From a virus (Duplodnaviria > Heunggongvirae > Uroviricota > Caudoviricetes): a DNA stretch of 14,084 bases. Position numbers and translations under genes: made by a program. The stretch lies in the IMG/VR virus record IMGVR_UViG_2541047837_000006, positions 1 through 14,084 of that record, one strand, 5' to 3'. Below are positions 1 through 14,084 of this stretch, one piece after another. The number at the start of each line of letters is the position of its first letter. Positions within the stretch are counted from its first letter, which is position 1. The notes beneath the pieces were generated by a model that saw only the letters and a program-made list of their open reading frames with translations, had not been told where the DNA came from and did not search any database.

Positions 1-288
1 TCAATGGTTGGCGTCATTATCTTTTTCTCTTTCTGAACGTGAATATTGCGGTGGACGGTTCATCAGCTGTGGGGCAAGACGTTTTGCCACCTGAAGAATA
101 ACCACCACCGCAGCGGGAAGCATGAGCAAAACACCGAGAAAAATCATCAGAATCTGCACTTCTGGCCGAGAAAATGGCTCAGGCAGCGACAGGGAGTCGC
201 TTACCGACAGCAGCGCCACCGCCAGTAGCATCATTCCGATAAATTCCAGTATCAACACGCCTTTAGGCAATTTACCGATCGCGCGCAT
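1..288 (-). CDS. ybjC: Small inner-membrane protein YbjC (DUF1418 family)
   Basis: 95-aa ORF with hydrophobic segments; translation matches my recollection of E. coli YbjC; divergent from grxA as in E. coli. Confidence 0.8.
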   Translation of the reverse strand: MRAIGKLPKGVLILEFIGMMLLAVALLSVSDSLSLPEPFSRPEVQILMIFLGVLLMLPAAVVVILQVAKRLAPQLMNRPPQYSRSEREKDNDANH

Positions 289-447
289 ACGCTTCCCTCT
301 GCAAAGTGAGCCTTCAGTCTAAAACTTTTCACTGTATTGTGTTTAACAGTTATAGCTTTTAGCAATTAATGCAACAGGTTAAACCTACTTTCAGCGAATA
401 CATTTTAGCGTGATCATTACAGGCATAAATCTATGAGGAGAGAAATA

Positions 448-705
448 ATGCAAACCGTTATTTTTGGTCGTTCGGGTTGCCCTTACTGTGTGCGTGCAAA
501 AGATCTGGCTGAGAAATTGAGCAATGAACGCGATGATTTTCAGTATCAGTATGTAGATATTCGTGCGGAAGGGATCACTAAAGAAGATCTACAACAAAAG
601 GCAGGTAAACCCGTAGAAACCGTGCCGCAGATTTTTGTCGATCAGCAACATATCGGCGGCTATACCGATTTTGCTGCATGGGTGAAAGAAAATCTGGACG
701 CCTGA
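448..705 (+). CDS. grxA: Glutaredoxin 1
   Basis: Translation MQTVIFGRSGCPYCVRAKDLAEKL carries the CPYC active-site motif. Start chosen at ATG 448 (SD-like GAGGAGAG at 436-443) rather than the in-frame ATG at 433. Confidence 0.93.
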   Translation: MQTVIFGRSGCPYCVRAKDLAEKLSNERDDFQYQYVDIRAEGITKEDLQQKAGKPVETVPQIFVDQQHIGGYTDFAAWVKENLDA

Positions 706-714
706 TCGTCTGAC

Positions 715-747
715 AAGCCCTCGCGTTGAGGGCTTTACTGATTTTTT
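715..747. terminator. Putative bidirectional terminator between convergent grxA and ybjM
   Basis: Stem agccctc (716-722) / gagggct (728-734) with 5-nt loop, followed by T-run 742-747; lies between two convergent stop codons. Confidence 0.45.
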
Positions 748-1112
748 CTGTGCTGTGGTTTAAACAAACTACTGATAAATAAGAAACACAGTGCCCCCAG
801 CGCACACCAGAACACCGCGCTTAGTAACCATGCCAGCTCTTGCCAGAATGAGCGCGTCGGTGAAAAAAACAGCCGCATAATGAGCATCGAACAGGGTGCC
901 GCCAGCATTGCGCCAAACAGAGGTTTCAGGACTTCTCTACGCTGTGAAAAGAAGCTGGCGACTGCTCCAGGAAGAATGAAAAATAGCAAGCCGATTTCAG
1001 GATGCCCGGCAGCCCGAAAAGCGCCTTTCATGTGCGTCGCCAGAAAAAGGCACACCACAATGAAGAGGACAAAACAGCAGATTGCCCCCGCCCAACGTTG
1101 TTTATGTTTCAC
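735..1112 (-). CDS. ybjM: Inner-membrane protein YbjM
   Basis: 125-aa strongly hydrophobic ORF; translation and position next to grxA and ybjL match E. coli YbjM as I recall it. Confidence 0.8.
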   Translation of the reverse strand: MKHKQRWAGAICCFVLFIVVCLFLATHMKGAFRAAGHPEIGLLFFILPGAVASFFSQRREVLKPLFGAMLAAPCSMLIMRLFFSPTRSFWQELAWLLSAVFWCALGALCFLFISSLFKPQHRKNQ

Positions 1113-1381
1113 TCGTTCCTCCTGACACTGCGTCTATCGAACACATTTTTCGCCAGTGTGGCGTTCAGTAAGATAAAGCCGCTTCGCATTCCATGCTAAT
1201 ATAGGCCAACGCAATTCATATAGCCGTTGATACCTAATGTGATTACACTAGTAAAATATATTGTTGCTTTACTATCGTTTAGGTGCGCTGAATGAATCTG
1301 CGCCCTGAATTCTGGTAAAAAACATTATCGTAAATTACCATTTCTTTCAACAGCTTACTAGTAAACAAGAAGTTAGCCTCC

Positions 1382-3067
1382 GTGAATATAAACGTCGCCG
1401 AATTGTTAAATGGGAATTACATTCTGTTATTATTTGTGGTCCTCGCGCTTGGGCTATGTCTCGGAAAGTTACGACTTGGTTCGATCCAACTGGGTAATTC
1501 CATTGGCGTTTTAGTCGTATCGCTGTTATTAGGCCAACAACATTTCAGCATTAACACCGATGCGCTTAATCTTGGCTTTATGCTGTTTATTTTCTGCGTC
1601 GGGGTCGAAGCCGGACCGAACTTTTTTTCCATTTTTTTTCGCGATGGGAAAAATTACCTAATGTTAGCACTGGTGATGGTTGGCAGTGCGCTGGTGATCG
1701 CCTTAGGGTTAGGTAAGCTGTTTGGCTGGGATATTGGCCTGACGGCCGGTATGTTAGCAGGCTCTATGACGTCGACACCGGTTCTGGTCGGTGCTGGCGA
1801 TACACTGCGTCATTCCGGCATGGAAAGCAGGCAGCTCTCACTGGCACTGGATAATCTGAGCCTCGGGTATGCCTTAACCTATTTAATCGGTCTGGTGAGT
1901 TTGATTGTTGGTGCGCGTTACTTGCCGAAATTGCAGCATCAGGACTTACAGACCAGCGCCCAGCAAATCGCCCGCGAACGTGGCCTGGACACTGATGCCA
2001 ACCGTAAGGTTTATTTACCGGTGATCCGCGCCTATCGCGTCGGCCCGGAACTGGTGGCCTGGACCGACGGCAAAAATCTGCGTGAACTGGGTATTTATCG
2101 ACAAACCGGCTGCTACATTGAACGTATTCGACGTAACGGGATTCTGGCAAATCCAGACGGTGATGCCGTGCTACAAATGGGCGATGAAATAGCGTTGGTA
2201 GGCTATCCCGACGCCCATGCCCGACTCGATCCCAGCTTCCGTAACGGTAAAGAAGTTTTCGATCGTGACCTTCTCGACATGCGTATCGTCACTGAAGAAG
2301 TGGTCGTTAAAAACCATAACGCTGTAGGTAAACGTCTCGCACAACTGAAGTTGACCGATCACGGTTGCTTCCTTAACCGCGTCATTCGTAGCCAGATTGA
2401 GATGCCGATAGATGACAACGTCGTGCTTAACAAAGGTGACGTTTTACAAGTCAGCGGCGATGCCCGCCGCGTAAAAACCATCGCCGATCGCATCGGCTTT
2501 ATCTCGATTCACAGCCAGGTCACTGACCTGCTGGCATTCTGCGCCTTCTTTGTTATTGGGCTGATGATCGGGATGATCACCTTCCAGTTCAGCACATTCA
2601 GTTTCGGCATGGGGAACGCTGCCGGGTTGTTATTCGCCGGAATTATGCTGGGCTTTATGCGTGCTAACCACCCGACCTTCGGTTACATTCCGCAGGGTGC
2701 ATTAAGCATGGTGAAAGAGTTCGGCTTGATGGTGTTTATGGCAGGCGTTGGTCTGAGCGCCGGTAGCGGTATTAATAACGGCCTGGGCGCGATTGGCGGT
2801 CAGATGTTGATTGCCGGATTGATTGTCAGTCTGGTGCCCGTGGTTATCTGTTTCTTGTTCGGTGCTTATGTATTGCGAATGAACCGCGCGCTGTTGTTCG
2901 GCGCAATGATGGGCGCACGTACCTGCGCGCCGGCAATGGAGATCATCAGTGATACAGCTCGCAGTAACATCCCGGCGCTGGGCTATGCGGGCACCTATGC
3001 AATCGCCAACGTCCTGCTGACGCTGGCAGGGACAATCATCGTCATGGTATGGCCAGGATTAGGATAA
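1382..3067 (+). CDS. ybjL: Putative AAE-family transporter YbjL (membrane domains flanking cytoplasmic TrkA-C-like domains)
   Basis: 561-aa ORF with GTG start at 1382; hydrophobic N- and C-terminal blocks around a soluble central region; translation [20 protein letters not shown] matches YbjL. Confidence 0.88.
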
Positions 3068-3179
3068 AACTGAAGTTGCCCTGAAAATGAAATTTTTTTG
3101 CACAACCGCAGAACTTTTCCGCAGGGCATCAGTCTTAATTAGTGCCACTGCTTTTCTTTGATGTCCCCATTTTGTGGAG

Positions 3180-3222
3180 CCCATCAACCCCGCCATTTCG
3201 GTTCAAGGTTGATGGGTTTTTT
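3180..3222 (+). terminator. Rho-independent terminator downstream of ybjL
   Basis: Stem cccatcaacc (3180-3189) / ggttgatggg (3207-3216) followed by TTTTTT (3217-3222). Confidence 0.55.
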
Positions 3223-3302
3223 GTTGCCTGAAATTTATACCGTTTAAAATCATGATGTTAGAAGAACTGTTTTTTAACGATGGCGACAAAATGGCGGCAG
3301 CG

Positions 3303-3521
3303 TCAAAGAGAGAGCGCCACCTGCCCTGATTTCATTGGATGCGGCTGAACCGGATTTGACTCTTTTGGCGTTGCAATCGAACGAACAAAAGTTTCATGAG
3401 TAACAAAAGTATGGCTGCAGTTAATGTTCTGGCACTGGTTGTAACGCTCTTTGGTCAATGAAGATACCTGAAAACTGCTGCGAGTATGGGCGGCACTTCC
3501 ACACAGTGGGCAAATCATCAT
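3303..3521 (-). CDS. ogr: Ogr/Delta-family zinc-finger late transcription activator
   Basis: 72-aa product from ATG at 3521 (SD-like GGGGAGAA upstream); C-x2-C-x22-C-x4-C motif (CPLC ... CQNINC). The ORF is open to a GTG at 3554, so the start is uncertain. Confidence 0.85.
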   Translation of the reverse strand: MMICPLCGSAAHTRSSFQVSSLTKERYNQCQNINCSHTFVTHETFVRSIATPKESNPVQPHPMKSGQVALSL

Positions 3522-3611
3522 TTTTCGAGTTCTCCCCATTTTTGCTAAATTCACAATAATGATACCGCATTATCCCATTTTGCAAACTTAAAAGTTCTCC
3601 ATTGCGAAGAA

Positions 3612-4880
3612 TCATTCCATTTCGAAATCATCAATCCTCACTTCAAGCTCCAGACTGGTCGTAAAACCATTATCCGGGCTGACGGTATGTGTCAGAGTCG
3701 TAATGGTCCATTCCGCATCATCTATCGGCTGTTTAAAGCCACTGACTTTCACTGGCATTTCCGTGTAGAGATCTGCCCGCCCTTCCGCCAGTTGTAGCGA
3801 GAATGACGCAACGCCGCGTTGCAGGCGTTCCCACTGCATTTTCGCCGCTCGTTCAGCGTTGCCCCGGTTGGCATAAGTACGATTAAGTACCAGCACGTTT
3901 TCATCCGTACCCACCAGGTAATCGCCCTGCTTCGCTTCCGGCTCTTTCTTCTGCTTTGCGGTCCTGCGCTTACGCTTCACCGTGGTGCTTTCTTTCTTCG
4001 CGGGTTCGCGGGTATGCAACCAGCTGGCAATTACGCCCGTGTAAGATCCGCGATCTGCCAGGGTAAAGCGGTGACTGTCGCCGTCCTTACGTGTGATAGT
4101 GATCACCGGCAGTGGTTTACCGCTGGCGCTTTTACCCTGTCCCTGCCGAATGAATAACAGATTGCCATTTTTCACCGACGCAATAGCACCGTACTGGCGC
4201 GCCAGCCGCATCAGAAAACTGCCGTCACTCTCATTAGTCTGGTCTATATGTTCCACGGGTTTATCTGACAGGTCTTTACCCAGTGCCATCTTCAGCTTGT
4301 GACGCGCGGCTATTTCCTTCACCACTTCCCCAACTGTGGTCTTGTGCCACGATTTTTCACGGCGGGTATTCAGCGTTTCCCGAAAATCAGCACTTCGCGC
4401 CCGGACACCGTCCACAATTTCCACCATGTTGATAAGGTCCACTTCGTAGAGCACCTCACCATTGATGGTCAGCTTCGCGTAGCTGTTGGTACTGGTCACT
4501 TTGGTGGTGTTGCTTTCGCCCGTCTTCCACTCGCCGGAATCCACTTCTTTGTGACGTCCACGCACCACAAGCTCCACGGCCTGCACTTCCCCGGTATCGT
4601 CACGCTGGATAGAGCCGGTAAAGCGCAGCTGGATGCCATCCACCGTAGCTTTGCCCATCTGCTTAAACAGCAGCAGCTCAGTACCGCCAATGGAAAATTC
4701 AGTATCCAGTGCGCCGTCATCCAGTCCCAGATCCACATCCACCGCCCCCGGCATACCGCCGCCGCGATACTTCTCATATTTGCGGGTGAATTTCGGCAGC
4801 GTCAGCGACTCTACGATCCCCTGCCAGTTGTTCCCGTCGTTAAACAGGTTCAGATGTTTTAATTTACGTGGTAAAGCCAT
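3612..4880 (-). CDS. Chimeric ORF: tail tube FII-like N-terminus (~155 aa) fused in frame to tail protein D-like C-terminus (~265 aa); probable deletion product
   Basis: N-terminus MALPRKLKHLNLFNDG resembles P2 FII tail tube; C-terminus resembles the gpD family and sits directly upstream of ogr as D does in P2. The genes expected between FII and D (E, E', T, U) are absent. Confidence 0.65.
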   Translation of the reverse strand: MALPRKLKHLNLFNDGNNWQGIVESLTLPKFTRKYEKYRGGGMPGAVDVDLGLDDGALDTEFSIGGTELLLFKQMGKATVDGIQLRFTGSIQRDDTGEVQAVELVVRGRHKEVDSGEWKTGESNTTKVTSTNSYAKLTINGEVLYEVDLINMVEIVDGVRARSADFRETLNTRREKSWHKTTVGEVVKEIAARHKLKMALGKDLSDKPVEHIDQTNESDGSFLMRLARQYGAIASVKNGNLLFIRQGQGKSASGKPLPVITITRKDGDSHRFTLADRGSYTGVIASWLHTREPAKKESTTVKRKRRTAKQKKEPEAKQGDYLVGTDENVLVLNRTYANRGNAERAAKMQWERLQRGVASFSLQLAEGRADLYTEMPVKVSGFKQPIDDAEWTITTLTHTVSPDNGFTTSLELEVRIDDFEME

Positions 4881-4889
4881 GTTGCCCCC

Positions 4890-6062
4890 TTACGCGCTTA
4901 CCTGGCTGGAGAAATTCACCAGGTACTGATCGGTGATGCGCTGACGCAGCATCAGGTTTTCAAGTGGCGGTACTGGCGTGTAGTCGTAATCGATGGTGAG
5001 TTTTCCGGCTTTCAGCGTGTCTTTATCGTTCACCGACTCGTCCAGCCAGCAATCACCACCAATGAGATAGCCCTGACTGACCAGGCTGCGCATTTTGGCG
5101 CGAATACCTTCGATAATGTCGCGGGCCAGCGACGGGTTCAGCGGTTTGTCCACCGCCCACATATGCGCTTCTGCCATCGTGTCCATCAGTACCTGCGCCG
5201 TGCGGGTGTAGTTTTCGAAGGCAAAGAGCGGGTCATCACTCAGGCAGCGGGAACCCCAGAAGCGGAAACCGTCTTTGCGGATAAGCGTGGTGACGTCGTT
5301 CTGGTTAAGCAGTCCCGCATCGGTTGCCGGGTCCTGCAGATCCCAGAACACATCAGCAGAAATTCCGGTGACACCGTTCACGCCTACGTTGGACAGGCTC
5401 TTGTGCCACCCGGTCTGCTCATCAATTTTGGCGCGCAGACCGAGCGCACGGGCGGTGGCATATGCCGTTGCTTCGGCATTCAGCACCGTGTCCCAGCCAG
5501 TAAAGTCAGGCCAGATCAGCATCCCTTCGCGCTGACTGAAGTTTTCACGGTAAGTGATCGCCTCCTGCACTGTCTTGCAGCCATACGCTGACAGGTAAGC
5601 AAACCCGCGCAGGCTTTGCGCCACACTCAGCAGCTCAGTCGCAACGGCTTTGTTATCGTGACCCGGCACGCCGAGAATGCGCGGTTTAACGCCGAGCTGT
5701 GACTGGGCAGATAACAGGGCTTTCATACCTGTTTTTTTACCCTCGGCGGTCACTGCGCCAATGATATTGGTTGTGGTTTCTTCTTCCGTTTCACCCTGCG
5801 GCACACGCACAACAACGGTCACGGGTTTTGCCTGGTCAGCGATGGCATCCAGCGAACGGGCCAGCGTGCCGGACTCACCCGCTTTACCGCTGGCAGTCAG
5901 CACATCAGTGATCAGCACGGGTTTATTAAGAGGAAACATTTTTGCATCGGCATCATCGCCCGTGCAGACCATGCCCACGATGGCGGTGCTCACCGTGGTA
6001 ATGGATCGGGTGCCTTCGTTGACTTCAACAACGCGCACTCCGTGGTGGTAATCCTGAGCCAT
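4890..6062 (-). CDS. FI: Contractile tail sheath protein FI
   Basis: 390-aa product; N-terminus [19 protein letters not shown] and C-terminal region [13 protein letters not shown] match P2 FI as I recall it; immediately upstream of the FII-like ORF. Confidence 0.9.
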
Positions 6063-6084
6063 AAGGCAGTCTCTCCGGTTGTAG

Positions 6085-6160
6085 AGGGGGTCTGCCTATG
6101 TTCTGGTTGATACGCGCAGGGTGCACGCGATGGGGATTGTATGGGAAATGGCACAACAGC
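6085..6160 (-). promoter_or_regulatory. Putative Ogr-dependent late promoter pF (dyad TGT-N12-ACA at 6138-6155)
   Basis: TGT (6138-6140), 12-nt spacer, ACA (6153-6155); dyad centre about 85 nt upstream of the FI ATG, consistent with a -55 activator site and ~30-nt leader. Confidence 0.5.
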
Positions 6161-6275
6161 GCCATGAGGGCTTTTCATAAAATAATCAATATATCTCAAT
6201 ATGTATTGATTATTATACGCAAATCTATTTTACTATTGCGCATCTGTCATCCATTTAAATCAGATTGAATACTAT

Positions 6276-7307
6276 ATGAAAAGAGATATTTCTTTAGACC
6301 TGTTACGTATTATTTGTTGTATTTTTGTAATAGGAATTCATGTCACGCCCGACTATGCTTATACTGTTACCAGTAACCAAACAGAAAGTATACAAATACA
6401 AACTCTTTTTGCACAATCAATTGTACGCATTGGTTTACCAATATTCTTTATGTTAAGTGGATACTACCTACTCAACAGACAAAATAGCACTCCACTTTTG
6501 TTTTATAAAAAAAGAATCCCCGCCATTATTATCCCTTTTGTAATATATTCATTAGCACATTACTATATTATTAGCTGGAATAATGGAACGTCATCGAATT
6601 TACTTGAATATTTCTCATTAATATCTAAAAGCACTATTTCACTCTCTGTGCATTTCTGGTTTGTTTATGCCTTTATCGGTTTGTATTTAACCGCTCCAGC
6701 AATTCAATACATAGTCAATAAAATCCCACAAGCCGACAGCCTTAAGGTGATTATAGTTTTGGCTTTCATTTTTTATTATTCATTATACTCATACTCTCTA
6801 AGCCAATCCTCTCAATACTACCATCATTTAATCCCATTACAGAGCATAGATACATGGGTTTTATATTTTGTTGTCGGCGGATTATTAAAAAGAGTTGACA
6901 TTAAAACACATTATATTGTATATAGCATCCCTTTTATATTTTTACTACATGTGATGTTTGTTTATTTTAGCGTTAACAAATATAACTTTAACATATACCC
7001 ATTTGACTCAGGGATTAATATGTTGTTAATGTGTTCCTTGATAGTAATTGCATTTACAAAAATAAACATCAATAATAAAAAAATAATTTTAATCATTGAA
7101 AAAATAGCACCTCTGACATACGGAATTTATTTAATTCATGTTTGTGTTTTCAGAGTCTTAGAGAAATATTTCAATATTCCTTTTATCGTGGACAACATTT
7201 TACTAAAAACAACATCCCTGTCTTTAGTCATTTTTTTTATCAGCCTTGGTTTAAGCTTGATTATTGATCGGTTGTTTGTTAATCCAATTCTCAGACTGAA
7301 TCGTTAA
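6276..7307 (+). CDS. Acyltransferase-3 family integral membrane protein (Oac/OafA-like acyltransferase); prophage cargo gene
   Basis: 343 aa, highly hydrophobic with multiple predicted TM segments; N-terminal LDLLRIICCIFVIGIHV resembles the family signature; strongly AT-rich; occupies the position of Z/fun in P2. Confidence 0.72.
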   Translation: MKRDISLDLLRIICCIFVIGIHVTPDYAYTVTSNQTESIQIQTLFAQSIVRIGLPIFFMLSGYYLLNRQNSTPLLFYKKRIPAIIIPFVIYSLAHYYIISWNNGTSSNLLEYFSLISKSTISLSVHFWFVYAFIGLYLTAPAIQYIVNKIPQADSLKVIIVLAFIFYYSLYSYSLSQSSQYYHHLIPLQSIDTWVLYFVVGGLLKRVDIKTHYIVYSIPFIFLLHVMFVYFSVNKYNFNIYPFDSGINMLLMCSLIVIAFTKININNKKIILIIEKIAPLTYGIYLIHVCVFRVLEKYFNIPFIVDNILLKTTSLSLVIFFISLGLSLIIDRLFVNPILRLNR

Positions 7308-7767
7308 ATGGCTTAGTCGGAAAGGCTGTATCAGAGGCTTTTGATGGATCAATAGCCTCTAATGCTTCAATATAATCAAGCCATATGTTATACATTTCCA
7401 GTTCAGTAGCATTCAGTCTCCCAAGCAATGCTTTCCCCTGCCATTGTTTGTTATTTATATAATTTACAGCTTCTATTATACGTGCTTGTTTTTCAGTTTT
7501 TGCTTTAGCCACTAACTCTGTATATGTGAGTGGTGGCGTATCAATCCATGCAGGCATACCATTATCATCTGCCCCAAGAATTTTTCCTTCCGGAGGTTGT
7601 TTCATGAATTCACAAGCAGTCTCATTTGAAATATCCACCCCTTCCTTAGGCCACATTCCATTTCTTTCATATTCATTTTTTAATATATACGCCATAAATC
7701 TGGCATTTACCTTATCCCATATGAAATCATAAGAAGAATCATGTTGATAATCATCACAACTTTTCAT
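7291..7767 (-). CDS. Tail fibre assembly chaperone (Tfa / gpG-like)
   Basis: 158-aa ORF starting 2 nt after the H stop; soluble protein with a C-terminal region resembling Tfa proteins; AT-rich like the 3' end of H. Confidence 0.6.
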   Translation of the reverse strand: MKSCDDYQHDSSYDFIWDKVNARFMAYILKNEYERNGMWPKEGVDISNETACEFMKQPPEGKILGADDNGMPAWIDTPPLTYTELVAKAKTEKQARIIEAVNYINNKQWQGKALLGRLNATELEMYNIWLDYIEALEAIDPSKASDTAFPTKPFNDSV

Positions 7768-7769
7768 AT

Positions 7770-9209
7770 TTAATATCCAAATGCAATAAATACAGCGCCT
7801 GAAACTTTTGAATCACTGCTGGTTCCTGATGTCAAACAAGTTACAGCAGTAAACCCATCATTATATATACTTTCGCACGACGTAACGACTTGTGCATATG
7901 TCATTTTTGTGACAAACACACCCCATACTCCGTTAGGGAATGGCGTTGGATATGTAATAGGAAGCTGTTGTGGAATACCAATAGTTGTACTATTAGGAAG
8001 ATTTCTTCGAAATATTTGTATAATTAAACCATTCGGACCTTTAACCAACAAATTATCGCTTCCTTTTCCTGTTAGCTGAAAATAGCTCATGTCAGGGATT
8101 TCATAACTATTAGCATTACCAACATTTCTACCTGCCGCATTTCCCAAATGCCCTAAACCAAGATAAGTAAGAATTCCTTCTATATCCTTTCCACTCAAAT
8201 TAGTCAGCGTATTATCCAGCGGTTGTTTGCCTGCCAGCGCATTAAGCATTGTCGTGGCAAAGTTCGGGTCATTCCCCAGCGCCGCCGCCAGTTCGTTCAG
8301 TGTATCCAGTGCCGCAGGTGCAGACCCCACCATTGCTGCAATTGCCGATTTCACAAAAGCTGTAGTGGCAATCTGTGTATTGTTGACCGACTGCGCCGCC
8401 GTGGGGGCTGTTGGCGTTCCGGTGAGTGCCGGACTCGACAACGGTGCTTTTAGTGCCAGCACATTGTTAATGGTGGTACTGAAATTCGGATCATTGTTAA
8501 TGGCTGCGGCTATTTCTTTCAGCGTGTCCAGCGTGGCTGGCGCACCATTAATAAGGGCCGTCAGTGCCGCCTGAACAAACGCAGTGGTCGCAACCTGCGT
8601 GGTATTATTCCCCGCCGCTGGCGTTGGCGCTTTGGGGGTTCCGGTAAACGTCGGACTTTCTTTGGGTGCATACTGTGAATGTGGGTCCTGTGCGGCAAGG
8701 TGTTTTGCCATCAGGTCATCCACATACACCTTCAGCTCCAGTACCTTGTCATCCACATACTTGCGGGTTGCCAGCACTACAGCAGGATCGATTTTCAGGG
8801 TGATATTTTCCGTGCTGCTGGTAATCAGCACCATGCGCACGGTCTGGGTGCGCCCGCTGCCTTCAGCCAGTTGCGGCTTATAGCTTTCCGGGCAGTTGCC
8901 CACGGCAATCAATGCCCCGGACTCATCAAACAGGCCCACTTCACGTATCCACCAACCTCCCTCGTTTTCAGGGATCACCTGTTCGGCAATAATCTGGCTG
9001 CTGTTCTGCGGGTCGATATAGAGCATATTCAGCGCAGCCCGGCGTTTCTCATTTACCAGTGCCGTCTGCTTTGCGTCCGGCGTTGGCAATGTTCCGCCGC
9101 CATCGCCGACCGCCATATGGGTAATTTTTAAAGGCACACCGAGCGCGGCGGCGCTGGCAAGTTTCGCCGCGCCAATATCCGTCAGCAGGGTATAAAATTT
9201 TGTGCTCAT
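7770..9209 (-). CDS. H: Tail fibre protein H with conserved N-terminus and divergent C-terminal receptor-binding region
   Basis: N-terminus MSTKFYTLLTDIGAAKLA ... MAVGDGGG ... ESYKPQLAEGSGR resembles P2 gpH; internal repeats contain the NELAAALGNDPNF motif; C-terminal ~160 aa unrelated and AT-rich. Confidence 0.85.
   Translation of the reverse strand: MSTKFYTLLTDIGAAKLASAAALGVPLKITHMAVGDGGGTLPTPDAKQTALVNEKRRAALNMLYIDPQNSSQIIAEQVIPENEGGWWIREVGLFDESGALIAVGNCPESYKPQLAEGSGRTQTVRMVLITSSTENITLKIDPAVVLATRKYVDDKVLELKVYVDDLMAKHLAAQDPHSQYAPKESPTFTGTPKAPTPAAGNNTTQVATTAFVQAALTALINGAPATLDTLKEIAAAINNDPNFSTTINNVLALKAPLSSPALTGTPTAPTAAQSVNNTQIATTAFVKSAIAAMVGSAPAALDTLNELAAALGNDPNFATTMLNALAGKQPLDNTLTNLSGKDIEGILTYLGLGHLGNAAGRNVGNANSYEIPDMSYFQLTGKGSDNLLVKGPNGLIIQIFRRNLPNSTTIGIPQQLPITYPTPFPNGVWGVFVTKMTYAQVVTSCESIYNDGFTAVTCLTSGTSSDSKVSGAVFIAFGY
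8230..8700. repeat. Diverged tandem duplication (~230 bp unit) inside tail fibre gene H
   Basis: Two protein-level repeats (ATTAFV...ALDTL.E.AAA...DPNF.TT) and corresponding DNA similarity, e.g. gttccggtgagtgccgg versus gttccggtaaacgtcgg; boundaries approximate. Confidence 0.55.
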
Positions 9210-9811
9210 GGATTCACTCTCATTGTGTCAATAACATGGACCGCCCCGCCTTCATGCGCGGTGCCGCCGGAAATAATTGTTTCGTTGATATACGGATAGA
9301 TCGTGATTTCTTCACCAAGATAGCTGGCGGCTCCCACCCAATGCGGGCCGCTGGTCTGCAGATTGATGGACATGCCGATCATGTGACGGCTACATGGTTT
9401 GGCATCGCTTATCAGCCGCTCAAGCTCCAGATAGGTATCTTCAGTGATGCCCTGGTCCTGCACACCAATGTCCAGGCGAAACGTACCCGGTGTTTCTCCG
9501 GTCTGCCACCACTCAATAATGCGGATCAGGAAGCCGAACGGCTCCACCACCCGCCGCACGGCACTGGTGGTTCCTTTATGCTGATGAATATAAAAAGCAT
9601 CCTTCACCACCTGTCGTTTGACGCTTTCCGTCCAGCCCTCGTCCCAGCGATCCACAGAGAACGCCCAGGCGAGATAAGGCAGGAAACTGATCGGACAGGT
9701 CGTTGGATTCCACAAGTCACGCAGCGGCACCTGCAGATCAGAAATCCCGCTGCAGGTTTGCGCCAGTCGGCGCTCCAGTGGCGTTGAACCCGGTGGCAGC
9801 AGACTATTCAT
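9206..9811 (-). CDS. I: Baseplate/tail protein I
   Basis: 201-aa product with the motif LRDLWNPTTCP ... LAWAFSVDRWDE ... GTFRLDIGV ... DAKPCSRHMIG resembling P2 gpI; start overlaps the preceding J' stop and its stop overlaps the H start. Confidence 0.8.
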   Translation of the reverse strand: MNSLLPPGSTPLERRLAQTCSGISDLQVPLRDLWNPTTCPISFLPYLAWAFSVDRWDEGWTESVKRQVVKDAFYIHQHKGTTSAVRRVVEPFGFLIRIIEWWQTGETPGTFRLDIGVQDQGITEDTYLELERLISDAKPCSRHMIGMSINLQTSGPHWVGAASYLGEEITIYPYINETIISGGTAHEGGAVHVIDTMRVNP

Positions 9812-10034
9812 CCGTTCCTCCGTTGGTTACGCTCCACTGCGTACATGATGCCGCCTGTGTTTTGTTCAGGACCACATCCGCCAGAGGAGAAGCCAGCTCC
9901 ACACGCTGCACACCCTCAACATGCAGGGCGGCAAAGATGGCGCTACGGCGAATATCCCGACCAAGACGCGTCTGACTGGCGATGTACTTCTGCAGGCTGG
10001 CTTTTGCCGCTGCCATTACCGGCTCTGCTTCCGG
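9804..10034 (-). pseudogene. J: Baseplate protein J, C-terminal ~70-aa fragment
   Basis: Translation AKASLQKYIASQTRLGRDIRRSAIFAALHVEGVQRVEL resembles the gpJ C-terminus; the frame is closed by a stop at 10035-10037, so the N-terminal ~230 aa are absent. Confidence 0.6.
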
Positions 10035-10375
10035 TCAGCGAACTTCGGGCTGACTTCCATAGAGGTGAATAATTTCTGGCCTTTTTTCACCAGTTCCACC
10101 AGGGACTCCGTTGGCTCAACGTCGGCATACAGCGCCATCTTGCCTGCCAGCGGACCTTCCGTGATTTCTTCAGCAAACAGCGCCGTCACCTTGCCGTAGC
10201 GGTTAAAGGTGCTGTCCGGCAGATAAGACTTGATGTGCTCAAGGTTAATCAGCGCGGTATACACCGCCGGGTTGTAGCTGGCTGCCATCTGTTCCAGCCA
10301 TTCTCGCTGGATTTCGCGTCCGTCGGTGGTGGCACCTTCCACCCCGATGCGAAAACGCTTTGCTTTCACTGTCAT
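10016..10375 (-). pseudogene. O: Capsid scaffold protein O, N-terminal ~110-aa fragment
   Basis: Translation FRIGVEGATTDGREIQ ... INLEHIK ... TSMEVSPKFA resembles the gpO N-terminus; ORF ends after 119 aa versus ~280 aa for intact O. Confidence 0.65.
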
Positions 10376-10399
10376 GAGCCGTGCTCCGTTAGAAAAAAC

Positions 10400-10475
10400 T
10401 TACTGGAGCCTTATGGTTGCGGTGATGGGGGCAGTGAAACAATGCGCGGTATTTGTACCGACAACCACACAAACC
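10400..10475 (-). promoter_or_regulatory. Putative Ogr-dependent late promoter pO (dyad TGT-N12-ACA at 10454-10471)
   Basis: TGT (10454-10456), 12-nt spacer, ACA (10469-10471); dyad centre ~87 nt upstream of the O' ATG, the same spacing as the FI dyad. Confidence 0.5.
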
Positions 10476-10517
10476 GCAGGCGGGGAAAGCCTTCATTCAA
10501 GGCTGTAGGTTTGTGCC

Positions 10518-11372
10518 ATGAACACCACACTGACACCCGCAGATCTCGATCCCCGTCGGCAGGCCATGCTGCTGTACTTTCAGGGATACCGCGTAGCCCG
10601 CATTGCTGAAATGCTGGGCGAGAAAGTTGCAACCGTTCACAGCTGGAAAAAACGCGACAAGTGGGGTGACTATGGGCCGCTGGATCAGATGCAGCTCACC
10701 ACCGCCGCACGCTACTGCCAGCTCATCATGAAGGAGCACAAAGAAGGGAAAGATTTCAAAGAGATTGACCTGCTGGCGCGCCAGTCTGAGCGCCACGCGC
10801 GGATCGGCAAGTTTAACAATGGCGGCAACGAATCCGACTTAAACCCTAACGTCGCCAACCGCAACAAAGGCCCACGCCGTCAGCCGGAAAAGAATGTTTT
10901 CACCGATGAGCAGATTGAGAAGCTGGAAGAAATCTTCCATTCCTCCATGTTCAACTACCAGCGCCACTGGTGGGAAGCCGGAAAAACCAACCGCATCCGC
11001 AACCTGCTGAAGTCACGCCAGATCGGCGCGACCTTTTACTTTGCCCGTGAAGCCCTGATTGACGCCCTGCTGACCGGACGTAACCAGATTTTCCTTTCCG
11101 CCAGCAAGGCACAGGCCCACGTCTTTAAGCAGTACATCATCGACTTCGCCAAAGAAGTGGAGGTGGAGTTGAAAGGCGATCCGATGGTGCTTCCTAACGG
11201 GGCCACGCTTTACTTCCTCGGCACCAATGCCCGCACTGCCCAGAGTTATCACGGCAACCTGTATCTGGATGAATATTTCTGGATACCGAAATTCCAGGAG
11301 CTGCGCAAAGTGGCTTCCGGTACCGCACCTGCAGCAACACGCCCGATCTCTGCGGTTGCACTCATGACGTAA
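10518..11372 (+). pseudogene. P: Terminase large subunit P, N-terminal ~268-aa fragment
   Basis: Translation ...[15 protein letters not shown] ... [12 protein letters not shown] ... [15 protein letters not shown] ... [15 protein letters not shown] resembles the gpP N-terminus; similarity ends near 11321 and the ORF stops at 11372 versus ~590 aa for intact P. Confidence 0.8.
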
Positions 11373-11662
11373 TGTGGCAGTTTCTCTTTTGCCACCTCAT
11401 TAATTGGTACGCATGGCAGGCAGTGAATCTGTGCCAGAAAACCATCTACCAACGTTGAATCTTCAGTCAGATCGGTAAGCAGCCAGATTTCTGGTGCGGT
11501 TAATAAATGAGGTTGAGCTGGGTTCAGCTTGTTCCGCAGAATCTGCACATTCATGCCCGCACGTTCTGCCAGTTGCACCAGATTGTGGCGCAGTGCGAAT
11601 GCACGACAGGCTTCATCAAAATGTGGATGTTTGGAAACTTGGTAATCAAACATGGTTTTCAA
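11249..11662 (-). pseudogene. 186 CII-like transcription activator, 3'-truncated; ORF tail runs antisense into the P fragment
   Basis: N-terminal ~105 aa with an HTH-like segment ([19 protein letters not shown]) and position downstream of the apl-like gene; the last ~30 codons are the antisense of P coding sequence. Confidence 0.5.
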
Positions 11663-11717
11663 CTCCGAACTTATCGCAAAATCGAACTCAGCGTCTTATT
11701 GCGAAAATAGACGTCTA

Positions 11718-11921
11718 TTAAGCAGACAAAGCATCAACAGTCAGAGCAGCCAGGTTAATCATTACCTTTTCACGTTTTTTGTCTTTACGAAGACGATGAC
11801 GAGGTAGTCGGCCATCAGCCAACATGTCGTTAATCGTATCAATAGAAAGGCCAGTCAGTTCGCTATAACGTTCGATTGTGACATGTGGTGTATTCAGAGT
11901 AATTGAAATGTTAGGTGTCAT
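11718..11921 (-). CDS. Apl/Cox-like small DNA-binding excisionase and switch regulator
   Basis: 67-aa basic ORF, first gene divergent from the repressor and followed by the CII-like gene, the arrangement of the 186 lytic operon; SD-like AAGGA upstream. Confidence 0.6.
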
Positions 11922-12066
11922 AAGGCAACATTCCTTCTAGATATGGCTTGTGGCGAGCCGTTGTTTGTCGTGATTAGTAGTGAAGGCTCCAAAAGAACAC
12001 TTCTGGTTCAACTTTAAGATCGCTTTTGGAATCTGTCAACGAATTTTGGATTTCTTTGGAGGACTT
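11922..12066. promoter_or_regulatory. Putative immunity switch region (lytic and lysogenic promoters with operators) between apl-like and cI-like genes
   Basis: Divergent gene starts; 8-bp perfect inverted repeat tccaaaag (11988-11995) / cttttgga (12023-12030). Promoter elements not individually resolved. Confidence 0.4.
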
Positions 12067-12636
12067 GTGGATTTCAATAGCGGCGGTAAGAAAGCCATAG
12101 AACGTTTAGTTGAAGCATATGGGTTCGGTACCCGTCAGGCTCTCTGTGATCATTTAGGTGTTTCTAAGAGCACCATGGCAACGCGCTATATGCGTGATAT
12201 TTTTCCAGCAGATTGGGTAATCCAGTGCGCCCTTGAAACGGGCACCTCGCTTAATTGGCTAACAACAGGGCATGGTTCAAAGCAAGCATCAGCAAATACA
12301 AATACTATAGAAGTAGAAAAATATTTATTGTCTGATGGAGCATTGCAGAAAGACGGTTTTTATATTTTTGATAAGGGATTTCTACCCTCTACGTTTAAAA
12401 AACCTTTTGTCATCACAGATAACAATTCTGAATTTATTTGTGATAAAGAATTTGATGATATACGTGATGGTAAATGGGTAATAAGTATTGATGGCGAAAT
12501 AACGATCCGTGACATTACTCGTTTACCCGGTGGAAGAATCTTCGTCGAGGGTGGAAACAGAGCCTTCGAATGCAAGATAGAAGACATTGAAATAATTGGT
12601 AAAATTATAAGTTTAACAGTCAAGCATGTTAAATAG
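12067..12636 (+). CDS. 186 CI-type immunity repressor (~189 aa)
   Basis: Divergent from apl and upstream of int; LVEAYGFG N-terminal region and overall length consistent with the 186 CI family. Start set at GTG 12067 (GGAGGA at 12058-12063); the ORF is open to a GTG at 11980, so the start is uncertain. Confidence 0.65.
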   Translation: MDFNSGGKKAIERLVEAYGFGTRQALCDHLGVSKSTMATRYMRDIFPADWVIQCALETGTSLNWLTTGHGSKQASANTNTIEVEKYLLSDGALQKDGFYIFDKGFLPSTFKKPFVITDNNSEFICDKEFDDIRDGKWVISIDGEITIRDITRLPGGRIFVEGGNRAFECKIEDIEIIGKIISLTVKHVK

Positions 12637-12651
12637 TACCGGGAGGAAACT

Positions 12652-12843
12652 ATGCTTGGTAAGGTATTTTTTGTGGTTTTGTCATGTTCTTTGTTATTAA
12701 ACCCACTAACTACCTATGCTAGAAATTATCCCTGCTCAGGGAAAAAGGGAGGTGTTTCTCACTGTACCTCAGATGGCAAATTCGTTTGCAATGATGGAAC
12801 TATTAGTAAATCCAAAAAAATCTGTACTAAAAACTCACGATAA
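12652..12843 (+). CDS. Small secreted or lipid-anchored Cys-rich protein (63-aa precursor) of unknown function
   Basis: Strong SD GGGAGG 6 nt upstream of the ATG; N-terminal signal peptide ([23 protein letters not shown]); basic mature part of ~40 aa with 4 Cys; 15 nt downstream of cI on the same strand; AT-rich. Confidence 0.5.
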
Positions 12844-13031
12844 CTTTTGCTTTTATATCTGCGTCTAAAATAAAAATGAGCCGCAGGTTAACCGCAAAAG
12901 TTACATGCTCACATAGCAAAAAGAATAGCCAACTTCATGATGGCTTCAGTGAGATGTATGGTCGTAGGATTTCATACATTGACACTGGTTATACATACAG
13001 TAAAAATGCTCTCTACTGGAGGGCATTTTTT

Positions 13032-14084
13032 ATGGCAGTACGAAAACTCACCACAGGGAAATGGCTTTGCGAATGTTACCCCGCCGGACGTAGTGGGCGT
13101 CGTGTGCGTAAACAATTCGCCACCAAAGGCGAAGCTCTGGCTTTTGAGCGCCACACGATGGAAGAAACCGAAGCAAAGCCCTGGCTGGGTGAATCAGTGG
13201 ATCGTCGAACACTGAAAGACGTAGTTGAGCTATGGTTCAAACTACATGGTAAATCTCTGACAGCTGGGCAGCATGTCTATGACAAATTGCTGTTGATGGT
13301 TGACGCTCTGGGTAATCCTCTTGCAACCGATCTCACCTCTAAAATGTTTGCCCACTATCGAGATAAACGCCTGACAGGCGAGATCTACTTCAGCGAGAAA
13401 TGGAAGAAAGGAGCAAGCCCGGTCACCATTAACCTGGAGCAAAGCTATCTAAGTAGTGTTTTTAGCGAACTATCCCGTCTGGGCGAATGGTCGTATCCGA
13501 ACCCACTGGAGAACATGCGAAAATTCACCATCGCAGAAAAAGAGATGGCATGGCTTACCCATGAGCAGATTGTTGAATTGCTGGCTGATTGCAAACGTCA
13601 GGACCCAATTCTGGCACTGGTAGTTAAGATATGCTTAAGCACAGGCGCACGCTGGCGTGAAGCCGTAAATCTTACCCGCTCACAGGTGACCAAATACCGA
13701 ATTACCTTTGTCAGAACGGAGGGGAAGAAAAACAGAAGCATCCCTATCAGTAAAGAGCTTTACGAAGAGATCATGGCGCTTGATGGGTTCAATTTCTTTA
13801 CAGACTACTATTTTCAATTTTTATCCGTGATGGAAAAAACGTCTATCGTGCTCCCTCGCGGTCAACTCACACACGTTCTGCGCCATACGTTTGCGGCGCA
13901 CTTCATGATGTCGGGTGGAAACATTCTCGCCTTACAAAAAATTCTCGGACACCACGATATAAAAATGACTATGCGTTACGCACATCTGGCACCAGATCAT
14001 CTGGAAACGGCGCTCCGTTTCAATCCTCTGGCAACGCTGCCAAGTGGCGACAAAGTGGCGGCAGCGGTTGGCATTACCCCGTAA
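13032..14084 (+). CDS. int: Tyrosine recombinase (phage integrase)
   Basis: Catalytic signature present: R in LSTGARWREA, H-x-x-R in HVLRHTFAAH, Y in MTMRYAHL; N-terminal MAVRKLTTGKW typical of this integrase family. The ORF is open from 12876 but the extension is AT-rich and unlike integrase N-termini. Confidence 0.9.
   Translation: MAVRKLTTGKWLCECYPAGRSGRRVRKQFATKGEALAFERHTMEETEAKPWLGESVDRRTLKDVVELWFKLHGKSLTAGQHVYDKLLLMVDALGNPLATDLTSKMFAHYRDKRLTGEIYFSEKWKKGASPVTINLEQSYLSSVFSELSRLGEWSYPNPLENMRKFTIAEKEMAWLTHEQIVELLADCKRQDPILALVVKICLSTGARWREAVNLTRSQVTKYRITFVRTEGKKNRSIPISKELYEEIMALDGFNFFTDYYFQFLSVMEKTSIVLPRGQLTHVLRHTFAAHFMMSGGNILALQKILGHHDIKMTMRYAHLAPDHLETALRFNPLATLPSGDKVAAAVGITP

Follow-up and report, generated by a model that had tools for sequence, protein, structure and literature searches.

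A decayed Fels-2-like P2/186-family prophage remnant at rybB in Escherichia coli, shortened by internal deletions

The small RNA gene rybB has already been published as an attachment site for P2-like and Felsduovirus prophages (PMC3032704; PMC10121019; PMC4048246). For example, defective P2-like prophages at rybB have been described in three E. coli strains, as Rybb*W in W, Rybb*B in B and Rybb*Cr in Crooks (PMC3032704), and defence hotspot #29 corresponds to Felsduovirus prophages integrated in rybB (PMC10121019). An ogr-D' remnant in E. coli K-12 sits at a different sRNA gene, cyaR (Table 2 of PMC3032704). Both the kind of element considered here and its site at rybB are thus already known.

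The window (the whole stretch of DNA analysed, 14,084 nt) is matched along its entire length, at 100% identity, by positions 1311418-1325501 of the E. coli LR-64-2 record NZ_AP027595.1, which is a complete circular chromosome. In this strain ~10.9 kb of P2-family prophage DNA is flanked by ybjL and rcdA; the phage-specific DNA runs from position 3226 to the end of the window (10,859 bp, close to the 10.8 kb of the original prediction), and the entire element measures 10,947 bp from core to core. Its genes (Table 1) were listed by combining PGAP annotation, Pfam and PHROG scans, and a collinear alignment with the intact prophage found at the same site in strain CFT073. Traits of the Fels-2-like P2/186 family (Peduoviridae) are present, including the P2-type late gene order (D..FII-FI, G-H-I-J, and O divergent from P), in which the remnant is collinear with both CFT073 and Fels-2, a 186-type switch in which CI (an HTH plus a C-terminal domain) is divergent from a Cox/Apl-like gene and CII, an att-proximal Ogr/Delta zinc-finger late activator, and a tyrosine integrase beside att, with a flanking direct repeat and an empty site in other strains. 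We place the probability that this element is a decayed Fels-2-like P2/186-family prophage remnant at rybB, shrunk by internal deletions, at about 0.93. It is an ordinary dead remnant, with about two thirds of the genome gone via such deletions. The annotation, the domain scans and the collinearity with CFT073 bear out the original prediction of a heavily decayed P2/186 prophage near ybjL, and its lists of lost and retained functions proved essentially correct when set against PGAP, Pfam/PHROG and the CFT073 alignment. No evidence contradicting this anatomy was encountered.

Table 1. Features of the rybB-site remnant, in window coordinates
Feature	Position	Strand	Basis
rybB sRNA gene, complete	3147..3225	+	Rfam RF00110, 105.3 bits, model 1-79/79; identical to K-12 rybB
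att core ATGGGTTTTTTGTT, ogr-proximal copy	3212..3225	+	direct repeat; four-way alignment
Arm-type repeat TGGCGACAAAATGGCGGCAGCG, ogr-side att arm, putative Int arm-binding site	3281..3302	+	direct repeat
ogr, late-gene activator, intact, 72 aa	3303..3521	-	PF04606, 5e-22; protein accession same as CFT073
FII'::D' in-frame fusion ORF, 422 aa	3612..4880	-	PF04985 at 4-159 and PF05954 at 172-401
Tail sheath FI, intact, 390 aa	4890..6062	-	Pfam sheath domains; full-length 98% identity to CFT073
TGT-N12-ACA dyad upstream of FI	6138..6155	+	position only
Acyltransferase (Acyl_transf_3), 343 aa, about 30% G+C	6276..7307	+	PF01757, 1.9e-40; PHROG 3333, O-acetyltransferase
Tail fibre assembly protein G, intact, 158 aa	7291..7767	-	PF02413; full-length CFT073 match
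Tail fibre H, intact, 479 aa	7770..9209	-	PF12571 and PF21882; full-length CFT073 match
Baseplate/tail protein I, intact, 201 aa	9206..9811	-	PF09684; full-length CFT073 match
J' fragment, C-terminal 76 aa of baseplate protein	9804..10034	-	PGAP pseudogene
O' fragment, N-terminal 114 aa of capsid scaffold, then out-of-frame tail	10016..10375	-	PF05929, profile 2-111/268
TGT-N12-ACA dyad, divergent O/P promoter region	10454..10471	+	position only; compare P2 pO/pP activator site
P' fragment, N-terminal about 270 aa of large terminase	10518..11322	+	PF06056 and PF03237, partial
cII' fragment, N-terminal 111/169 aa	11321..11653	-	PF06892, profile 1-111/146
Apl/Cox-like excisionase-repressor, intact, 67 aa	11718..11921	-	PHROG 575, 1e-29
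Divergent switch region apl-like/cI, putative pR/pL equivalent	11922..12066		position by analogy with 186
186-type CI repressor, intact, 189 aa	12067..12636	+	PF07022 and PF16452
YdcA-family ORF, 63 aa, between cI and int	12652..12843	+	NF007463, 115.8 bits; PHROG 6000
Tyrosine integrase, 350 aa, native full-length form	13032..14084	+	PF24624 and PF00589
Arm-type repeat, second copy, int-side att arm, within int 3' end	14045..14066	+	direct repeat

To locate the breakpoints, the remnant was compared with the intact 33-kb CFT073 prophage. The original prediction had proposed mapping each deletion by alignment with the P2 and 186 genomes; the proteins of these phages are only 50-70% identical, too distant for breakpoint mapping, so the CFT073 prophage was used for that purpose and Fels-2 for family placement. 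Strain 52F4 was rejected as a reference because it too carries a deletion, marked by a lysozyme'-fil' junction. The CFT073 prophage serves as a related reference and is not the true ancestor, and its immunity region differs, so that the following lengths are approximate, that of the third deletion most of all: deletion 1 comprises 4387 bp (junction 4405, 1-bp microhomology), deletion 2 comprises 7134 bp (junction 10035/10036, 2-bp microhomology) and deletion 3 comprises 9699 bp (junction 11321/11322, 2-bp microhomology), for a summed loss relative to CFT073 of 21.2 kb. Deletion 1 joins FII to D at the expense of E, E', T and U, including the tape measure; deletion 2 spans J to O and removed baseplate, tail-completion, lysis and capsid genes; and deletion 3, from P to cII, removed the portal gene, cos, the cargo/defence hotspot, the DinI/Tum-like gene, the replication genes and fil. 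All three breakpoints fall within ORFs, and repeat- or IS-mediated deletion was discarded as a mechanism, given that the junctions share only 1-2 bp and carry no IS.

By annotation and CFT073 alignment, the remnant contains no E, E', T, U, W, V, S, R, lysis genes, X, L, M, N, Q or cos, nor any replication genes or DinI/Tum-like gene. It cannot make particles, replicate or be packaged; measured against an inducible, particle-forming prophage, it is short of those 21.2 kb, and FII, D, J, O, P and cII are truncated. The leftover fragments of these six genes had been overlooked in the original prediction, as had the FII'::D' fusion, in which tail tube residues 1-159 are joined to the C-terminal part of gpD. 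Among potential control sites, the TGT-N12-ACA dyad upstream of FI is likely, by analogy with P2, to be an Ogr-dependent PF activator site, its centre being about 85 nt from the FI ATG as compared with about 83 nt in P2. Across the whole window this motif is not enriched (6 found, 4.2 expected by chance), so only the positions of the two sites listed in Table 1 are meaningful.

The attachment site had been described as intergenic, and the hairpin at the phage boundary as the ybjL terminator; both assignments now change. The hairpin is the terminator of rybB (Rfam, 105 bits), and the final 14 nt of this gene form the att core, ATGGGTTTTTTGTT, as indicated by Rfam, the empty site in K-12 and the junction alignment. 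The gene is whole after integration, with the Rfam match ending at the core. This correction places the remnant in a known hotspot that holds related prophages in ~20% of complete E. coli genomes (a rybB-ogr junction is found in 1105 of 5426). The earlier observation that no tRNA lies at the ybjL-proximal boundary holds; a tRNA or tmRNA was considered as the attachment site and dropped when ARAGORN found none in the window, and Rfam then gave rybB. The start coordinate in the original prediction, 3223, lies at the end of rybB, for which the Rfam span is 3147-3225.

The core was delimited by a four-way alignment of the attP of phage KP12, both prophage junctions and K-12 attB, in which the int-side and rybB-side junctions together make up KP12 attP. 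KP12 was taken for attP in place of 'Escherichia phage vB_EcoM-813R9', which was rejected as a free-phage source because its record is a predicted prophage whose sequence takes in the host genes rcdA and ybjJ. The second copy of the 14-bp core lies 75-88 bp past the end of the window (22159-22172 in L001). In addition, the arm-type repeat, read as its reverse complement, is similar to YAYCGCCAYTY, the consensus given for the Int arm sites of 186 in NC_001317, and by this similarity both copies are putative Int-binding sites; in P2, the Int site of the P' arm likewise overlaps the 3' end of int.

The original prediction also held that the remnant keeps its lysogeny module and cargo, which is true in part. 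The 186-type repressor, Apl-like gene and integrase and the acyltransferase cargo gene were all recovered by domain scans and the CFT073 alignment, each at full length, but the truncation of cII leaves the lysogeny module only partly intact, and the Tum/DinI-type gene is gone; as to cargo, the acyltransferase remains, but the AIPR and DarT/DarG defence genes have been lost, although sister remnants retain both. The cII' product is 100% identical to residues 1-111 of CFT073 CII, and CI is 33% identical to 186 CI and 47% identical to CFT073 CI, so its immunity type is predicted from sequence to differ from that of CFT073. The 63-aa YdcA-family ORF is Cys-rich with a hydrophobic N-terminus. Integrases of the same 350-aa form occur in Klebsiella phages KP12 and 4LV2017 (99.4% and 98.9% identity) and in Salmonella and Citrobacter, which led us to reject the idea that this form is a deletion-made fusion; a 343-aa form accompanies an inserted 89-aa ORF. 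The acyltransferase, placed where P2 has Z/fun, is 99.4% identical to the CFT073 copy, and in the sister remnant L021 it is called at only 207 aa. In NCBIfam, neither the acyltransferase nor CI nor the Apl-like protein received a specific name.

These features are best explained by a history in which Campbell recombination between attP and the terminal 14 nt of rybB inserted a Fels-2-like phage, leaving rybB whole, after which a succession of illegitimate internal deletions reduced the prophage from about 32 kb to 10.9 kb. The order of loss would be deletion 1, then 2, then 3, an assumption that rests on the states that exist and on contig counts of 130, 41 and 21. By analogy with 186 and P2, cI, the 63-aa ORF and int would constitute a lysogenic operon, CI would hold the lytic promoter off and could still confer immunity to phages of the same repressor specificity, and the acyltransferase may be expressed independently as a possible surface-modifying conversion gene. 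The same biology predicts that excision should be possible in principle, since the remnant retains int and the apl-like gene together with the two cores and the two arm repeats, and that it should not be SOS-inducible, since the Tum-type anti-repressor is lost. A PCR or long-read product carrying GGTTGATGGGTTTTTTGTTATCTAAAAC would be the mark of excision competence.

The same remnant is found in independent assemblies, with identical copies in 20 or more, and its sisters occupy a nested series of states in which deletion 1 is common to all. At least four or five deletion states carry this same deletion 1: it occurs with a P/Q deletion plus deletion 2, in the same combination with deletion 3, and along two alternative routes. 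For example, L018 and L021 have deletion 2 and lack deletion 3, and E423, L015 and L019 have other deletions. An exact FII'::D' fusion was found in 234 index blocks. LR-64-2 and E423 show 1 mismatch in 17.3 kb, yet their deletions differ. Such near-identical sisters with different nested deletions, together with the shortened acyltransferase call in L021, point to recent and ongoing deletional decay.

This tempo bears directly on the proposal, made in the original prediction, that the element is a domesticated remnant, in which the host would retain the CI/int module, the acyltransferase and perhaps ogr for an immunity or surface benefit while useless genes were purged. Every remaining non-junction ORF is indeed intact, the identical remnant recurs across assemblies, and the acyltransferase is conserved in the intact CFT073 prophage too. 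However, sisters this similar that are differently deleted imply decay too recent for intact ORFs to signal selection, and a single mismatch in 17.3 kb is too little divergence to gauge selection on the kept genes. The useless sheath, H, G, I, FII'::D', O' and P' are as intact as the supposedly useful genes, the acyltransferase itself is called at reduced length in L021, and the AIPR and DarT/DarG cargo, still present in sister remnants, was lost through deletion 3. Domestication is therefore quite unlikely, and the intact ORFs are best read as reflecting lack of time rather than selection, that is, as genes 'not yet hit'. Should essentially every state prove to have retained both the acyltransferase and the cI-orf63-int block, this would indicate real selective retention of an immunity/conversion module.

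It is very improbable that the element is a functional minimal device, either a phage satellite or a tailocin-like contractile structure, instead of debris. It does have int, an excisionase-like gene, a repressor, ogr, the sheath and fibre genes, but all three breakpoints are inside ORFs of the collinear intact prophage, and no tail can form, since the tube is truncated and there is no tape measure, baseplate V/W/J, spike region or gpD N-terminus. Of the parts of a tailocin, only sheath, I, H and G are intact, with T, U, V, W and the lysis genes absent. The ORF and domain inventory likewise contains no replication or primase gene of its own, no cos and no helper-manipulating genes, and the absence of cos, replication genes and any primase means that it cannot act as a P4-type satellite. 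The chance that the deletions arose from collapsed or mis-joined contigs, for which there is no specific support, is negligible: the LR-64-2 sequence is a complete circular chromosome, proteins specific to the junctions recur with exact sequence in 21-130 contigs of independent projects, HVH 209 (2013) among them, and identical 20-kb loci are present in both Logan and NCBI assemblies. The reading as a prophage remnant caught in the course of deletional decay illustrates that a tidy-looking remnant may have arrived at its present form through several recent random deletions and not through domestication. Its significance beyond correct annotation is small; the sister deletion states could be of use in studies of how fast prophages decay, and it is conceivable, if unlikely, that the lineage could serve as a natural time series for the rate and order of such decay.

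Placed beside known systems, the K-12 ogr-D' remnant is likewise of the P2 family, with ogr and a truncated D beside an sRNA-gene attachment site, although the site differs. It is far smaller and is not known to carry int or the repressor. Phage 186 (NC_001317) resembles the remnant in having cI and int on one strand and the apl-like gene and cII on the other, in an arm-type consensus close to the repeat found here, and in integrating at the 3' end of a small RNA gene, with identities of 68% for CII, 54% for Int, 50-70% for structural proteins and only 33% for CI; it differs in integrating in a tRNA-Ile gene and in having neither the 63-aa ORF between cI and int nor the acyltransferase. The closest named phage for structural genes is Fels-2 (NC_010463, Felsduovirus, Salmonella), with amino-acid identities of 87-97% for D', FII', FI, I, J', O', P' and cII', as against 50-70% for the structural proteins of P2 and 186, whereas its integrase (54%), att site and CI (38%) differ, and it has an invertible fibre cassette where the remnant has the acyltransferase. 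Rybb*W, Rybb*B, Rybb*Cr and hotspot #29 share the attachment site, phage group and cargo hotspots, and the three Rybb* prophages are set apart, by their published description, in deletion state and cargo; Rybb*B, for example, carries retron Ec86, whereas the defence hotspot is deleted in the LR-64-2 remnant. The CFT073 prophage (NC_004431.1, about 909-942 kb, between ybjL/rybB and rcdA) retains the 21.2 kb missing here. It also differs in its CI (289 aa) and carries two additional ORFs, one of 323 aa and one of 89 aa; the latter lies between int and attP and reduces Int to 343 aa. This prophage, which we take to be the phi-CFT073-b0847 of the literature, has the same site, orientation, gene order and acyltransferase as the remnant, and is 97-98% identical to it in DNA over ogr to I, O'-P' and int.

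The window is 100% identical to positions 1311418-1325501 of Escherichia coli LR-64-2 (NZ_AP027595.1), and in the RefSeq annotation of this region and its 8-kb flanks the host genes ybjC, grxA, ybjM and ybjL precede the prophage, while rcdA is the first gene past the window end. Between them lie ogr, D and FII pseudogenes, genes for the sheath, an acyltransferase, tail fibre assembly, the tail fibre and protein I, pseudogene fragments of J, O, P and cII and, at the int end, the genes for CI and the integrase, with a hypothetical protein of 63 aa encoded between them and one of 67 aa on the other side of cI. Every assignment is backed by Pfam and PHROG scans, the 67-aa protein being a Cox/Apl-like excisionase-repressor (PHROG 575, 1e-29). 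Therefore, the original prediction was correct in its list of present and missing functions, and the decayed prophage it described is real in all but its attachment site and its domestication.

P2 and 186, whose alignment had been proposed for mapping the deletions, are too distant for this purpose because their proteins are only 50-70% identical; the breakpoint reference was instead the intact-looking ~33-kb prophage found at exactly the same site in E. coli CFT073. Proteins spared by the deletion junctions can be aligned end to end with their CFT073 orthologues (96-100% identity), and the two prophages form collinear blocks interrupted by three gaps (see table), for a loss of 21,220 bp relative to CFT073. 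Junctions 1, 2 and 3 share only 1, 2 and 2 bp, respectively, with both parental sides, and comparison with both parental sequences revealed no insertion sequence at any of them, so these are illegitimate deletions. Deletion 1 happens to preserve the reading frame: the resulting ORF of 422 aa has a tail-tube domain at residues 4-159 and, after it, the C-terminal portion of gpD.

Features of the window and deletion states of related loci
Feature or state	Position in window	Size	Description
RybB	3147-3225		complete sRNA gene
Arm repeat, both att arms	3281-3302; 14045-14066	22 nt	resembles 186 Int arm-site consensus
Deletion 1	junction 4405	4387 bp	FII to D; E, E', T, U lost
Putative Ogr-type dyad	6138-6155		upstream of FI; retained
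Inverted repeat	6172-6223	23 nt	83% complementary, 6-nt loop
Deletion 2	junction 10035/10036	7134 bp	J to O; W, V, S, R, lysis genes, X, L, M, N lost
Putative Ogr-type dyad	10454-10471		between O' and P'; retained
Deletion 3	junction 11321/11322	9699 bp	P to cII; Q, cos, cargo hotspot, DinI/Tum-like gene, A, dam, fil lost
Switch region	11922-12066		predicted rightward promoter
63-aa ORF	12652-12843 (+)		cI-int gap
State: L018, L021			deletion 1, 1.3-kb P/Q deletion, deletion 2; early region, AIPR, DarT/macro-domain genes retained
State: LR-64-2, L017, L020, L022, L009-L011			deletion 1, P/Q deletion, deletions 2 and 3; P/Q junction swallowed by deletion 3
State: L015, L019			deletion 1, P/Q deletion, H' to K' deletion, K' to O/P-region deletion
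State: L016			E423 type

Among complete genomes, deletions 2 and 3 occur in LR-64-2 only. Deletion 1 is common to LR-64-2 and strain E423, which also shares the ogr-to-H block, CI, the 63-aa ORF and Int; E423 has lost another segment, I' to Q', and retains cII, fil, replication genes, a DinI-like gene, DarT with a macro-domain (DarG-like) protein, and an AIPR protein. Exact-sequence look-ups placed the FII'::D' fusion in 130 contigs, O' (the product of deletion 2) in 41 and cII' (that of deletion 3) in 21, HVH 209 included, and identical 20-kb loci are present in independent assemblies. The contexts of the fusion protein, including sister loci from other assemblies (L009-L011, L015-L022), define at least four or five deletion states, all with deletion 1. 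Since these nested states share deletion 1 on a near-identical background, the window appears to be the end state of a recent, branching, multi-step deletion series in one clone.

The original prediction had seen a domesticated remnant that still confers immunity and cargo functions. With so little sequence divergence, however, intact ORFs are uninformative about selection, and genes that would be useless here (sheath, fibre, fusion ORF) are as intact as plausibly useful ones. Together with the different deletions on near-identical sequence (1 mismatch in 17.3 kb between LR-64-2 and E423), these observations speak for ongoing neutral decay rather than domestication.

Other changes are seen among these loci. 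The AIPR-family protein and DarT/macro-domain (DarG-like) pair of E423 (L006 25701-29698), L015, L016 and L018 occupy the equivalent of the P2 old/tin hotspot, gone from LR-64-2 through deletion 3. The acyltransferase call in L021 is just 207 aa long, and in L010 (GCA_949281595.1), a variant of the same remnant, the O'/P' promoter region (~10900-11930) is partially duplicated over ~690 bp. L019 is rearranged beyond its deletions: its remnant abuts rpsL-rpsG-fusA, not the rest of the prophage (CP128440.1, 1-4300), which points to a rearrangement of the chromosome that had one of its ends within the prophage. In strains EC556, EC571 and EC581, the FII-D region has a separate FII'-E'-D' deletion that differs slightly from deletion 1 (the junction query matches at 88.8% identity), so the tape-measure interval was lost more than once in rybB prophages.

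The ybjL-rcdA interval of K-12 contains the sRNA gene rybB, and the complete RybB in the window (Rfam, 105 bits; gathering threshold 40) shows that the hairpin taken for a ybjL terminator is that of rybB. The proposed comparison with a prophage-free genome, the K-12 empty site, located the core: K-12 is identical to the window through 3225, identity resumes 88 bp past the window end, and ATGGGTTTTTTGTT is found at both prophage junctions. In Klebsiella phage KP12, the contiguous int-attP-ogr sequence is that of the int-side junction as far as the core and that of the rybB-side junction from there on. The empty site, repeated core and attP match thus establish textbook Campbell-type integration at the 3'-terminal 14 nt of rybB, which remains intact. 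A site without a tRNA had been predicted correctly (ARAGORN found none in the window), but it is not intergenic. Beyond the 14-bp core, imperfect similarity extends to 27 nt. At the rcdA-side junction of CFT073 (L005), the core is followed by phage-type GCCTGAAATTTAT, and in K-12 and LR-64-2 by ATCTAAAACTTAT; either attB is polymorphic, or the crossover can fall further right, inside an extended core of 27 nt.

The arm repeat reads TGGCGACAAA(A/G)TGGCGGCAGCG, and its int-side copy sits inside the int 3' end, as in P2. Past the window end, between int and the core, AACTTATTGTTTT occurs as two direct repeats whose position suggests that they may be Apl/Cox sites. Int has 350 aa and a C-terminus unlike that of its 343-aa counterparts in CFT073 and 52F4. 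A deletion artefact was rejected, as the same form is found in Klebsiella phages KP12 (99.4% identity) and 4LV2017 (98.9%) and in Salmonella and Citrobacter; this distribution indicates that 350 aa is the native form. In CFT073 (L004/L005) and 52F4 (L002 35165-35514), a ~350-bp cassette with an 89-aa ORF lies between int and attP and takes the place of the last Int residues (compare window 14040-14045); it is missing from LR-64-2, KP12 and 4LV2017, and phage 186 has Orf69 at the position of this ORF.

By analogy with 186 and P2 biology, CI would repress the rightward promoter and hence the apl-like gene, and cI, orf63 and int would form a lysogenic operon. The 63-aa ORF encodes a YdcA-family protein (NF007463, 115.8 bits; PHROG 6000) that is hydrophobic at its N-terminus and contains six cysteines; because 186 and P2 lack it at this position, its role in that operon may be lysogenic conversion as a small secreted protein. 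The acyltransferase gene (low GC, Acyl_transf_3, O-acetyltransferase PHROG), located where P2 has Z/fun, is probably a conversion gene with independent expression. The inverted repeat, in the AT-rich spacer from the FI promoter region to the acyltransferase start, may serve as an operator or as a terminator in both directions. The retained Ogr-type dyads would drive fragments only. Since int, the apl-like gene and both copies of the core and of the arm repeat survive, the element should in principle be able to excise. With the Tum/DinI-type anti-repressor region deleted, it would not be expected to respond to SOS induction, and it would be unable to replicate, to be packaged, as cos is missing, or to assemble a tail.

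Other rybB prophages also vary. In that of 52F4 (L002 22591-23950 and 28531-30051), a DNA invertase with an alternative fibre cassette replaces the acyltransferase, and a SIR2-family gene lies between S and V; this prophage also has a deletion with a lysozyme'-fil' junction. In CFT073 (L004 46273-48126), the repressor has 289 aa and matches the N-terminal domain of the window CI twice, and an additional ORF of 323 aa comes after it; CFT073 thus carries a different immunity module on the same phage backbone.

The rybB attachment site is already known: defective P2-like prophages were described at the "rybB ncRNA" in E. coli W, B and Crooks (PMC3032704), a pan-genome study found only Felsduovirus prophages within rybB at hotspot #29, in 109 genomes (PMC10121019), and a Klebsiella island sits "precisely within the gene for RybB" (PMC4048246). 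The rybB-ogr junction is present in 1105 of the 5426 complete E. coli genomes searched. Because its structural proteins are 87-97% identical to those of Salmonella phage Fels-2, the element can be placed among the Fels-2-like phages of the P2/186 family, with a switch of the 186 type (33% identity to coliphage 186 for CI, 68% for CII and 54% for Int), and it is an ordinary member of an already published class.

Follow-up and report, generated by a model that had tools for sequence, protein, structure and literature searches.

What is encoded by the gene that occupies the variable site between the tail fiber genes and FI in the P2-like prophage of the window (the whole stretch of 14,084 nucleotides analyzed here), and on which molecule does its product act? 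The site is the Z/fun (G-FI) position of P2, and the ORF found there begins with ATG and encodes 343 amino acids with the N-terminus MKRDISLDLLRIICCIFVIGIHV. It is flanked by the tail fiber chaperone gene and the tail sheath gene FI and is transcribed in the direction opposite to both. It converges with the chaperone gene, with whose 3' end it shares its last 17 nt, and a terminator scan between the two genes found none. The G+C content is 29.7% in the ORF versus 57% in FI and 54% in the 5' part of the tail fiber gene H. The features of this locus are as follows.

4890-6062, minus strand: FI tail sheath gene, intact, backbone flank (Phage_sheath domains)
6063-6157, minus strand: conserved upstream region of FI with a TGT-N12-ACA dyad at 6138-6155, flanking the cassette
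6158-6275, plus strand: A+T-rich upstream region of neaT with its native promoter, left end of the low-G+C cassette
6276-7307, plus strand: neaT, putative inner-membrane acyltransferase consisting of an acyltransferase-3 (AT3) domain only, 343 aa
7291-7767, minus strand: tail fiber assembly chaperone gene, P2 G-like, yfdK/c0969 in CFT073 (Caudo_TAP, E=7e-23; G+C 36.5%)
7770-8150, minus strand: 3' part of the tail fiber gene H, C-terminal tip of ~126 aa, right end of the cassette (Gp53-like_C, PF21882, residues 392-479; G+C 36%)
8151-9209, minus strand: 5' part of H, collar and shaft, common P2-like backbone (Phage_tail_fib, E=2e-65)

Judging from sequence identity, the ORF is neaT (c0970) of prophage phi-b0847 in Escherichia coli CFT073, already known and not new, having been published by Wiles et al. 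2013 (PLoS Pathog 9:e1003175, PMC3573123). The window protein and CFT073 NeaT are identical at 341 of the 343 residues (99.4%; 99.2% at the nucleotide level), and the window allele differs by M252L and I273T. Both copies reside in phi-b0847-type prophages with the same ybjL-rcdA integration/att site and the same flanking genes, lie between G (yfdK) and FI in the opposite orientation, and share a G+C content of ~30% and the PF01757 domain; Wiles et al. already described the location, direction, Pfam assignment and low G+C of the gene in these terms (PMC3573123). On the other hand, the window copy is found in a deletion-riddled, non-inducible remnant, and its host is an O6 strain of another background that lacks the kps cluster at yghD-pheV. 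The first-pass annotation of the window had missed the published identity of the gene.

In the 2013 paper, neaT is a phyletically rare, prophage-borne virulence/fitness factor of a reference uropathogenic strain (PMC3573123). The only phenotypes demonstrated concern virulence and surface behavior rather than phage resistance: neaT has a role in fitness during bacteremia and affects aggregation and macrophage association, with both knock-out and complementation phenotypes being published (PMC3573123). Plac-neaT led to aggregation in CFT073, Nissle, ED1a, S88 and F11, and lowered cellulose/pdar in Nissle (PMC3573123). Neither a change of the O6 serotype nor seroconversion of strain HS was observed, and both the LPS ladder and lysozyme resistance were unaltered (PMC3573123). 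The idea that the yfdK knock-out clipped the overlapping 3' end of neaT was considered and rejected, as the primer table puts the start of the deletion just past the neaT stop codon (PMC3573123).

The first-pass annotation had proposed a 343-aa multi-pass membrane protein with an AT3-like N-terminus, and both the profile search and the structural model agree with an AT3 integral membrane protein. The Pfam profile PF01757 (Acyl_transf_3) matched NeaT with E=1.9e-40 and 139.3 bits, far over the cut-off of 31, and the alignment paired residues 5-330 with profile positions 2-324 of 326. Based on this match, the family assignment is regarded as far beyond chance. PHROG 3333, labeled 'O-acetyltransferase', matched NeaT at 2.4e-22. 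The AlphaFold2 model was all-helical and multi-pass with a pLDDT of 94.9, and fits a polytopic helical bundle with the transmembrane acyltransferase fold. The AT3 domain spans NeaT end to end without any further Pfam domain, and no SGNH domain was found by the Pfam search or in the model, which has no extra globular domain. The phmmer search against PDB sequences gave no match, no family was assigned by the NCBIfam search, and 0 families of the PADLOC defense models matched NeaT at E<=0.01.

We examined the AT3 motifs following the definitions in PMC9558356. The R/K-X10-H motif is present in the first transmembrane helix as R11 and H22, and the V-x-x-F-F-x-(I/V/L)-S-G-(F/W/Y) motif is represented by L54-P-I-F-F-M-L-S-G-Y63, in which L replaces the first V. 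At the RxxR position in the first cytoplasmic loop, NeaT has Y77-K78-K79-R80, a basic KKR variant with the first arginine replaced. Across 49 homologues, F57, S61 and H288 are invariant, and H22, R80 and H126 are conserved in at least 90%. The motifs conserved in NeaT are the AT3 motifs essential in Oac, OafA and Lag-1 (definitions in PMC9558356).

The gene map places neaT at the Z/fun site, opposite to the late genes, as had been claimed, and the comparison across genomes revealed that neaT is part of a larger unit. Together with the chaperone gene and the DNA for the fiber tip, it constitutes a 2-kb low-G+C cassette at about 6158-8150. Homology with other P2-like prophages ends at 6157 on the left; positions 6063-6157 (95 nt) still match many neaT-less P2-like prophages at 95-99%. 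The right breakpoint at ~8150 was seen against >1200 other E. coli prophages, the 5' part of H being common to 1217 genomes at 92-96% identity. The neaT gene, the chaperone gene and the tip DNA all mark one identical set of 9 genomes among 5426 complete E. coli genomes, and the cassette shows 98-100% conservation even where the prophage backbones diverge by ~4%. The same is seen in the comparison with CFT073, in which FI is ~96% identical versus 99% for the cassette. No SGNH partner gene was found within the cassette. Relatives of the window prophage carry a Cin/Gin-type invertase with alternative fiber tips at the G-FI site.

An A+T-rich upstream region of its own had also been attributed to the gene, and this agrees with the A+T richness of 6160-6275 and with the finding that a 211-bp upstream fragment suffices for the expression of neaT in CFT073 (PMC3573123). 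Candidate hexamers were read by hand, namely TTGATT at 6206-6211 and TACTAT at 6231-6236 with a 19-nt spacer; both are kept upstream of the orthologue in Citrobacter freundii and may serve as the promoter elements of neaT. A strict sigma-70 scan upstream of neaT found no promoter on the plus strand. The dyad at 6138-6155, read from the sequence, is conserved in the Citrobacter remnant. The region 6063-6157 is probably the Ogr-dependent late promoter P_F, a role that we presume from established knowledge of P2 late promoters.

The first-pass annotation spoke of a P2-like element. The P2-like nature of the prophage stands, but the phage is no longer intact: what is left is a defective remnant in which FII is fused to D (FII::D), a J'/O' junction is present and P is truncated. 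Two E. coli remnants with different deletions both retain an intact neaT. Likewise, the C. freundii orthologue (76% identity; present in 89 blocks of the collection searched) is intact, and the ~3.5-kb remnant that surrounds it at the same ybjL site has fragmented tube and sheath genes. Judging from the substitutions, the window neaT is under purifying selection: the dN/dS value was 0.09 against CFT073 (6 synonymous and 2 non-synonymous changes) and ~0.06 against the C. freundii orthologue. The locus is a clean example of prophage decay around a retained conversion gene.

All of the neaT carriers possess the O6 versions of wzx/wzy (9/9), versus 154 of the 5426 genomes overall (2.8%). The nine carriers represent two O6 allele groups, two host backgrounds and three prophage variants, and the association with O6 is backed by no more than 2-3 independent lineages; the fiber tip, through its host range, could account for it by itself. 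Strain HS, the heterologous host of the published tests, which we take to be O9, was absent among the O6 wzx/wzy matches listed. The published results on serogroup and LPS ladder are weak tests of O-acetylation, because such assays cannot detect an O-acetyl group. The O-antigen acetylation with serotype conversion and phage exclusion that the first-pass annotation had suggested is therefore neither established nor refuted by them and stays a candidate function. To our knowledge, O-acetyl groups are absent from the published O6 structures, and a literature search found no O-acetylated O6 antigen. In the neaT-negative strain ATCC 25922, the O6 repeat unit comprises three hexoses and two N-acetylhexosamines and has a mass of 892 Da without acetyl mass (PMC11148006).

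The neighborhoods of the homologues were also surveyed. At 13 of the 23 homologue loci, the immediate neighbor of the AT3 gene is a fiber-plus-chaperone pair, a tailspike or a T7-type fiber; an SGNH esterase domain was found in two of those adjoining tailspikes, and a separate SGNH partner at one locus. The tblastn search against 50,697 deposited phage genomes (1e-5) retrieved only two weak metagenomic matches, and Sf6 was not among them. From this search, the neaT family appears essentially absent from sequenced free phages. The one-genome-per-species scan, which contributed only four or five Enterobacterales loci, found relatives of <=37% identity, mostly generic AT3 proteins of ~26% in Bacteroidota and Firmicutes.

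Altogether, NeaT is best read as a transmembrane O-acetyltransferase that modifies the glycan serving as the receptor of the phage, probably the O6 antigen, the substrate being the part that we infer. The fuller reading that we favor, tentatively and at somewhat short of an even chance, is that neaT encodes a functional AT3-only inner-membrane acyltransferase, is carried as a moron by a phi-b0847-type P2-like prophage and would mask the receptor glycan, most likely the O6 antigen. The evidence favoring a receptor-glycan target is circumstantial and comprises the co-inheritance with the fiber tip, the restriction to the O6 cluster and the homologues lying beside receptor-binding genes. We infer the acyl donor, the acceptor and the role in phage exclusion as follows. 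NeaT would bind acetyl-CoA (or another short acyl-CoA) on the cytoplasmic face, at a site formed by R11-X10-H22 of helix 1 and the basic K78-K79-R80 loop. The acyl group would then cross the helix bundle, and a hydroxyl of an envelope glycan would be esterified on the periplasmic side. The acceptor would most likely be the O6 O-antigen, as the glycan that the co-inherited fiber tip would bind, whether still a repeat unit on its undecaprenyl carrier or already polymerized. In lysogens the acylated receptor would then be hidden, leading to superinfection exclusion and to fewer progeny phages lost on debris, and altered surface properties would be a by-product that explains the aggregation, macrophage association and bacteremia fitness. 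A benefit of neaT to the host would explain the retention of the gene while the prophage decays. A bolder version, possible albeit doubtful in our view, is a mobile 2-kb module for binding a receptor and then hiding it, in which an O6-specific tip, a chaperone and an O6-antigen O-acyltransferase recombine as a unit between P2-like backbones. It would further entail that an undescribed O-acylated O6 variant underlies the bacteremia phenotype of CFT073, and that neaT has been domesticated in LR-64-2-type E. coli and C. freundii, the phage having been discarded.

Strains ED1a and S88 are presumably not O6. Forced expression of neaT aggregates these two strains as well and lowers cellulose in Nissle (PMC3573123). 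This counts against the O6 reading and may point to a target that E. coli strains have in common, or to an artifact of over-expression. Further points against the favored reading are the unaltered O6 serotype and LPS ladder, the O6 structures without an O-acetyl group, the few lineages behind the O6 association, the KKR variant of RxxR, the cassette without an SGNH partner and the remote similarity to proven O-antigen acetylases. NeaT may instead acylate a conserved envelope glycan (enterobacterial common antigen [ECA], LPS core, osmoregulated periplasmic glucans [OPG], cellulose or PNAG), with the O6 restriction being a matter of the host range of the tip. P2-type fibers classically bind the LPS core, which fits this proposal, and among the characterized proteins compared WecH (E=2e-10) is closer to NeaT than Sf6 Oac (E=0.003). 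The aggregation by Plac-neaT in five strains, the reduced cellulose/pdar in Nissle, and the unchanged LPS PAGE and serotype point the same way (PMC3573123), although these phenotypes were obtained with a plasmid-borne, leaky lac promoter and could be indirect. However, WecH and OpgC already serve ECA and OPG in E. coli, and a conserved target gives no reason for the O6-only hosts or for the homologues beside tailspikes of the O-antigen or capsule type, esterase tailspikes included. We deem a conserved acceptor unlikely on balance, albeit worth serious consideration.

The K2 capsule of CFT073 is another conceivable acceptor, by analogy with NeuO of prophage CUS-3 acting on the K1 capsule. The K2 capsule exists both with and without O-acetylation. 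Its kps cluster is present in CFT073, and a capsule change could explain the macrophage and bacteremia phenotypes (PMC3573123). Nevertheless, yghD-pheV of the window strain LR-64-2 lacks a kps cluster, yet neaT of this strain is intact and under purifying selection. K2 was found in 141 genomes, and of the neaT carriers only those of the CFT073 type were among the 60 of 141 matches listed. Because capsule-less carriers exist, this acceptor is disfavored and seems highly improbable. Gram-negative bacteria use PatA/PatB for O-acetylation of peptidoglycan, and this counts against NeaT acting in the manner of OatA, by O-acetylating peptidoglycan and so conferring protection from lysozyme. OatA does belong to the AT3 family and the possibility was considered by Wiles et al., but the lysozyme resistance was unchanged (PMC3573123) and NeaT has no SGNH domain, leaving this idea scarcely credible. 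Finally, neaT could be a functionless hitch-hiking or decaying passenger, or an intracellular anti-phage defense like other Z/fun cargo, considering that the prophage is defective, that the locus is known for defense cargo and that the gene is rare (9/5426 genomes). The dN/dS values of 0.06-0.09, the frame kept intact amid broken neighbors, the conserved catalytic motifs, the lack of a PADLOC match and the published knock-out and complementation phenotypes (PMC3573123) make this very unlikely, and the polytopic membrane acyltransferase fold is unlike known abortive-infection proteins.

As a discovery, the neaT gene is ordinary, being in the literature since 2013. What is added here is the intact neaT in a defective prophage, the cassette, the restriction to the O6 cluster and the neighborhoods of the homologues, which narrow the search for the substrate of NeaT. 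O6 is a component of the O-antigen conjugate vaccines against ExPEC. If the proposed modification of the O6 antigen is true, then an acylated form of O6 that goes unrecognized in some invasive strains would be of relevance to serology and vaccine coverage.

Among the known systems, the eukaryotic transmembrane acyl-CoA acyltransferases HGSNAT and GWT1 are distant from NeaT, with 10-12% identity, larger sizes and eukaryotic substrates. P2 Z/fun and other G-FI cargo share the variable site of P2-like phages with neaT, whereas Z/fun is a protein of another kind with no evidence of sequence relationship, and the variable unit of neaT extends beyond the G-FI insert to include the fiber tip and chaperone. 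WecH (YiaH), the ECA O-acetyltransferase of E. coli, is AT3-only with ~331 aa and was the best pairwise match among the characterized proteins compared (31% over 140 aa), but it is encoded by a chromosomal core gene and the similarity is confined to the N-terminal third.

Oac/OacA of Shigella phage Sf6, OacB-D and Oac of PhiV10, which are serotype-converting O-antigen acetylases, resemble NeaT in being AT3-only, ~330-345 aa in size, prophage-borne and low in G+C, with their own promoter, and in bearing the R/K-X10-H and FFxxSG motifs. In Sf6, oac is also convergent with a receptor-binding gene (gene 14 tailspike). Nevertheless, the match between NeaT and Sf6 Oac is remote (29% over 128 aa in BLASTP; hhalign probability of 84% over the N-terminal ~90 residues only), and NeaT is partnered by a P2-type fiber and its chaperone instead of an endorhamnosidase tailspike. 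For NeaT, acetylation of the O-antigen and exclusion of phages are proposals. GtrC of the Salmonella prophage BTP1 and OafA/OafB are likewise AT3 proteins of prophages or islands that acetylate the O-antigen. GtrC(BTP1) maintains the O-antigen length by shielding the O-antigen from the phage's own tailspike. GtrC(BTP1) is reported to be implicated in O-antigen modification and required for the maintenance of O-antigen length. GtrC and OafA/OafB differ from NeaT in having a fused periplasmic SGNH domain (PMC9558356), and GtrC(BTP1) is the model case of one protein acting in both phage interaction and virulence.

The gene that the first-pass annotation read as an acyltransferase-3 (AT3) membrane protein gene is almost certainly neaT, which encodes an AT3-only membrane acyltransferase. 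The reading of its 343-aa product was confirmed by profile search, as Pfam Acyl_transf_3 matched NeaT over its whole length (139 bits, against a cut-off of 31 bits; E=1.9e-40), and PHROG 3333 'O-acetyltransferase' was matched at 2.4e-22. Its description as an AT-rich gene running opposite to the late genes, between the fibre genes and FI (tail sheath), also held: neaT lies on the + strand and the late genes on the - strand, and the G+C content of the ORF is 29.7%, against 57% in FI and 54% in the 5' part of the tail fibre gene H. The relevant features are as follows.

3303-3554, ogr, intact in the window remnant
4890-6062, - strand, FI, tail sheath gene, adjoining the upstream side of neaT
6276-7307, + strand, neaT ORF, ATG start, 343 aa, N-terminus MKRDISLDLLRIICCIFVIGIHV
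7291-7767, - strand, tail-fibre assembly chaperone gene (Caudo_TAP E=7e-23)
~6158-8150, cassette holding the last ~126 fibre residues (Gp53-like_C tip), the chaperone gene and neaT

On its upstream side neaT is separated from FI by a 213-nt spacer, and neaT and the chaperone gene are convergent with a 17-nt overlap. No terminator was seen between the two convergent genes, nor any obvious Shine-Dalgarno sequence for neaT. A perfect TGT-N12-ACA dyad lies at 6138-6155, some 84 nt ahead of the FI start codon, within 95 nt conserved among P2-like prophages and the Citrobacter freundii remnant. It is probably P_F, an Ogr-dependent late promoter directed away from neaT. A candidate neaT promoter, TTGATT-N19-TACTAT, was found at 6206-6236, a motif missed by a strict sigma-70 scan; both hexamers are kept upstream of the C. 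freundii orthologue in an otherwise diverged region.

In CFT073 the gene is c0970, and Wiles et al. (PLoS Pathog 2013; PMC3573123) named it neaT ('nomadically evolved acyltransferase') and reported its orientation opposite to the flanking genes, its G+C content of 29.84%, its rarity in E. coli, and that its native upstream fragment of 211 bp drives its expression. Eight nucleotides separate the window allele from CFT073 neaT, comprising six synonymous changes, M252L and I273T. Thus, the initial observation was real and rightly read, but already known; our literature search turned up no subsequent work on neaT. In the same study, neaT was required for full zebrafish virulence and for fitness in mouse bacteraemia, and affected swarming, while its forced expression caused aggregation in swim agar, lowered macrophage association, and weakened cellulose and curli staining in Nissle (PMC3573123). 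Resistance to lysozyme, polymyxin B, acid and serum, as well as biofilm formation, was unaffected according to the table of 'inconclusive' results (PMC3573123). What is new here is the description of the cassette, its restriction to genomes with O6 gene clusters, and the persistence of neaT as its prophages decay in E. coli and C. freundii. The best homologue of neaT available in 2013 was 33% identical; closer ones now include those of Citrobacter (76%), Enterobacter hormaechei (59%) and a myovirus prophage (56%).

Compared with many P2-like prophages lacking neaT, homology breaks on the left at 6157, just beyond the conserved FI promoter region, and resumes on the right at ~8150, inside H, the 5' part of which is common to 1217 genomes. 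Between these points the G+C content is uniformly low (30-36%). The tip-plus-chaperone DNA and neaT occur in exactly the same 9 of the 5426 complete genomes and nowhere else. The window segment 6063-8150 shares 98-100% identity with CFT073 and PEC399, compared with ~96% for the backbone flanks at 4890-6062 and 8151-9811 (FI, 5' H and I). This shift in identity at the cassette boundaries, which are also the G+C breakpoints, implies that the cassette was transferred as a single unit between diverged backbones, and is evidence of its recent spread among P2-like prophages by recombination. The first-pass annotation described the locus as a known variable one, and related E. coli P2-like prophages (L114, L115 and L116) carry at the H-FI site a Cin/Gin-type recombinase together with alternative genes for the fibre tip and chaperone in inverted orientation, equivalent to a Mu/P1-style host-range switch at the position of neaT. 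Thus, we regard the H-FI site as devoted to host-range determinants.

The E. coli LR-64-2 chromosome (human faeces, Ecuador) matched the window at all but one of 14,084 bases (position 12625, C versus T), and the window derives from LR-64-2 or a near-clone. The P2-like prophage, inserted between ybjL and rcdA, is defective and no longer a phage, as seen from three lesions.

3612-4880, in-frame FII::D fusion, a 422-aa ORF in place of E, E', T and U
9804-10375 (joint ~10016), J'/O' junction, where the C-terminal end of J meets the N-terminal third (119 aa) of scaffold protein O
10518-11653, truncated terminase gene P, abutting a cII-like fragment

The prophage is intact at the same site in CFT073 and PEC399. 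Strain E423 has the FII::D deletion too, but its second deletion is another one, joining I to the portal gene; as only the first deletion is in common, the decay has been stepwise and independent. Nevertheless, neaT is intact in both E. coli remnants. In C. freundii, the 76% identical orthologue (L003-L005) adjoins ybjL, just as the E. coli prophages do, and occurs widely in the species (89 blocks of the collection). The remnant there spans only ~3.5 kb, with a tube fragment, the sheath gene in three ORFs, an 84-aa chaperone stump and an intact ORF for a 344-aa acyltransferase. Such retention is what one would expect of a conversion gene domesticated by the host. The window has lost the second P2 hotspot, which adjoins the portal gene; elsewhere (L002 34442-36802, L015 23843-27840, L016 34411-38820) the cargo of this hotspot differs in each neaT prophage, being a TIGR02391-family protein in CFT073, an AIPR protein with DarT and a macro-domain protein in E423, and ParA with a PD-(D/E)XK nuclease in PEC399.

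Judged on an alignment of 49 homologues and the motif definitions in a review (PMC9558356), the AT3 signature residues appear to be present and conserved in NeaT. Helix 1 bears R11-X10-H22, and L54-PIFFMLSGY63 corresponds to V-x-x-F-F-x-(I/V/L)-S-G-(F/W/Y), the serine of which is essential in Lag-1 (PMC9558356). The basic K78-K79-R80 stands where other AT3 proteins carry RxxR, and H126-FWF and Y285-LIH288 are further conserved motifs. The dN/dS ratio was 0.09 against CFT073, based on few changes, and ~0.06 against the C. freundii orthologue, with synonymous sites saturated, indicating purifying selection. Altogether, NeaT is very probably catalytically active on some envelope glycan, and a gene without function is unlikely.

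The O6 wzx/wzy genes were detected in all nine neaT carriers (four CFT073 assemblies, UPEC_U013, LR-64-2, E423, PEC399 and VE-F10), as opposed to 154 of 5426 genomes (2.8%) overall. The carriers comprise two O6 allele groups 2% apart and two chromosomal backgrounds with flanking DNA 98.4% identical, the second background containing two prophage variants 2.7% apart. If two or three independent events are assumed, the probability of this arising by chance is about 8e-4 to 2e-5 by count arithmetic that is not phylogenetically corrected. To our knowledge, the published O6 structures contain no O-acetyl group. The O6 repeat of ATCC 25922, a neaT-negative strain, has a mass of 892 Da, made up of three hexoses and two N-acetylhexosamines and including no acetyl mass (PMC11148006). 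Strain HS, presumably of serogroup O9, is absent among the O6 wzx/wzy matches listed. The neaT mutant kept serotype O6, introducing neaT into HS caused no seroconversion, and LPS PAGE profiles were the same (PMC3573123). Since the mutant would be expected to type as O6 in any case and HS is not among the O6 matches listed, this negative serology has no bearing on an O6 target.

From linkage, distribution and analogy, we tentatively propose that NeaT may acylate the glycan receptor of its co-inherited fibre tip, probably the O6 antigen; homologous phages would thereby be excluded, and surface behaviour and virulence would be altered incidentally. The main rival, to which we assign a low but appreciable likelihood, is that NeaT acts on a target which E. 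coli strains have in common, for instance ECA, LPS core, OPG or cellulose. It is suggested by the aggregation also seen in strains ED1a and S88 and by the effect on cellulose (PMC3573123). These data came from plasmid over-expression. ED1a and S88 are not known to be O6. The K2 capsule is unlikely, since LR-64-2 lacks the kps cluster at yghD-pheV, which rules this capsule out as the selected target in that strain. Action on peptidoglycan and a role in intracellular defence are likewise unlikely. Beyond the 2013 paper, the receptor-acylation proposal offers a sharper, cheaply testable hypothesis for the NeaT substrate.

We surveyed the neighbourhoods of NeaT homologues (29-76% identity) at 23 further loci, 13 of which have the AT3 gene directly abutting a receptor-binding gene. 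All the homologues are ~30-36% in G+C, as opposed to 44-58% in their hosts.

L007, L098, L100, L102, L106, L017: AT3 beside a chaperone and a Gp53-like_C or fibre-repeat fibre
L003: AT3 beside a chaperone stump
L101: gene order fibre-AT3-sheath
L013: AT3 beside a pectate-lyase tailspike
L008, L010: AT3 beside T7-type fibre proteins
L103 2449-4374, L104 2633-4759 (IMG/VR prophage contigs): tailspikes with Tail_spike_N and an SGNH/GDSL esterase domain, convergent with AT3
L097 (in addition to the 13 loci above): a separate SGNH protein of 232 aa (5865-6563) comes after the AT3 gene

The remaining loci are prophage ends beside integrases or chromosomal sites. The SGNH/GDSL esterase domain of such tailspikes acts on acylated polysaccharide. 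The arrangement in L097 looks like a two-gene form of the AT3-SGNH enzymes OafA and OafB; it could be one acetyltransferase split into AT3 and SGNH parts, or else an acetylase and a deacetylase working on the same receptor. In phage Sf6, oac is convergent with the tailspike gene, as neaT is with the chaperone gene. Sf6 Oac is only remotely related to NeaT (E=0.003), WecH being somewhat closer (E=2e-10).

Follow-up and report, generated by a model that had tools for sequence, protein, structure and literature searches.

The inverted repeat at positions 6137-6156 (minus strand) of the window, as we call the whole 14,084-nt stretch of DNA that was analysed, is very probably the activator site of a pF-type late promoter that would transcribe a tail sheath operon, as the counterpart of pF in phage P2 and pJ in phage 186 (probability about 0.87). 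The element is already well known in kind, and its sequence is intact here in a defective Elveevirus/Fels-2-like prophage of the P2 family. The late regulatory module of this prophage is likewise sequence-intact, in that the activator gene and two predicted activator sites survive. The value of the result lies mainly in annotation, and the understanding of late control in the P2 family is unchanged by it.

The mechanism envisaged for the site is drawn from established work on P2, 186 and P4. Ogr, encoded 2.5 kb downstream, would bind TTGT-N12-ACAA with its centre some 55-58 bp before the transcription start and would contact the C-terminal domain of the RNA polymerase alpha subunit. Sigma-70 polymerase would be recruited to a weak promoter with a GAACAT -10 element and no -35 element, and transcription would start near 6089-6091 (minus strand) and proceed through the sheath gene FI and the FII::D fusion gene. 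The transcript would probably run on into ogr, since no intrinsic terminator was predicted between FI and ogr. In P2, the late promoters share TGT-N12-ACA and depend on the zinc-finger protein Ogr, with the motif CX2CX22CX4C (PMC3931495). Ogr binds inverted repeats near -55 and its contact with the alpha subunit is required (PMC3152322); suppressors of rpoA109 (L290H) map in ogr (PMC11434276). We infer Ogr binding, the start site and promoter activity for E. coli LR-64-2 (NZ_AP027595), to which the window DNA is 100% identical.

The dyad and its core promoter

Positions 6138-6155 read TGTATGGGAAATGGCACA on the plus strand and TGTGCCATTTCCCATACA on the minus strand, which is that of FI. The dyad symmetry of P2-family late promoters, TGT-N12-ACA, is exact in this core and extends to TTGT-N12-ACAA over 6137-6156 (TTGTGCCATTTCCCATACAA; with its context on the FI strand, gcTGTTGTGCCATTTCCCATACAAtcc). 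Late promoters of this family lie in front of the P, O, V or F operon, and the dyad is located directly upstream of FI. The initial annotation had described it as the only TGT-N12-ACA in the FI upstream region, which holds true for the 213-bp spacer that runs from the FI start (6062) to the acyltransferase start (6276). The distance of about 85 nt to the FI start codon that was given there also agrees with the sequence when measured from the dyad centre (6146.5), which is 84.5 nt from the A of the ATG; the TGT itself starts 93 nt before the ATG.

The bare motif was not enriched across the window, with six matches found against 4.17 expected and at least six in 47 of 200 shuffles, and the chance of one exact match within the 213-bp spacer was estimated from the background rate at about 6%. 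The case for the site therefore rests on position and comparison. Four other bare matches lay within coding sequence, as chance background. The extended form TTGT-N12-ACAA was present in two copies in the 14-kb window against 0.39 expected, at 6137-6156 and 10453-10472, and both copies fall in the two surviving late-promoter spacers, upstream of FI and between O and P. The site was judged non-random because the extended motif is confined to these two spacers and because the same offset recurs in every close relative examined.

The truncated genes O (10034-10375, minus strand, ATG at 10375) and P (10518-11327, plus strand) diverge from a spacer that holds the second extended dyad, TTGTACCGACAACCACACAA, which is predicted to correspond to the activator site shared by pO and pP. 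The surrounding region is 98-99.7% identical to complete phages, and the same site is present in the P/O spacer of both Klebsiella phage 4LV2017 and the prophage of E. coli CFT073. The same motif thus stands at another late promoter of the window, from which the pV region has been deleted. In 4LV2017, eight bare TGT-N12-ACA matches were found; those of the P/O spacer, of V and of the FI upstream region are all extended, while four of the other five lack the extended form and one intragenic match (11036) has it. In CFT073, TTGT...ACAA stands at three places only, P/O, V and FI; the five further bare matches all lack the extension. The V site of 4LV2017 is 55.5 nt before the V ATG, in parallel with P2, where the annotated transcription start of the V operon coincides with the start of V. 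With the dyad of the window at this position, pP would start right on the ATG at 10518, while the P start annotated in 4LV2017 is about 50 nt further in, so the ORF start at 10518 is probably not real. The bare match at 10512-10529 looks like background.

Downstream of the FI dyad, a -10-like hexamer, GAACAT, was recognised at 6098-6103 (minus strand), 52 nt downstream of the first T of the dyad. It matches TATAAT at three of six positions, including A2 and T6. The hexamer at the -35 position, GTGCAC (6121-6126, minus strand), matches TTGACA at two of six positions and leaves no usable -35 element; a sigma-70 scan gave no promoter for the minus-strand core downstream of the dyad. A recognisable -10 without a usable -35 is the weak core of P2-family late promoters and is as expected of an activator-dependent promoter. 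When the P2/186 spacing from TGT to transcription start is applied, the start is predicted at 6089-6091 (minus strand), overlapping the 6090-6095 proposed earlier, with a leader of 27-29 nt. The dyad centre would then sit at about -55 to -58. A Shine-Dalgarno sequence, GGAGAG (6071-6076, minus strand), is located 8 nt before the FI ATG and is conserved in relatives.

Comparison with P2, 186 and closer relatives

The activator sites and transcription starts of P2 and 186 were taken from the record annotations, which derive from experiment. The P2 record places the pF activator site at 17555-17583, the transcription start at 17626-17628 and the FI ATG at 17652; the site sequence, TTGTGCTGTCGATTAGCCAA, is an imperfect TGT-N12-CCA. 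In the 186 record, the B-protein site of pJ is at 14091-14110 (GTTGTGCCAGACATCATCCA), the transcription start at 14159 and the sheath ATG at 14183. The distance from TGT to ATG is 91 nt in P2, 90 nt in 186 and 93 nt in the window. Counted from the first T of TGT, the -10-like hexamer follows at +52 in the window (GAACAT), +52 in 186 (GACAAT) and +53 in P2 (GAAAAT), and transcription starts at +65 to +67 in P2 and at +66 in 186. The P2 late-promoter arrangement claimed for the dyad is supported by the spacings to the ATG and to the -10-like hexamer. An alignment with P2 pF had been proposed as a check, and gave a divided answer: motif and architecture are alike, but no BLAST alignment was obtained. 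With either P2 or 186 as the subject, BLAST aligned nothing upstream of the FI ATG, and the likeness consists of motif and spacing only.

For this reason, a dyad-anchored ungapped alignment of 19 distinct promoter sequences was used. Its consensus reads tTGTg..A....aCA followed by aacAta at +53, and the AACATA block is conserved among the 19 promoters.

186 pJ occupies the same genomic position, between the tail-fibre assembly and sheath genes, it has the left arm GTTGTGCCA in common with the window, and the 186 activator belongs to the same Ogr/Delta zinc-finger family. It differs in its right arm (CCA, compared to ACA in the window), in the rest of the promoter, which is unrelated (31% identity, ungapped), and in what precedes the site, which is terminator t45 at a distance of 9 nt in 186 and an acyltransferase cassette in the window. 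P2 pF serves the same operon with the same architecture and a short leader, and its activator Ogr is the founding member of the family; the cargo upstream is fun(Z) in P2 and the acyltransferase in the window. The sheath of the window is only about 64% identical to P2/186-type sheaths.

The close sequence relatives of the promoter are Elveevirus and Fels-2-like phages. Among phage records, BLAST matches that reached upstream of the FI ATG came only from Elveevirus (MLG42, 4LV2017 and related Klebsiella records) and Fels-2-like Salmonella phages. The promoter and the start of FI are 86-89% identical to those of Klebsiella 4LV2017 and Yersinia MLG42, both complete Elveevirus phages. In the CFT073 prophage between ybjL and rcdA, which looks complete, the promoter is 100% identical over 6063-6160, and the same acyltransferase cassette is present at the same site; the corresponding start is predicted at about 935098-935100 of NC_004431 (plus strand). 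These three differ from the window in having full late operons, whereas the operon of the window is cut to FI and the FII::D fusion. No experimental characterisation of the pF promoters of 4LV2017, MLG42 or CFT073 was found in the literature searched, and a search for a transcription-start data set from CFT073 found none.

A wider comparison covered 80 IMG/VR loci in which the first 191 residues of FI are 98-100% identical. Of these, 79 carry an exact TGT-N12-ACA at position -93 or -94 relative to the ATG, and in the one other locus the sequence upstream of FI is just 53 nt long. The promoters of these 79 relatives fall into three sequence classes that otherwise have little in common. In class B, the 32-nt stretch from the dyad to the -10 is only 28% identical to that of the window, which is about random, although FI is 99% identical; nevertheless, the dyad and CAACATAG are kept at the same offsets. 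Phage promoters appear in this comparison as small swappable modules, in which 99% identical sheath genes are preceded by promoters unrelated in sequence that keep only the dyad, the -10-like block and the spacing. The edges of the module are visible in the BLAST breakpoints: in many relatives the homology ends at 6063, a single base short of the ATG, and in those with the promoter in common it ends at 6157-6161, immediately beyond the dyad. The 95-bp promoter so delimited (6063-6157, minus strand) behaves as a mosaic module.

Further afield, TGT-N12-(A/C)CA was found at -90 to -92 in P2, 186, Wphi, PSP3, Fels-2, the Yersinia phages 31.17 and MLG42, and Klebsiella 4LV2017. In ENT90, phiE202 and Mannheimia 587AP1, no match was found near -90 within 130 nt of FI, and similar dyads with a 13-nt spacer were read from the sequences of RSY1 and the phiCTX-like BR319a. 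As these distant P2-like phages deviate, the exact motif and spacing belong to the enterobacterial group and are not universal.

The prophage and its late activator gene

The prophage is a heavily deleted P2/186-like element inserted between ybjL/rybB and rcdA of E. coli. The window is 99.4% identical to CFT073 in the region tested. Upstream of the promoter on the minus strand lie, after truncated O, a J fragment (9804-10034), I (9206-9811), H (7770-9209) and G (7291-7767), with the acyltransferase gene (6276-7307) on the plus strand. FI is the first gene of the operon served by the pF-type promoter. It is intact (4890-6062, minus strand, 390 aa), carries the Pfam domains Phage_sheath_1, Phage_sheath_1C and Gp18_domIII_N, and is annotated as a tail sheath in the source genome. 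It is followed at 3612-4880 (minus strand) by the FII::D gene, in which the N-terminal part of the FII tail tube and the C-terminal part of D are joined. PGAP annotates this region as two pseudogene fragments. The fusion reported in the initial annotation is nonetheless a real in-frame ORF, with Phage_tube at residues 4-159 and Phage_GPD at residues 172-401 according to Pfam. Its junction is near 4405, and genes E, E', T and U have been deleted there. The gene order around FI (sheath, then FII/D remnants, then ogr) agrees with that of P2, 186, 4LV2017 and CFT073. A CII fragment, a 186-type CI gene and an integrase gene were also found in the window.

The late activator gene ogr is located at 3303-3521 (minus strand) and encodes 72 aa with a Pfam Ogr_Delta match (PF04606) of 78 bits. 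The cysteines of the CX2CX22CX4C zinc finger are all present (Cys4, Cys7, Cys30 and Cys35), as expected of a cognate activator. That ogr is intact, as had been claimed, is upheld by the Pfam score, by 100% identity to its counterparts in 20 phage records, complete phage 4LV2017 among them, and by retention of its own promoter, a sigma-70-like match found by scan at 3559-3586 (minus strand; TTTGCA, 16 nt, TATCAT). Ogr has the same protein accession in the window and in CFT073, and the gene with its upstream region and downstream att flank is 97% identical to 4LV2017. The P2 record describes a terminator after ogr as serving the F operon; in the window, no intrinsic terminator was predicted in the corresponding stretch (3226-3302). 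With the late module intact in sequence, the tail genes that are left could be turned on by superinfection with a P2-like phage, by a P4-like satellite or by expression of the resident ogr.

Whether the promoter is ever active here is a separate matter. It may be a true pF by descent that is silent because ogr is off, for example under a resident CI as in 186, or because the prophage is never induced, so that the element merely awaits decay. This reading, which bears on activity and not on the identity of the site, was given a little under even odds. The prophage lacks head, baseplate and tape measure genes, and since it is defective in this way its promoter has most likely survived intact as a relic without use to the host. 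The exact FII::D junction was found in only two of 5426 complete E. coli genomes (LR-64-2 and E423), which provides no argument for upkeep by selection. Furthermore, the 186 record shows the activator promoter pB to be repressed by CI, and a 186-type CI is encoded in the window at 12067-12636 (189 aa; domains Phage_CI_repr and Phage_CI_C). On the other hand, neither the promoter nor ogr carries a damaging change, pF being the same as in CFT073 and Ogr 100% identical to that of complete phages, and no CI-operator-like words of at least 9 nt were common to the ogr upstream and immunity regions.

The remnant gives the impression of an element that is still decaying and has not been domesticated. 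In E. coli E423 (NZ_CM173464, stretch 1-17100), the same prophage with the same FII::D fusion occupies the same site, but its deletion is a different one, from a portal fragment to an I fragment, and the full early region and replication genes are kept; its cargo comprises DarT/macro-domain and AIPR genes. Three pig isolates showed another, 86%-identical FII/E/D rearrangement. The CI of the CFT073 prophage has 289 aa and is unlike that of the window, while the late regions are nearly identical, from which it follows that the remnant is a mosaic relative of the CFT073 prophage and no simple deletion derivative. The prophage appears to be integrated beside rybB. The RybB sRNA gene was identified at 3147-3225 (plus strand; Rfam, 105 bits) just beyond the ogr end, and repeats resembling Int arm-type sites, CGCCATTTT and TCGCCATCG, were seen between the RybB gene and ogr.

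The acyltransferase spacer and other readings of the dyad

The spacer sequence also bears on whether FI depends on Ogr. The dyad could be a site for a host regulator such as CRP, or FI could be transcribed mainly without Ogr, by read-through from H-G or from a sigma-70-like promoter within the AT-rich cargo, but either is unlikely. The best sigma-70-like matches in the spacer do point towards FI, namely ATGACA, 17 nt, TAGATT at 6250-6222 (minus strand) and TGCGCA, 19 nt, TATAAT at 6242-6212. Read-through from H-G into FI, antisense to the acyltransferase gene, is possible: no intrinsic terminator was predicted between G and the dyad (6157-7291), whereas this place is taken in 186 by t45 and in related prophages by a GC-rich hairpin with a T-run, 8-12 nt ahead of the dyad. 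However, such promoter-like matches occur at the chance rate (one found against 1.4 expected in 500 bp of AT-rich DNA), and read-through would add to pF instead of replacing it. As for CRP, its consensus TGTGA-N6-TCACA corresponds to TGT-N10-ACA, while the dyad has a spacing of N12.

It is highly improbable that ogr and pF together form a trigger circuit, in which an activator from an incoming P2-like phage or P4-like satellite, or the resident ogr through pF read-through, would switch on the sheath and the tube-gpD chimera and these could poison the invader's tail assembly. The least probable reading, a chance TGT-N12-ACA without regulatory function, is already contradicted by the comparative data, since the motif, although short and at background frequency in the window, shares its ATG and -10-like offsets with the sites annotated in P2 and 186, is kept at -93/-94 by 79 of 80 relatives in promoter classes with otherwise unrelated spacers, and occurs in its extended form only at the two late-promoter positions. 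The PpsR/CrtJ operator of purple photosynthetic bacteria has an identical consensus string, TGT-N12-ACA; its protein is a repressor of an unrelated family in different organisms, and the match was set aside as a coincidence of string with no bearing on E. coli.

With the dyad taken as the pF activator site, its outer edge coincides with a change in composition. The DNA of 6157-8151 is a low-GC block (22-40%) made up of the acyltransferase gene, G and the C-terminal portion of H, and related prophages become homologous again only from 8152. As the block begins right outside the dyad, the cargo junction respects the outer edge of the activator site. The acyltransferase DNA had no match among 50,697 phage records, and the same cassette is present in the CFT073 prophage. 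An Rfam scan of the window returned RybB as its only match and nothing in the spacer between FI and the acyltransferase gene. The initial annotation had also placed a divergent acyltransferase promoter in this region. That proposal was based on position only; weak candidates but no convincing sigma-70 match were found on the plus strand of 6157-6275. TATATC at 6190-6195 on the plus strand lies at dyad +52, the offset used by late promoters, and a candidate idea is that the symmetric dyad may also serve the divergent acyltransferase gene, in the way that one site serves pP and pO.

Follow-up and report, generated by a model that had tools for sequence, protein, structure and literature searches.

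Does the AT-rich end of the tail fibre gene H, with the tail fibre assembly gene tfa and the acyltransferase gene beside it, form a single exchanged block, and what could tie a receptor-binding tip to an acyltransferase? The reading that we favour, with a probability of about 80%, is that the region is a host-range cassette of a P2-like prophage in which tip, tfa and the acyltransferase gene neaT are inherited and exchanged as one block. The exchange of a fibre tip belongs to textbook phage biology and neaT is a published fitness gene, so that in these respects the finding is ordinary. New here is the evidence that the three travel together.

The window, i.e. the whole stretch of 14,084 nucleotides that was analysed, corresponds to the ybjL-rcdA prophage remnant of E. 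coli, of which phi-b0847 of strain CFT073 is the intact version at the same site. E. coli LR-64-2 and E423 match the region of the block (6100-8300) at 100% identity and CFT073 matches it at 98.8%, and the LR-64-2 annotation gives the identical remnant gene order from ybjL to rcdA. Three large internal deletions are present in the window's copy, which is a deletion remnant unable to build tails. Since tails can no longer be built, only neaT among the genes of the block is likely to matter to the present host cell. The features are collected in Table 1.

Table 1. Features in and around the proposed block (positions in the window).
Feature	Position	Strand	Basis or remark
FI, tail sheath gene	4890..6062	-	5' third (about 5665-6062) falls in the low-divergence tract with CFT073, by mismatch map and a two-breakpoint fit
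TGT-N12-ACA element upstream of FI	6138..6155	.	backbone feature bounding the block
Left-hand end of the block, AT-rich, ahead of neaT	6172..6275	.	change point at 6172; presumed neaT promoter
neaT, AT3-only membrane acyltransferase, 343 aa	6276..7307	+	PF01757; convergent with tfa
tfa, encoding a 158-aa tail fibre assembly chaperone; yfdK/c0969 in CFT073	7291..7767	-	PF02413 Caudo_TAP
AT-rich receptor-binding tip, gp53-like_C type, at the C-terminus of H (aa 333-479 and stop codon)	7770..8213	-	change point at 8216; PF21882
Putative degenerate relic of a Din-family invertase crossover site, TTCTTACTTATCTTGGTTTAGGGCAT, encoding ..TYLGLGH..	8148..8173	-	left joint of the proposed exchanged cassette
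Collar domain and shaft of H, its N-terminal constant part (aa 1-332)	8214..9209	-	GC-rich, P2-like

A break in composition and homology within H

Gene by gene, GC is 0.568 in FI, 0.553 in I, 0.497 in H, 0.365 in tfa and 0.297 in the acyltransferase gene, which is thus AT-rich like tip and tfa, as the earlier note had remarked. Within H, GC3 by codon block is 0.47-0.70 over codons 1-330 vs 0.07-0.37 over codons 331-480, and a maximum-likelihood change point is placed at 8216 (2-lnL support 8191-8233, LR 72). The other change point lies at 6172 (support 6164-6178, LR 152). Between them lie the acyltransferase gene, tfa and the final 147 codons of H, and GC is 0.333 in the block (6100-8160) and 0.553 on either side. 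The composition of H is therefore not uniform, and the claims that its 5' two-thirds are GC-rich and P2-like and that its end is AT-rich both hold. The length first given to that end, about 160 codons, has to be shortened to 147 by composition and colinearity with P2, or to 126 (aa 354-479) by the point at which the nearest relatives break off; the end coordinate of 8200 given earlier falls within the support interval of the change point.

The comparison with P2 breaks at the same place. The N-terminus of H matches PF12571 (Phage_tail_fib, E 2.1e-65 in a profile search), and aa 1-332 are colinear with aa 1-329 of P2 H (54% identity, E 4e-91) up to the motif GKQP(L/K)D, at window position 8214. 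Beyond aa 332 no alignment with P2 H is found, and the C-terminal families differ, PF21446 (Gp34_trimer) in P2 H vs PF21882 in the window, which bears out the view that this end is unrelated to P2. H is thus a P2-type tail fibre in its N-terminal domain and shaft, without the P2-type C-terminal region. The constant part has 95.5% nucleotide identity to H of phage Cartapus. A PDB sequence search with H matched the shaft repeat only (9d93, gp4 collar fibre) and gave no match for the tip, and no direct repeats were found in H at the DNA level.

At the other end of the block stands the TGT-N12-ACA element, which we take from established knowledge of P2 late promoters to be a P2-type late promoter activator site. 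Its distance upstream of the FI start (6062) is 76-93 nt, and it falls on that side of the 6172 change point where the sequence is GC-rich. A consensus scan of 6000-8300 gave fewer promoter-like sites than shuffled sequences did, and a consensus terminator scan of the same interval gave one weak terminator-like hairpin, inside H.

The fibre tip and its chaperone

The tip belongs with the gp53-like_C fibre tips both by profile (PF21882, 29.4 bits against a curated cut-off of 24.9) and by fold. Its predicted structure (mean pLDDT 76) resembles both AP22 gp53 and the foot of the R1/R2 pyocin fibre; in Foldseek the entries 6cxb, 6cl5, 6cl6 and 4mtm are hit at E 3.3e-5 to 2.9e-4 with TMq of 0.49-0.57, and H-type lectins rank after these two groups. 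The closest structural matches are the R-type pyocin fibres (6CL5, 6CL6, 6CXB), although with 19-23% sequence identity and TM-scores of 0.49-0.57 the likeness is one of fold, not of specificity. R-type pyocin fibres belong to P2-related contractile tails, and the R-pyocin foot binds LPS sugars and requires a Tfa-like chaperone. Judging by the modelled fold, the tip probably binds a surface carbohydrate such as the LPS core, O-antigen or a similar glycan.

The chaperone gene tfa starts 3 nt past the H stop codon on the same strand. By this position directly 3' of a fibre gene and by its profile match (PF02413, E 7e-23, 81.7 bits, cut-off 22.1) its product is a Caudo_TAP chaperone. P2 G is of the same family, yet a pairwise comparison of the two gives no significant match (E 0.035 over 16 aa).

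Relatives of the tip at 65-75% identity are found in Citrobacter and E. coli prophages, and the nearest outside the block's own lineage reach about 72% (locus L004). Among 50,697 phage records the tip has one weak match only (36%, phage pro483), and Tfa is at most 51% identical to anything in them. The search of tip and Tfa against phage databases, from which the earlier note expected a donor lineage, names none, as nothing in deposited phage genomes is close.

The acyltransferase NeaT

NeaT carries a full-length AT3 domain (PF01757, E 1.9e-40, 139.3 bits, residues 5-330) and matches PHROG 3333 'O-acetyltransferase' at the level of annotation (E 2.4e-22). It differs from the CFT073 copy (neaT/c0970) by two amino acids; the gene is the same one, with the same chromosomal site and neighbours. 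Across 18 homologues H22 is invariant and R11 nearly so. Sequence comparison indicates that purifying selection acts on tip, tfa and neaT, and dN/dS of neaT is 0.05-0.09. In Citrobacter, neaT is intact beside a broken sheath gene. Among named phages a tblastn search with the acyltransferase gave no match at E <= 1e-5, and its only matches in the phage records are two remote faecal contigs.

Acetyltransferases that modify O-antigen for lysogenic conversion or superinfection exclusion are carried by several phages, e.g. Sf6 Oac, the phiV10 O-acetyltransferase and P22-like GtrC/OafA-type enzymes. Like these, NeaT is encoded by a non-essential AT3 gene beside the receptor-binding genes of a temperate phage, and its AT3-only architecture is that of Oac. 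Part of them are given in Table 2 of Wiles et al. 2013 (PLoS Pathog, PMC3573123), where sequence identity of NeaT to the acetyltransferases listed is only 22-34%. That study identified neaT (c0970, prophage phi-b0847) as a bacteraemia fitness gene of uropathogenic E. coli CFT073, treated it as a single-gene moron, and complemented it with 211 bp of upstream sequence included (PMC3573123). Its account makes no tie to the AT-rich tfa and H tip, whereas in the present comparison the three act as a single unit of recombination.

Evidence for exchange as one block

The closest backbone relatives, e.g. Cartapus, are 95.5% identical to the window in FI, the H shaft and I, but homology is absent between 6063 and 8152, where they carry a different module. 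Homology with Cartapus and about 47 other phage records (48 in all) stops at 8151/8152, and with Cartapus it resumes from 6063. E. coli prophages, with matches in 930 genomes, repeat this pattern, many of the matches ending at 8144-8150. The block is present in nine of 5,426 E. coli genomes and each time whole; the other 921, among the partial matches listed, have the constant side only, stopping at 8144-8150. These breaks support the exchange of tip and chaperone that the earlier note proposed.

That the acyltransferase gene moved with them, which had been raised only as something that may have happened, is now supported by the comparison with CFT073 and by recurrence of the triad in other phage backbones. 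Between 5730 and 8151 the window differs from CFT073 at 23 sites in 2,422 nt, against 115 in 2,500 nt of flanks (0.95 vs 4.6 per 100 nt; Fisher p = 7.5e-16). The best-fitting low-divergence tract, from a two-breakpoint fit, is 5665-8150 and spans all three genes, with flanks diverged by 4-5%. Synonymous divergence shows the same contrast, with dS of 0.12-0.16 in FI, I and the H shaft but 0.024-0.033 within the block (tip, tfa and neaT).

In the arrangement that we propose, the conserved GC-rich N-terminal two-thirds of H would anchor the fibre to the baseplate, and a foreign, AT-rich, lectin-like tip would be joined to it at GKQPLD...LGLG, a junction common to many myovirus fibre genes that may contain a fossil DNA-invertase crossover site. 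The matching Tfa chaperone would fold and trimerise the tip. Tip, tfa and neaT sit together in the slot that separates H from the late promoter of FI, and the block would be exchanged by homologous recombination in its conserved flanks, the H junction on one side and FI on the other. That fibre C-termini are exchanged horizontally together with their chaperone was reportedly described in P2 and its relatives by Haggard-Ljungquist and co-workers in 1992 and by Sandmeier in 1994. The mosaic H/G fibres of P2 resemble the window in a conserved N-terminal part of H joined, within a conserved linker, to an unrelated C-terminal receptor-binding part with its own Caudo_TAP chaperone. The window differs from them in that the tip is of the gp53-like_C/R-pyocin-foot type, not of the P2 H type, and in that the unit adds an acyltransferase gene.

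One arrival or two

Another account, which we consider unlikely though the best of the alternatives, is that of two independent events, fibre recombination having swapped tip and tfa while neaT, a moron of one gene, came in on its own at the G/FI hot spot, which is how Wiles et al. 2013 describe neaT (PMC3573123); the adjacency would then be functionally meaningless. Indeed, adjacency alone could be positional, because morons are known to collect in the slot that follows the fibre genes (PMC3573123), which in P2 is occupied at the corresponding place by Z/fun. GC within the block is also uneven, lower in neaT (0.30) than in tip and tfa (about 0.37). Taken alone, the AT-richness common to the three genes argues only weakly, and composition is no proof of common origin, because in three other triads (L019, L015 and L020) only the acyltransferase gene is AT-rich and because neaT homologues are AT-rich wherever they are located (Wiles et al. 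2013, PMC3573123). Moreover, the two parts occur separately, the acyltransferase away from fibre genes (L014, L021-23, L034, L035 and others) and the tip family without acyltransferase in invertible segments. The tip is 66-72% identical to its relatives in such segments vs 78% to the neaT-linked tip of L017; because the former are nearly as close, tip and acyltransferase are not strictly co-inherited in the long term.

Against two events in this backbone stand the single low-divergence tract with CFT073 that covers all three genes, and the absence of a partial block among the E. coli matches listed. The 3' ends of neaT and tfa also overlap, the overlap being 17 nt in the window and 4 nt in L017. 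In addition, the triad stands behind three tail types, with loci that have a P2-like tail (L017/L018), a Mu-like tail (L019) and a third myovirus type (L015), and it is found in a Citrobacter remnant at ybjL (L010-13) and a Buttiauxella remnant (L020). In 8 of 19 IMG/VR loci with acyltransferase relatives a convergent tfa lies just 3' of the acyltransferase gene, and divergences of the three proteins are correlated (rho 0.83, 0.62 and 0.77; five triads, ten non-independent pairs). None of the 5,426 complete E. coli genomes matches the L017-type allele of the block, though some sources label its proteins E. coli, and this allele appears to be mainly one of Citrobacter. Since the three genes must have joined at a deeper time, the two-event account is probably true of the block's origin, and probably not of its arrival in the window's backbone.

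Far less probable is that no exchange took place and that the AT-richness arose in place by relaxed or directional selection within a vertically inherited H. Fibre tips and AT3 genes do tend toward AT-richness, and tip and tfa modules of relatives lie somewhat below their backbones in GC (0.43-0.48 vs 0.49-0.55). In the window, by contrast, a sharp step in composition coincides with total loss of homology between backbones that are 95% identical on both sides, and the tip belongs to PF21882 and that of P2 H to Gp34_trimer.

A putative crossover-site relic at the joint

Invertible segments driven by Din-family invertases (Mu G, P1 C, e14 P and those of P2-like Elveevirus phages, e.g. Cartapus) occupy the same genome position as the block and share its boundary between constant and variable parts, at a crossover-site sequence encoding LGLG. 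Tip and tfa families are common to both, and the 3' ends of convergent genes overlap there too. The putative relic at the joint lines up, position by position, with the inverted-repeat sites on either side of the invertible fibre segments of Cartapus, L004 and L006. The case for it is one of positional homology and not of statistics: it agrees with the consensus at 13 of 20 positions, a chance-level score equally frequent in shuffled sequence, whereas the sites of relatives agree at 17-19. A second crossover-like sequence past the tfa stop (about 7241-7262, TTAAACCAAGGCTGATAA) scores below 13/20 in the consensus scan and, compared with real invertible segments, lies in the wrong place for a partner site.

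An invertase gene is present in Cartapus, L004, L006 and L016, and in Cartapus and L016 the slot reads H-tfa / tfa'-tip' / invertase / FI. Unlike these, the block lacks an adjacent serine invertase, paired 26-bp sites and two arms. In the slot (6063-8150) there is no resolvase or invertase ORF but only neaT, tfa and the H tip, and no second crossover site or alternative tfa'/tip' arm was found anywhere in the window. With these parts missing and the sole site so degenerate, it can hardly be entertained that a resident Pin- or Gin-type invertase, acting in trans, still flips the segment as an active host-range switch, for all that a site-like sequence sits exactly at the boundary and the nearest relatives carry working-looking switches. 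The fixed block, with neaT sitting where invertible segments hold their alternative arm and invertase, thus fills the slot used by an invertase-driven host-range switch in the closest relatives.

A possible link between tip and acyltransferase

On the favoured reading of a single block, neaT is not a lone insertion but is tied, physically and evolutionarily, to a fibre tip of carbohydrate-binding type and its chaperone, and this tie indicates a surface glycan as the substrate of NeaT. Wiles et al. reported no envelope phenotype that pinpoints a substrate (PMC3573123). In the lysogen, NeaT may acylate the glycan receptor of the tip itself, and the acylated glycan could block superinfection by phages with the same tip and alter the cell surface. 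Such masking of the receptor would explain both the linkage with the tip and the survival of neaT in decayed prophages. That this amounts to a mobile cassette, spread across P2-like, Mu-like and other contractile-tail prophages, which recognises a receptor and then masks it, with NeaT acylating the glycan bound by the co-inherited tip, is a tentative idea that we regard as rather doubtful. If true, it would identify the class of substrate of NeaT and would explain why this corner of the tail region is kept in decayed prophages of E. coli, Citrobacter and Buttiauxella. The idea could likewise account for the attenuation of CFT073 by deletion of yfdK, i.e. tfa (Wiles et al. 2013, PMC3573123), because a full deletion of yfdK would remove the last 17 nt of neaT.

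Exchange of the fibre tip

GC content is 0.55 in the tail sheath gene FI, in I and in codons 1-330 of the tail fibre gene H, against 0.33 over 6100-8160, with maximum-likelihood change points at 8216 (support 8191-8233) and 6172 (support 6164-6178). Within H, GC3 falls from 0.47-0.70 to 0.07-0.37; tfa and the adjacent acyltransferase gene have GC3 values of 0.26 and 0.29. The GC-rich, P2-like front of H and the AT-rich remainder described in the earlier note are thus separated by a sharp and real step. Residues 1-332 of H are colinear with residues 1-329 of P2 H (54% identity) up to the motif GKQP(L/K)D at window position 8214, coincident with the GC change point, and the C-terminal Pfam domains differ (gp53-like_C in the window, Gp34_trimer in P2), confirming a C-terminus unlike that of P2 H. 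Uniform composition across H and a colinear C-terminus were both looked for as contrary outcomes, and neither was seen. The AT-rich end is shorter than the ~160 codons first proposed, at 147 by composition and P2 colinearity or 126 by the nearest relatives. Tfa and the P2 fibre chaperone G show no detectable pairwise similarity; both are Caudo_TAP proteins.

The flanks are matched by 48 deposited P2-like phage genomes, best by Cartapus, 500465-1 and a series of Klebsiella phages, which show 95-96% identity over I and the shaft of H. Among the P2-like matches listed, homology stops at 8151/8152; in Cartapus it restarts at 6063, the FI start codon. In Cartapus the interval between these points is filled by a canonical invertible segment for host range, with a tip and tfa on one strand and a second tfa and tip on the other, followed by the gene for a Gin-like DNA invertase. 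The P2-like prophage L016 of Citrobacter youngae shares this arrangement, and its tip is 71% identical to that of the window. The constant side is matched in 930 of 5,426 complete E. coli genomes, the AT-rich block in only nine, whole every time; partial E. coli matches, among those listed, end at 8144-8150. Recombinational exchange of tip and chaperone, as the earlier note had it, is supported by this loss of homology in close relatives holding another module in the slot.

Inverted repeats of the TTCTCnnAAACCnnGGTTTnnGAGAA type, the consensus crossover site of Din-family invertases (Hin, Gin, Cin, Pin), bracket the invertible segments in Cartapus and in comparison locus L004, and the same sequence is present at the corresponding position in the fibre gene of locus L006. 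In the window, the homologous position 8148-8173 reads TTCTTACTTATCTTGGTTTAGGGCAT and encodes ..YLGLG..; relatives of the tip on different shafts (P2-like, Mu-like and a third type) all start aligning at this LGLG motif. The site agrees with 13 of 20 consensus positions, against 17-19 in the relatives, a score that shuffled sequence reaches by chance, and has neither a partner site nor an invertase. On these grounds we read the sequence at 8148-8173 as a putative fossil marking the cassette boundary and not as a working invertase switch. At positions 320-2131 of the IMG/VR contig L042, a Cartapus-like invertase (83% identical) immediately precedes an acyltransferase relative (41%), after which comes a convergent tfa; this order may represent a step between the invertible layout and the one bearing an acyltransferase.

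Linkage of tip, tfa and neaT

The acyltransferase (343 aa, AT3-only, PF01757) differs at two residues from CFT073 c0970 and is neaT, as Wiles et al. 2013 named c0970, treating it as a single-gene insertion at 'moron position 2', between G and FI (PMC3573123). That it might share a block with tip and tfa was raised in the earlier note, and is borne out by a low-divergence tract, the lack of partial copies, recurrence of the arrangement and correlated divergence.

Between the window and CFT073 phi-b0847, the intact version of this prophage, there are 4.6 differences per 100 nt in the 3' part of FI, the H shaft and I, against 0.95 across 5730-8151 (115 mismatches in 2,500 nt of flanks versus 23 in 2,422 nt; Fisher p = 7.5e-16). 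Tip, tfa and neaT show one even level of dS (0.024-0.033), against 0.12-0.16 in the flanks. The best two-breakpoint fit places the tract at 5665-8150, so that its right joint coincides with the putative fossil crossover site. On the left, the CFT073-shared tract covers 5665-6062, the 5' third of FI, reaching ~400 nt into the gene past the AT-rich block, which puts the joint inside FI and not at the 6172 compositional boundary. No partial block was found among the E. coli matches listed from the 5,426 complete genomes.

Elsewhere the same order, with a gp53-like fibre tip followed by tfa and a convergent acyltransferase gene, recurs in a diverged P2-like prophage (L017/L018; backbone ~83% and block ~72% nucleotide identity), a Citrobacter freundii remnant that likewise sits at ybjL (sheath gene broken, acyltransferase intact, 76% aa), a Mu-like tail module (L019; 61%), a third baseplate type (L015; 56%) and a Buttiauxella P2 remnant (L020; 36%), as well as in eight of the 19 IMG/VR contigs with acyltransferase relatives. 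In a small sample of five triads with non-independent pairs, pairwise divergence is correlated between the three proteins, with rho values of 0.83, 0.62 and 0.77. These results support the three genes now moving as a unit within this phage group.

Composition is a poor argument for common origin, since in L019, L015 and L020 AT-richness is confined to the acyltransferase; neaT homologues are AT-rich everywhere, and neaT itself has 29.8% GC and is rare in Proteobacteria (Wiles et al., PMC3573123). The gp53-like tip family also occurs in invertible segments without the acyltransferase, and acyltransferase relatives are also found where no fibre genes lie close by; the assembly of the block therefore dates from some deeper point in the past. 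The AT-rich module is therefore confirmed as an observation and supported as an exchange, a well-known phenomenon, with one gene of the three already published. What is new is that neaT sits in a three-gene recombination unit with a lectin-like fibre tip, and that this block fills the slot of an invertase-driven switch, where it appears to retain a fossil of the crossover site.

The prophage remnant

The window corresponds to the ybjL-rcdA interval of the chromosome, which holds a P2-like prophage stripped of most genes. Over 6100-8300 the block matches E. coli LR-64-2 and E423 at 100% identity, and the gene order of the window is that of the LR-64-2 annotation. An intact prophage occupies the same site in CFT073, with 98.8% identity over the block. 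Three internal deletions are seen, at the FII-D fusion, the J-O junction and the P-CII junction.

Features of the prophage remnant in window coordinates
Feature	Position	Strand	Remark
Remnant	3303-11662
ogr	3303-3521
FII + D	3612-4880		fused, single intact ORF of 422 aa
FI	4890-6062	-
neaT (acyltransferase)	6276-7307	+
tfa	7291-7767	-
H	7770-9209	-
I	9206-9811	-
J/O junction	near 10034		J C-terminal and O N-terminal fragments
Terminase P	10518-11327		truncated; adjoins CII-like gene
CII-like gene	11321-11653		truncated

Ogr, FI, neaT, tfa, H, I, the repressor and the integrase are still complete. Because V, W, most of J, E, T, U and intact FII and D are gone, the remnant cannot build a tail, and H and tfa, though intact, are probably bystanders at present. 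The part likely to be maintained is neaT, as in the Citrobacter and Buttiauxella remnants.

The C. freundii loci L010-L013 (4348-7286) hold a far more decayed P2-like remnant at ybjL, with the sheath gene in three ORFs, tfa cut to 84 aa and an intact 344-aa acyltransferase (76% identical), listed in 89 blocks of the collection, which has the look of a neaT homologue that has been domesticated. Besides the TGT-N12-ACA element upstream of FI, two more are present at 10454-10471 and 10512-10529, between the divergent O and P fragments, where P2 late promoters sit; late-promoter signals therefore survive in the remnant, along with ogr.

Possible function of the block

Purifying selection acts on all three genes (dN/dS 0.05-0.09 for neaT, 0.08-0.29 for the tip and 0.28-0.48 for tfa). 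H retains the baseplate-attachment domain and shaft, the tip being a separate module directly followed by its Caudo_TAP chaperone gene. The tip as modelled by AlphaFold (pLDDT 76) resembles AP22 gp53 and the foot at the C-terminal end of R1 and R2 pyocin fibres, with H-type lectins as the next matches. The feet of R-pyocins recognise sugars of LPS, and H-type lectins recognise sugars of the GalNAc type; judged by this modelled fold, the probable ligand of the tip is a surface carbohydrate. NeaT falls in PHROG 3333 ('O-acetyltransferase') and, like Oac, is an AT3-only enzyme. Encoded next to the tip, it would plausibly acylate the glycan of the tip in the lysogen, which would exclude phages with the same tip and change surface properties. 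Such acylation would be consistent with the reported effects of neaT on aggregation and on interaction with phagocytes; the gene promotes bacteraemia fitness in zebrafish and mice (PMC3573123).

In the same study tfa was named yfdK, and its deletion also attenuated the strain, without an explanation being given (PMC3573123). The 3' ends of neaT and yfdK overlap by 17 nt (7291-7307) with no terminator in between, so that a full yfdK deletion would take the last five codons and the stop codon of neaT; truncation of neaT may thus explain the attenuation.

The H shaft at 8216-8669 (residues 181-332) contains two diverged copies of a ~75-aa unit, PxxTGTPxAPT...TTAFV...LDTLxExAAAxxNDPNF, with no DNA-level repeat left in the shaft. 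P2 H has one clear copy, in the second alignment segment, and the unit matches a solved collar-fibre protein, 9d93 gp4.

Follow-up and report, generated by a model that had tools for sequence, protein, structure and literature searches.

Internal deletion is a well-known route of prophage decay. Deletion hot spots with one fixed endpoint are also known, at the nick sites of rolling-circle origins, at Ter-arrested forks and at hairpin-associated endpoints. The prophage analysed here does not differ in kind from the defective (cryptic) P2/186-like prophages of Escherichia coli: it has the same gene order and gene families (ogr, D, FII, FI, G, H, I, J ... O, P, CII, apl, CI, int), it occupies the ybjL-rcdA attachment locus that is shared with the intact prophages of CFT073 and BL21, and it has decayed in the same way, through internal deletions that leave pseudogenes behind. 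What distinguishes this copy from the other cryptic prophages of the group is a set of three clean internal deletions, and it keeps intact ogr, sheath and tail-fibre genes, an acyltransferase gene, CI and int.

The illegitimate recombination described in E. coli starts with a break that arises from disturbed replication; the ends are resected, and the 3' tails are aligned by microhomology and joined by ligase, independently of RecA (PMC11372144). One of the three deletions, called J2 here, joins the remains of the capsid scaffold gene O to those of the baseplate gene J, and it resembles this RecA-independent, microhomology-dependent process (of the type seen in the lambda Spi- assay; alternative end-joining) in its short overlap, the lack of long homology, its kilobase scale and the absence of a recombinase site. 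The overlaps in that system are around 9 bp (PMC11372144), whereas those at our junctions are 1-2 bp, and its genetic requirements (RecBCD/RecJ, LigA, suppression by SSB/RecQ) are not readable from sequence.

A P2/186-type prophage remnant with three internal deletions

The stretch of DNA that we analysed, referred to as the window, is 14,084 bp long and 100% identical to positions 1311418-1325501 of the chromosome of E. coli LR-64-2 (NZ_AP027595.1). RefSeq places the host genes ybjC, grxA, ybjM and ybjL in the window and rcdA beyond the prophage remnant, which sits between ybjL and rcdA at the same locus as the intact, colinear prophage of CFT073. The gene order of the remnant in RefSeq is ogr, D' (pseudogene), FII' (pseudogene), sheath, acyltransferase, G, H, I and J' (pseudogene), followed by O', P' and CII' (all pseudogenes), a 67-aa protein, CI, a 63-aa protein and the integrase. 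An imperfect 27-nt direct repeat with the common core ATGGGTTTTTTGTT flanks the element (at 6212 and 17159 of locus L001), and hallmark proteins are present by Pfam and annotation (the gpO protease/scaffold, gpJ, the gpP terminase, FII, D, Ogr, CI/CII and the integrase). The identity of the window to P2-like phages in GenBank is 98%, and that to the CFT073 prophage is 97-98% over three colinear blocks. By its colinearity, its hallmark proteins and its attachment repeats alike, the element is a P2/186-type (Peduoviridae) prophage remnant.

When the window was compared with the CFT073 prophage by blastn, positions 1-4405, 4405-10036, 10035-11322 and 11321-11973 matched the reference positions 12501-16905, 21292-26923, 34056-35343 and 45041-45674, respectively. 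The window prophage carries three internal deletions, J1 (at 4405), J2 (10035/36) and J3 (11321/22), with overlaps of 1, 2 and 2 nt. A previous reading of this DNA, made from the sequence alone (the sequence-only reading), had described a single deletion; it exists, as J2, but is one of three.

The acyltransferase gene (PF01757, Acyl_transf_3; 6276-7307, plus strand) lies on the opposite strand between the tail-fibre assembly and sheath genes, and is intact both in the remnant and in CFT073. It is a candidate lysogenic-conversion gene, and might account for the retention of that part of the prophage. At the other end of the element, the immunity region (11973-12973) encodes CI (189 aa) followed by a YdcA-like ORF of 63 aa. 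This region is not similar to the CFT073 prophage at the DNA level, whereas the integrase end is; the two prophages, otherwise 97-98% identical, thus show a mosaic swap of immunity.

The O'/J' junction is a deletion scar of 7.3 kb

A look-up of the exact protein I sequence led to an intact prophage (L018; GCA_043763265.1), which we used as the ancestral form, and three-way alignments were made to this reference and to CFT073. L018 is 100%, 99.96% and 100% identical to the three retained blocks of the window that it covers. At J2 one flank matches it over 5632 nt (99.96% identity) and the other over 1288 nt (100%). The 7,345 bp that separate these flanks in L018 are absent from the window, and the intact and the deleted forms differ in nothing else. 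Because both flanks are colinear, kilobase-long and near-perfect matches to one phage genome, J2 is not a chance pattern.

The window belongs to the J side up to 10036 and to the O side from 10035 onwards, and the junction (10035..10036) is a 2-bp microhomology, TC on the plus strand, common to both parental sites. With the overlap in brackets, the left reference reads ..GCTTCCGG[TC]CCGGATAG and the right one ..GCCCGTA[TC]AGCGAAC; the corresponding parental sites in L018 are ...CTCTGCTTCCGG[TC]CCGGATAGAG in J and ...TTTGCCCGTA[TC]AGCGAACTTC in O. According to the gene calls of L018, the lost block extends from O codon 114 to J codon 225. It contained the rest of O, N (capsid), M (terminase), L, X, the holin and lysozyme genes, lysB, lysC, R, S, a 186-aa ORF, V, W and three quarters of J.

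The sequence-only reading had proposed that similarity to O gives way to similarity to J within 10016-10040, and that several kb had been lost, including the rest of O, the capsid, lysis and tail-completion genes and most of J. Alignment to the intact prophages bears out both proposals, placing the switch at 10035/10036 and the loss at 7,345 bp relative to L018; it also identifies the O and J fragments as adjacent remnants of one colinear P2/186-type prophage (CFT073, L018). The check for short direct repeats at the breakpoint, which that reading had suggested, yields the 2-bp TC. J2 is a genuine 7.3-kb deletion scar in a dead P2/186-type prophage, and represents ordinary prophage decay. Both of its stumps were already known, annotated by RefSeq as pseudogenes that meet at window position 10034.

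We consider the probability that assembly or scaffolding created J2 to be negligible. Such errors do occur in the O-P region of one relative (L006, GCA_949281595.1), where apparent tandem duplications (reverse complement, 8399-9420) are scaffold joins, each with a single N, and not biology. The window, however, contains no Ns; a complete genome and a 2013 scaffold (L017) have exactly this junction, as do at least 61 blocks of public assemblies (independent NCBI and Logan) in which the exact 119-aa chimera described below is called.

Reading frames across the junction

The minus strand around the junction reads ...TTCGCTGACCGGAAGCAGAGCCGGTAATGGCA... O' (10035..10375, minus strand) holds the first 113 codons plus 2 nt of the gpO capsid scaffold/protease gene (341 nt), and J' (9804..10036, minus strand) the last 77 codons plus 2 nt of the baseplate gene J (233 nt), with a translation equal to residues 226-302 of the intact J of L018. 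RefSeq describes them as pseudogenes, 'GPO family capsid scaffolding protein, missing C-terminus' and 'baseplate assembly protein, missing N-terminus', respectively. With these lengths the O frame enters the J DNA out of frame, and it stops after six codons. The result is a chimeric 119-aa ORF (10016..10375, minus strand) made up of 113 O codons and 6 out-of-frame J codons (..FADRKQSR), then TAA, which matches profile positions 2-111 of 268 of Pfam PF05929 (Phage_GPO; E 3.4e-55).

A 70-aa ORF (9804..10016, minus strand), assigned to Pfam Baseplate_J_C in precomputed annotation, starts at the internal Met233 of J (residues 233-302), where its ATG and the O' stop codon share a base and together form TAATG (10018-10014). 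This ATG is an internal methionine of J, and the reading frames of O' and J' differ, so the junction gives no fusion protein, nor does it reflect any designed coupling. The stop/start overlap that the sequence-only reading saw at 10014-10018 of the minus strand is real, but it is an incidental by-product of the junction and not the junction itself, which lies 17-20 nt upstream in the direction of the genes.

The other deletions and the relative age of J2

J1 lies at 4405, between the tail tube gene FII' and D', where 4,387 bp were lost with a 1-nt microhomology (A). The genes E, E+E', T and U were lost together with the end of FII and the start of D, and what is left forms a 422-aa ORF (3612-4880, minus strand) that fuses tube and gpD in frame, with residues 1-159 of FII followed by the C-terminal ~263 residues of gpD; both Pfam domains are present, and RefSeq annotates the region as two pseudogenes. 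J3 (11321..11322) joins codon ~269 of the terminase gene P to CII, with about 9.7 kb lost relative to CFT073 and a 2-nt microhomology (TA), its parental sequences being those of L005 and L007. It removed Q, cos, an accessory-gene region, A with the ori, and early genes, and the ORFs at this junction (P'/CII') are 10518-11372 on the plus strand and 11249-11662 on the minus strand.

Several sister loci carry J2 together with other rearrangements. L005 and L014, both 100% identical to the window up to the left breakpoint of J3, have J1 and J2 and, in place of J3, the deletion J4 (P'/Q'), whereas L007 has J2 plus a 2.2-kb inversion and a further deletion, J5. In L009, J2 occurs with full-length P, Q and A, so J2 is older than the J3 of the window. 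J1 is present as well in all J2 carriers that could be examined for it; the L009 locus ends before the J1 region. L009 and the window are identical from about -255 to +57 nt of the junction and diverge by 3-4% beyond, which would mean either that an old J2 had its flanks replaced afterwards by exchange with other P2-like phages, or that the identical junction arose twice. A look-up with ogr gave nearly all intact prophages and added one degraded locus (L033).

Six of the sister prophages (L005, L009, L013, L014, L019 and L027) have a DarT-macrodomain (DarTG-like) pair and an AIPR-domain gene between DinI and the portal gene. The window lineage lost these accessory genes through J3.

By itself J2 is of little weight, as it is a well-resolved textbook case of a temperate phage disarmed, with lysis and capsid genes lost first. 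The value of the locus lies in a precisely dated series, in which a near-identical intact prophage and sister remnants with different further deletions make it possible to read the parental sequences of about a dozen natural deletion junctions exactly.

Probable origin of J2

Our main reading, to which we assign a probability of about 85%, is that J2 is a neutral-to-beneficial scar and not a working element, left behind when an intact P2/186-type prophage lost 7,345 bp in one illegitimate-recombination event. The starting point would have been an intact prophage of this type integrated between ybjL and rcdA, in which ...GCTTCCGG[TC] of gene J became linked to [TC]AGCGAAC... of gene O in a single event. 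We infer that the joining was RecA-independent and mediated by microhomology. Either the resected ends left by a break or a collapsed fork were joined, or the template was switched, which would leave the same scar; a 16-nt imperfect repeat and perhaps a small hairpin ending at the break may have helped. Judging by gene content, the deletion would have persisted because the prophage, having lost the holin, lysozyme, spanin and virion genes, was unable to kill its host.

As far as sequence features can tell, microhomology-mediated illegitimate recombination appears to be the best reading of the scar on both counts: the overlap is short (about 1-10 bp being typical of such scars) and has no longer homology around it, and neither a mobile-element end nor a recombinase core is present. 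A 2-bp overlap is little more than chance would provide at a random junction, so the use of microhomology is no more than plausible. Upstream of the overlap the two parental sites share an imperfect repeat, GGCTCTGCTTCCGGTC versus GGCTTTGCCCGTATC (also given as AGGCTTTGCCCGTATC), whose best stretch matches at 12/16 positions, and the imperfect homology flanking J2 scores 5 against a null of 2.1 +/- 1.3. As a general driver of these deletions extended imperfect homology was rejected, being modest at J2 and at J9 (a deletion in related prophages, see below) and absent at J1 and J3. RecA-dependent homologous recombination between repeats, which needs ~20-25 bp or more, was also rejected: only 2 bp are identical at the breakpoints, and no repeat of at least 20 bp was found at the J2 junction.

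A site-specific recombinase, or an adjacent deletion mediated by an IS, is a very improbable source of J2 and already largely refuted. One-sided specificity and a fixed retained end do resemble deletions made at transposon ends or nick sites, and one relative (L022) has a serine invertase and IS1. The window prophage, however, has no invertase, no IS, transposase ORF or att-like core lies at 9,800-10,400, and both sides of J2 are phage coding DNA identical to the intact phage, with neither an IS nor a transposon end in the vicinity. The parental sites lack common inverted half-sites, and recombinase pseudo-sites were rejected on similar grounds, since the partner sites are unlike the J site and the length of the overlap is not constant (1 to 4 nt). 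The att core (ATGGGTTTTTTGTT) is unrelated to the breakpoints, and phage integrase acting at secondary sites was rejected as well.

Recurrent use of the breakpoint in J

A plain random break followed by end-joining does not predict two features of the wider data set, namely the reuse of the J breakpoint and the presence of CCGG near several junctions. The left end in J, ...GCTTCCGGT, has four partners: O codon 113 in J2; CCGGCAGATAAG, at O codon ~59, in J10 (L029); CACCGATTGCAG, in the portal gene Q, in J9 (L024, L032 and L043, with an IMG/VR contig among the carriers); and CACCGCAATACG, downstream of dam at the dam/A boundary, in J8 (CFSAN051542, whose prophage has a different att site and different immunity). 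Over the 850 nt to the left of the J breakpoint the prophages with J8-J10 show 23-35 mismatches to the window. J8 and J9 have an identical left flank, and J8 is probably a nested extension of J9.

Truncated copies of J are rare, at most 15 among 5,426 complete genomes, and 7 of them end within an interval of 140 nt around the site; the ORF-based look-up detects only endpoints within about 48 nt of the J site. Exact-pattern scans for more junctions at this site gave none in metagenome contigs, none in genome contigs and one, of the J9 type, in IMG/VR. The copy of GCTTCCGGT in the P gene is not recurrent, as 1 of 1,190 records is partial there, and this is LR-64-2 itself.

These relatives bear on the number of events behind J2, which the sequence-only reading took to be one. 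One event and two nested events that share the left end look alike in the sequence of J2, and we regard it as improbable that the 7.3 kb disappeared stepwise, through at least two deletions in succession with a common J-side end. Stepwise loss would be in line with the probable descent of J8 from J9 (identical 850-nt left flank, common GGTCACCG), and J10 could derive from J2 through the loss of a further 181 bp. Among the assemblies read, however, there is no intermediate that combines a smaller O/J-side deletion with the alleles of the window, and the deleted form is otherwise without difference from L018. A single event is therefore kept as the simplest reading, although the nested deletions at the same J breakpoint in relatives leave room for two successive ones.

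CCGG and hairpins beside the junctions

The 9-mer GCTTCCGGT at 10027..10035 (plus strand) ends at the J2 breakpoint, with its CCGG at 10031-10034, and the second copy in the window (11313-11321) ends at the J3 junction. The 47.8-kb CFT073 locus contains GCTTCCGGT only twice, exactly at the left breakpoints of J2 and J3. In all three deletions of the window the low-coordinate retained flank ends in CCGG before the overlap (GCGCCCGG[A] at J1, GCTTCCGG[TC] at J2 and GCTTCCGG[TA] at J3), and at J4 of the sister lineage CCGG is placed likewise, with the orientation reversed (GATGTCCGG[T]). Of about 10 breakpoint sites in all, 4 have CCGG directly beside the junction (J1, the J site, J3 and J4), and in these the deleted DNA is always 3' of CCGGW on the motif strand.

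In simulations CCGG abutted a random junction with a probability of 0.0097, which gives p values of 6e-7 to 4e-6 for 4 positives among 8-12 junctions, or roughly 1e-4 to 1e-3 once the post-hoc choice among 256 tetramers is taken into account. CCGG is absent at five other junctions (J5, J7, J11, J14 and J16) and at one inversion in related prophages. The association between CCGG and the breakpoints looks real, and none of the known sites with which it was compared (see below) matches.

A weak candidate hairpin, ACCGG-N8-CCGGT (10018..10035, plus strand), lies in the retained flank of J2, and its 3' arm ends at the breakpoint. The DNA fold of this left flank has -6.7 kcal/mol and a z score of -1.95 (ViennaRNA). 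Stems of 5-6 bp with a paired 3' end are present at the left and right flanks of J2 and J3 (J2L, J2R, J3L, J3R) and at J4, against a null of 0.08-0.12 per end. Protection of 3' ends by hairpins was nevertheless rejected, because the stem counts are suggestive but the ViennaRNA DNA folds back only the J2 left flank. The junction products also show an apparent palindromy (CGGT-N-ACCG), which is partly explained by the shared descent of J8 and J9 and for that reason carries no weight here.

Comparison with nick sites and a possible directed break

The J site resembles the hot spots with one fixed endpoint in that the deletions have one end in common, exact to the nucleotide, and differ in the other, and in that the fixed site stays in the product. 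It differs from them in that no origin, Ter or known nickase site matches, the A-protein ori of this lineage (GCGCCCCTTGGACTCG) being unlike GCTTCCGGT. The ori annotations give GCGCCTCG^GAGTCC for P2 and GCGCCCTCTCG^GAG for 186. Action of gpA, the HUH replication nickase, at a pseudo-ori was rejected: J1 alone (CGCGCCCGGA/TAGTC, the slash marking the junction) is loosely like the P2 ori, 1-2 nt off register, whereas J2, J3 and J4 are dissimilar and no junction resembles the lineage's own ori. To our knowledge none of the invertase, shufflon, IS-end and restriction-site motifs that look similar, namely gix/hix, sfx (TCCGGTNNNTGG), the ends of IS1 and IS5, WCCGGW and GGTNACC, fits in register or orientation.

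The recurrence of the J endpoint suggests another way in which J2 could have formed, which we hold to be unlikely but the most serious of the alternatives. The break may have been directed by sequence or structure at ...CCGG(T) in J, and the fixed left end then joined to a variable distal site. Candidate agents are a nicking or cleavage activity that recognises CCGG or the hairpin, or the stabilisation of the 3' end by the ACCGG-N8-CCGGT hairpin. Under the same tentative scheme the motif, which survives in the product, could fire again and give rise to nested, one-directional deletions.

Several observations argue for such a break: the same left breakpoint was used with four partners in prophages that differ by 23-35 mismatches per 850 nt, the identical left flank of J8 and J9 is consistent with nesting, 7 of the at most 15 truncated J copies end near the site, CCGG is found at J1, the J site, J3 and J4 with GCTTCCGGT restricted to the J2 and J3 breakpoints, and 5-6 bp stems are present at J2L, J2R, J3L, J3R and J4. 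On the other side, neither an enzyme nor a site family could be matched (Int att core, lineage A-protein ori, invertase, IS ends), the 9-mer copy in P is not recurrent, and J5, J7, J11, J14, J16 and one inversion are without CCGG. Hairpin thermodynamics are weak except at J2L, the pattern was found post hoc, and the look-up sees only endpoints within about 48 nt of the J site. J9 and J10 moreover have 4-nt or imperfect 12-nt homology, which could alone explain the choice of partner.

That the J position at the end of GCTTCCGGT, or more generally CCGG(W) beside small hairpins, is a true mechanistic hot spot seems to us somewhat less likely still. If it were, breaks would be made or 3' ends stabilised there, and the retained motif would drive the repeated, one-directional erosion of morphogenesis and lysis genes. 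Prophages would then have a sequence-directed route of inactivation, possibly via an unrecognised host or phage nuclease. Should the J-site/CCGG pattern be upheld by an unbiased survey, it would indicate that one step is directed by sequence, both when prophages decay and in the illegitimate recombination of E. coli. Only this recurrent, CCGG-associated breakpoint could raise the locus above the ordinary, and a specific mechanism behind it is doubtful. For J2 we retain ordinary illegitimate recombination in one event as the preferred reading.

Further rearrangements in the O region

The O-P intergenic region of the window (10474-10510) contains AGGCGGGGAAAGC followed by a hairpin, AAGCCTT-CATTC-AAGGCTG. 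The 13-mer presumably equals the central part of the P2/186 cohesive-end sequence (GGCG[A/T]GGCGGGGAAAGCA); a search with the full cos sequence, allowing 3 mismatches, gave no match. Within the same intergenic region GGCGGGG/AAAGCC, again with the slash at the breakpoint, is one endpoint of the 2.2-kb inversion in L007.

A further, independent J'/O' deletion is present in E. coli LP50-1 (L044, 2900-2960), where J keeps 591 nt and O keeps 39 codons, with the overlap TTA. Its O-side endpoint is ~10 nt from that of J10 in L029 (GGTGCTGTCCGGCAG), and the O-side endpoints of these two deletions may mark a second recurrent spot.

Follow-up and report, generated by a model that had tools for sequence, protein, structure and literature searches.

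Gene content of the prophage remnant

The window analysed in this work (the whole stretch of DNA, 14,084 nucleotides in length) was found by sequence comparison to be identical to positions 1311418-1325501 of the E. coli LR-64-2 chromosome (NZ_AP027595.1). It contains a defective P2-family (SopEPhi-like) prophage that is located between ybjL/rybB and rcdA, and its gene content is described below on the basis of RefSeq annotation, ORF listing, and Pfam, which agree. The left part of the element comprises, all on the minus strand, ogr (3303-3521), 'D (3612-4406), FII' (4404-4880), and FI (4890-6062), followed on the plus strand by a cargo gene for an acyltransferase (6276-7307). The ogr gene encodes a protein of 72 aa with a CX2CX22CX4C motif (Pfam Ogr_Delta, 5e-22) and is intact, so the element itself encodes a cognate Cys4 zinc-finger activator. 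The central block, also on the minus strand, is formed by tfa (7291-7767; tail fibre assembly protein, the G/tfa equivalent; Pfam Caudo_TAP, 7e-23), an intact tail fibre ORF, H (7770-9209; Pfam Phage_tail_fib, 2.1e-65, and Gp53-like_C), full-length I for tail protein I (9206-9811; Pfam Tail_P2_I, 3e-54, profile positions 1-138 of 139), which has its own GGAGG Shine-Dalgarno sequence, 'J (9804-10034), and O' (10034-10375). The 'J fragment corresponds to the C-terminal 76 codons of the baseplate protein gene, as indicated by annotation and by alignment with intact J, and O' to the N-terminal 114 codons of the capsid scaffold gene (Pfam Phage_GPO, 3.4e-55, profile positions 2-111 of 268; annotated as partial). 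On the other side of a 142-bp intergenic region lies P' (10518-11327, plus strand), the N-terminal 270 codons of the gene for the terminase ATPase subunit (Terminase_5 and Terminase_6N), followed by cII' (11321-11653) and an apl-like ORF (11718-11921) on the minus strand, and by the gene for an intact 186-type repressor, CI (12067-12636; Pfam), and int (13032-14084) on the plus strand. P' shares 62-63% identity with the P proteins of P2 and 186. Over the first 100 residues, identity to P of SopEPhi, which is classified as Felsduovirus, and to P of RE2010 is 99%.

At least three deletions are present in the element (FII'-'D, O'-'J, and P'-cII'). The genes for the tube, tape measure, and baseplate are missing, so the remnant is unable to build a tail; the replication and antirepressor regions are likewise deleted, and the gene for the immunity repressor CI has remained intact. 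The reading frame is preserved across the FII'-'D deletion, which has produced a 422-aa ORF (3612-4880, minus strand) in which an N-terminal segment of the tail tube protein is continued by a C-terminal segment of gpD. Just upstream of ogr there is a promoter-like site, TTTGCA-16-TATCAT, at 3586-3559. When a CI operator common to the ogr promoter and pR was sought by eye, nothing obvious was found.

Two features at the margins of the late genes were also observed. The gene for the RybB sRNA (3147-3225, plus strand; Rfam RF00110, 105 bits), which was the sole match in an Rfam scan of the whole window (with none in the P-O intergenic region), lies between ybjL and ogr and borders the prophage end, which suggests that the prophage integrated at or beside rybB. 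The acyltransferase gene occupies the position of Z/fun in P2 and converges on tfa with an overlap of 17 nt, so late transcripts running through tfa would enter the acyltransferase gene in the antisense direction; no terminator-like site was seen in this overlap.

A single dyad between the divergent P and O genes

The intergenic region between O' and P' contains the sequence TGTACCGACAACCACACA, a perfect match to TGT-N12-ACA, at 10454-10471. The centre of this dyad falls at 10462.5, 87.5 nt away from the first base of the O' ATG (10375, minus strand), which agrees with the earlier sequence-only reading of this DNA, in which an Ogr-type dyad had been noted at the same position about 87 nt upstream of O'. 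The TGT-N12-ACA pattern as such is not enriched, as the window contains six matches against 4.17 expected, and six or more were present in 47 of 200 shuffles; the matches at 749, 1404, 4829, and 10512 are probably due to chance. Because the pattern does not rise above chance, the identity of the dyad was argued from homology and conservation, with the features annotated in the GenBank records of P2 and 186, together with one published analysis (PMC3931495), as the reference basis. The latter provides a TGT-N12-ACA consensus model for the four late promoters (PMC3931495).

The P2 record (NC_001895) annotates one 'activator binding site; pO, pP promoters' at 3057-3087. The start of the P operon is at 3016 and that of the O operon at 3127, and the dyad TGGCTTATCACTGACACA (3063-3080) is centred 55.5 nt from each of them. 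Similarly, the record of phage 186 (NC_001317) annotates one B-protein site (3798-3817) for the activation of both pV and p12. In a four-way alignment the window dyad matches column for column with that of P2 and with TGGACAACCGCCCACACA of 186, and ACACAA is conserved; the ACA half is retained in P2, 186, SEN1, ST147-VIM1phi7.1, YenM06.16-2, and SEN5. The location is also shared with P2, as the dyad lies at the same position between divergent P and O genes in an element that encodes an Ogr-family activator. The distance between the dyad centre and the ATG of the O homologue is 87.5 nt in the window, SopEPhi, 186, SEN1, and ST147-VIM1phi7.1, and 95.5 nt in P2. The window nevertheless differs from both phages in several respects: the half-sites are TGG-N12-ACA in P2, and 186 also has a TGG half-site, whereas the window has the perfect TGT-N12-ACA; the intergenic region is 173 bp in P2 and 142 bp in the window; and the dyad centre is 78.5 nt from the ATG of P or its homologue in P2 and 186, compared with 55.5 nt in the window.

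Conservation was analysed in 80 related IMG/VR loci and the window, which together yielded 48 distinct intergenic sequences; these loci are close relatives (P identity of 91-100%), and wider diversity was represented by six individual phage records. Among the 48 distinct variants, none of the six half-site columns is variable, while 10 of the 12 spacer columns are, as are 67 of the 142 columns of the whole intergenic region. Invariant half-sites flanking a drifting spacer are the footprint that would be expected of a site bound by a protein with TGT-N12-ACA specificity. Of the 80 loci, 25 share the intergenic region of the window without a single difference. In 24 of these 25, the O ORF either measures at least 270 aa or extends as far as the locus end; the promoter region of the remnant is thus unmutated and not decayed. 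On the strength of this alignment and of the invariant half-sites, the dyad can be assigned with high confidence to the P2-family late-promoter activator sites of the Ogr/B/Delta type, as the sequence-only reading had also maintained.

In P2 and 186, binding of a zinc-finger activator to the dyad switches on the two late promoters, neither of which has a -35 element, and P2 genetics has established that late transcription needs this activator and the alpha subunit of RNA polymerase. By analogy with these two phages, the single dyad of the window is common to the promoter of O (P_O, minus strand) and the promoter of P (P_P, plus strand). The earlier assignment of the dyad to an O promoter therefore stands in that the site serves P_O, but the site is not O-specific, and its P_P side had been missed. 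A comparable arrangement is known from Smp131, a P2-like phage of Stenotrophomonas, in which PP' and PO' were assigned to the same 18 bases in two orientations (PMC3931495). Smp131 thus resembles the window in having a dyad common to both promoters and differs from it in its distant host and lineage and in the lack of any deletion context, and its assignment is itself a sequence prediction.

The geometry of the P2 and 186 promoters allowed putative core elements to be placed on both sides of the dyad. In P2, the -10-like hexamers are GAAACT (pO) and TAGCCT (pP), and the mapped start lies 6 nt later, with pP starting at a G. For P_O of the window (10404-10418, minus strand), the predicted -10-like hexamer is AACCAT (10418-10413), with a start near 10404-10409 (~10407) and a leader of ~30 nt that contains a GGAG Shine-Dalgarno sequence. 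The weakness of this hexamer is as expected for a promoter predicted to depend on an activator. For P_P (10506-10518, plus strand), P2 geometry places the -10-like hexamer TAGGTT at 10506-10511, followed after 6 nt by A10518. The distance from half-site to -10-like hexamer is 34 nt on both sides, the same as in P2 and 186.

A10518 is the A of the P start codon. Since P2-like spacing ends on the P ATG, the P' mRNA is predicted to be leaderless, unlike that of P2, in which the P leader is 23 nt long; the leader of the P homologue in 186 has the same length of 23 nt. Precedent for such a geometry exists in P2 itself, where pV starts at the first coding base of V (10308). Two members of other Peduoviridae genera, YenM06.16-2 and SEN5, have dyad-to-P-ATG distances of 56.5 and 55.5 nt, and in the window, SopEPhi, YenM06.16-2, and SEN5 the -10-like hexamer TAGGTT/TATGTT sits 6 nt before the P ATG. 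A leaderless terminase mRNA would thus be predicted for the SopEPhi-like lineage and for Duonihilunusvirus and Senquatrovirus. We regard this prediction, which is cheap to test, as the most useful by-product of the analysis.

Another TGT-N12-ACA sequence, TGTGCCATGAACACCACA, is present at 10512-10529 and overlaps the P start codon. Its TGK...ACA ends are kept in 47 of the 48 lineage variants, and the bases between them vary, a pattern that might be explained by constraint on the coding sequence, by chance, or by a further activator site. It was rejected as the main site for P_P and P_O, as it overlaps the start codon and neither P2 nor 186 has an equivalent.

The sequence-only reading had also described a first dyad, upstream of FI, and had given it the same spacing as the one upstream of O'. 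This dyad is in the P_F position and located at 6138-6155, with its centre 84.5 nt from the FI ATG (6062), so the two distances agree within 3 nt but are not exactly equal. The corresponding site of P2 pF is centred 83 nt from the FI ATG. Alignment of the P_F region with that of P2 gave no convincing match, the sequences being too diverged, and the FI dyad is therefore identified by its position.

Fusion of O' to the tail fibre genes

Three-way alignment with intact O and intact J placed the O'/'J deletion junction at 10035|10034 (10034-10036), with 2 bp of GA microhomology, and thereby bore out the proposal that the O-to-J interval has been lost. Beyond the junction the O' fusion ORF (10016-10375) continues for five further codons and terminates with a TAA at 10018-10016, and an in-frame ATG of J (10016-10014) overlaps this stop codon (TAATG). 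This overlap means that a 70-aa C-terminal fragment of J could be produced by termination-reinitiation.

In P2, the O-to-J interval contains the remaining head genes, the lysis genes, the attenuator and terminator of the O operon, pV with its activator site, and the V and W genes. According to the P2 record, V, W, J, I, H, and G form the V operon, which is transcribed from pV, and a separate terminator ends the O operon. By analogy, the deletion would have removed the terminator of the O operon as well as P_V, from which J-I-H-G would natively be transcribed. As pV lies within the lost interval, the fibre genes no longer have their native promoter, and among the late promoters on their strand P_O is the closest. 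P_O and P2 pV belong to the same class of Ogr-dependent promoters, and in the window P_O holds the place of the missing pV upstream of the fibre genes. Whereas P_O of P2 transcribes O through S up to a terminator, its counterpart in the window is fused to 'J-I-H-tfa.

O', 'J, I, H, and tfa are colinear, all on the minus strand, and no convincing terminator hairpin was found on this strand between 10400 and 7291, where only weak 5-bp hairpins are present. The late promoter is thus indeed positioned upstream of 'J-I-H-tfa on the same strand, as had been suggested. One weak minus-strand hairpin, at 7938-7921, is inside the 3' end of H. A scan for sigma-70-like promoters on the minus strand from 10400 to 7291 was also negative. 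The possibility that the leader, O', and 'J contain a structured RNA or a terminator was considered and rejected, as only weak hairpins are present and the predicted fold of the 621-nt RNA spanning these segments is no better than that of shuffled sequences (z = -1.3). The locus therefore has the structure of an operon fusion, with the native promoter and terminator lost (by analogy with P2), the genes on one strand, and no convincing new terminator.

Read-through from P_O into I-H-tfa is plausible on these grounds. Given the activator, we would rate the chance that transcripts extend into H as between roughly even and likely. If 'J is not translated, ~200 nt of untranslated RNA would precede I and could cause Rho-dependent polarity.

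Probable prophage decay and alternative explanations

Taken together, we consider it very likely that the locus represents a shared Ogr-family site in a prophage remnant, with P_O now leading into I-H-tfa, and that this juxtaposition is a by-product of decay. In the proposed mechanism, modelled on P2 and 186, a zinc-finger activator of the Ogr/B/Delta family would bind ~55 nt upstream of each start and recruit RNA polymerase to the divergent P_O and P_P promoters, which would be without a -35 element. An illegitimate deletion at the GA microhomology would have joined codon 114 of O to the final 76 codons of J, and the Ogr-dependent P_O transcript would continue through O'-'J into I, H, and tfa. 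The start-site positions, from the geometry of these two phages, the activator dependence, and the read-through are all inferred. The new arrangement most likely arose as a side effect of the continuing decay of the prophage and not as a selected circuit, and a selected biological role for the juxtaposition is improbable. The annotation of the locus is correct but ordinary, a conserved late-promoter activator site in a remnant whittled down by deletions. The element is of a known kind, and what is new is one further instance of it, with the deletion context a curiosity; it illustrates that a deletion can bring a block of orphan genes under another promoter from the same regulon.

A rival explanation, which we regard as probable, is that the locus is a neutral relic: the late promoter element is genuine, but it owes its position to accidental recent decay and has no role, with Ogr not made and H and tfa silent and being lost. 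The O'-'J junction is present in 1 of 5426 complete E. coli genomes, and the element bears multiple deletions and cannot form a tail, all in line with neutral decay. Further support comes from strain E423, which carries a sibling remnant at the same ybjL site with the same FII'-'D deletion; it is 100% identical over positions 6100-9298 of the window, and the accessions of its FI, acyltransferase, tfa, and H proteins are those of LR-64-2. As the FII'-'D fusion is common to both remnants, it is older than the other deletions. A different second deletion in E423, from I' to 'Q, has removed the whole P/O promoter region, yet H and tfa persist with 100% identity. The persistence of identical H-tfa in the absence of any late promoter argues for neutral decay and makes a selected role unlikely, but it does not speak against what the site is. 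In UR21/11-869, another deletion ('P to J) has likewise led to the loss of the promoter region. On the other hand, I, H, tfa, and ogr of the window are still intact ORFs, and loci in which the O gene is intact carry the very same promoter region. In addition, LP50-1 carries an independent O'-'J deletion with different end-points and retains an identical dyad, which could hint at a favoured outcome, for example the loss of the lysis genes.

A less well-supported alternative, which we judge unlikely, is that the tail fibre genes are mainly transcribed from elsewhere, by read-through from pR or from a cryptic internal promoter. The best promoter-like site on the minus strand, TTGACA-17-TAAAGT (12039-12011), precedes apl and cII', and the P'-cII' deletion has left little between it and O', namely antisense P' and a single weak hairpin of 5 bp (10460-10447). 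With this pR-like site upstream on the same strand and one weak hairpin between, the statement of the sequence-only reading that the late promoter could be the only promoter for the retained fibre genes is too strong. However, the intact CI would be expected to keep pR off in a lysogen, and the ~0.8 kb of antisense-P' RNA, being untranslated, would be prone to Rho termination. A cryptic internal promoter is disfavoured by the lack of sigma-70-like sites on the minus strand from 10400 to 7770.

Considerably less probable still is a functional reading, in which two deletions have created a bidirectional Ogr-responsive hub that controls I-H-tfa on the left and P' and possibly CI-int on the right. 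The hub would be trans-activated by Ogr, B, or Delta of a superinfecting P2-like phage or P4, with fibre donation and a boost of immunity as the consequences, and the O'-'J deletion of LP50-1 would then be a favoured outcome. If this were true, the donation of alternative tail fibres would amount to host-range mixing. The arrangement would matter only if the tail fibre genes of the remnant were trans-activated and used by superinfecting P2-like phages.

The least probable explanation, that the dyad is a functionless chance match or a site of P_P alone in this lineage, would fit the lack of enrichment of the pattern, the probably fortuitous nature of the four other matches, and the very good P_P fit of a centre lying exactly 55.5 nt from the P ATG, but it is at odds with the positional homology to two annotated shared sites (P2 and 186), with the invariant half-sites and variable spacer, and with the spacing of 87.5 nt to the O ATG, a value shared by 186, SEN1, and ST147-VIM1phi7.1, whose O-homologue promoter is served by this site.

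Several observations concern the course of decay in these prophages. E423, LP50-1, and UR21/11-869 have lost the block of head, lysis, and baseplate genes in different ways, and in each the tail fibre end (I/H/tfa or H/tfa) is kept. The I-H-tfa-acyltransferase cassette is also found as a 97.6% identical copy in CFT073 and other strains. On the right side of the window, the P'-cII' deletion (junction near 11322) has put P_P on the same strand as CI and int, so that late transcripts from P_P could run antisense through cII' and apl into the lysogeny genes; a terminator-like hairpin is present downstream of P_P on the plus strand at 11943-11961. Finally, IMGVR_UViG_2663762945_000001 (positions 2005-2117) carries a P' with 100% identity to that of the window and an identical end-point, at window position 11322. 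In that record ~111 extra bases precede the cII' segment and the O gene is not deleted, and it may represent an intermediate in the decay series.

What the first reader, a model, noticed from the sequence alone, without database searches (positions are those of the whole stretch)
11300..11372. Junction between terminase P' and the CII-like gene, with convergent overlapping ORFs
P similarity stops near 11321 and the CII-like similarity stops at about the same place on the opposite strand; each ORF then runs on as the antisense of the other. The portal gene and the whole replication and early region (about 10 kb in P2) are missing between them. The CII-like protein has lost its C-terminal third, which the 186 CII family needs for oligomerisation.
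Basis: inference. Interest (0 to 1): 0.4.

Follow-up and report, generated by a model that had tools for sequence, protein, structure and literature searches.

The report
Prophage deletion scar, recurrent breakpoint
This is the scar of an 11.6-kb deletion that disabled a P2/186-like prophage of E. coli, ordinary in itself, but its end inside the regulatory gene cII lies at exactly the same nucleotide as in at least 15 other, independently formed deletions, which points to an undescribed site-specific break or arrest point in these phages.

Summary
The window is E. coli LR-64-2 chromosome, a P2/186-like prophage remnant between ybjL and rcdA. Similarity to terminase gene P (+ strand) ends at 11322. 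Similarity to cII (- strand) ends at 11321. The two share a TA (11321-11322). Compared with an intact prophage at the same site (strain VE-F10), 11.6 kb is missing: the 3' 54% of P, portal Q, cos, cargo genes, replication gene A, fil and the last 58 of 169 cII codons. The overlapping ORF tails (16 and 23 codons) are read-through by-products. NCBI's annotation already marks both genes as pseudogenes. The identical junction occurs on at least 24 contigs that are 99.99% identical, so it is inherited within a clone.

The new result concerns the cII end, which is not random. Sixteen different deletion alleles, including the classical E. coli B defective prophage, end at this same TA. They join to 16 different downstream sites (A, Q, P, O, lysis, tail genes, D), deleting 3.4 to 29.8 kb, and they sit next to at least five different immunity modules. 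Thirteen of 15 partner sites carry TA at the joint.

The mechanism is unresolved. The att core, the ori nick site, cos, Chi, hairpins and IS elements were tested and none explains it.

The parts
10518..11322 (+). P' : 5' 46% of the terminase large-subunit (gpP) gene, 268 native codons (HTH/Terminase_5 plus the N-terminal part of the ATPase domain); the nuclease half is missing
   Evidence: (PGAP: pseudogene, missing C-terminus)
11323..11372 (+). read-through tail of the P' ORF into antisense cII (16 codons plus stop); by-product
11321..11322 (.). deletion joint: TA shared by both parents; it is the recurrent cII breakpoint (= L016 36170-36171)
11321..11653 (-). cII' : first 111 of 169 codons of a 186-type CII (PF06892) gene
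   Evidence: (PGAP pseudogene)
11249..11320 (-). read-through tail of the cII' ORF into antisense P (23 codons plus stop); by-product
11718..11921 (-). apl/cox-like small gene, first gene of the early (pR) operon, intact
12011..12039 (-). pR-like sigma-70 promoter (TTGACA-17-TAAAGT) reading into apl-cII'; no terminator-like site lies between it and P'
   Evidence: consensus scan only
12067..12636 (+). cI immunity repressor, intact (both Pfam CI domains)
13032..14084 (+). integrase, intact; its end runs to attL next to rcdA
10035..10036 (.). second deletion joint of the same remnant (scaffold gene O' joined to baseplate gene J', 7.1 kb missing, GA microhomology)
4405..4405 (.). third deletion joint (tail tube FII' joined to D', 4.4 kb missing, 1-nt overlap); it gives an in-frame 422-aa FII'-D' ORF (3612-4880, - strand)

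Best explanation
Window 11300-11372 holds the joint of an illegitimate, microhomology-associated deletion in a 186-type (Peduoviridae) prophage integrated between ybjL and rcdA.

Shown:
- The deletion fused codon 268 of P to codon 111 of the convergently oriented cII at a shared TA.
- It removed about 11.6 kb: the P nuclease half, portal, cos, cargo, a Tum/DinI-like gene, replication gene A, dam, fil and the cII C-terminus.

Inferred consequence: together with two further internal deletions this leaves a grounded remnant that cannot replicate, package or lyse, but keeps pR-apl, cI, int, ogr, tail-fibre genes and an acyltransferase. P' and cII' are dead fragments and their overlapping tails are accidental.

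Also shown: the cII end is a hot spot. Sixteen distinct deletion alleles end at the same ...GCAGGTGCGG[TA] and run to different sites on the same side.

Inferred mechanism: a site-specific initiating event at this position exposes or positions a DNA end at cII nucleotide 333. That event could be a strand break, a topoisomerase or nickase cleavage, or an arrest of the strand synthesised in the apl-to-cII direction. The end is then joined or re-primed at a downstream site through 0-8 nt of homology that nearly always includes TA. Selection keeps only products that retain cI and lose the replication and lysis genes. The determinant must lie in or next to the retained cII sequence, so the site can fire in any prophage that carries this cII.
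For: - Identity and context.
- Breakpoint mapping.
- Missing content.
- Truncation of both proteins.
- CII fragments of 135 residues or fewer are inactive: PMC7708051.
- Clonal inheritance.
- Hot spot, first seen at protein level: one search lists ten truncated CII proteins, eight of which diverge right after ...AAGAV with eight different tails.
- Hot spot at DNA level: 16 distinct joints mapped against the intact reference, all at the ybjL-rcdA locus where flanks are available.
- Left arms carry at least five different cI/int modules.
- Less biased estimate, 400-nt query: 1230 of 1307 complete genomes that carry this cII are intact across the site, and 2 of 4 sampled partial hits start at the hot spot.
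- Less biased estimate, 100-nt probes: 58 and 54 partial matches for the probes that reach 44 and 28 nt into the deleted side, and 0 and 0 for the probes on the retained side. About 54 genomes therefore break within a 16-nt interval around the TA, 4 in the preceding 16 nt and 0 in the following 49 nt.
- Joint anatomy: 13 of 15 partner sites have TA. Extra identity occurs on both sides more often than chance. All jumps are colinear and forward. Short islands of 28-451 nt follow the cII joint in several remnants, and L006 has an 11-nt insertion.
- No contig retains the cII 3' side up to the TA joined to something else.
Against: - The initiating event is not identified.
- Most extra alleles were found with searches that presuppose a break at or near this site (the protein cluster, the DNA patterns). 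Only searches are unbiased, and short-probe counts are blurred by allelic divergence.
- Partner sequences are read from a proxy reference (VE-F10), not from the true parents, so individual microhomology lengths may be off by a base or two. L006 and L026 show no TA in the proxy.
- Some alleles could be successive events in one lineage rather than independent hits on intact prophages. That would still require re-use of the site.
- Nothing here is experimental.
Confidence: 0.8

Rival explanations
1. One-off random illegitimate deletion. Under this view the coincidence with other remnants is ascertainment bias or shared ancestry, and there is no preferred site.
For: Microhomology at the window's own joint is only 2 nt, typical of random illegitimate recombination. 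Many alleles were found with site-conditioned searches.
Against: There are sixteen different partner sequences at one nucleotide and at least five different immunity modules next to the same cII'. The unbiased sample and the probe counts concentrate breaks in a 16-nt interval. A secondary deletion would leave partner bases at the joint, and none are shared.
Confidence: 0.06
2. Breakage and joining by an enzyme that acts at TA or at GGTA: a single-strand nick-and-join (HUH-type) enzyme, a serine-type recombinase with a TA crossover dinucleotide, or a TA-targeting transposase. The cII site would be a good site and the partners degenerate pseudo-sites.
For: TA is present at 13 of 15 partner sites. 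GG precedes TA in 4 partners, and TACC (the inverse of GGTA) follows the joint in 4. The identity block is centred on TA rather than ending at it.
Against: No recombinase site, IS or foreign element was found at or next to any joint. Partner sites are not CTAG (IS630 type). The L006 partner lacks TA in the proxy. The phage's own candidates fail. The att core is unrelated. The ori nick regions of P2, 186 and the VE-F10 type (...CTCG|GAGTCCTGTCAATAAC and relatives) do not align with the hot spot in register.
Confidence: 0.2
3. A strong DNA gyrase (type II topoisomerase) cleavage site at GG|TATC. Deletions would arise by subunit exchange or faulty resealing, and would be favoured by quinolones, which also induce 186-type prophages through SOS.
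For: Joint identity often lies within TATC (TA, TAT, TATC). One end is fixed and the partners are variable and poorly homologous. The TCCGG allele reads GCCGGATA, as in REP elements, which bind gyrase (my own recollection, not tested).
Against: The match to the published cleavage consensus is only partial and was judged from memory. Retained-side identity (GG, GCGG) is not predicted. No data on cleavage are available here.
Confidence: 0.1
4. The convergent overlapping ORFs are functional: a new fusion protein or an antisense regulatory pair.
For: Both ORFs are open, the remnant is conserved in a clone, and no terminator-like site lies between them.
Against: The tails are 16 and 23 codons of antisense sequence with no homologues other than the same clone. 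Other alleles have unrelated tails of 7-28 residues. The clone differs by 1 nt in 13.5 kb, so conservation carries no information. pR is expected to be shut by the intact CI, and P needs late activation.
Confidence: 0.02

Closest known systems
Defective P2-like prophage of E. coli B / BL21 (source of P2 Hy dis; carries retron Ec86)
   Same: It has the same chromosomal site (next to rcdA), the same phage type and the same cII breakpoint to the nucleotide (L014, L024, L029).
   Different: Its cII' is joined to the middle of replication gene A (3.4 kb deleted), so cos, Q and P are kept. It has a different immunity module and different further deletions.
Coliphage 186 (Eganvirus) and P2 (Peduovirus)
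   Same: The gene order int-cI | apl-cII-fil...A...cos-Q-P | O N M... is shared. CII is 69% identical to 186 CII over the shared part, and GGTGCGGTATCTG is identical in 186 cII.
   Different: The remnant lacks about two thirds of the genome. Its replication gene type (VE-F10-like A, 34% identical to 186 A) and its immunity region differ.
Deletion hot spots at replication arrest sites and at nick sites of rolling-circle origins (Ter sites; M13 and pC194 origins; from my own knowledge of the work of Bierne, Michel and Ehrlich)
   Same: One fixed end at a defined nucleotide, variable second ends, and little or short homology at the joints.
   Different: No Ter-like, ori-like or other known arrest or nick signal could be recognised at the cII site. 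The second ends lie 3-30 kb away.
Microhomology-mediated end joining and template switching in E. coli (alternative end joining; MMBIR-type events; own knowledge)
   Same: Microhomology of 0-8 nt, colinear multi-jump products with short retained islands, and a small templated-looking insertion in L006.
   Different: Those processes have no intrinsic site preference, whereas here one end is invariant.
Cryptic P2 remnant of E. coli K-12 (ogrK-yegZ; own knowledge)
   Same: A grounded P2-family prophage reduced by internal deletions that retains ogr and D'.
   Different: It sits at another chromosomal site and has no int-cI-cII' arm.

Membership tests
P2/186-like prophage (Peduoviridae) | Homologues of the family's genes in the family's order and orientation at a prophage integration site | tested here: met
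   ogr, D', FII', FI, G, H, I, J', O', P', cII', apl, cI and int lie between ybjL and rcdA, colinear with an intact prophage at the same site at 86-99% identity.
P2/186-like prophage (Peduoviridae) | Complete, inducible genome (cos, portal, capsid, replication gene A) | tested here: not met
   All of these lie inside the three deletions. The element is a remnant, not a functional prophage.
186-type CII activator (Pfam PF06892) | Full-length protein of about 169 residues, of which at least the first 145 are required for activity | tested here: not met
   Only residues 1-111 are native. The 135-residue product of 186 CII is inactive (PMC7708051).
Terminase large subunit gpP | N-terminal DNA-binding region, complete ATPase domain and C-terminal nuclease domain | tested here: not met
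   268 of 588 residues remain. Terminase_6N is matched only over positions 1-123 of 215, and the C-terminal half is absent.
Microhomology-associated illegitimate deletion | A clean joint of two colinear parental sequences with a few shared bases and no foreign DNA | tested here: met
   A TA overlap, with both flanks 98% identical to the parent up to the joint.
Integrase-mediated (att-like) recombination | Similarity of the joint to the att core | tested here: not met
   The att core (ATGGCGACAAAnTGGCGGCAG region) shares only a hexamer with the sequence near the hot spot.
Rolling-circle initiator (gpA) nick-site recombination | The hot spot resembles the ori nick sequence in register | tested here: not met
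   The ori regions of P2, 186 and the VE-F10 type were compared. Similarity appears only with a gap and out of register, and a pattern search finds no second copy.
IS- or transposon-mediated adjacent deletion | The element, or a footprint of it, is present at the joint | tested here: not met
   All mapped partners are phage genes directly abutting the TA. No contig shows the reciprocal side joined to foreign DNA.
RecBCD/Chi-limited degradation | A correctly oriented Chi just inside the retained end | tested here: not met
   There is no Chi in the window or in the 41-kb reference. Only a two-mismatch Chi-like octamer is present.
Hairpin/palindrome-stimulated deletion | A stable secondary structure at the site | tested here: not met
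   DNA folding of either strand is no better than shuffled controls (z = 0.62 and -0.24).
Gyrase-mediated illegitimate recombination | In vivo gyrase cleavage at the site | not testable with these tools
   Only a partial resemblance to the cleavage consensus, recalled from memory.

The most novel reading that the evidence does not exclude
Nucleotide 333 of the cII gene of this widespread group of 186-type prophages is a site-specific break, nick or arrest point. An unidentified enzyme or process acts there. When the site fires it produces one-sided nested deletions that remove the replication, packaging and lysis genes while sparing immunity. This would be a recurrent, mechanistically defined route by which E. 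coli 'grounds' these prophages. About 4% of the complete genomes that carry this cII show a break within the 16-nt interval around the site, but those breaks were not individually mapped.
Probability: 0.5. Interest if true: 0.75.

Novelty: new variant of a known kind. Interest (0 to 1): 0.55.

Why it matters
The junction itself only documents prophage decay. The shared endpoint is what matters. Prophage domestication is usually described as random deletion filtered by selection. Here one end of the deletion is fixed to the nucleotide in many independent events, in lineages that include the laboratory workhorse E. coli B/BL21.

This makes the question 'how are prophages inactivated?' directly testable for one phage group. 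One can induce a lysogen, collect survivors, sequence across cII, and then vary host recombination, topoisomerase and phage functions as well as the GGTATC sequence. If a specific nick or cleavage is found, it would reveal either an unknown cis-acting site of 186-type phages or a host activity that targets them. It would also explain the structure of a common class of E. coli remnants.

Tried and rejected
- A search with full-length CII against the 5.8-billion-protein collection listed only full-length relatives and gave no view of truncated forms.
- The scan of one genome per species with the junction pattern found nothing.
- One metagenome hit (L027) was a chance 25-nt match inside a pectate-lyase-like gene and was discarded.
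- The four 100-nt probe searches were meant to give clean counts per interval. Divergent alleles of the cII 3' part changed the totals, so only the numbers of partial matches were used.
- A sharp conservation boundary at codon 111 among close CII relatives was looked for and not found. This argues against a mosaic-boundary or homology-end explanation, as do the 1230 of 1307 genomes that are homogeneous across the site.
- Sequence comparisons of the hot spot with the att core (36), the ori nick sites (46, 54, 71), cos (60-63) and Chi (66), with a second copy of the 18-mer (37), and with hairpin predictions (49, 50) were all negative.
- By eye I also compared the site with conjugative relaxase nick sites, Ter, LexA and IHF boxes, IS1 and IS5 ends and type IIS restriction sites, all from memory. 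None fitted in register, and none was tested with tools.
- Literature searches found no description of a cII deletion hot spot. The paper that maps the P2 gpA cleavage site is not held.

Full report
ORIGIN AND CONTEXT. A 351-nt query across the finding matches one of 5,426 complete E. coli genomes over its full length at 100% identity: strain LR-64-2, NZ_AP027595.1. The window is 1311418-1325501 of that record (window coordinate = L001 coordinate minus 8851). Between the host genes ybjL and rcdA lies a P2/186-like prophage remnant. Its parts, in window coordinates, are:
- ogr (3303-3521, -)
- D' and FII' (pseudogenes joined at 4405)
- FI, an acyltransferase, G, H and I
- J' and O' (pseudogenes joined at 10035-10036)
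- P' (10518-11327 in NCBI's annotation) and cII' (11321-11653)
- an apl/cox-like gene, cI, a small YdcA-like ORF and int
NCBI's pipeline already labels P' and cII' 'incomplete; missing C-terminus'.

THE OBSERVATION. Similarity to P-type terminase genes of phages and prophages runs to window 11322. Similarity to cII runs from 11321 on the other strand. An alignment with both parental regions of an intact prophage shows the switch at GTGGCTTCCGG[TA]CCGCACCTGCAGC, with TA present in both parents. The P' ORF has 268 native codons and 16 foreign ones and stops at 11372. The cII' ORF has 111 native codons and 23 foreign ones and stops at 11249. Pfam sees only the N-terminal parts of both families. 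The antisense overlap of 124 nt is simply what read-through to the next stop produces.

WHAT IS MISSING. Strain VE-F10 carries an intact relative at the same chromosomal site and in the same orientation. Against it the window aligns in colinear blocks, with three gaps of 4.4, 7.1 and 11.6 kb. The gap at the finding spans L016 24582-36169. It contains:
- the 3' 54% of P, and portal Q
- two cargo genes, and cos (about L016 28020-28038)
- three hypothetical genes and a DinI/Tum-like gene
- replication endonuclease A, dam, a TraR/DksA-like gene, DUF2732 and DUF5347
- fil, and the last 58 codons of cII
The remnant therefore has no replication, packaging, head or lysis functions. It keeps a pR-like promoter, apl, an intact cI and int. 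For phage 186 the 135-residue degradation product of CII is inactive, whereas CII145 is active (PMC7708051). CII(1-111) is therefore expected to be dead.

INHERITANCE. The 284-aa P' product includes a junction-specific tail. This exact sequence occurs on at least 24 contigs (33 index blocks) from NCBI, ENA and Logan, among them E. coli HVH 209, always in the same context. Two of these loci are 99.99% identical to the window over 13.5 kb and contain all three joints.

THE UNEXPECTED RESULT: A RECURRENT cII END. The protein cluster around cII' holds other truncated CII proteins. Of the ten listed, eight diverge immediately after the same residue (...[10 protein letters not shown]) and have eight different tails. 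I fetched their contigs and two complete genomes sampled from an unbiased search (E. coli B derivative T7 Express and strain PSS-10). I also fetched hits of DNA patterns that exclude the intact sequence, and mapped everything on the intact reference. One hit was a chance match and was discarded.

The result is 16 distinct joints. In all of them the cII side ends at ...GCAGGTGCGG[TA] (L016 36170-36171 = window 11321-11322). The other side lies, in order, at these L016 coordinates:
- A (32800; E. coli B type)
- Q (25965 and 25876)
- P (24697, 24647, 24580 = the window, and 23853)
- O (22856)
- holin (20148), lysB (18964), R (18314)
- I (15594), H (15144), T (7997), D (6327)
- one partner absent from the reference

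The deletions range from 3.4 to 29.8 kb, all on the same side, forming a nested set. Wherever flanks are available the remnants sit at ybjL-rcdA. They carry at least five different cI/int modules. They are therefore not one clone, and no partner bases are shared between alleles.

Less biased numbers:
- Of 1307 complete genomes with this cII, 1230 are intact across the site. Of four partial hits sampled evenly, two begin within 4 nt of the hot spot.
- The 100-nt probes that reach 44 and 28 nt into the deleted side give 58 and 54 partial matches. The probes on the retained side give none.
- This places about 54 genomes with a break in a 16-nt interval around the TA, 4 in the preceding 16 nt and none in the next 49 nt. 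Allelic divergence blurs these counts somewhat.
- No viral contig keeps the cII 3' side up to the TA joined to something else, whereas six viral contigs keep the 5' side.

ANATOMY OF THE JOINTS. Thirteen of 15 partner sites, read from the proxy reference, have TA at the joint. Exact identity beyond TA is 0 nt in 11 joints, 2 nt in 3 and 4 nt in 1 on the retained side. On the deleted side it is 0 nt in 10 joints and 1, 2, 2, 3 and 5 nt in the others. Each side has four cases of 2 nt or more where about one is expected by chance, so the identity block is centred on TA. L006 has no TA in its partner. Its joint is followed by a 28-nt island of lysB, an 11-nt insertion (CTGGCGCGGTA) and then gene E. 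Several remnants keep only 28-451 nt after the cII joint before the next jump, and all jumps are colinear and forward. Six of 15 partners fall in the 2.1 kb of P-Q. The invariant strand end (...GGTA-3') lies on the cII sense strand. From my knowledge of the K-12 map, this strand is also the nascent leading strand of the chromosomal fork at this locus. It is also the strand extended from the phage ori (annotations).

MECHANISM: WHAT WAS TESTED. The following were all negative:
- The att core is unrelated.
- The ori nick regions of P2, 186 and the VE-F10-type A gene resemble each other but not the hot spot in register. No second copy of the hot-spot 18-mer or of the 186 ori motif exists in the prophage.
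- The cos 19-mer is unrelated.
- There is no Chi site in the window or in 41 kb of reference.
- Neither strand folds better than shuffled controls.
- No IS or foreign element abuts any joint.
- CII relatives show no sharp conservation boundary at codon 111 that could end homologous pairing.

What remains is an inference. Some site-specific event exposes or positions a DNA end at cII nucleotide 333: a break, a nick, a topoisomerase cleavage or an arrest of synthesis. The end is joined or re-primed downstream with minimal homology, and selection for retention of cI and loss of lethal genes shapes the one-sidedness. Because the retained side is the only constant, the determinant should lie there or at the joint itself, and the site can fire again after each event.

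Rival sub-mechanisms cannot be separated with sequence alone. These are a TA- or GGTA-specific nick-and-join enzyme or recombinase, a strong gyrase site, and replication arrest with template switching.

COMPARISON WITH WHAT IS KNOWN. The element is a member of the P2/186 family by gene content and order, but it is not a functional prophage. P' and cII' fail the membership tests for complete terminase and CII. The closest described object is the defective P2-like prophage of E. coli B, which turns out to share this very cII breakpoint. The pattern of one fixed end and many second ends resembles deletion hot spots at replication arrest sites and at rolling-circle origin nick sites (own knowledge), but none of their signals is present. 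I found no paper describing this hot spot. That search covers open-access text only.

VERDICT. The finding as written is correct and, taken alone, ordinary: a prophage deletion scar, already flagged as two pseudogenes. Its cII end, however, belongs to a strongly recurrent breakpoint that appears to be undescribed and whose mechanism is open. The interest score reflects that second point.

Noticed in passing
window 3612-4880 (- strand): The FII'/D' deletion joint (4405) is in frame. It gives a 422-aa ORF with an N-terminal tail-tube domain and a C-terminal gpD domain, and gene callers report it as one protein (Phage_tube + Phage_GPD) in related contigs.
   Followed up: partly
window 4405, 10035-10036, 11321-11322: Read on the - strand, the sequence copied after each of the window's three deletion joints starts with CCGG ([T]CCGGGCGCG, [GA]CCGGAAGCAG, [TA]CCGGAAGCCA). 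Two of the three share ACCGGAAGC. L028 also continues with CCGG after the TA, and the intact TCCGG allele reads TATCCGG. This could be chance or a sign of imperfect homology use.
   Followed up: partly
L006 10321-10400: This is a complex joint. After the cII TA come a 28-nt island of lysB, then 11 nt (CTGGCGCGGTA) that resemble the two flanks of the hot spot, then gene E. It looks like serial template switching.
   Followed up: partly
L010, L012, L017, L018, L020 (left of the cII joint): Several remnants keep only 164-451 nt of partner DNA after the cII joint before a second jump further downstream. All pieces are colinear and in the original orientation.
   Followed up: partly
L016 23853-25968: Six of 15 mapped partner sites cluster in the 2.1 kb of P and Q. 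These are the only late genes oriented against the early operon and against the chromosomal fork. About one would be expected if the sites were spread evenly.
   Followed up: no
window 1-14084 and L016 1-41001: There is no Chi site (GCTGGTGG) on either strand in the whole window or in the 41-kb VE-F10 region. From my own knowledge, Chi occurs about once per 4-5 kb on average in E. coli.
   Followed up: no
window 6276-7307 (+ strand): An acyltransferase (Acyl_transf_3) gene is inserted between the tail sheath and tail-fibre assembly genes on the opposite strand. It is also present in the intact VE-F10 prophage and is probably a lysogenic-conversion cargo gene kept by the remnant.
   Followed up: no
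window 11626-11656: An inverted repeat ATGTTTG...CAAACAT overlaps the cII start codon. This is the position where phage 186 has its CII-binding site and pE promoter.
   Followed up: no
window 12876-14084: The longest int ORF starts at 12876 (402 aa) but the annotated gene starts at 13032 (350 aa). The last codons of int run into the att region, and a similar sequence (ATGGCGACAAAnTGGCGGCAG) recurs at the ogr end of the intact prophage.
   Followed up: partly
L033-L038, L040-L044 (viral contigs): A common intact cII allele reads GGTATCCGGCG instead of GGTATCTGGCG right after the hot-spot TA. On the other strand this gives GCCGGATA, as in REP elements.
   Followed up: no
L014 4258-6306: The E. 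coli B remnant carries a retron (St85-family reverse transcriptase plus effector) in the cargo position next to Q. Other remnants carry different defence-like cargo between cI and int (SNIPE/DUF4041, DUF4747).
   Followed up: no
L027 5649-5673: A 25-nt exact match to the cII hot-spot flank lies inside an unrelated pectate-lyase-like gene of an environmental contig. It is a chance hit and a reminder that 23 specified bases are not unique in the metagenome collection.
   Followed up: yes

Follow-up and report, generated by a model that had tools for sequence, protein, structure and literature searches.

The DNA analysed here, in the following called the window, is a stretch of 14,084 bases that is 100% identical to the chromosome of Escherichia coli LR-64-2. 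Host genes (ybjC, grxA, ybjM and ybjL) occupy positions 1–3067, and a prophage starts at about 3212, runs to the end of the window and continues to rcdA, i.e. its integration site lies between ybjL and rcdA. The region 11718–12636 of this prophage contains two divergent genes, cI and apl, which are 145 bp apart. The RefSeq labels given to the genes here are ‘phage repressor protein CI’, ‘phage regulatory CII family protein’ (pseudogene), ‘ogr/Delta-like zinc finger family protein’ and ‘phage integrase’.

The cI gene (12067–12636, plus strand) begins with GTG and encodes an immunity repressor of 189 amino acids, which combines an N-terminal helix-turn-helix (HTH) with a C-terminal oligomerisation domain of the 186 CI type. 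The respective Pfam matches were Phage_CI_repr PF07022 (E 2.5e-31) and Phage_CI_C PF16452 (E 3.4e-29). The start is supported by the relatives, in which the codon at the same position is GTG, ATG or TTG. In the alignment with phage 186 CI the protein showed 33% identity over 175 aa (E 3e-38), and its sequence also matched the 186 CI structure chains 2FJR (E 1.5e-31) and 2FKD (E 1.1e-14), while the comparison with P2 C returned no significant similarity (E 0.045, 19 aa). An identical protein (WP_001346406.1) is encoded in the apparently complete prophage of strain 1283. The first-pass annotation, made from the letters of the window, had described an intact repressor of about 189 aa, and it had set alignment with the 186 CI family as a check beforehand; both the integrity of the reading frame and the predicted family were confirmed.

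The first gene of the lytic operon, apl/cox-like (11718–11921, minus strand, 67 aa), was assigned to PHROG 575 (‘Cox-like excisionase and repressor’, E 1e-29). Many peduoviruses of Klebsiella and E. coli have annotated Cox-like proteins that share 97% identity with its product, and similarity to 186 Apl and P2 Cox is marginal and confined to the N-terminus (40% over 20 aa for 186 Apl). By analogy with 186, the product is predicted to act both as excisionase and as repressor on the lytic side. Downstream of apl lies a cII remnant (about 11321–11653, minus strand) with a match to PF06892 (E 8e-38, profile positions 1–111 of 146), which PGAP lists as a pseudogene. Only the first ca. 111 of 169 codons are left; the gene is cut at about codon 112, after which its ORF runs antisense into a terminase fragment, with the joint at ca. 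11321–11327. Identity to 186 CII is 68% and is lost past about residue 113. A CII-like gene after apl had been noted from the start, and the gene is there, whereas its truncation went unnoticed, as did the fact that the prophage is a deletion remnant. The remnant sits outside 11718–12636, the interval to which the first-pass annotation had been attached.

On the lysogenic side, cI is followed by a small secreted-looking ORF of 63 aa (orf63, 12652–12843, plus strand; PHROG 6000, function unknown), which some records name ‘YdcA family protein’, and by the integrase gene (13032–14084, plus strand; PF24624 and PF00589) as the last gene of the operon. The slot between cI and int is filled by other genes in relatives, and orf63 is a cargo gene.

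A CI-family repressor of about 190 aa, a Cox/Apl-type first lytic gene and a downstream cII of the CP76 family make up a 186-type regulatory region, and all three were found, so the immunity region was correctly called 186-type (CI family, Apl/Cox-like gene, CII 68% identical to 186 CII). The P2-type arrangement of Int-C-Cox, with a C repressor of ca. 99 aa and no cII, was not found, cII being present. We therefore conclude, with good confidence, that 11718–12636 is the lysis-lysogeny switch of a 186-type module (Int-CI-Apl-CII), situated in a P2-family prophage that lies between ybjL and rcdA and has undergone heavy deletion.

The lytic promoter pR (12039–12011, minus strand) was found by consensus scan with 10 of 12 matches, and it consists of TTGACA (12039–12034), a 17-nt spacer and TAAAGT (12016–12011), pointing into apl with a predicted start near 12004. 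The lysogenic promoter pL was missed by the consensus scan, as its -10 hexamer CAACAT matches at 3 of 6 bases, and we infer its position (11904–11932, plus strand: TTGAAA at 11904–11909, 17-nt spacer, CAACAT at 11927–11932) from positional homology with the annotated pL of 186 only. Both have the -35 within apl codons 4–6 and a -10 that stops 4 nt short of the apl ATG, with 17 nt between the hexamers; the two hexamers of the putative pL are invariant in the relatives. The two promoters would face each other, with predicted starts about 64 nt apart (62 nt in 186).

Within the switch, an 8-bp inverted repeat had been put forward as a candidate operator. The repeat is exact: the left arm TCCAAAAG (11988–11995) covers about +10 to +17 of pR, the right arm CTTTTGGA (12023–12030) lies inside the pR spacer, and the arms flank the pR -10 at a distance of 35 bp from centre to centre. 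An 8-bp inverted repeat was obtained in about 10% of randomised 145-bp stretches of the same composition, and the repeat is therefore not significant by itself; its standing as a pair of candidate CI sites was instead backed by comparison. Relatives with the same CI recognition helix were collected in a scan with one genome per species, which covered Citrobacter, Scandinavium, Silvania, Enterobacter and Kosakonia. The right arm was invariant in 8/8 relatives and the left arm was kept in 7/8, with one A>G change in Kosakonia. Among the eight relatives (several genera, including Escherichia), pairwise identity was 97.8% over 12005–12039 and 94.6% over 11983–12004, to be compared with 90% for apl coding DNA, 81% for cI coding DNA and 76% for 12040–12057 upstream of the -35.

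The sequence of the repeat changes with the type of CI. A Pantoea relative, whose CI N-domain is 64% identical, has a perfect 11-bp inverted repeat of other sequence, ACCCAATTTCG/CGAAATTGGGT, at the same offsets from the -35 and -10 and likewise 35 bp from centre to centre. The position of the right arm coincides with one arm of this Pantoea repeat and with the central pR operator of 186. In phage ESSI2_ev129, TTTGGAA and TTCCAAA bracket the -10 at 27 bp. In phage 813R9 and in the B-type prophage of E. coli, Apl is 97% and 92% identical to that of the window, respectively, and its HTH stretch is the same; both differ in the CI N-domain, are without the TCCAAAAG arms and carry other dyads instead. 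The arms thus follow the CI type and not Apl.

This covariation bears directly on the alternative that the repeat is not a CI operator at all, being either a chance sequence conserved through its overlap with pR or a binding site of Apl. The chance version draws on the frequency of such repeats in randomised DNA and on the location of one arm in the promoter spacer, where it was perhaps conserved along with the promoter; pR function, however, needs neither an invariant spacer nor an invariant +10 to +17 segment. For the Apl version, it can be said that Apl/Cox arrays consist of direct repeats 10–11 bp apart (PMC7498355), that Apl-type proteins bind short repeats between pR and pL, and that TCCAAA-like copies occur on the lytic strand at multiples of about 10 bp (12060, 12050 and 12030, and weaker at 12020 and 12007). 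Yet the copies upstream of the -35 are not conserved, the Apl sites of 186 are located downstream of the pR -10 and not upstream (186 annotation), and the motif is missing altogether from phages with 92–97% identical Apl; a different CI N-domain, that of Pantoea, goes together with a different and longer repeat in the same geometry. A direct search for Apl sites gave no repeat common to the three switch types with near-identical Apl. We consider it improbable that the arms are anything other than CI sites.

Four of the five TCCAAAR sites in the 14-kb window fall within 73 bp of the switch (11988–12060), and the four copies were considered as an operator array. This was rejected, since the third copy, TCCAAAA at 12044–12050 (minus strand) upstream of the pR -35, varies (relatives have TTTTAGA, TTTAAGA or ATTCAGA), and 12054–12060 overlaps the cI Shine-Dalgarno, a sequence that the B-type switch has as well. 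The copies other than the two arms are probably incidental, and the variation of 12044–12050 suggests that this copy is not essential.

As to the kind of site, a single operator made up of the whole repeat was rejected because the arms, at 35 bp from centre to centre, are too far apart for one HTH dimer. Dyads of 16–18 bp around each arm were likewise unconvincing: CCAAAAGAACACTTCTGG has 6/9 pairs in the window and 4–5/9 in the relatives, and GATCGCTTTTGGAATC has 4/8. Read from the sequence, the partner half-sites around each arm are poor, with 3–4 of 8 symmetric positions. In 813R9, a half-site as in Pantoea makes a compact 16-bp palindrome, GTACCCAATTGGGTAC, and on this ground each arm of the window would be the good half of its own operator of about 16 bp. 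The comparison suggests that each arm is the better half of a separate ca. 16-bp CI operator, and the two arms are most likely two CI sites and not one 43-bp operator.

In 186, CI binds three operators two helical turns apart at pR (PMC3675496), and these operators reach from the start codon of cI to about +4 of pR (186 annotation; PMC3675496), covering the promoter much as the two arms do in the window. The arm spacing in the window (35 bp, or ca. 32 bp between the inferred operator centres) is unlike this three-operator spacing. Counterparts of the flanking sites FL and FR, which in 186 lie about 300 bp on either side of pR, were sought as well: no copy of the pR motif was found at the equivalent positions, and nothing convincing inside cI. 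A 14-bp palindrome at the apl stop, AATAGACGTCTATT (11706–11719), fits FR by position and was rejected, as it is only partly conserved and bears no relation to the pR motif. The ogr promoter was also searched for a CI site like that at pB of 186, and no TCCAAAR copy lies in its vicinity. Between D and ogr, the sequence departs at just 4 nt from the prophage of CFT073, which has another CI type, and direct CI control of the late activator is consequently not supported. CI control of pB is a known feature of 186 proper and may not be a defining trait of the larger group.

The cI gene itself appears to be chimeric. Over 11663 to ca. 12140, prophages such as Z1323 match the window at 91–100% identity and the E. 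coli B-type prophage at 51–75%; past about 12203 the relation is reversed, with 95–100% identity to the B-type (strain QDFD216) and ca. 60% to Z1323. The switch of identity between about 12140 and 12203 places a crossover inside cI, at approximately codons 30–45. Judged from these alignments, it is a genuine recombination joint within cI: one lineage appears to have supplied apl together with the switch DNA and the HTH part of CI, and the remaining CI portion, with orf63 and int, appears to derive from the lineage that occupies this site in E. coli B. A match covering at least 80% of the 11663–12900 query was found in 118 of 5,426 complete E. coli genomes, the sampled hits being 96.6–99.9% identical, and the cI combination is hence not a one-off. 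If cI is indeed chimeric, a crossover in the repressor gene could swap immunity specificity.

Taken together, we tentatively propose, as a possibility of well below even probability, a branch of 186 CI with an operator layout of its own, i.e. two mirror-image sites about three helical turns apart that bracket the pR -10, in combination with a chimeric cI. If this layout is true, the operator sequence changes with the CI type and the geometry stays fixed (in the window type, in Pantoea and possibly in ev129). The comparative data amount to an operator prediction for an uncharacterised immunity type of the 186 family.

By analogy with 186, the weak pL would transcribe cI, orf63 and int, and the strong pR, facing it, would transcribe apl and what remains of cII. 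CI would bind across pR, shut it off and relieve the interference on pL, by which CI would maintain its own expression. In the proposed two-site layout, the arms would be the strong half-sites of two CI operators, one in the pR spacer and one just past the start site, about three helical turns apart, and both would occlude RNA polymerase.

The LR-64-2 element is a deletion remnant of a P2-family (Peduoviridae) prophage of E. coli with at least three internal deletions. The terminase gene P has retained only its first ca. 270 codons, as the N-terminal fragment adjoining the cII remnant (10518–11327, plus strand; PF06056 and partial PF03237; PGAP pseudogene). Of the scaffold gene O, about 115 codons remain, now attached to the final 70 codons of J. 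An in-frame fusion unites the N-terminal part of FII, the tail tube gene, and the C-terminal part of D in one ORF (3612–4880, minus strand; PF04985 at residues 4–159 and PF05954 at residues 172–401; two partial pseudogenes according to PGAP), and E, E′, T and U are gone. The unbroken FII-to-D arrangement is present in CFT073, the prophage of which occupies the same site and, with the deleted segments taken into account, is 97.4% identical over window positions 1–11322, where the match ends. The missing segments are all there, and it follows that the replication, portal, capsid, lysis, DinI/Tum-like and most baseplate genes were deleted in LR-64-2. No SOS-controlled antirepressor gene (Tum, with DinI-like C-terminus) was found among the ORFs or the annotation of the window; a DinI-family gene follows the replication gene in relatives, and the absence of the antirepressor gene is due to deletion.

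With cII truncated, and with replication, the DinI/Tum-like antirepressor, head and most tail genes lost, the element can neither be induced nor produce phage. For immunity, heavy decay (three or more deletions, cII cut short, replication and head genes lost) and the weakness of the inferred pL would fit a dead relic in which cI is no longer expressed or functional and no immunity is conferred. We regard this as unlikely, because cI, apl, the intergenic switch, orf63 and int are undamaged and 99.9% identical in DNA to the corresponding segment of the apparently intact prophage of strain 1283, the deletions end exactly outside this module, and maintaining CI expression in 186 needs only pL and CI, not CII (PMC3675496, PMC7708051). 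The homoimmunity that had been anticipated for the remnant is accordingly reasonable, and by analogy with 186, CI-mediated immunity to phages of the same immunity type could remain. The same immunity type is found in apparently intact prophages, e.g. that of strain 1283, and a decayed prophage may still protect its host against a circulating phage type.

The first-pass annotation further regarded the element as a mosaic of a 186-type immunity region and a P2-type late region, told from the location of the late activator after D. The ogr/B-type late activator gene (3303–3521, minus strand; PF04606) lies at the far end of the prophage, adjoining ybjL, and its protein is identical to the CFT073 copy. 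It does directly follow the D remnant (3612–4406), and a candidate att core (3212–3225) comes next. In 186, the annotated order is D (19373–20542), pB with B (‘P2 Ogr and P4 Delta homolog’, 20609–20827) and attP (ca. 21023), after which the genome continues with orf69, int, cI, pR/pL, apl and cII; in P2 it is D, ogr, attP, int, C, cox. The late activator stands after D in both phages, as it does in the window, directly after D and beside att, and its placement says nothing on mosaicism; as a ‘P2-type’ character it fails, 186 B being in the same place.

The late proteins do not separate the two phages either. Identities to 186 and P2, respectively, were 69 and 68% for FI, 58 and 53% for FII, 52 and 52% for D, 58 and 57% for I, 68 and 70% for J, 50 and 49% for O, 63 and 63% for P, and 54 and 55% for Ogr, which places them equidistant from both (49–70% to each), and Int is nearer to 186 (54% vs 35%). 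It is true that the immunity region is 186-type, that ogr is after D, and that exchange of regulatory against structural modules is documented in P2-like phages generally (PMC3448106). Nevertheless, the character chosen does not distinguish 186 from P2, the late genes point to neither phage, and the intact relatives found at this site (CFT073, strain 1283) are organised in the same way, by which a 186/P2 mosaic becomes extremely improbable. The element belongs to a third Peduoviridae lineage with a 186-type regulatory region, a combination that is common and has been described before (PMC3448106). What is gained is a correction: the position of ogr/B after D is common to P2 and 186 and is unusable for calling mosaics. 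The regulatory regions of 186 and P2 type and their exchange are textbook matter and have been surveyed (PMC3448106), the genes are in RefSeq, and the prophage, already annotated, is an unremarkable member of a well-known class.

Among known elements, the closest are those at the same site. The prophages of CFT073 and strain 1283 have the same integration site and gene order, and they keep E, T, U, V, W, the head genes, the portal gene, the replication genes and a full cII, which are gone or truncated in the window. In strain 1283 the CI and Apl proteins are identical and the switch is 99.9% identical in DNA, while the CI of CFT073 differs, with 289 aa and two tandem HTH domains. The defective P2-like prophage of E. 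coli B/BL21 also occupies this site and is also a deletion remnant with truncated cII. It resembles the window in the 3′ two-thirds of cI, orf63 and int (88–100% in DNA) and in Apl (92%), but the switch DNA and the first ca. 45 codons of cI are 51–75% identical and the repeats are others (GTGAAC/GTTCAC), and on these grounds it is probably of a different immunity type. A literature search for descriptions of the prophage at the ybjL site or of the P2-like prophage of E. coli B yielded nothing specific.

Phage P2 shares with the window a Cox-type first lytic gene and ogr after D, and its promoters face each other, as is predicted for those of the window. Its repressor C is, in contrast, an unrelated protein of 99 aa, which binds direct repeats (PMC2995052), and P2 is without cII. 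The first-pass annotation was right in describing P2 by a 99-aa C repressor and no CII, as the P2 annotation gives both; the CI of the window shows no meaningful similarity to C, and cII is present.

The likeness to 186 (Eganvirus) extends to gene order and orientation (int-cI / pL-pR / apl-cII), the two-domain CI, the predicted facing promoters, the position of the putative pL relative to the apl start, the late activator after D and beside att, and CII, 68% identical where retained. The differences lie in an Apl that is a shorter, other Cox-like protein (PHROG 575), in the extra small ORF between cI and int, in the truncation of cII and deletion of the Tum-type antirepressor region, and in CI, which is only 33% identical and has operator sequences unrelated to those of 186, from which an immunity specificity other than that of 186 is expected.

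A recombination joint was located inside cI, the immunity repressor gene of the remnant prophage, and DNA identity comparison with relatives placed it at window positions 12150–12203. To the left of the joint, apl, the switch and the helix-turn-helix portion of CI were 91–100% identical to the lineage represented by the Z1323 prophage and by Citrobacter and Enterobacter relatives, and to the right, the remainder of cI, the downstream 63-aa ORF and int were 95–100% identical to the E. coli B-type defective prophage; on this nucleotide comparison, the position is a recombination joint. Long CI repressors occurred in relatives, as cI of the CFT073 prophage (L022, 6435–7304) encodes 289 aa with two tandem CI helix-turn-helix N-domains followed by a single C-domain. 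Long CI proteins are also annotated in Klebsiella phages 4LV2017 and ST11-VIM1phi8.4.

A hairpin GGCTTGTGGCGAGCC at 11946–11960, just 3′ of the predicted pL start and 5′ of the apl ribosome-binding site, was 95% conserved across genera and was present also in phage 813R9, and the E. coli B-type switch has a 28-bp gap at this location and lacks the hairpin. A perfect 14-bp palindrome AATAGACGTCTATT at 11706–11719 overlaps the apl stop codon, in the position held by FR, a distal CI site, in phage 186, and was reduced to the core AAACGTTT in the Citrobacter and Enterobacter relatives.

The content of the slot between cI and int varied among the relatives compared. In the window it holds the 63-aa, secreted-looking ORF (12652–12843; PHROG 6000, “YdcA family”), in Z1323 a KAP P-loop NTPase (L007, 4010–5341), in 813R9 an ATPase (L008, 2076–3498), and in CFT073 a 323-aa hypothetical protein (L022, 5451–6422). 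The slot may serve as an accessory or defence locus expressed in the lysogen.

The prophage was interrupted by three deletion joints. One has fused FII and D in frame into a single 422-aa ORF (3612–4880), another joins the J C-terminus to the O N-terminus (9804–10375), and the third joins terminase P to cII (11321–11327). Among 5,426 complete E. coli genomes, the exact remnant was found in one, the source strain itself. Close to both prophage ends, a 24-bp direct repeat (GATGGCGACAAAATGGCGGCAGCG at 3279–3302, AGTGGCGACAAAGTGGCGGCAGCG at 14043–14066) probably represents a pair of arm-type Int sites, and the candidate att core ATGGGTTTTTTGTT was identified at 3212–3225, with a second copy 75 nt past the window end.

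An Acyl_transf_3 acyltransferase gene (6276–7307, plus strand) lies between the tail-fibre assembly gene G and the sheath gene FI, on the strand opposite to both, in the position taken by Z/fun in P2. As the CFT073 prophage has this gene too, it probably serves in lysogenic conversion.

In phage 186 (L002, about 23035–23110), three CAATTG-centred elements follow one another at 33–34-bp intervals in the pR to pL direction, a spacing similar to the 35-bp geometry of the inverted-repeat arms (11988–11995 and 12023–12030) in the window switch. The D-ogr intergenic region with the ogr promoter (3522–3611), in turn, is nearly the same as that of CFT073 (L022, 36966–37055), with only 4 nt differing, despite the different CI type of the latter.

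What the first reader, a model, noticed from the sequence alone, without database searches (positions are those of the whole stretch)
12652..12843. Small secreted Cys-rich protein embedded in the repressor-integrase (lysogenic) operon
A 63-aa ORF with a strong SD and a signal peptide sits 15 nt downstream of the CI-type repressor and upstream of int, on the same strand. Genes in this position are expressed in the lysogen, where superinfection-exclusion functions are typically encoded. The mature ~40-aa product is basic with four cysteines, suggesting a disulfide-stabilised periplasmic or outer-membrane peptide; a lipoprotein reading (Cys at position 12 after VLS) is also possible. This would fit a receptor-masking function like the small lipoproteins Llp (T5) or Cor (phi80), but that analogy is speculative. 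The locus is AT-rich relative to the flanking phage genes, indicating separate acquisition.
Basis: partly seen in the sequence, partly recalled or inferred. Interest (0 to 1): 0.72.

Follow-up and report, generated by a model that had tools for sequence, protein, structure and literature searches.

The report
Prophage YdcA-family exported mini-protein
The small ORF after the phage repressor is a real, strongly conserved gene for a tiny exported, disulfide-bonded protein of the catalogued but uncharacterised YdcA family; it keeps recurring just downstream of the immunity repressor in P2-like prophages, but it is not a lipoprotein and nothing supports the proposed Llp/Cor-type receptor masking.

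Summary
The 63-codon ORF at 12652-12843 has a GGAGG Shine-Dalgarno site, lies 15 nt after cI and 188 nt before int, and encodes a signal peptide plus a 40-aa mature peptide (pI 9.7, four Cys).

It is not new as a sequence. It passes NCBIfam NF007463, matches phrog_6000, carries Pfam PF27300 (YdcA), and RefSeq names it "YdcA family protein". It occurs in 648 of 5426 complete E. coli genomes, including BL21(DE3).

It is a real gene: against diverged prophage copies, synonymous sites are saturated while only 2-5 non-synonymous changes occur in 32 codons.

The lipoprotein reading fails. Cys12 is not conserved, whereas Ala at -1 of a signal-peptidase-I site is invariant. The AT-rich tract also covers the cI C-terminal half, so it does not mark separate acquisition.

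New here:
- The gene follows the immunity repressor on the same strand in P2-like prophages of Enterobacterales, Haemophilus HP2/S2 (unannotated there) and betaproteobacteria, often with variable cargo before int.
- The domain probably matches one lobe of Legionella Dis2, an outer-membrane-proximal T4SS subunit.
- The domain is fused to three unrelated secreted nuclease families.

Function is untested. I favour a periplasmic binder that conditions the lysogen's envelope, possibly excluding incoming DNA. Llp/Cor-type masking is unlikely.

The parts
11321..11653 (-). cII gene fragment (3'-truncated by a deletion joint at about 11321)
   Evidence: Pfam Phage_CP76 E 8e-38. PGAP marks it as a pseudogene. 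The BLAST breakpoint against the intact prophage falls here.
11718..11921 (-). apl/cox-like excisionase-repressor, first gene of the lytic (pR) transcript
   Evidence: phrog_575 Cox-like E 1e-29. Same position as apl in phage 186.
11922..12066 (.). Switch region between apl and cI. It contains a pR-like match on the minus strand (12039-12011, TTGACA-17-TAAAGT). pL is expected here by analogy with 186.
   Evidence: Promoter scan. Layout of 186 pR/pL. pL itself was not located, so it is inferred.
12067..12636 (+). 186-type CI immunity repressor
   Evidence: Pfam Phage_CI_repr E 2.5e-31 and Phage_CI_C E 3.4e-29. PGAP 'phage repressor protein CI'.
12642..12646 (+). Shine-Dalgarno GGAGG, 5 nt before the ATG
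   Evidence: Read from the sequence. Diverged homologues also carry AAGGA/AAGGAG at this spot.
12652..12720 (+). Signal peptide (codons 1-23), predicted SPase-I cleavage after TYA
   Evidence: Hydrophobic core with mean KD 2.86. Ala-23 is invariant, the upstream sequence is variable, and Cys12 is not conserved.
12721..12843 (+). Mature YdcA domain (40 aa, four Cys, pI 9.7) plus stop codon
   Evidence: NF007463 115.8 bits against a cutoff of 93. phrog_6000 E 1.9e-34. PF27300 precomputed. 16 invariant residues. Strong purifying selection.
12844..13031 (+). Spacer before int. Its int-proximal part of about 90 nt is conserved in prophages with or without extra cargo, and includes a promoter-like match at 12979-13007.
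   Evidence: Alignment of window, BL21 and L007. Promoter scan. No Rfam match.
13032..14084 (+). Tyrosine integrase (P2/186 type)
   Evidence: Pfam Int_N E 3e-32 and Phage_integrase E 1.4e-20. PGAP.

Best explanation
The ORF encodes a YdcA-family mini-protein made in the lysogen.

Shown:
- It is a conserved gene under strong purifying selection.
- It lies on the cI strand, 15 nt after cI, with its own Shine-Dalgarno site and no intervening terminator.
- It has a conserved Sec/SPase-I type leader and a 36-40 residue mature domain with four invariant cysteines and a PCSGxKGG...FxCxDGxxSxSKxxC signature.

Inferred:
- It is co-transcribed with cI from pL (and from pE during establishment), exported by Sec, cleaved after Ala-23, and oxidised to two disulfides in the periplasm.
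- At 40 residues it can hardly be an enzyme, so it must act by binding.
- The same module probably forms each lobe of Legionella Dis2, which sits just under the outer membrane on the DotC/DotD/DotK part of a T4SS.
- The same module is the N-terminal appendage of secreted nucleases from three unrelated families.

I therefore read it as a portable periplasmic docking or polyanion-binding module. Its target is conserved across proteobacteria and lies near the outer membrane or in transit through the periplasm.

My favoured function for the prophage copy is protection of the lysogen at the periplasmic stage, against incoming DNA or the machines that deliver it, rather than masking of a surface receptor. 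That functional step is a guess, at about 0.3. The identity, export and lysogenic expression are much firmer, at about 0.85.
For: Family membership:
- NF007463 above its cutoff, phrog_6000, PF27300, and the PGAP name.

Real gene:
- Synonymous sites are saturated, with 2-5 non-synonymous changes in 32 codons.
- 648 of 5426 E. coli genomes carry it. The protein is identical in intact and decayed prophages.

Export without lipidation:
-.
- The Dis2 cryo-EM model starts at residue 39/40, just after the aligned AFA site.

Lysogenic-operon position:
- CI->YdcA->(cargo)->int in Escherichia, Klebsiella, Hafnia, Buttiauxella and Yersinia.
- HP2: the ORF's ATG overlaps the last base of the cI stop codon.
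- An HTH_3-type repressor followed by (0-1 ORF) and then YdcA, in betaproteobacterial prophages; P2-type gpD is confirmed nearby in two of the five (L028, L095).
- The 186 record defines the operon.

Dis2 link:
- phmmer E 3e-5, with both lobes matching.
- Foldseek top hit, probability 0.97.
- hhalign 82%, E 1e-5, against a Dis2-like protein that itself carries PF27300.
- Dis2 biology from PMC8486379 and PMC12716638.

Nuclease fusions:
- SNase, Endonuclease_NS (three proteins) and PLDc_2.

Charge:
- The mature peptide is basic and rich in Gly, Lys and Ser.

Defence cargo in the same slot:
- PDC-S20.
Against: - No transcription, export, localisation or phenotype data exist for this gene. Literature searches for the family, its accessions and model names found no functional study.
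- Dis2 contacts proteins, not DNA, and is dispensable.
- Nuclease fusions could reflect envelope anchoring rather than DNA binding.
- Immediate neighbours in about 70 of the fetched loci are heterogeneous and include no T4SS genes.
- The chromosomal paralogue is reported as acid-induced, and its deletion sensitises E. coli W to 3-hydroxypropionate (PMC7642389). That points to host physiology rather than exclusion.
- There is no PADLOC hit.
Confidence: 0.55

Rival explanations
1. A host-physiology conversion factor. The prophage copy does what the chromosomal ydcA does, an envelope or stress function such as acid or organic-acid tolerance. It raises lysogen fitness and has nothing to do with other phages.
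For: - A chromosomal paralogue lies next to cybB in E. coli, Shigella and other Escherichia species.
- K-12/W ydcA is reported as YdcI-controlled and acid-induced, and its deletion sensitises E. coli W to 300 mM 3-HP (PMC7642389).
- The family occurs in many non-phage contexts and on small plasmids.
- The mature sequence is highly conserved across genera.
Against: - The physiological evidence is one deletion phenotype in one study, with no mechanism.
- It does not explain why the gene is repeatedly placed directly behind immunity repressors of three types.
- It does not explain why the domain is appended to nucleases or built into a T4SS cap.
Confidence: 0.25
2. A Dis2-like accessory or decoy for type IV secretion. 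The peptide docks on outer-membrane-proximal lipoproteins of a conjugative T4SS and modulates conjugation, for example entry exclusion or inhibition of plasmid transfer into or out of the lysogen.
For: - Similarity to both lobes of Dis2, a T4SS outer-membrane-cap subunit that contacts DotC, DotD and DotK.
- A homologue sits on a 3.9-kb MOBQ mobilisable plasmid next to a TraD-like gene.
- UniRef labels the cluster 'Conjugal transfer protein'.
Against: - The UniRef label is an unsupported automatic name.
- No T4SS genes appear among the neighbours at about 70 loci.
- Dis2 is described as specific to Legionellales, and loss of Dis2 barely affects the machine.
- The similarity is weak once the signal peptide is removed.
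Confidence: 0.1
3. One reading: an outer-membrane lipoprotein that masks a phage receptor, as Llp of T5 and Cor of phi80 mask FhuA.
For: - Small size and export.
- Expression from the lysogenic operon, inferred from the 186 layout.
- The window allele happens to have VLSC at residues 9-12.
Against: - Cys12 is missing in most homologues, and the conserved feature is Ala at -1 of an SPase-I site.
- There is no similarity to any annotated exclusion family.
- About 75% identity of the mature domain across hosts with different surface receptors.
- The gene is next to cI, not next to a receptor-binding protein gene.
- Chromosomal and plasmid paralogues exist.
Confidence: 0.05
4. A chance ORF in an AT-rich spacer, not a gene.
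For: It is short (63 codons) and lies in AT-rich DNA, where stop-free stretches are less informative.
Against: - Synonymous differences are saturated with almost no amino-acid change.
- The family forms 459 clusters at 50% identity, with 16 invariant residues.
- It passes a curated NCBIfam cutoff.
Confidence: 0.01

Closest known systems
E. coli YdcA (b1419) and the YdcA family (Pfam PF27300; NCBIfam NF007462/NF007463, PRK10040; phrog_6000)
   Same: Same family by curated model: NF007463 scores 115.8 bits against a cutoff of 93. It shares the architecture (Sec leader plus one four-Cys domain of about 36 aa) and the signature PCSGxKGG..C..FxCxDGxxSxSKxxC. RefSeq already names this exact protein 'YdcA family protein'.
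   Different: It belongs to the prophage subfamily NF007463. It scores below cutoff against the NF007462 subfamily model (68.5 bits against 118), which I take to be the chromosomal K-12 YdcA type; that assignment rests on my recollection of the K-12 sequence and was not checked. It is embedded in a cI-int operon rather than next to cybB. No member has a demonstrated molecular function.
Legionella pneumophila Dis2 (Lpg0823), outer-membrane-cap subunit of the Dot/Icm T4SS (PDB 7MUC/7MUD)
   Same: Each of the two Dis2 lobes carries the motif GG[IV]..C.S.G..VCN[DN]G..S, and Dis2 also has a Sec leader ending in AFA. Dis2 is the only PDB hit by sequence (E 3e-5) and the top Foldseek hit (probability 0.97). 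hhalign gives 82% against a Dis2-like protein that carries PF27300. Both are disulfide-pinned and periplasmic.
   Different: Dis2 has two lobes and five disulfides, and is a stoichiometric part of a T4BSS described as specific to Legionellales. The window protein has one domain and no T4SS nearby. The similarity is weak without the leader (E 0.07).
Llp (T5) and Cor (phi80/N15/HK022) receptor-masking lipoproteins
   Same: They are small exported proteins that a phage uses to alter the envelope of an infected or lysogenic cell. This rests on general knowledge.
   Different: There is no lipobox conservation, no sequence similarity, a different genomic position, and cross-genus conservation that is incompatible with a receptor-specific mask.
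Accessory genes co-transcribed with phage repressors (lambda rexAB; mycobacteriophage repressor-integrase defence cassettes; Ltp-type periplasmic injection blockers)
   Same: The gene sits immediately downstream of the immunity repressor on the lysogenic transcript. Sister prophages carry a candidate defence gene (PDC-S20 KAP NTPase) in the same interval.
   Different: There is no homology to any of these, and no exclusion phenotype has been shown. The comparison with the named systems rests on my own knowledge and was not tested here.

Membership tests
YdcA family (PF27300 / NF007463 / phrog_6000) | Scores above the curated cutoff of the family model | tested here: met
   NF007463 E 5.3e-34, 115.8 bits against a cutoff of 93. 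phrog_6000 E 1.9e-34. PF27300 is precomputed for the cluster. The local Pfam copy lacks PF27300, so that model was not run here.
YdcA family (PF27300 / NF007463 / phrog_6000) | Four invariant Cys and the PCSGxKGG / FxCxDG / SxSK motifs in a domain of about 36 aa | tested here: met
   All 16 invariant columns of a 27-sequence alignment are present in the window protein. The consensus of 203 family domains is .n.[12 protein letters not shown]...gkFvCnDGs.S.SKk.C.
YdcA family (PF27300 / NF007463 / phrog_6000) | N-terminal Sec signal peptide with an SPase-I site a few residues before the first Cys | tested here: met
   Invariant Ala at -1 and a variable hydrophobic leader. This is by pattern only; no predictor or experiment was available.
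Llp/Cor receptor-masking lipoproteins | Lipobox with an acylated Cys as mature residue 1 | tested here: not met
   VLSC at residues 9-12 leaves only an 8-residue leader. Cys12 is absent in most homologues. 28 of 223 members have any lipobox-like pattern.
Llp/Cor receptor-masking lipoproteins | Sequence or profile similarity to Llp or Cor families | tested here: not met
   PHROGs at E<=1 returns only families of unknown function. PADLOC returns nothing.
Llp/Cor receptor-masking lipoproteins | Binds and inactivates the phage's own outer-membrane receptor (FhuA) | not testable with these tools
   This needs adsorption and binding assays.
Dis2-type T4SS outer-membrane-cap subunit | Two tandem lobes pinned by five disulfides | tested here: not met
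   The window protein has a single domain with four Cys. Dis2 architecture is from PMC8486379.
Dis2-type T4SS outer-membrane-cap subunit | Homology of the lobe to the YdcA domain | tested here: inconclusive
   [not shown]
Dis2-type T4SS outer-membrane-cap subunit | Part of, or encoded with, a Dot/Icm-type T4SS | tested here: not met
   The context is a P2/186-like prophage. No T4SS families appear among neighbours of related loci.
Known anti-phage defence systems (PADLOC-DB 2.0) | Match to a defence protein model | tested here: not met
   No hit for the ORF. The neighbouring cargo of sister prophages does hit PDC-S20.

The most novel reading that the evidence does not exclude
The YdcA domain is a previously unrecognised periplasmic module that binds nucleic acid, or the outer-membrane-proximal parts of DNA-conducting machines. 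P2-like prophages express a free copy from the repressor transcript as a new kind of periplasmic exclusion factor against incoming phage or plasmid DNA. Legionella duplicated the same module as Dis2, and secreted nucleases use it as a targeting domain. The factor would be present in about 12% of E. coli, including BL21(DE3).
Probability: 0.2. Interest if true: 0.7.

Novelty: new member of a known kind. Interest (0 to 1): 0.42.

Why it matters
The sequence is already catalogued: RefSeq, NCBIfam, Pfam and PHROGs all hold it as a family of unknown function. The gene itself is therefore not a discovery.

What is worth something is the context assembled here.
- A 40-residue exported protein under very strong purifying selection sits directly behind the immunity repressor in P2-like prophages of at least three bacterial orders, with three different repressor types.
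- It is carried by about one in eight complete E. coli genomes, including BL21(DE3) and E. coli C.
- It probably shares its fold with the two lobes of Legionella Dis2, whose role is also unknown.
- It is fused to secreted nucleases of three families.

Working out what it binds would assign a function to a widespread orphan family. It might also explain Dis2, and it would test whether the repressor-integrase interval of P2-like phages is a defence slot. The gene is easy to study because standard laboratory strains already carry it.

Tried and rejected
- Local Pfam scan gave no true hit, because the copy lacks PF27300.
- A PDB search with a mature-domain-only profile gave E 0.07 for Dis2 and similar scores for LDL-receptor class A repeats. 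I treat the LDLR matches as chance similarity between Cys-rich hairpins.
- Potato-type proteinase-inhibitor hits at E 0.2-2 are also treated as chance.
- The BFVD viral fold library gave nothing below E 0.9.
- The afdb50 library was unavailable.
- Rfam on 11000-14084 gave nothing real.
- PADLOC gave no hit for the ORF.
- A survey of 140 immediate neighbours at about 70 loci found no conserved partner. The DUF2946 neighbours come from one Atlantibacter/Citrobacter clade.
- Ten same-strand ORFs immediately upstream of the gene (nine directly adjacent; L018's CI lies one ORF further up) were checked for repressor domains. Only Buttiauxella L018 (CI type) was positive. The betaproteobacterial HTH_3 repressors turned up one ORF further out or in other loci.
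- The gonococcal genetic island gene called 'ydcA' and the UniRef name 'Conjugal transfer protein' were not verified as meaningful, and are not used as evidence.
- Literature searches for YdcA, PF27300, PRK10040, phrog_6000 and the WP accessions found no functional study.
- The minus-strand promoter-like match inside the cI 3' end (12632-12604) was dismissed, because promoter-like sites are fewer than in shuffles.

Full report
**1. The observation**

It spans 12652-12843 on the plus strand and encodes 63 aa: [63 protein letters not shown].
- GGAGG lies at 12642-12646, 5 nt before the ATG.
- The cI stop is at 12636, giving a 15-nt gap. int starts at 13032, giving a 188-nt gap.
- The flanking genes are a 186-type switch:
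  - a cII fragment (11321-11653, minus strand);
  - an apl/cox-like gene (11718-11921, minus strand);
  - CI (12067-12636; Pfam Phage_CI_repr and Phage_CI_C);
  - a P2/186-type integrase (13032-14084).
- The mature product after TYA|RN is 40 aa, with pI 9.7, 7 Lys, 2 Arg, 2 Asp and four Cys.

**2. It is a real gene**

Diverged copies occur in 186-like prophages of Escherichia (L007), Klebsiella (L011) and Hafnia (L013). Their mature regions are 76-82% identical in DNA to the window's and to one another, yet almost identical in protein. For window versus L007 there are 21 synonymous differences on 20.8 synonymous sites, which is saturation. There are only 2 non-synonymous differences on 75 sites. 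The only pair with a computable dS gives dN/dS 0.02. All copies keep a Shine-Dalgarno site.

**3. It is already catalogued**

- It passes NCBIfam NF007463 (PRK10040.1-2) at 115.8 bits against a cutoff of 93.
- It matches phrog_6000, a family of unknown function, at E 1.9e-34.
- Its cluster carries Pfam PF27300, named YdcA.
- RefSeq annotates the identical protein WP_000900883.1 as "YdcA family protein" or "hypothetical protein".
- An exhaustive profile search finds 459 clusters at 50% identity.
- A species-level genome scan finds 229 genomes, spread over Gamma-, Beta- and Alphaproteobacteria.
- 648 of 5426 complete E. coli genomes carry the prophage allele. These include BL21(DE3), whose protein differs only by R24K, and E. 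coli C.
- I found no paper on its function. One study reports that chromosomal ydcA is YdcI-controlled and acid-induced, and that its deletion sensitises E. coli W to 3-hydroxypropionate (PMC7642389).

**4. Signal peptide yes, lipoprotein no**

In a 27-sequence alignment the N-terminal ~20 residues are variable and hydrophobic, and Ala-23 (position -1) is invariant. The 16 invariant positions are Ala-23 itself and 15 residues that begin four positions after it. Cys12 is absent from most members. Only 28 of 223 family proteins show any lipobox-like pattern in the first 35 residues. The VLSC of the window allele would leave only an 8-residue leader. I conclude SPase-I processing and a soluble periplasmic product. 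This rests on pattern only, because no predictor or experiment was available.

**5. Composition**

The ORF has GC 0.354. However, the cI C-terminal domain (0.327) and the spacer before int (0.372) are equally AT-rich, against 0.487 for int. The low GC marks the whole immunity segment and is not evidence that the ORF was acquired separately.

**6. Context in this window**

The window is 100% identical to E. coli LR-64-2. The prophage lies between ybjL and rcdA (3303-14084) and is decayed.
- PGAP pseudogene joints lie at about 4404 (gpD'/tail tube'), about 10034 (baseplate'/scaffold') and about 11321 (terminase'/cII').
- BLAST against an intact relative (E. coli COL60J, L001) confirms the joints at 10034/10035 and 11321; the ~4404 joint rests on the PGAP pseudogene calls alone.
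- apl, cI, the ORF and int are intact, and 99.9% identical to the intact prophage.

**7. Is it in the lysogenic operon?**

In phage 186 itself cI abuts int, followed by orf69 and a "predicted terminator of lysogenic operon". The record annotates pL and pE as driving that operon. In the window no plus-strand terminator-like site lies between cI, the ORF and int. A pR-like promoter match faces apl at 12039-12011. Co-transcription with cI is therefore a well-founded inference, not a measurement.

**8. Synteny survey**

The gene sits directly after the immunity repressor, on the same strand, in many P2-like prophages.

| Arrangement | Where |
|---|---|
| CI -> YdcA -> int | This type; also Yersinia L020, L021, L036 |
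| CI -> YdcA -> KAP NTPase -> int | Escherichia L007-L010, Klebsiella L011-L012 |
| CI -> YdcA -> unknown 347-aa protein -> int | Hafnia L013-L014 |
| CI -> one ORF -> YdcA | Buttiauxella L018 |

- The window CI is 65% identical to that of L007.
- The KAP NTPase matches PADLOC PDC-S20 at E 1e-171 and resembles PifA.
- Haemophilus phages HP2 and S2 carry an unannotated 60-aa YdcA ORF. Its ATG overlaps the last base of the cI stop codon. It is followed by orf1(S) and int, and the CI there is only 32% identical.
- In betaproteobacteria (Iodobacter L022; Comamonas L023, L028, L064; Aquabacterium L095) an unrelated HTH_3-type repressor lies upstream on the same strand, with zero or one ORF between. 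One of these repressors also has a Peptidase_S24 domain. P2-type gpD is nearby in L028, L095 and Kingella L088.
- About 11 of the 78 loci in which the ORF was recognised show the repressor -> YdcA arrangement.
- Elsewhere the gene sits in late/tail modules of Moraxella and Acinetobacter phages, on plasmids including a 3.9-kb MOBQ plasmid, and in chromosomal loci with heterogeneous neighbours.
- Other 186-like phages put different cargo, or none, between cI and int.

The interval is therefore a cargo slot, and YdcA is its most constant occupant.

**9. What the domain resembles**

- The only PDB relative is chain AN of 7MUC and related entries. This is Legionella Dis2 (Lpg0823): phmmer E 3e-5 and profile E 1.8e-4, with both Dis2 lobes matching the motif.
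- An AlphaFold model (pLDDT 83-91 over residues 30-58) has Dis2 as its top Foldseek hit, with probability 0.97 and 39% identity over 38 columns.
- A Dis2-like metagenomic protein (P0228) carries a precomputed PF27300 hit, and it aligns to the YdcA profile with hhalign probability 82%, E 1e-5.

I rate homology as probable, not proven.

Dis2 is described as two similar lobes pinned by five disulfides. It sits near the outer membrane in the Dot/Icm cap, contacts DotC, DotD and DotK, and is dispensable for assembly with subtle effects on translocation. Its authors report no homologues outside Legionellales (PMC8486379, PMC12716638).

**10. Domain fusions**

Twenty of the longer family members were scanned. 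The YdcA domain follows the signal peptide and precedes the following partners:
- a staphylococcal-nuclease domain (P0116);
- DNA/RNA non-specific endonuclease domains (P0159, P0174, P0198);
- a PLD-type domain (P0170);
- a VasL domain (P0111).

Others are tandem arrays of two or three YdcA domains (P0079-P0082). Recurrent fusion to three unrelated nuclease families suggests one of two roles: binding nucleic acid or another polyanion, or tethering enzymes in the envelope.

**11. Mechanism**

Shown:
- the gene is real;
- it belongs to the YdcA family;
- it has a conserved leader and Cys pattern;
- it keeps its position behind repressors.

Inferred:
- co-transcription with cI;
- Sec export;
- two disulfides;
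- action by binding, since 40 residues leave no room for catalysis.

The target should be conserved across proteobacteria. The mature domain is about 75% identical between Escherichia, Haemophilus, Moraxella and Acinetobacter phage copies. That argues against masking of a phage-specific outer-membrane receptor.

Four lines fit together: the Dis2 location, the nuclease fusions, the basic Gly/Lys/Ser-rich motifs, and the defence cargo in the same slot. From these I favour a periplasmic binder that protects the lysogen at the stage where foreign DNA or its delivery machine crosses the periplasm. I put about 0.3 on that function.

A host-physiology role like that suggested for chromosomal ydcA is nearly as likely (0.25). 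A T4SS-directed role gets 0.1, the Llp/Cor model 0.05, and "not a gene" is excluded.

**12. Verdict**

Its placement of the gene in the lysogenic operon is sound. Its lipoprotein alternative and AT-content argument are wrong. Its Llp/Cor analogy is unsupported.

The gene is a prophage-borne member of a known but uncharacterised family. The new points are its recurrent coupling to immunity repressors, the probable Dis2 relationship, and the nuclease fusions. Interest is moderate. It is a tractable orphan present in laboratory strains, not a new kind of system on present evidence.

Noticed in passing
window 3303-14084: The prophage between ybjL and rcdA is decayed. Deletion joints lie at about 4404 (gpD'/tail tube'), about 10034 (baseplate'/capsid scaffold') and about 11321 (terminase'/cII'). 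ogr, sheath, tail-fibre genes, apl, cI, the YdcA gene and int remain intact.
   Followed up: partly
window 6276-7307 (+): An acyltransferase gene with GC 0.30 lies on the strand opposite the surrounding tail genes. It looks like a second moron, possibly modifying LPS or O-antigen.
   Followed up: no
[not shown]
   Followed up: yes
L007 4198-5529 (also L008-L012): Sister 186-like prophages of Escherichia and Klebsiella carry a 443-aa KAP-family NTPase between the YdcA gene and int. It matches PADLOC candidate system PDC-S20 (E 1e-171) and resembles PifA. The cI-int interval therefore acts as a defence/cargo slot.
   Followed up: partly
L097 6016-6207 (E. coli BL21(DE3), NC_012971.2): BL21(DE3) carries the same gene (protein differs by R24K). 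It lies in a P2-like remnant at the same rcdA site, a few kb from a retron St85-family reverse transcriptase and effector.
   Followed up: partly
proteins P0116, P0159, P0174, P0198, P0170, P0111, P0079-P0082: The YdcA domain occurs as an N-terminal module on SNase, Endonuclease_NS and PLD-type nucleases, on a VasL-domain protein, and as tandem arrays of two or three domains.
   Followed up: partly
L005 728-904 (Acinetobacter pittii plasmid pApiMCR53a, 3916 bp): A five-gene MOBQ mobilisable plasmid devotes one gene to a YdcA homologue, next to a TraD-like gene. Larger Acinetobacter and Rhizobium plasmids also carry homologues.
   Followed up: no
L024, L027, L029, L031, L034, L038 (Citrobacter and Atlantibacter chromosomes): In this clade the YdcA gene is followed by a His-rich DUF2946 protein and a 459-aa membrane protein. 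This could hint at a metal-related locus, but it is a single lineage.
   Followed up: no
window 12876-13031 and 12945-13031: The int reading frame is open for 52 codons upstream of the PGAP start (13032). The roughly 90 nt before int, including a TTGACA-17-AAAAAT match at 12979-13007, are conserved in prophages with and without cargo. This suggests an int-proximal regulatory element.
   Followed up: partly
window 12632-12604 (-): An 11-of-12 sigma-70 consensus match (TTAACA-17-TATAAT) lies antisense inside the 3' end of cI. Promoter-like sites in the region are not more frequent than in shuffled sequence.
   Followed up: no
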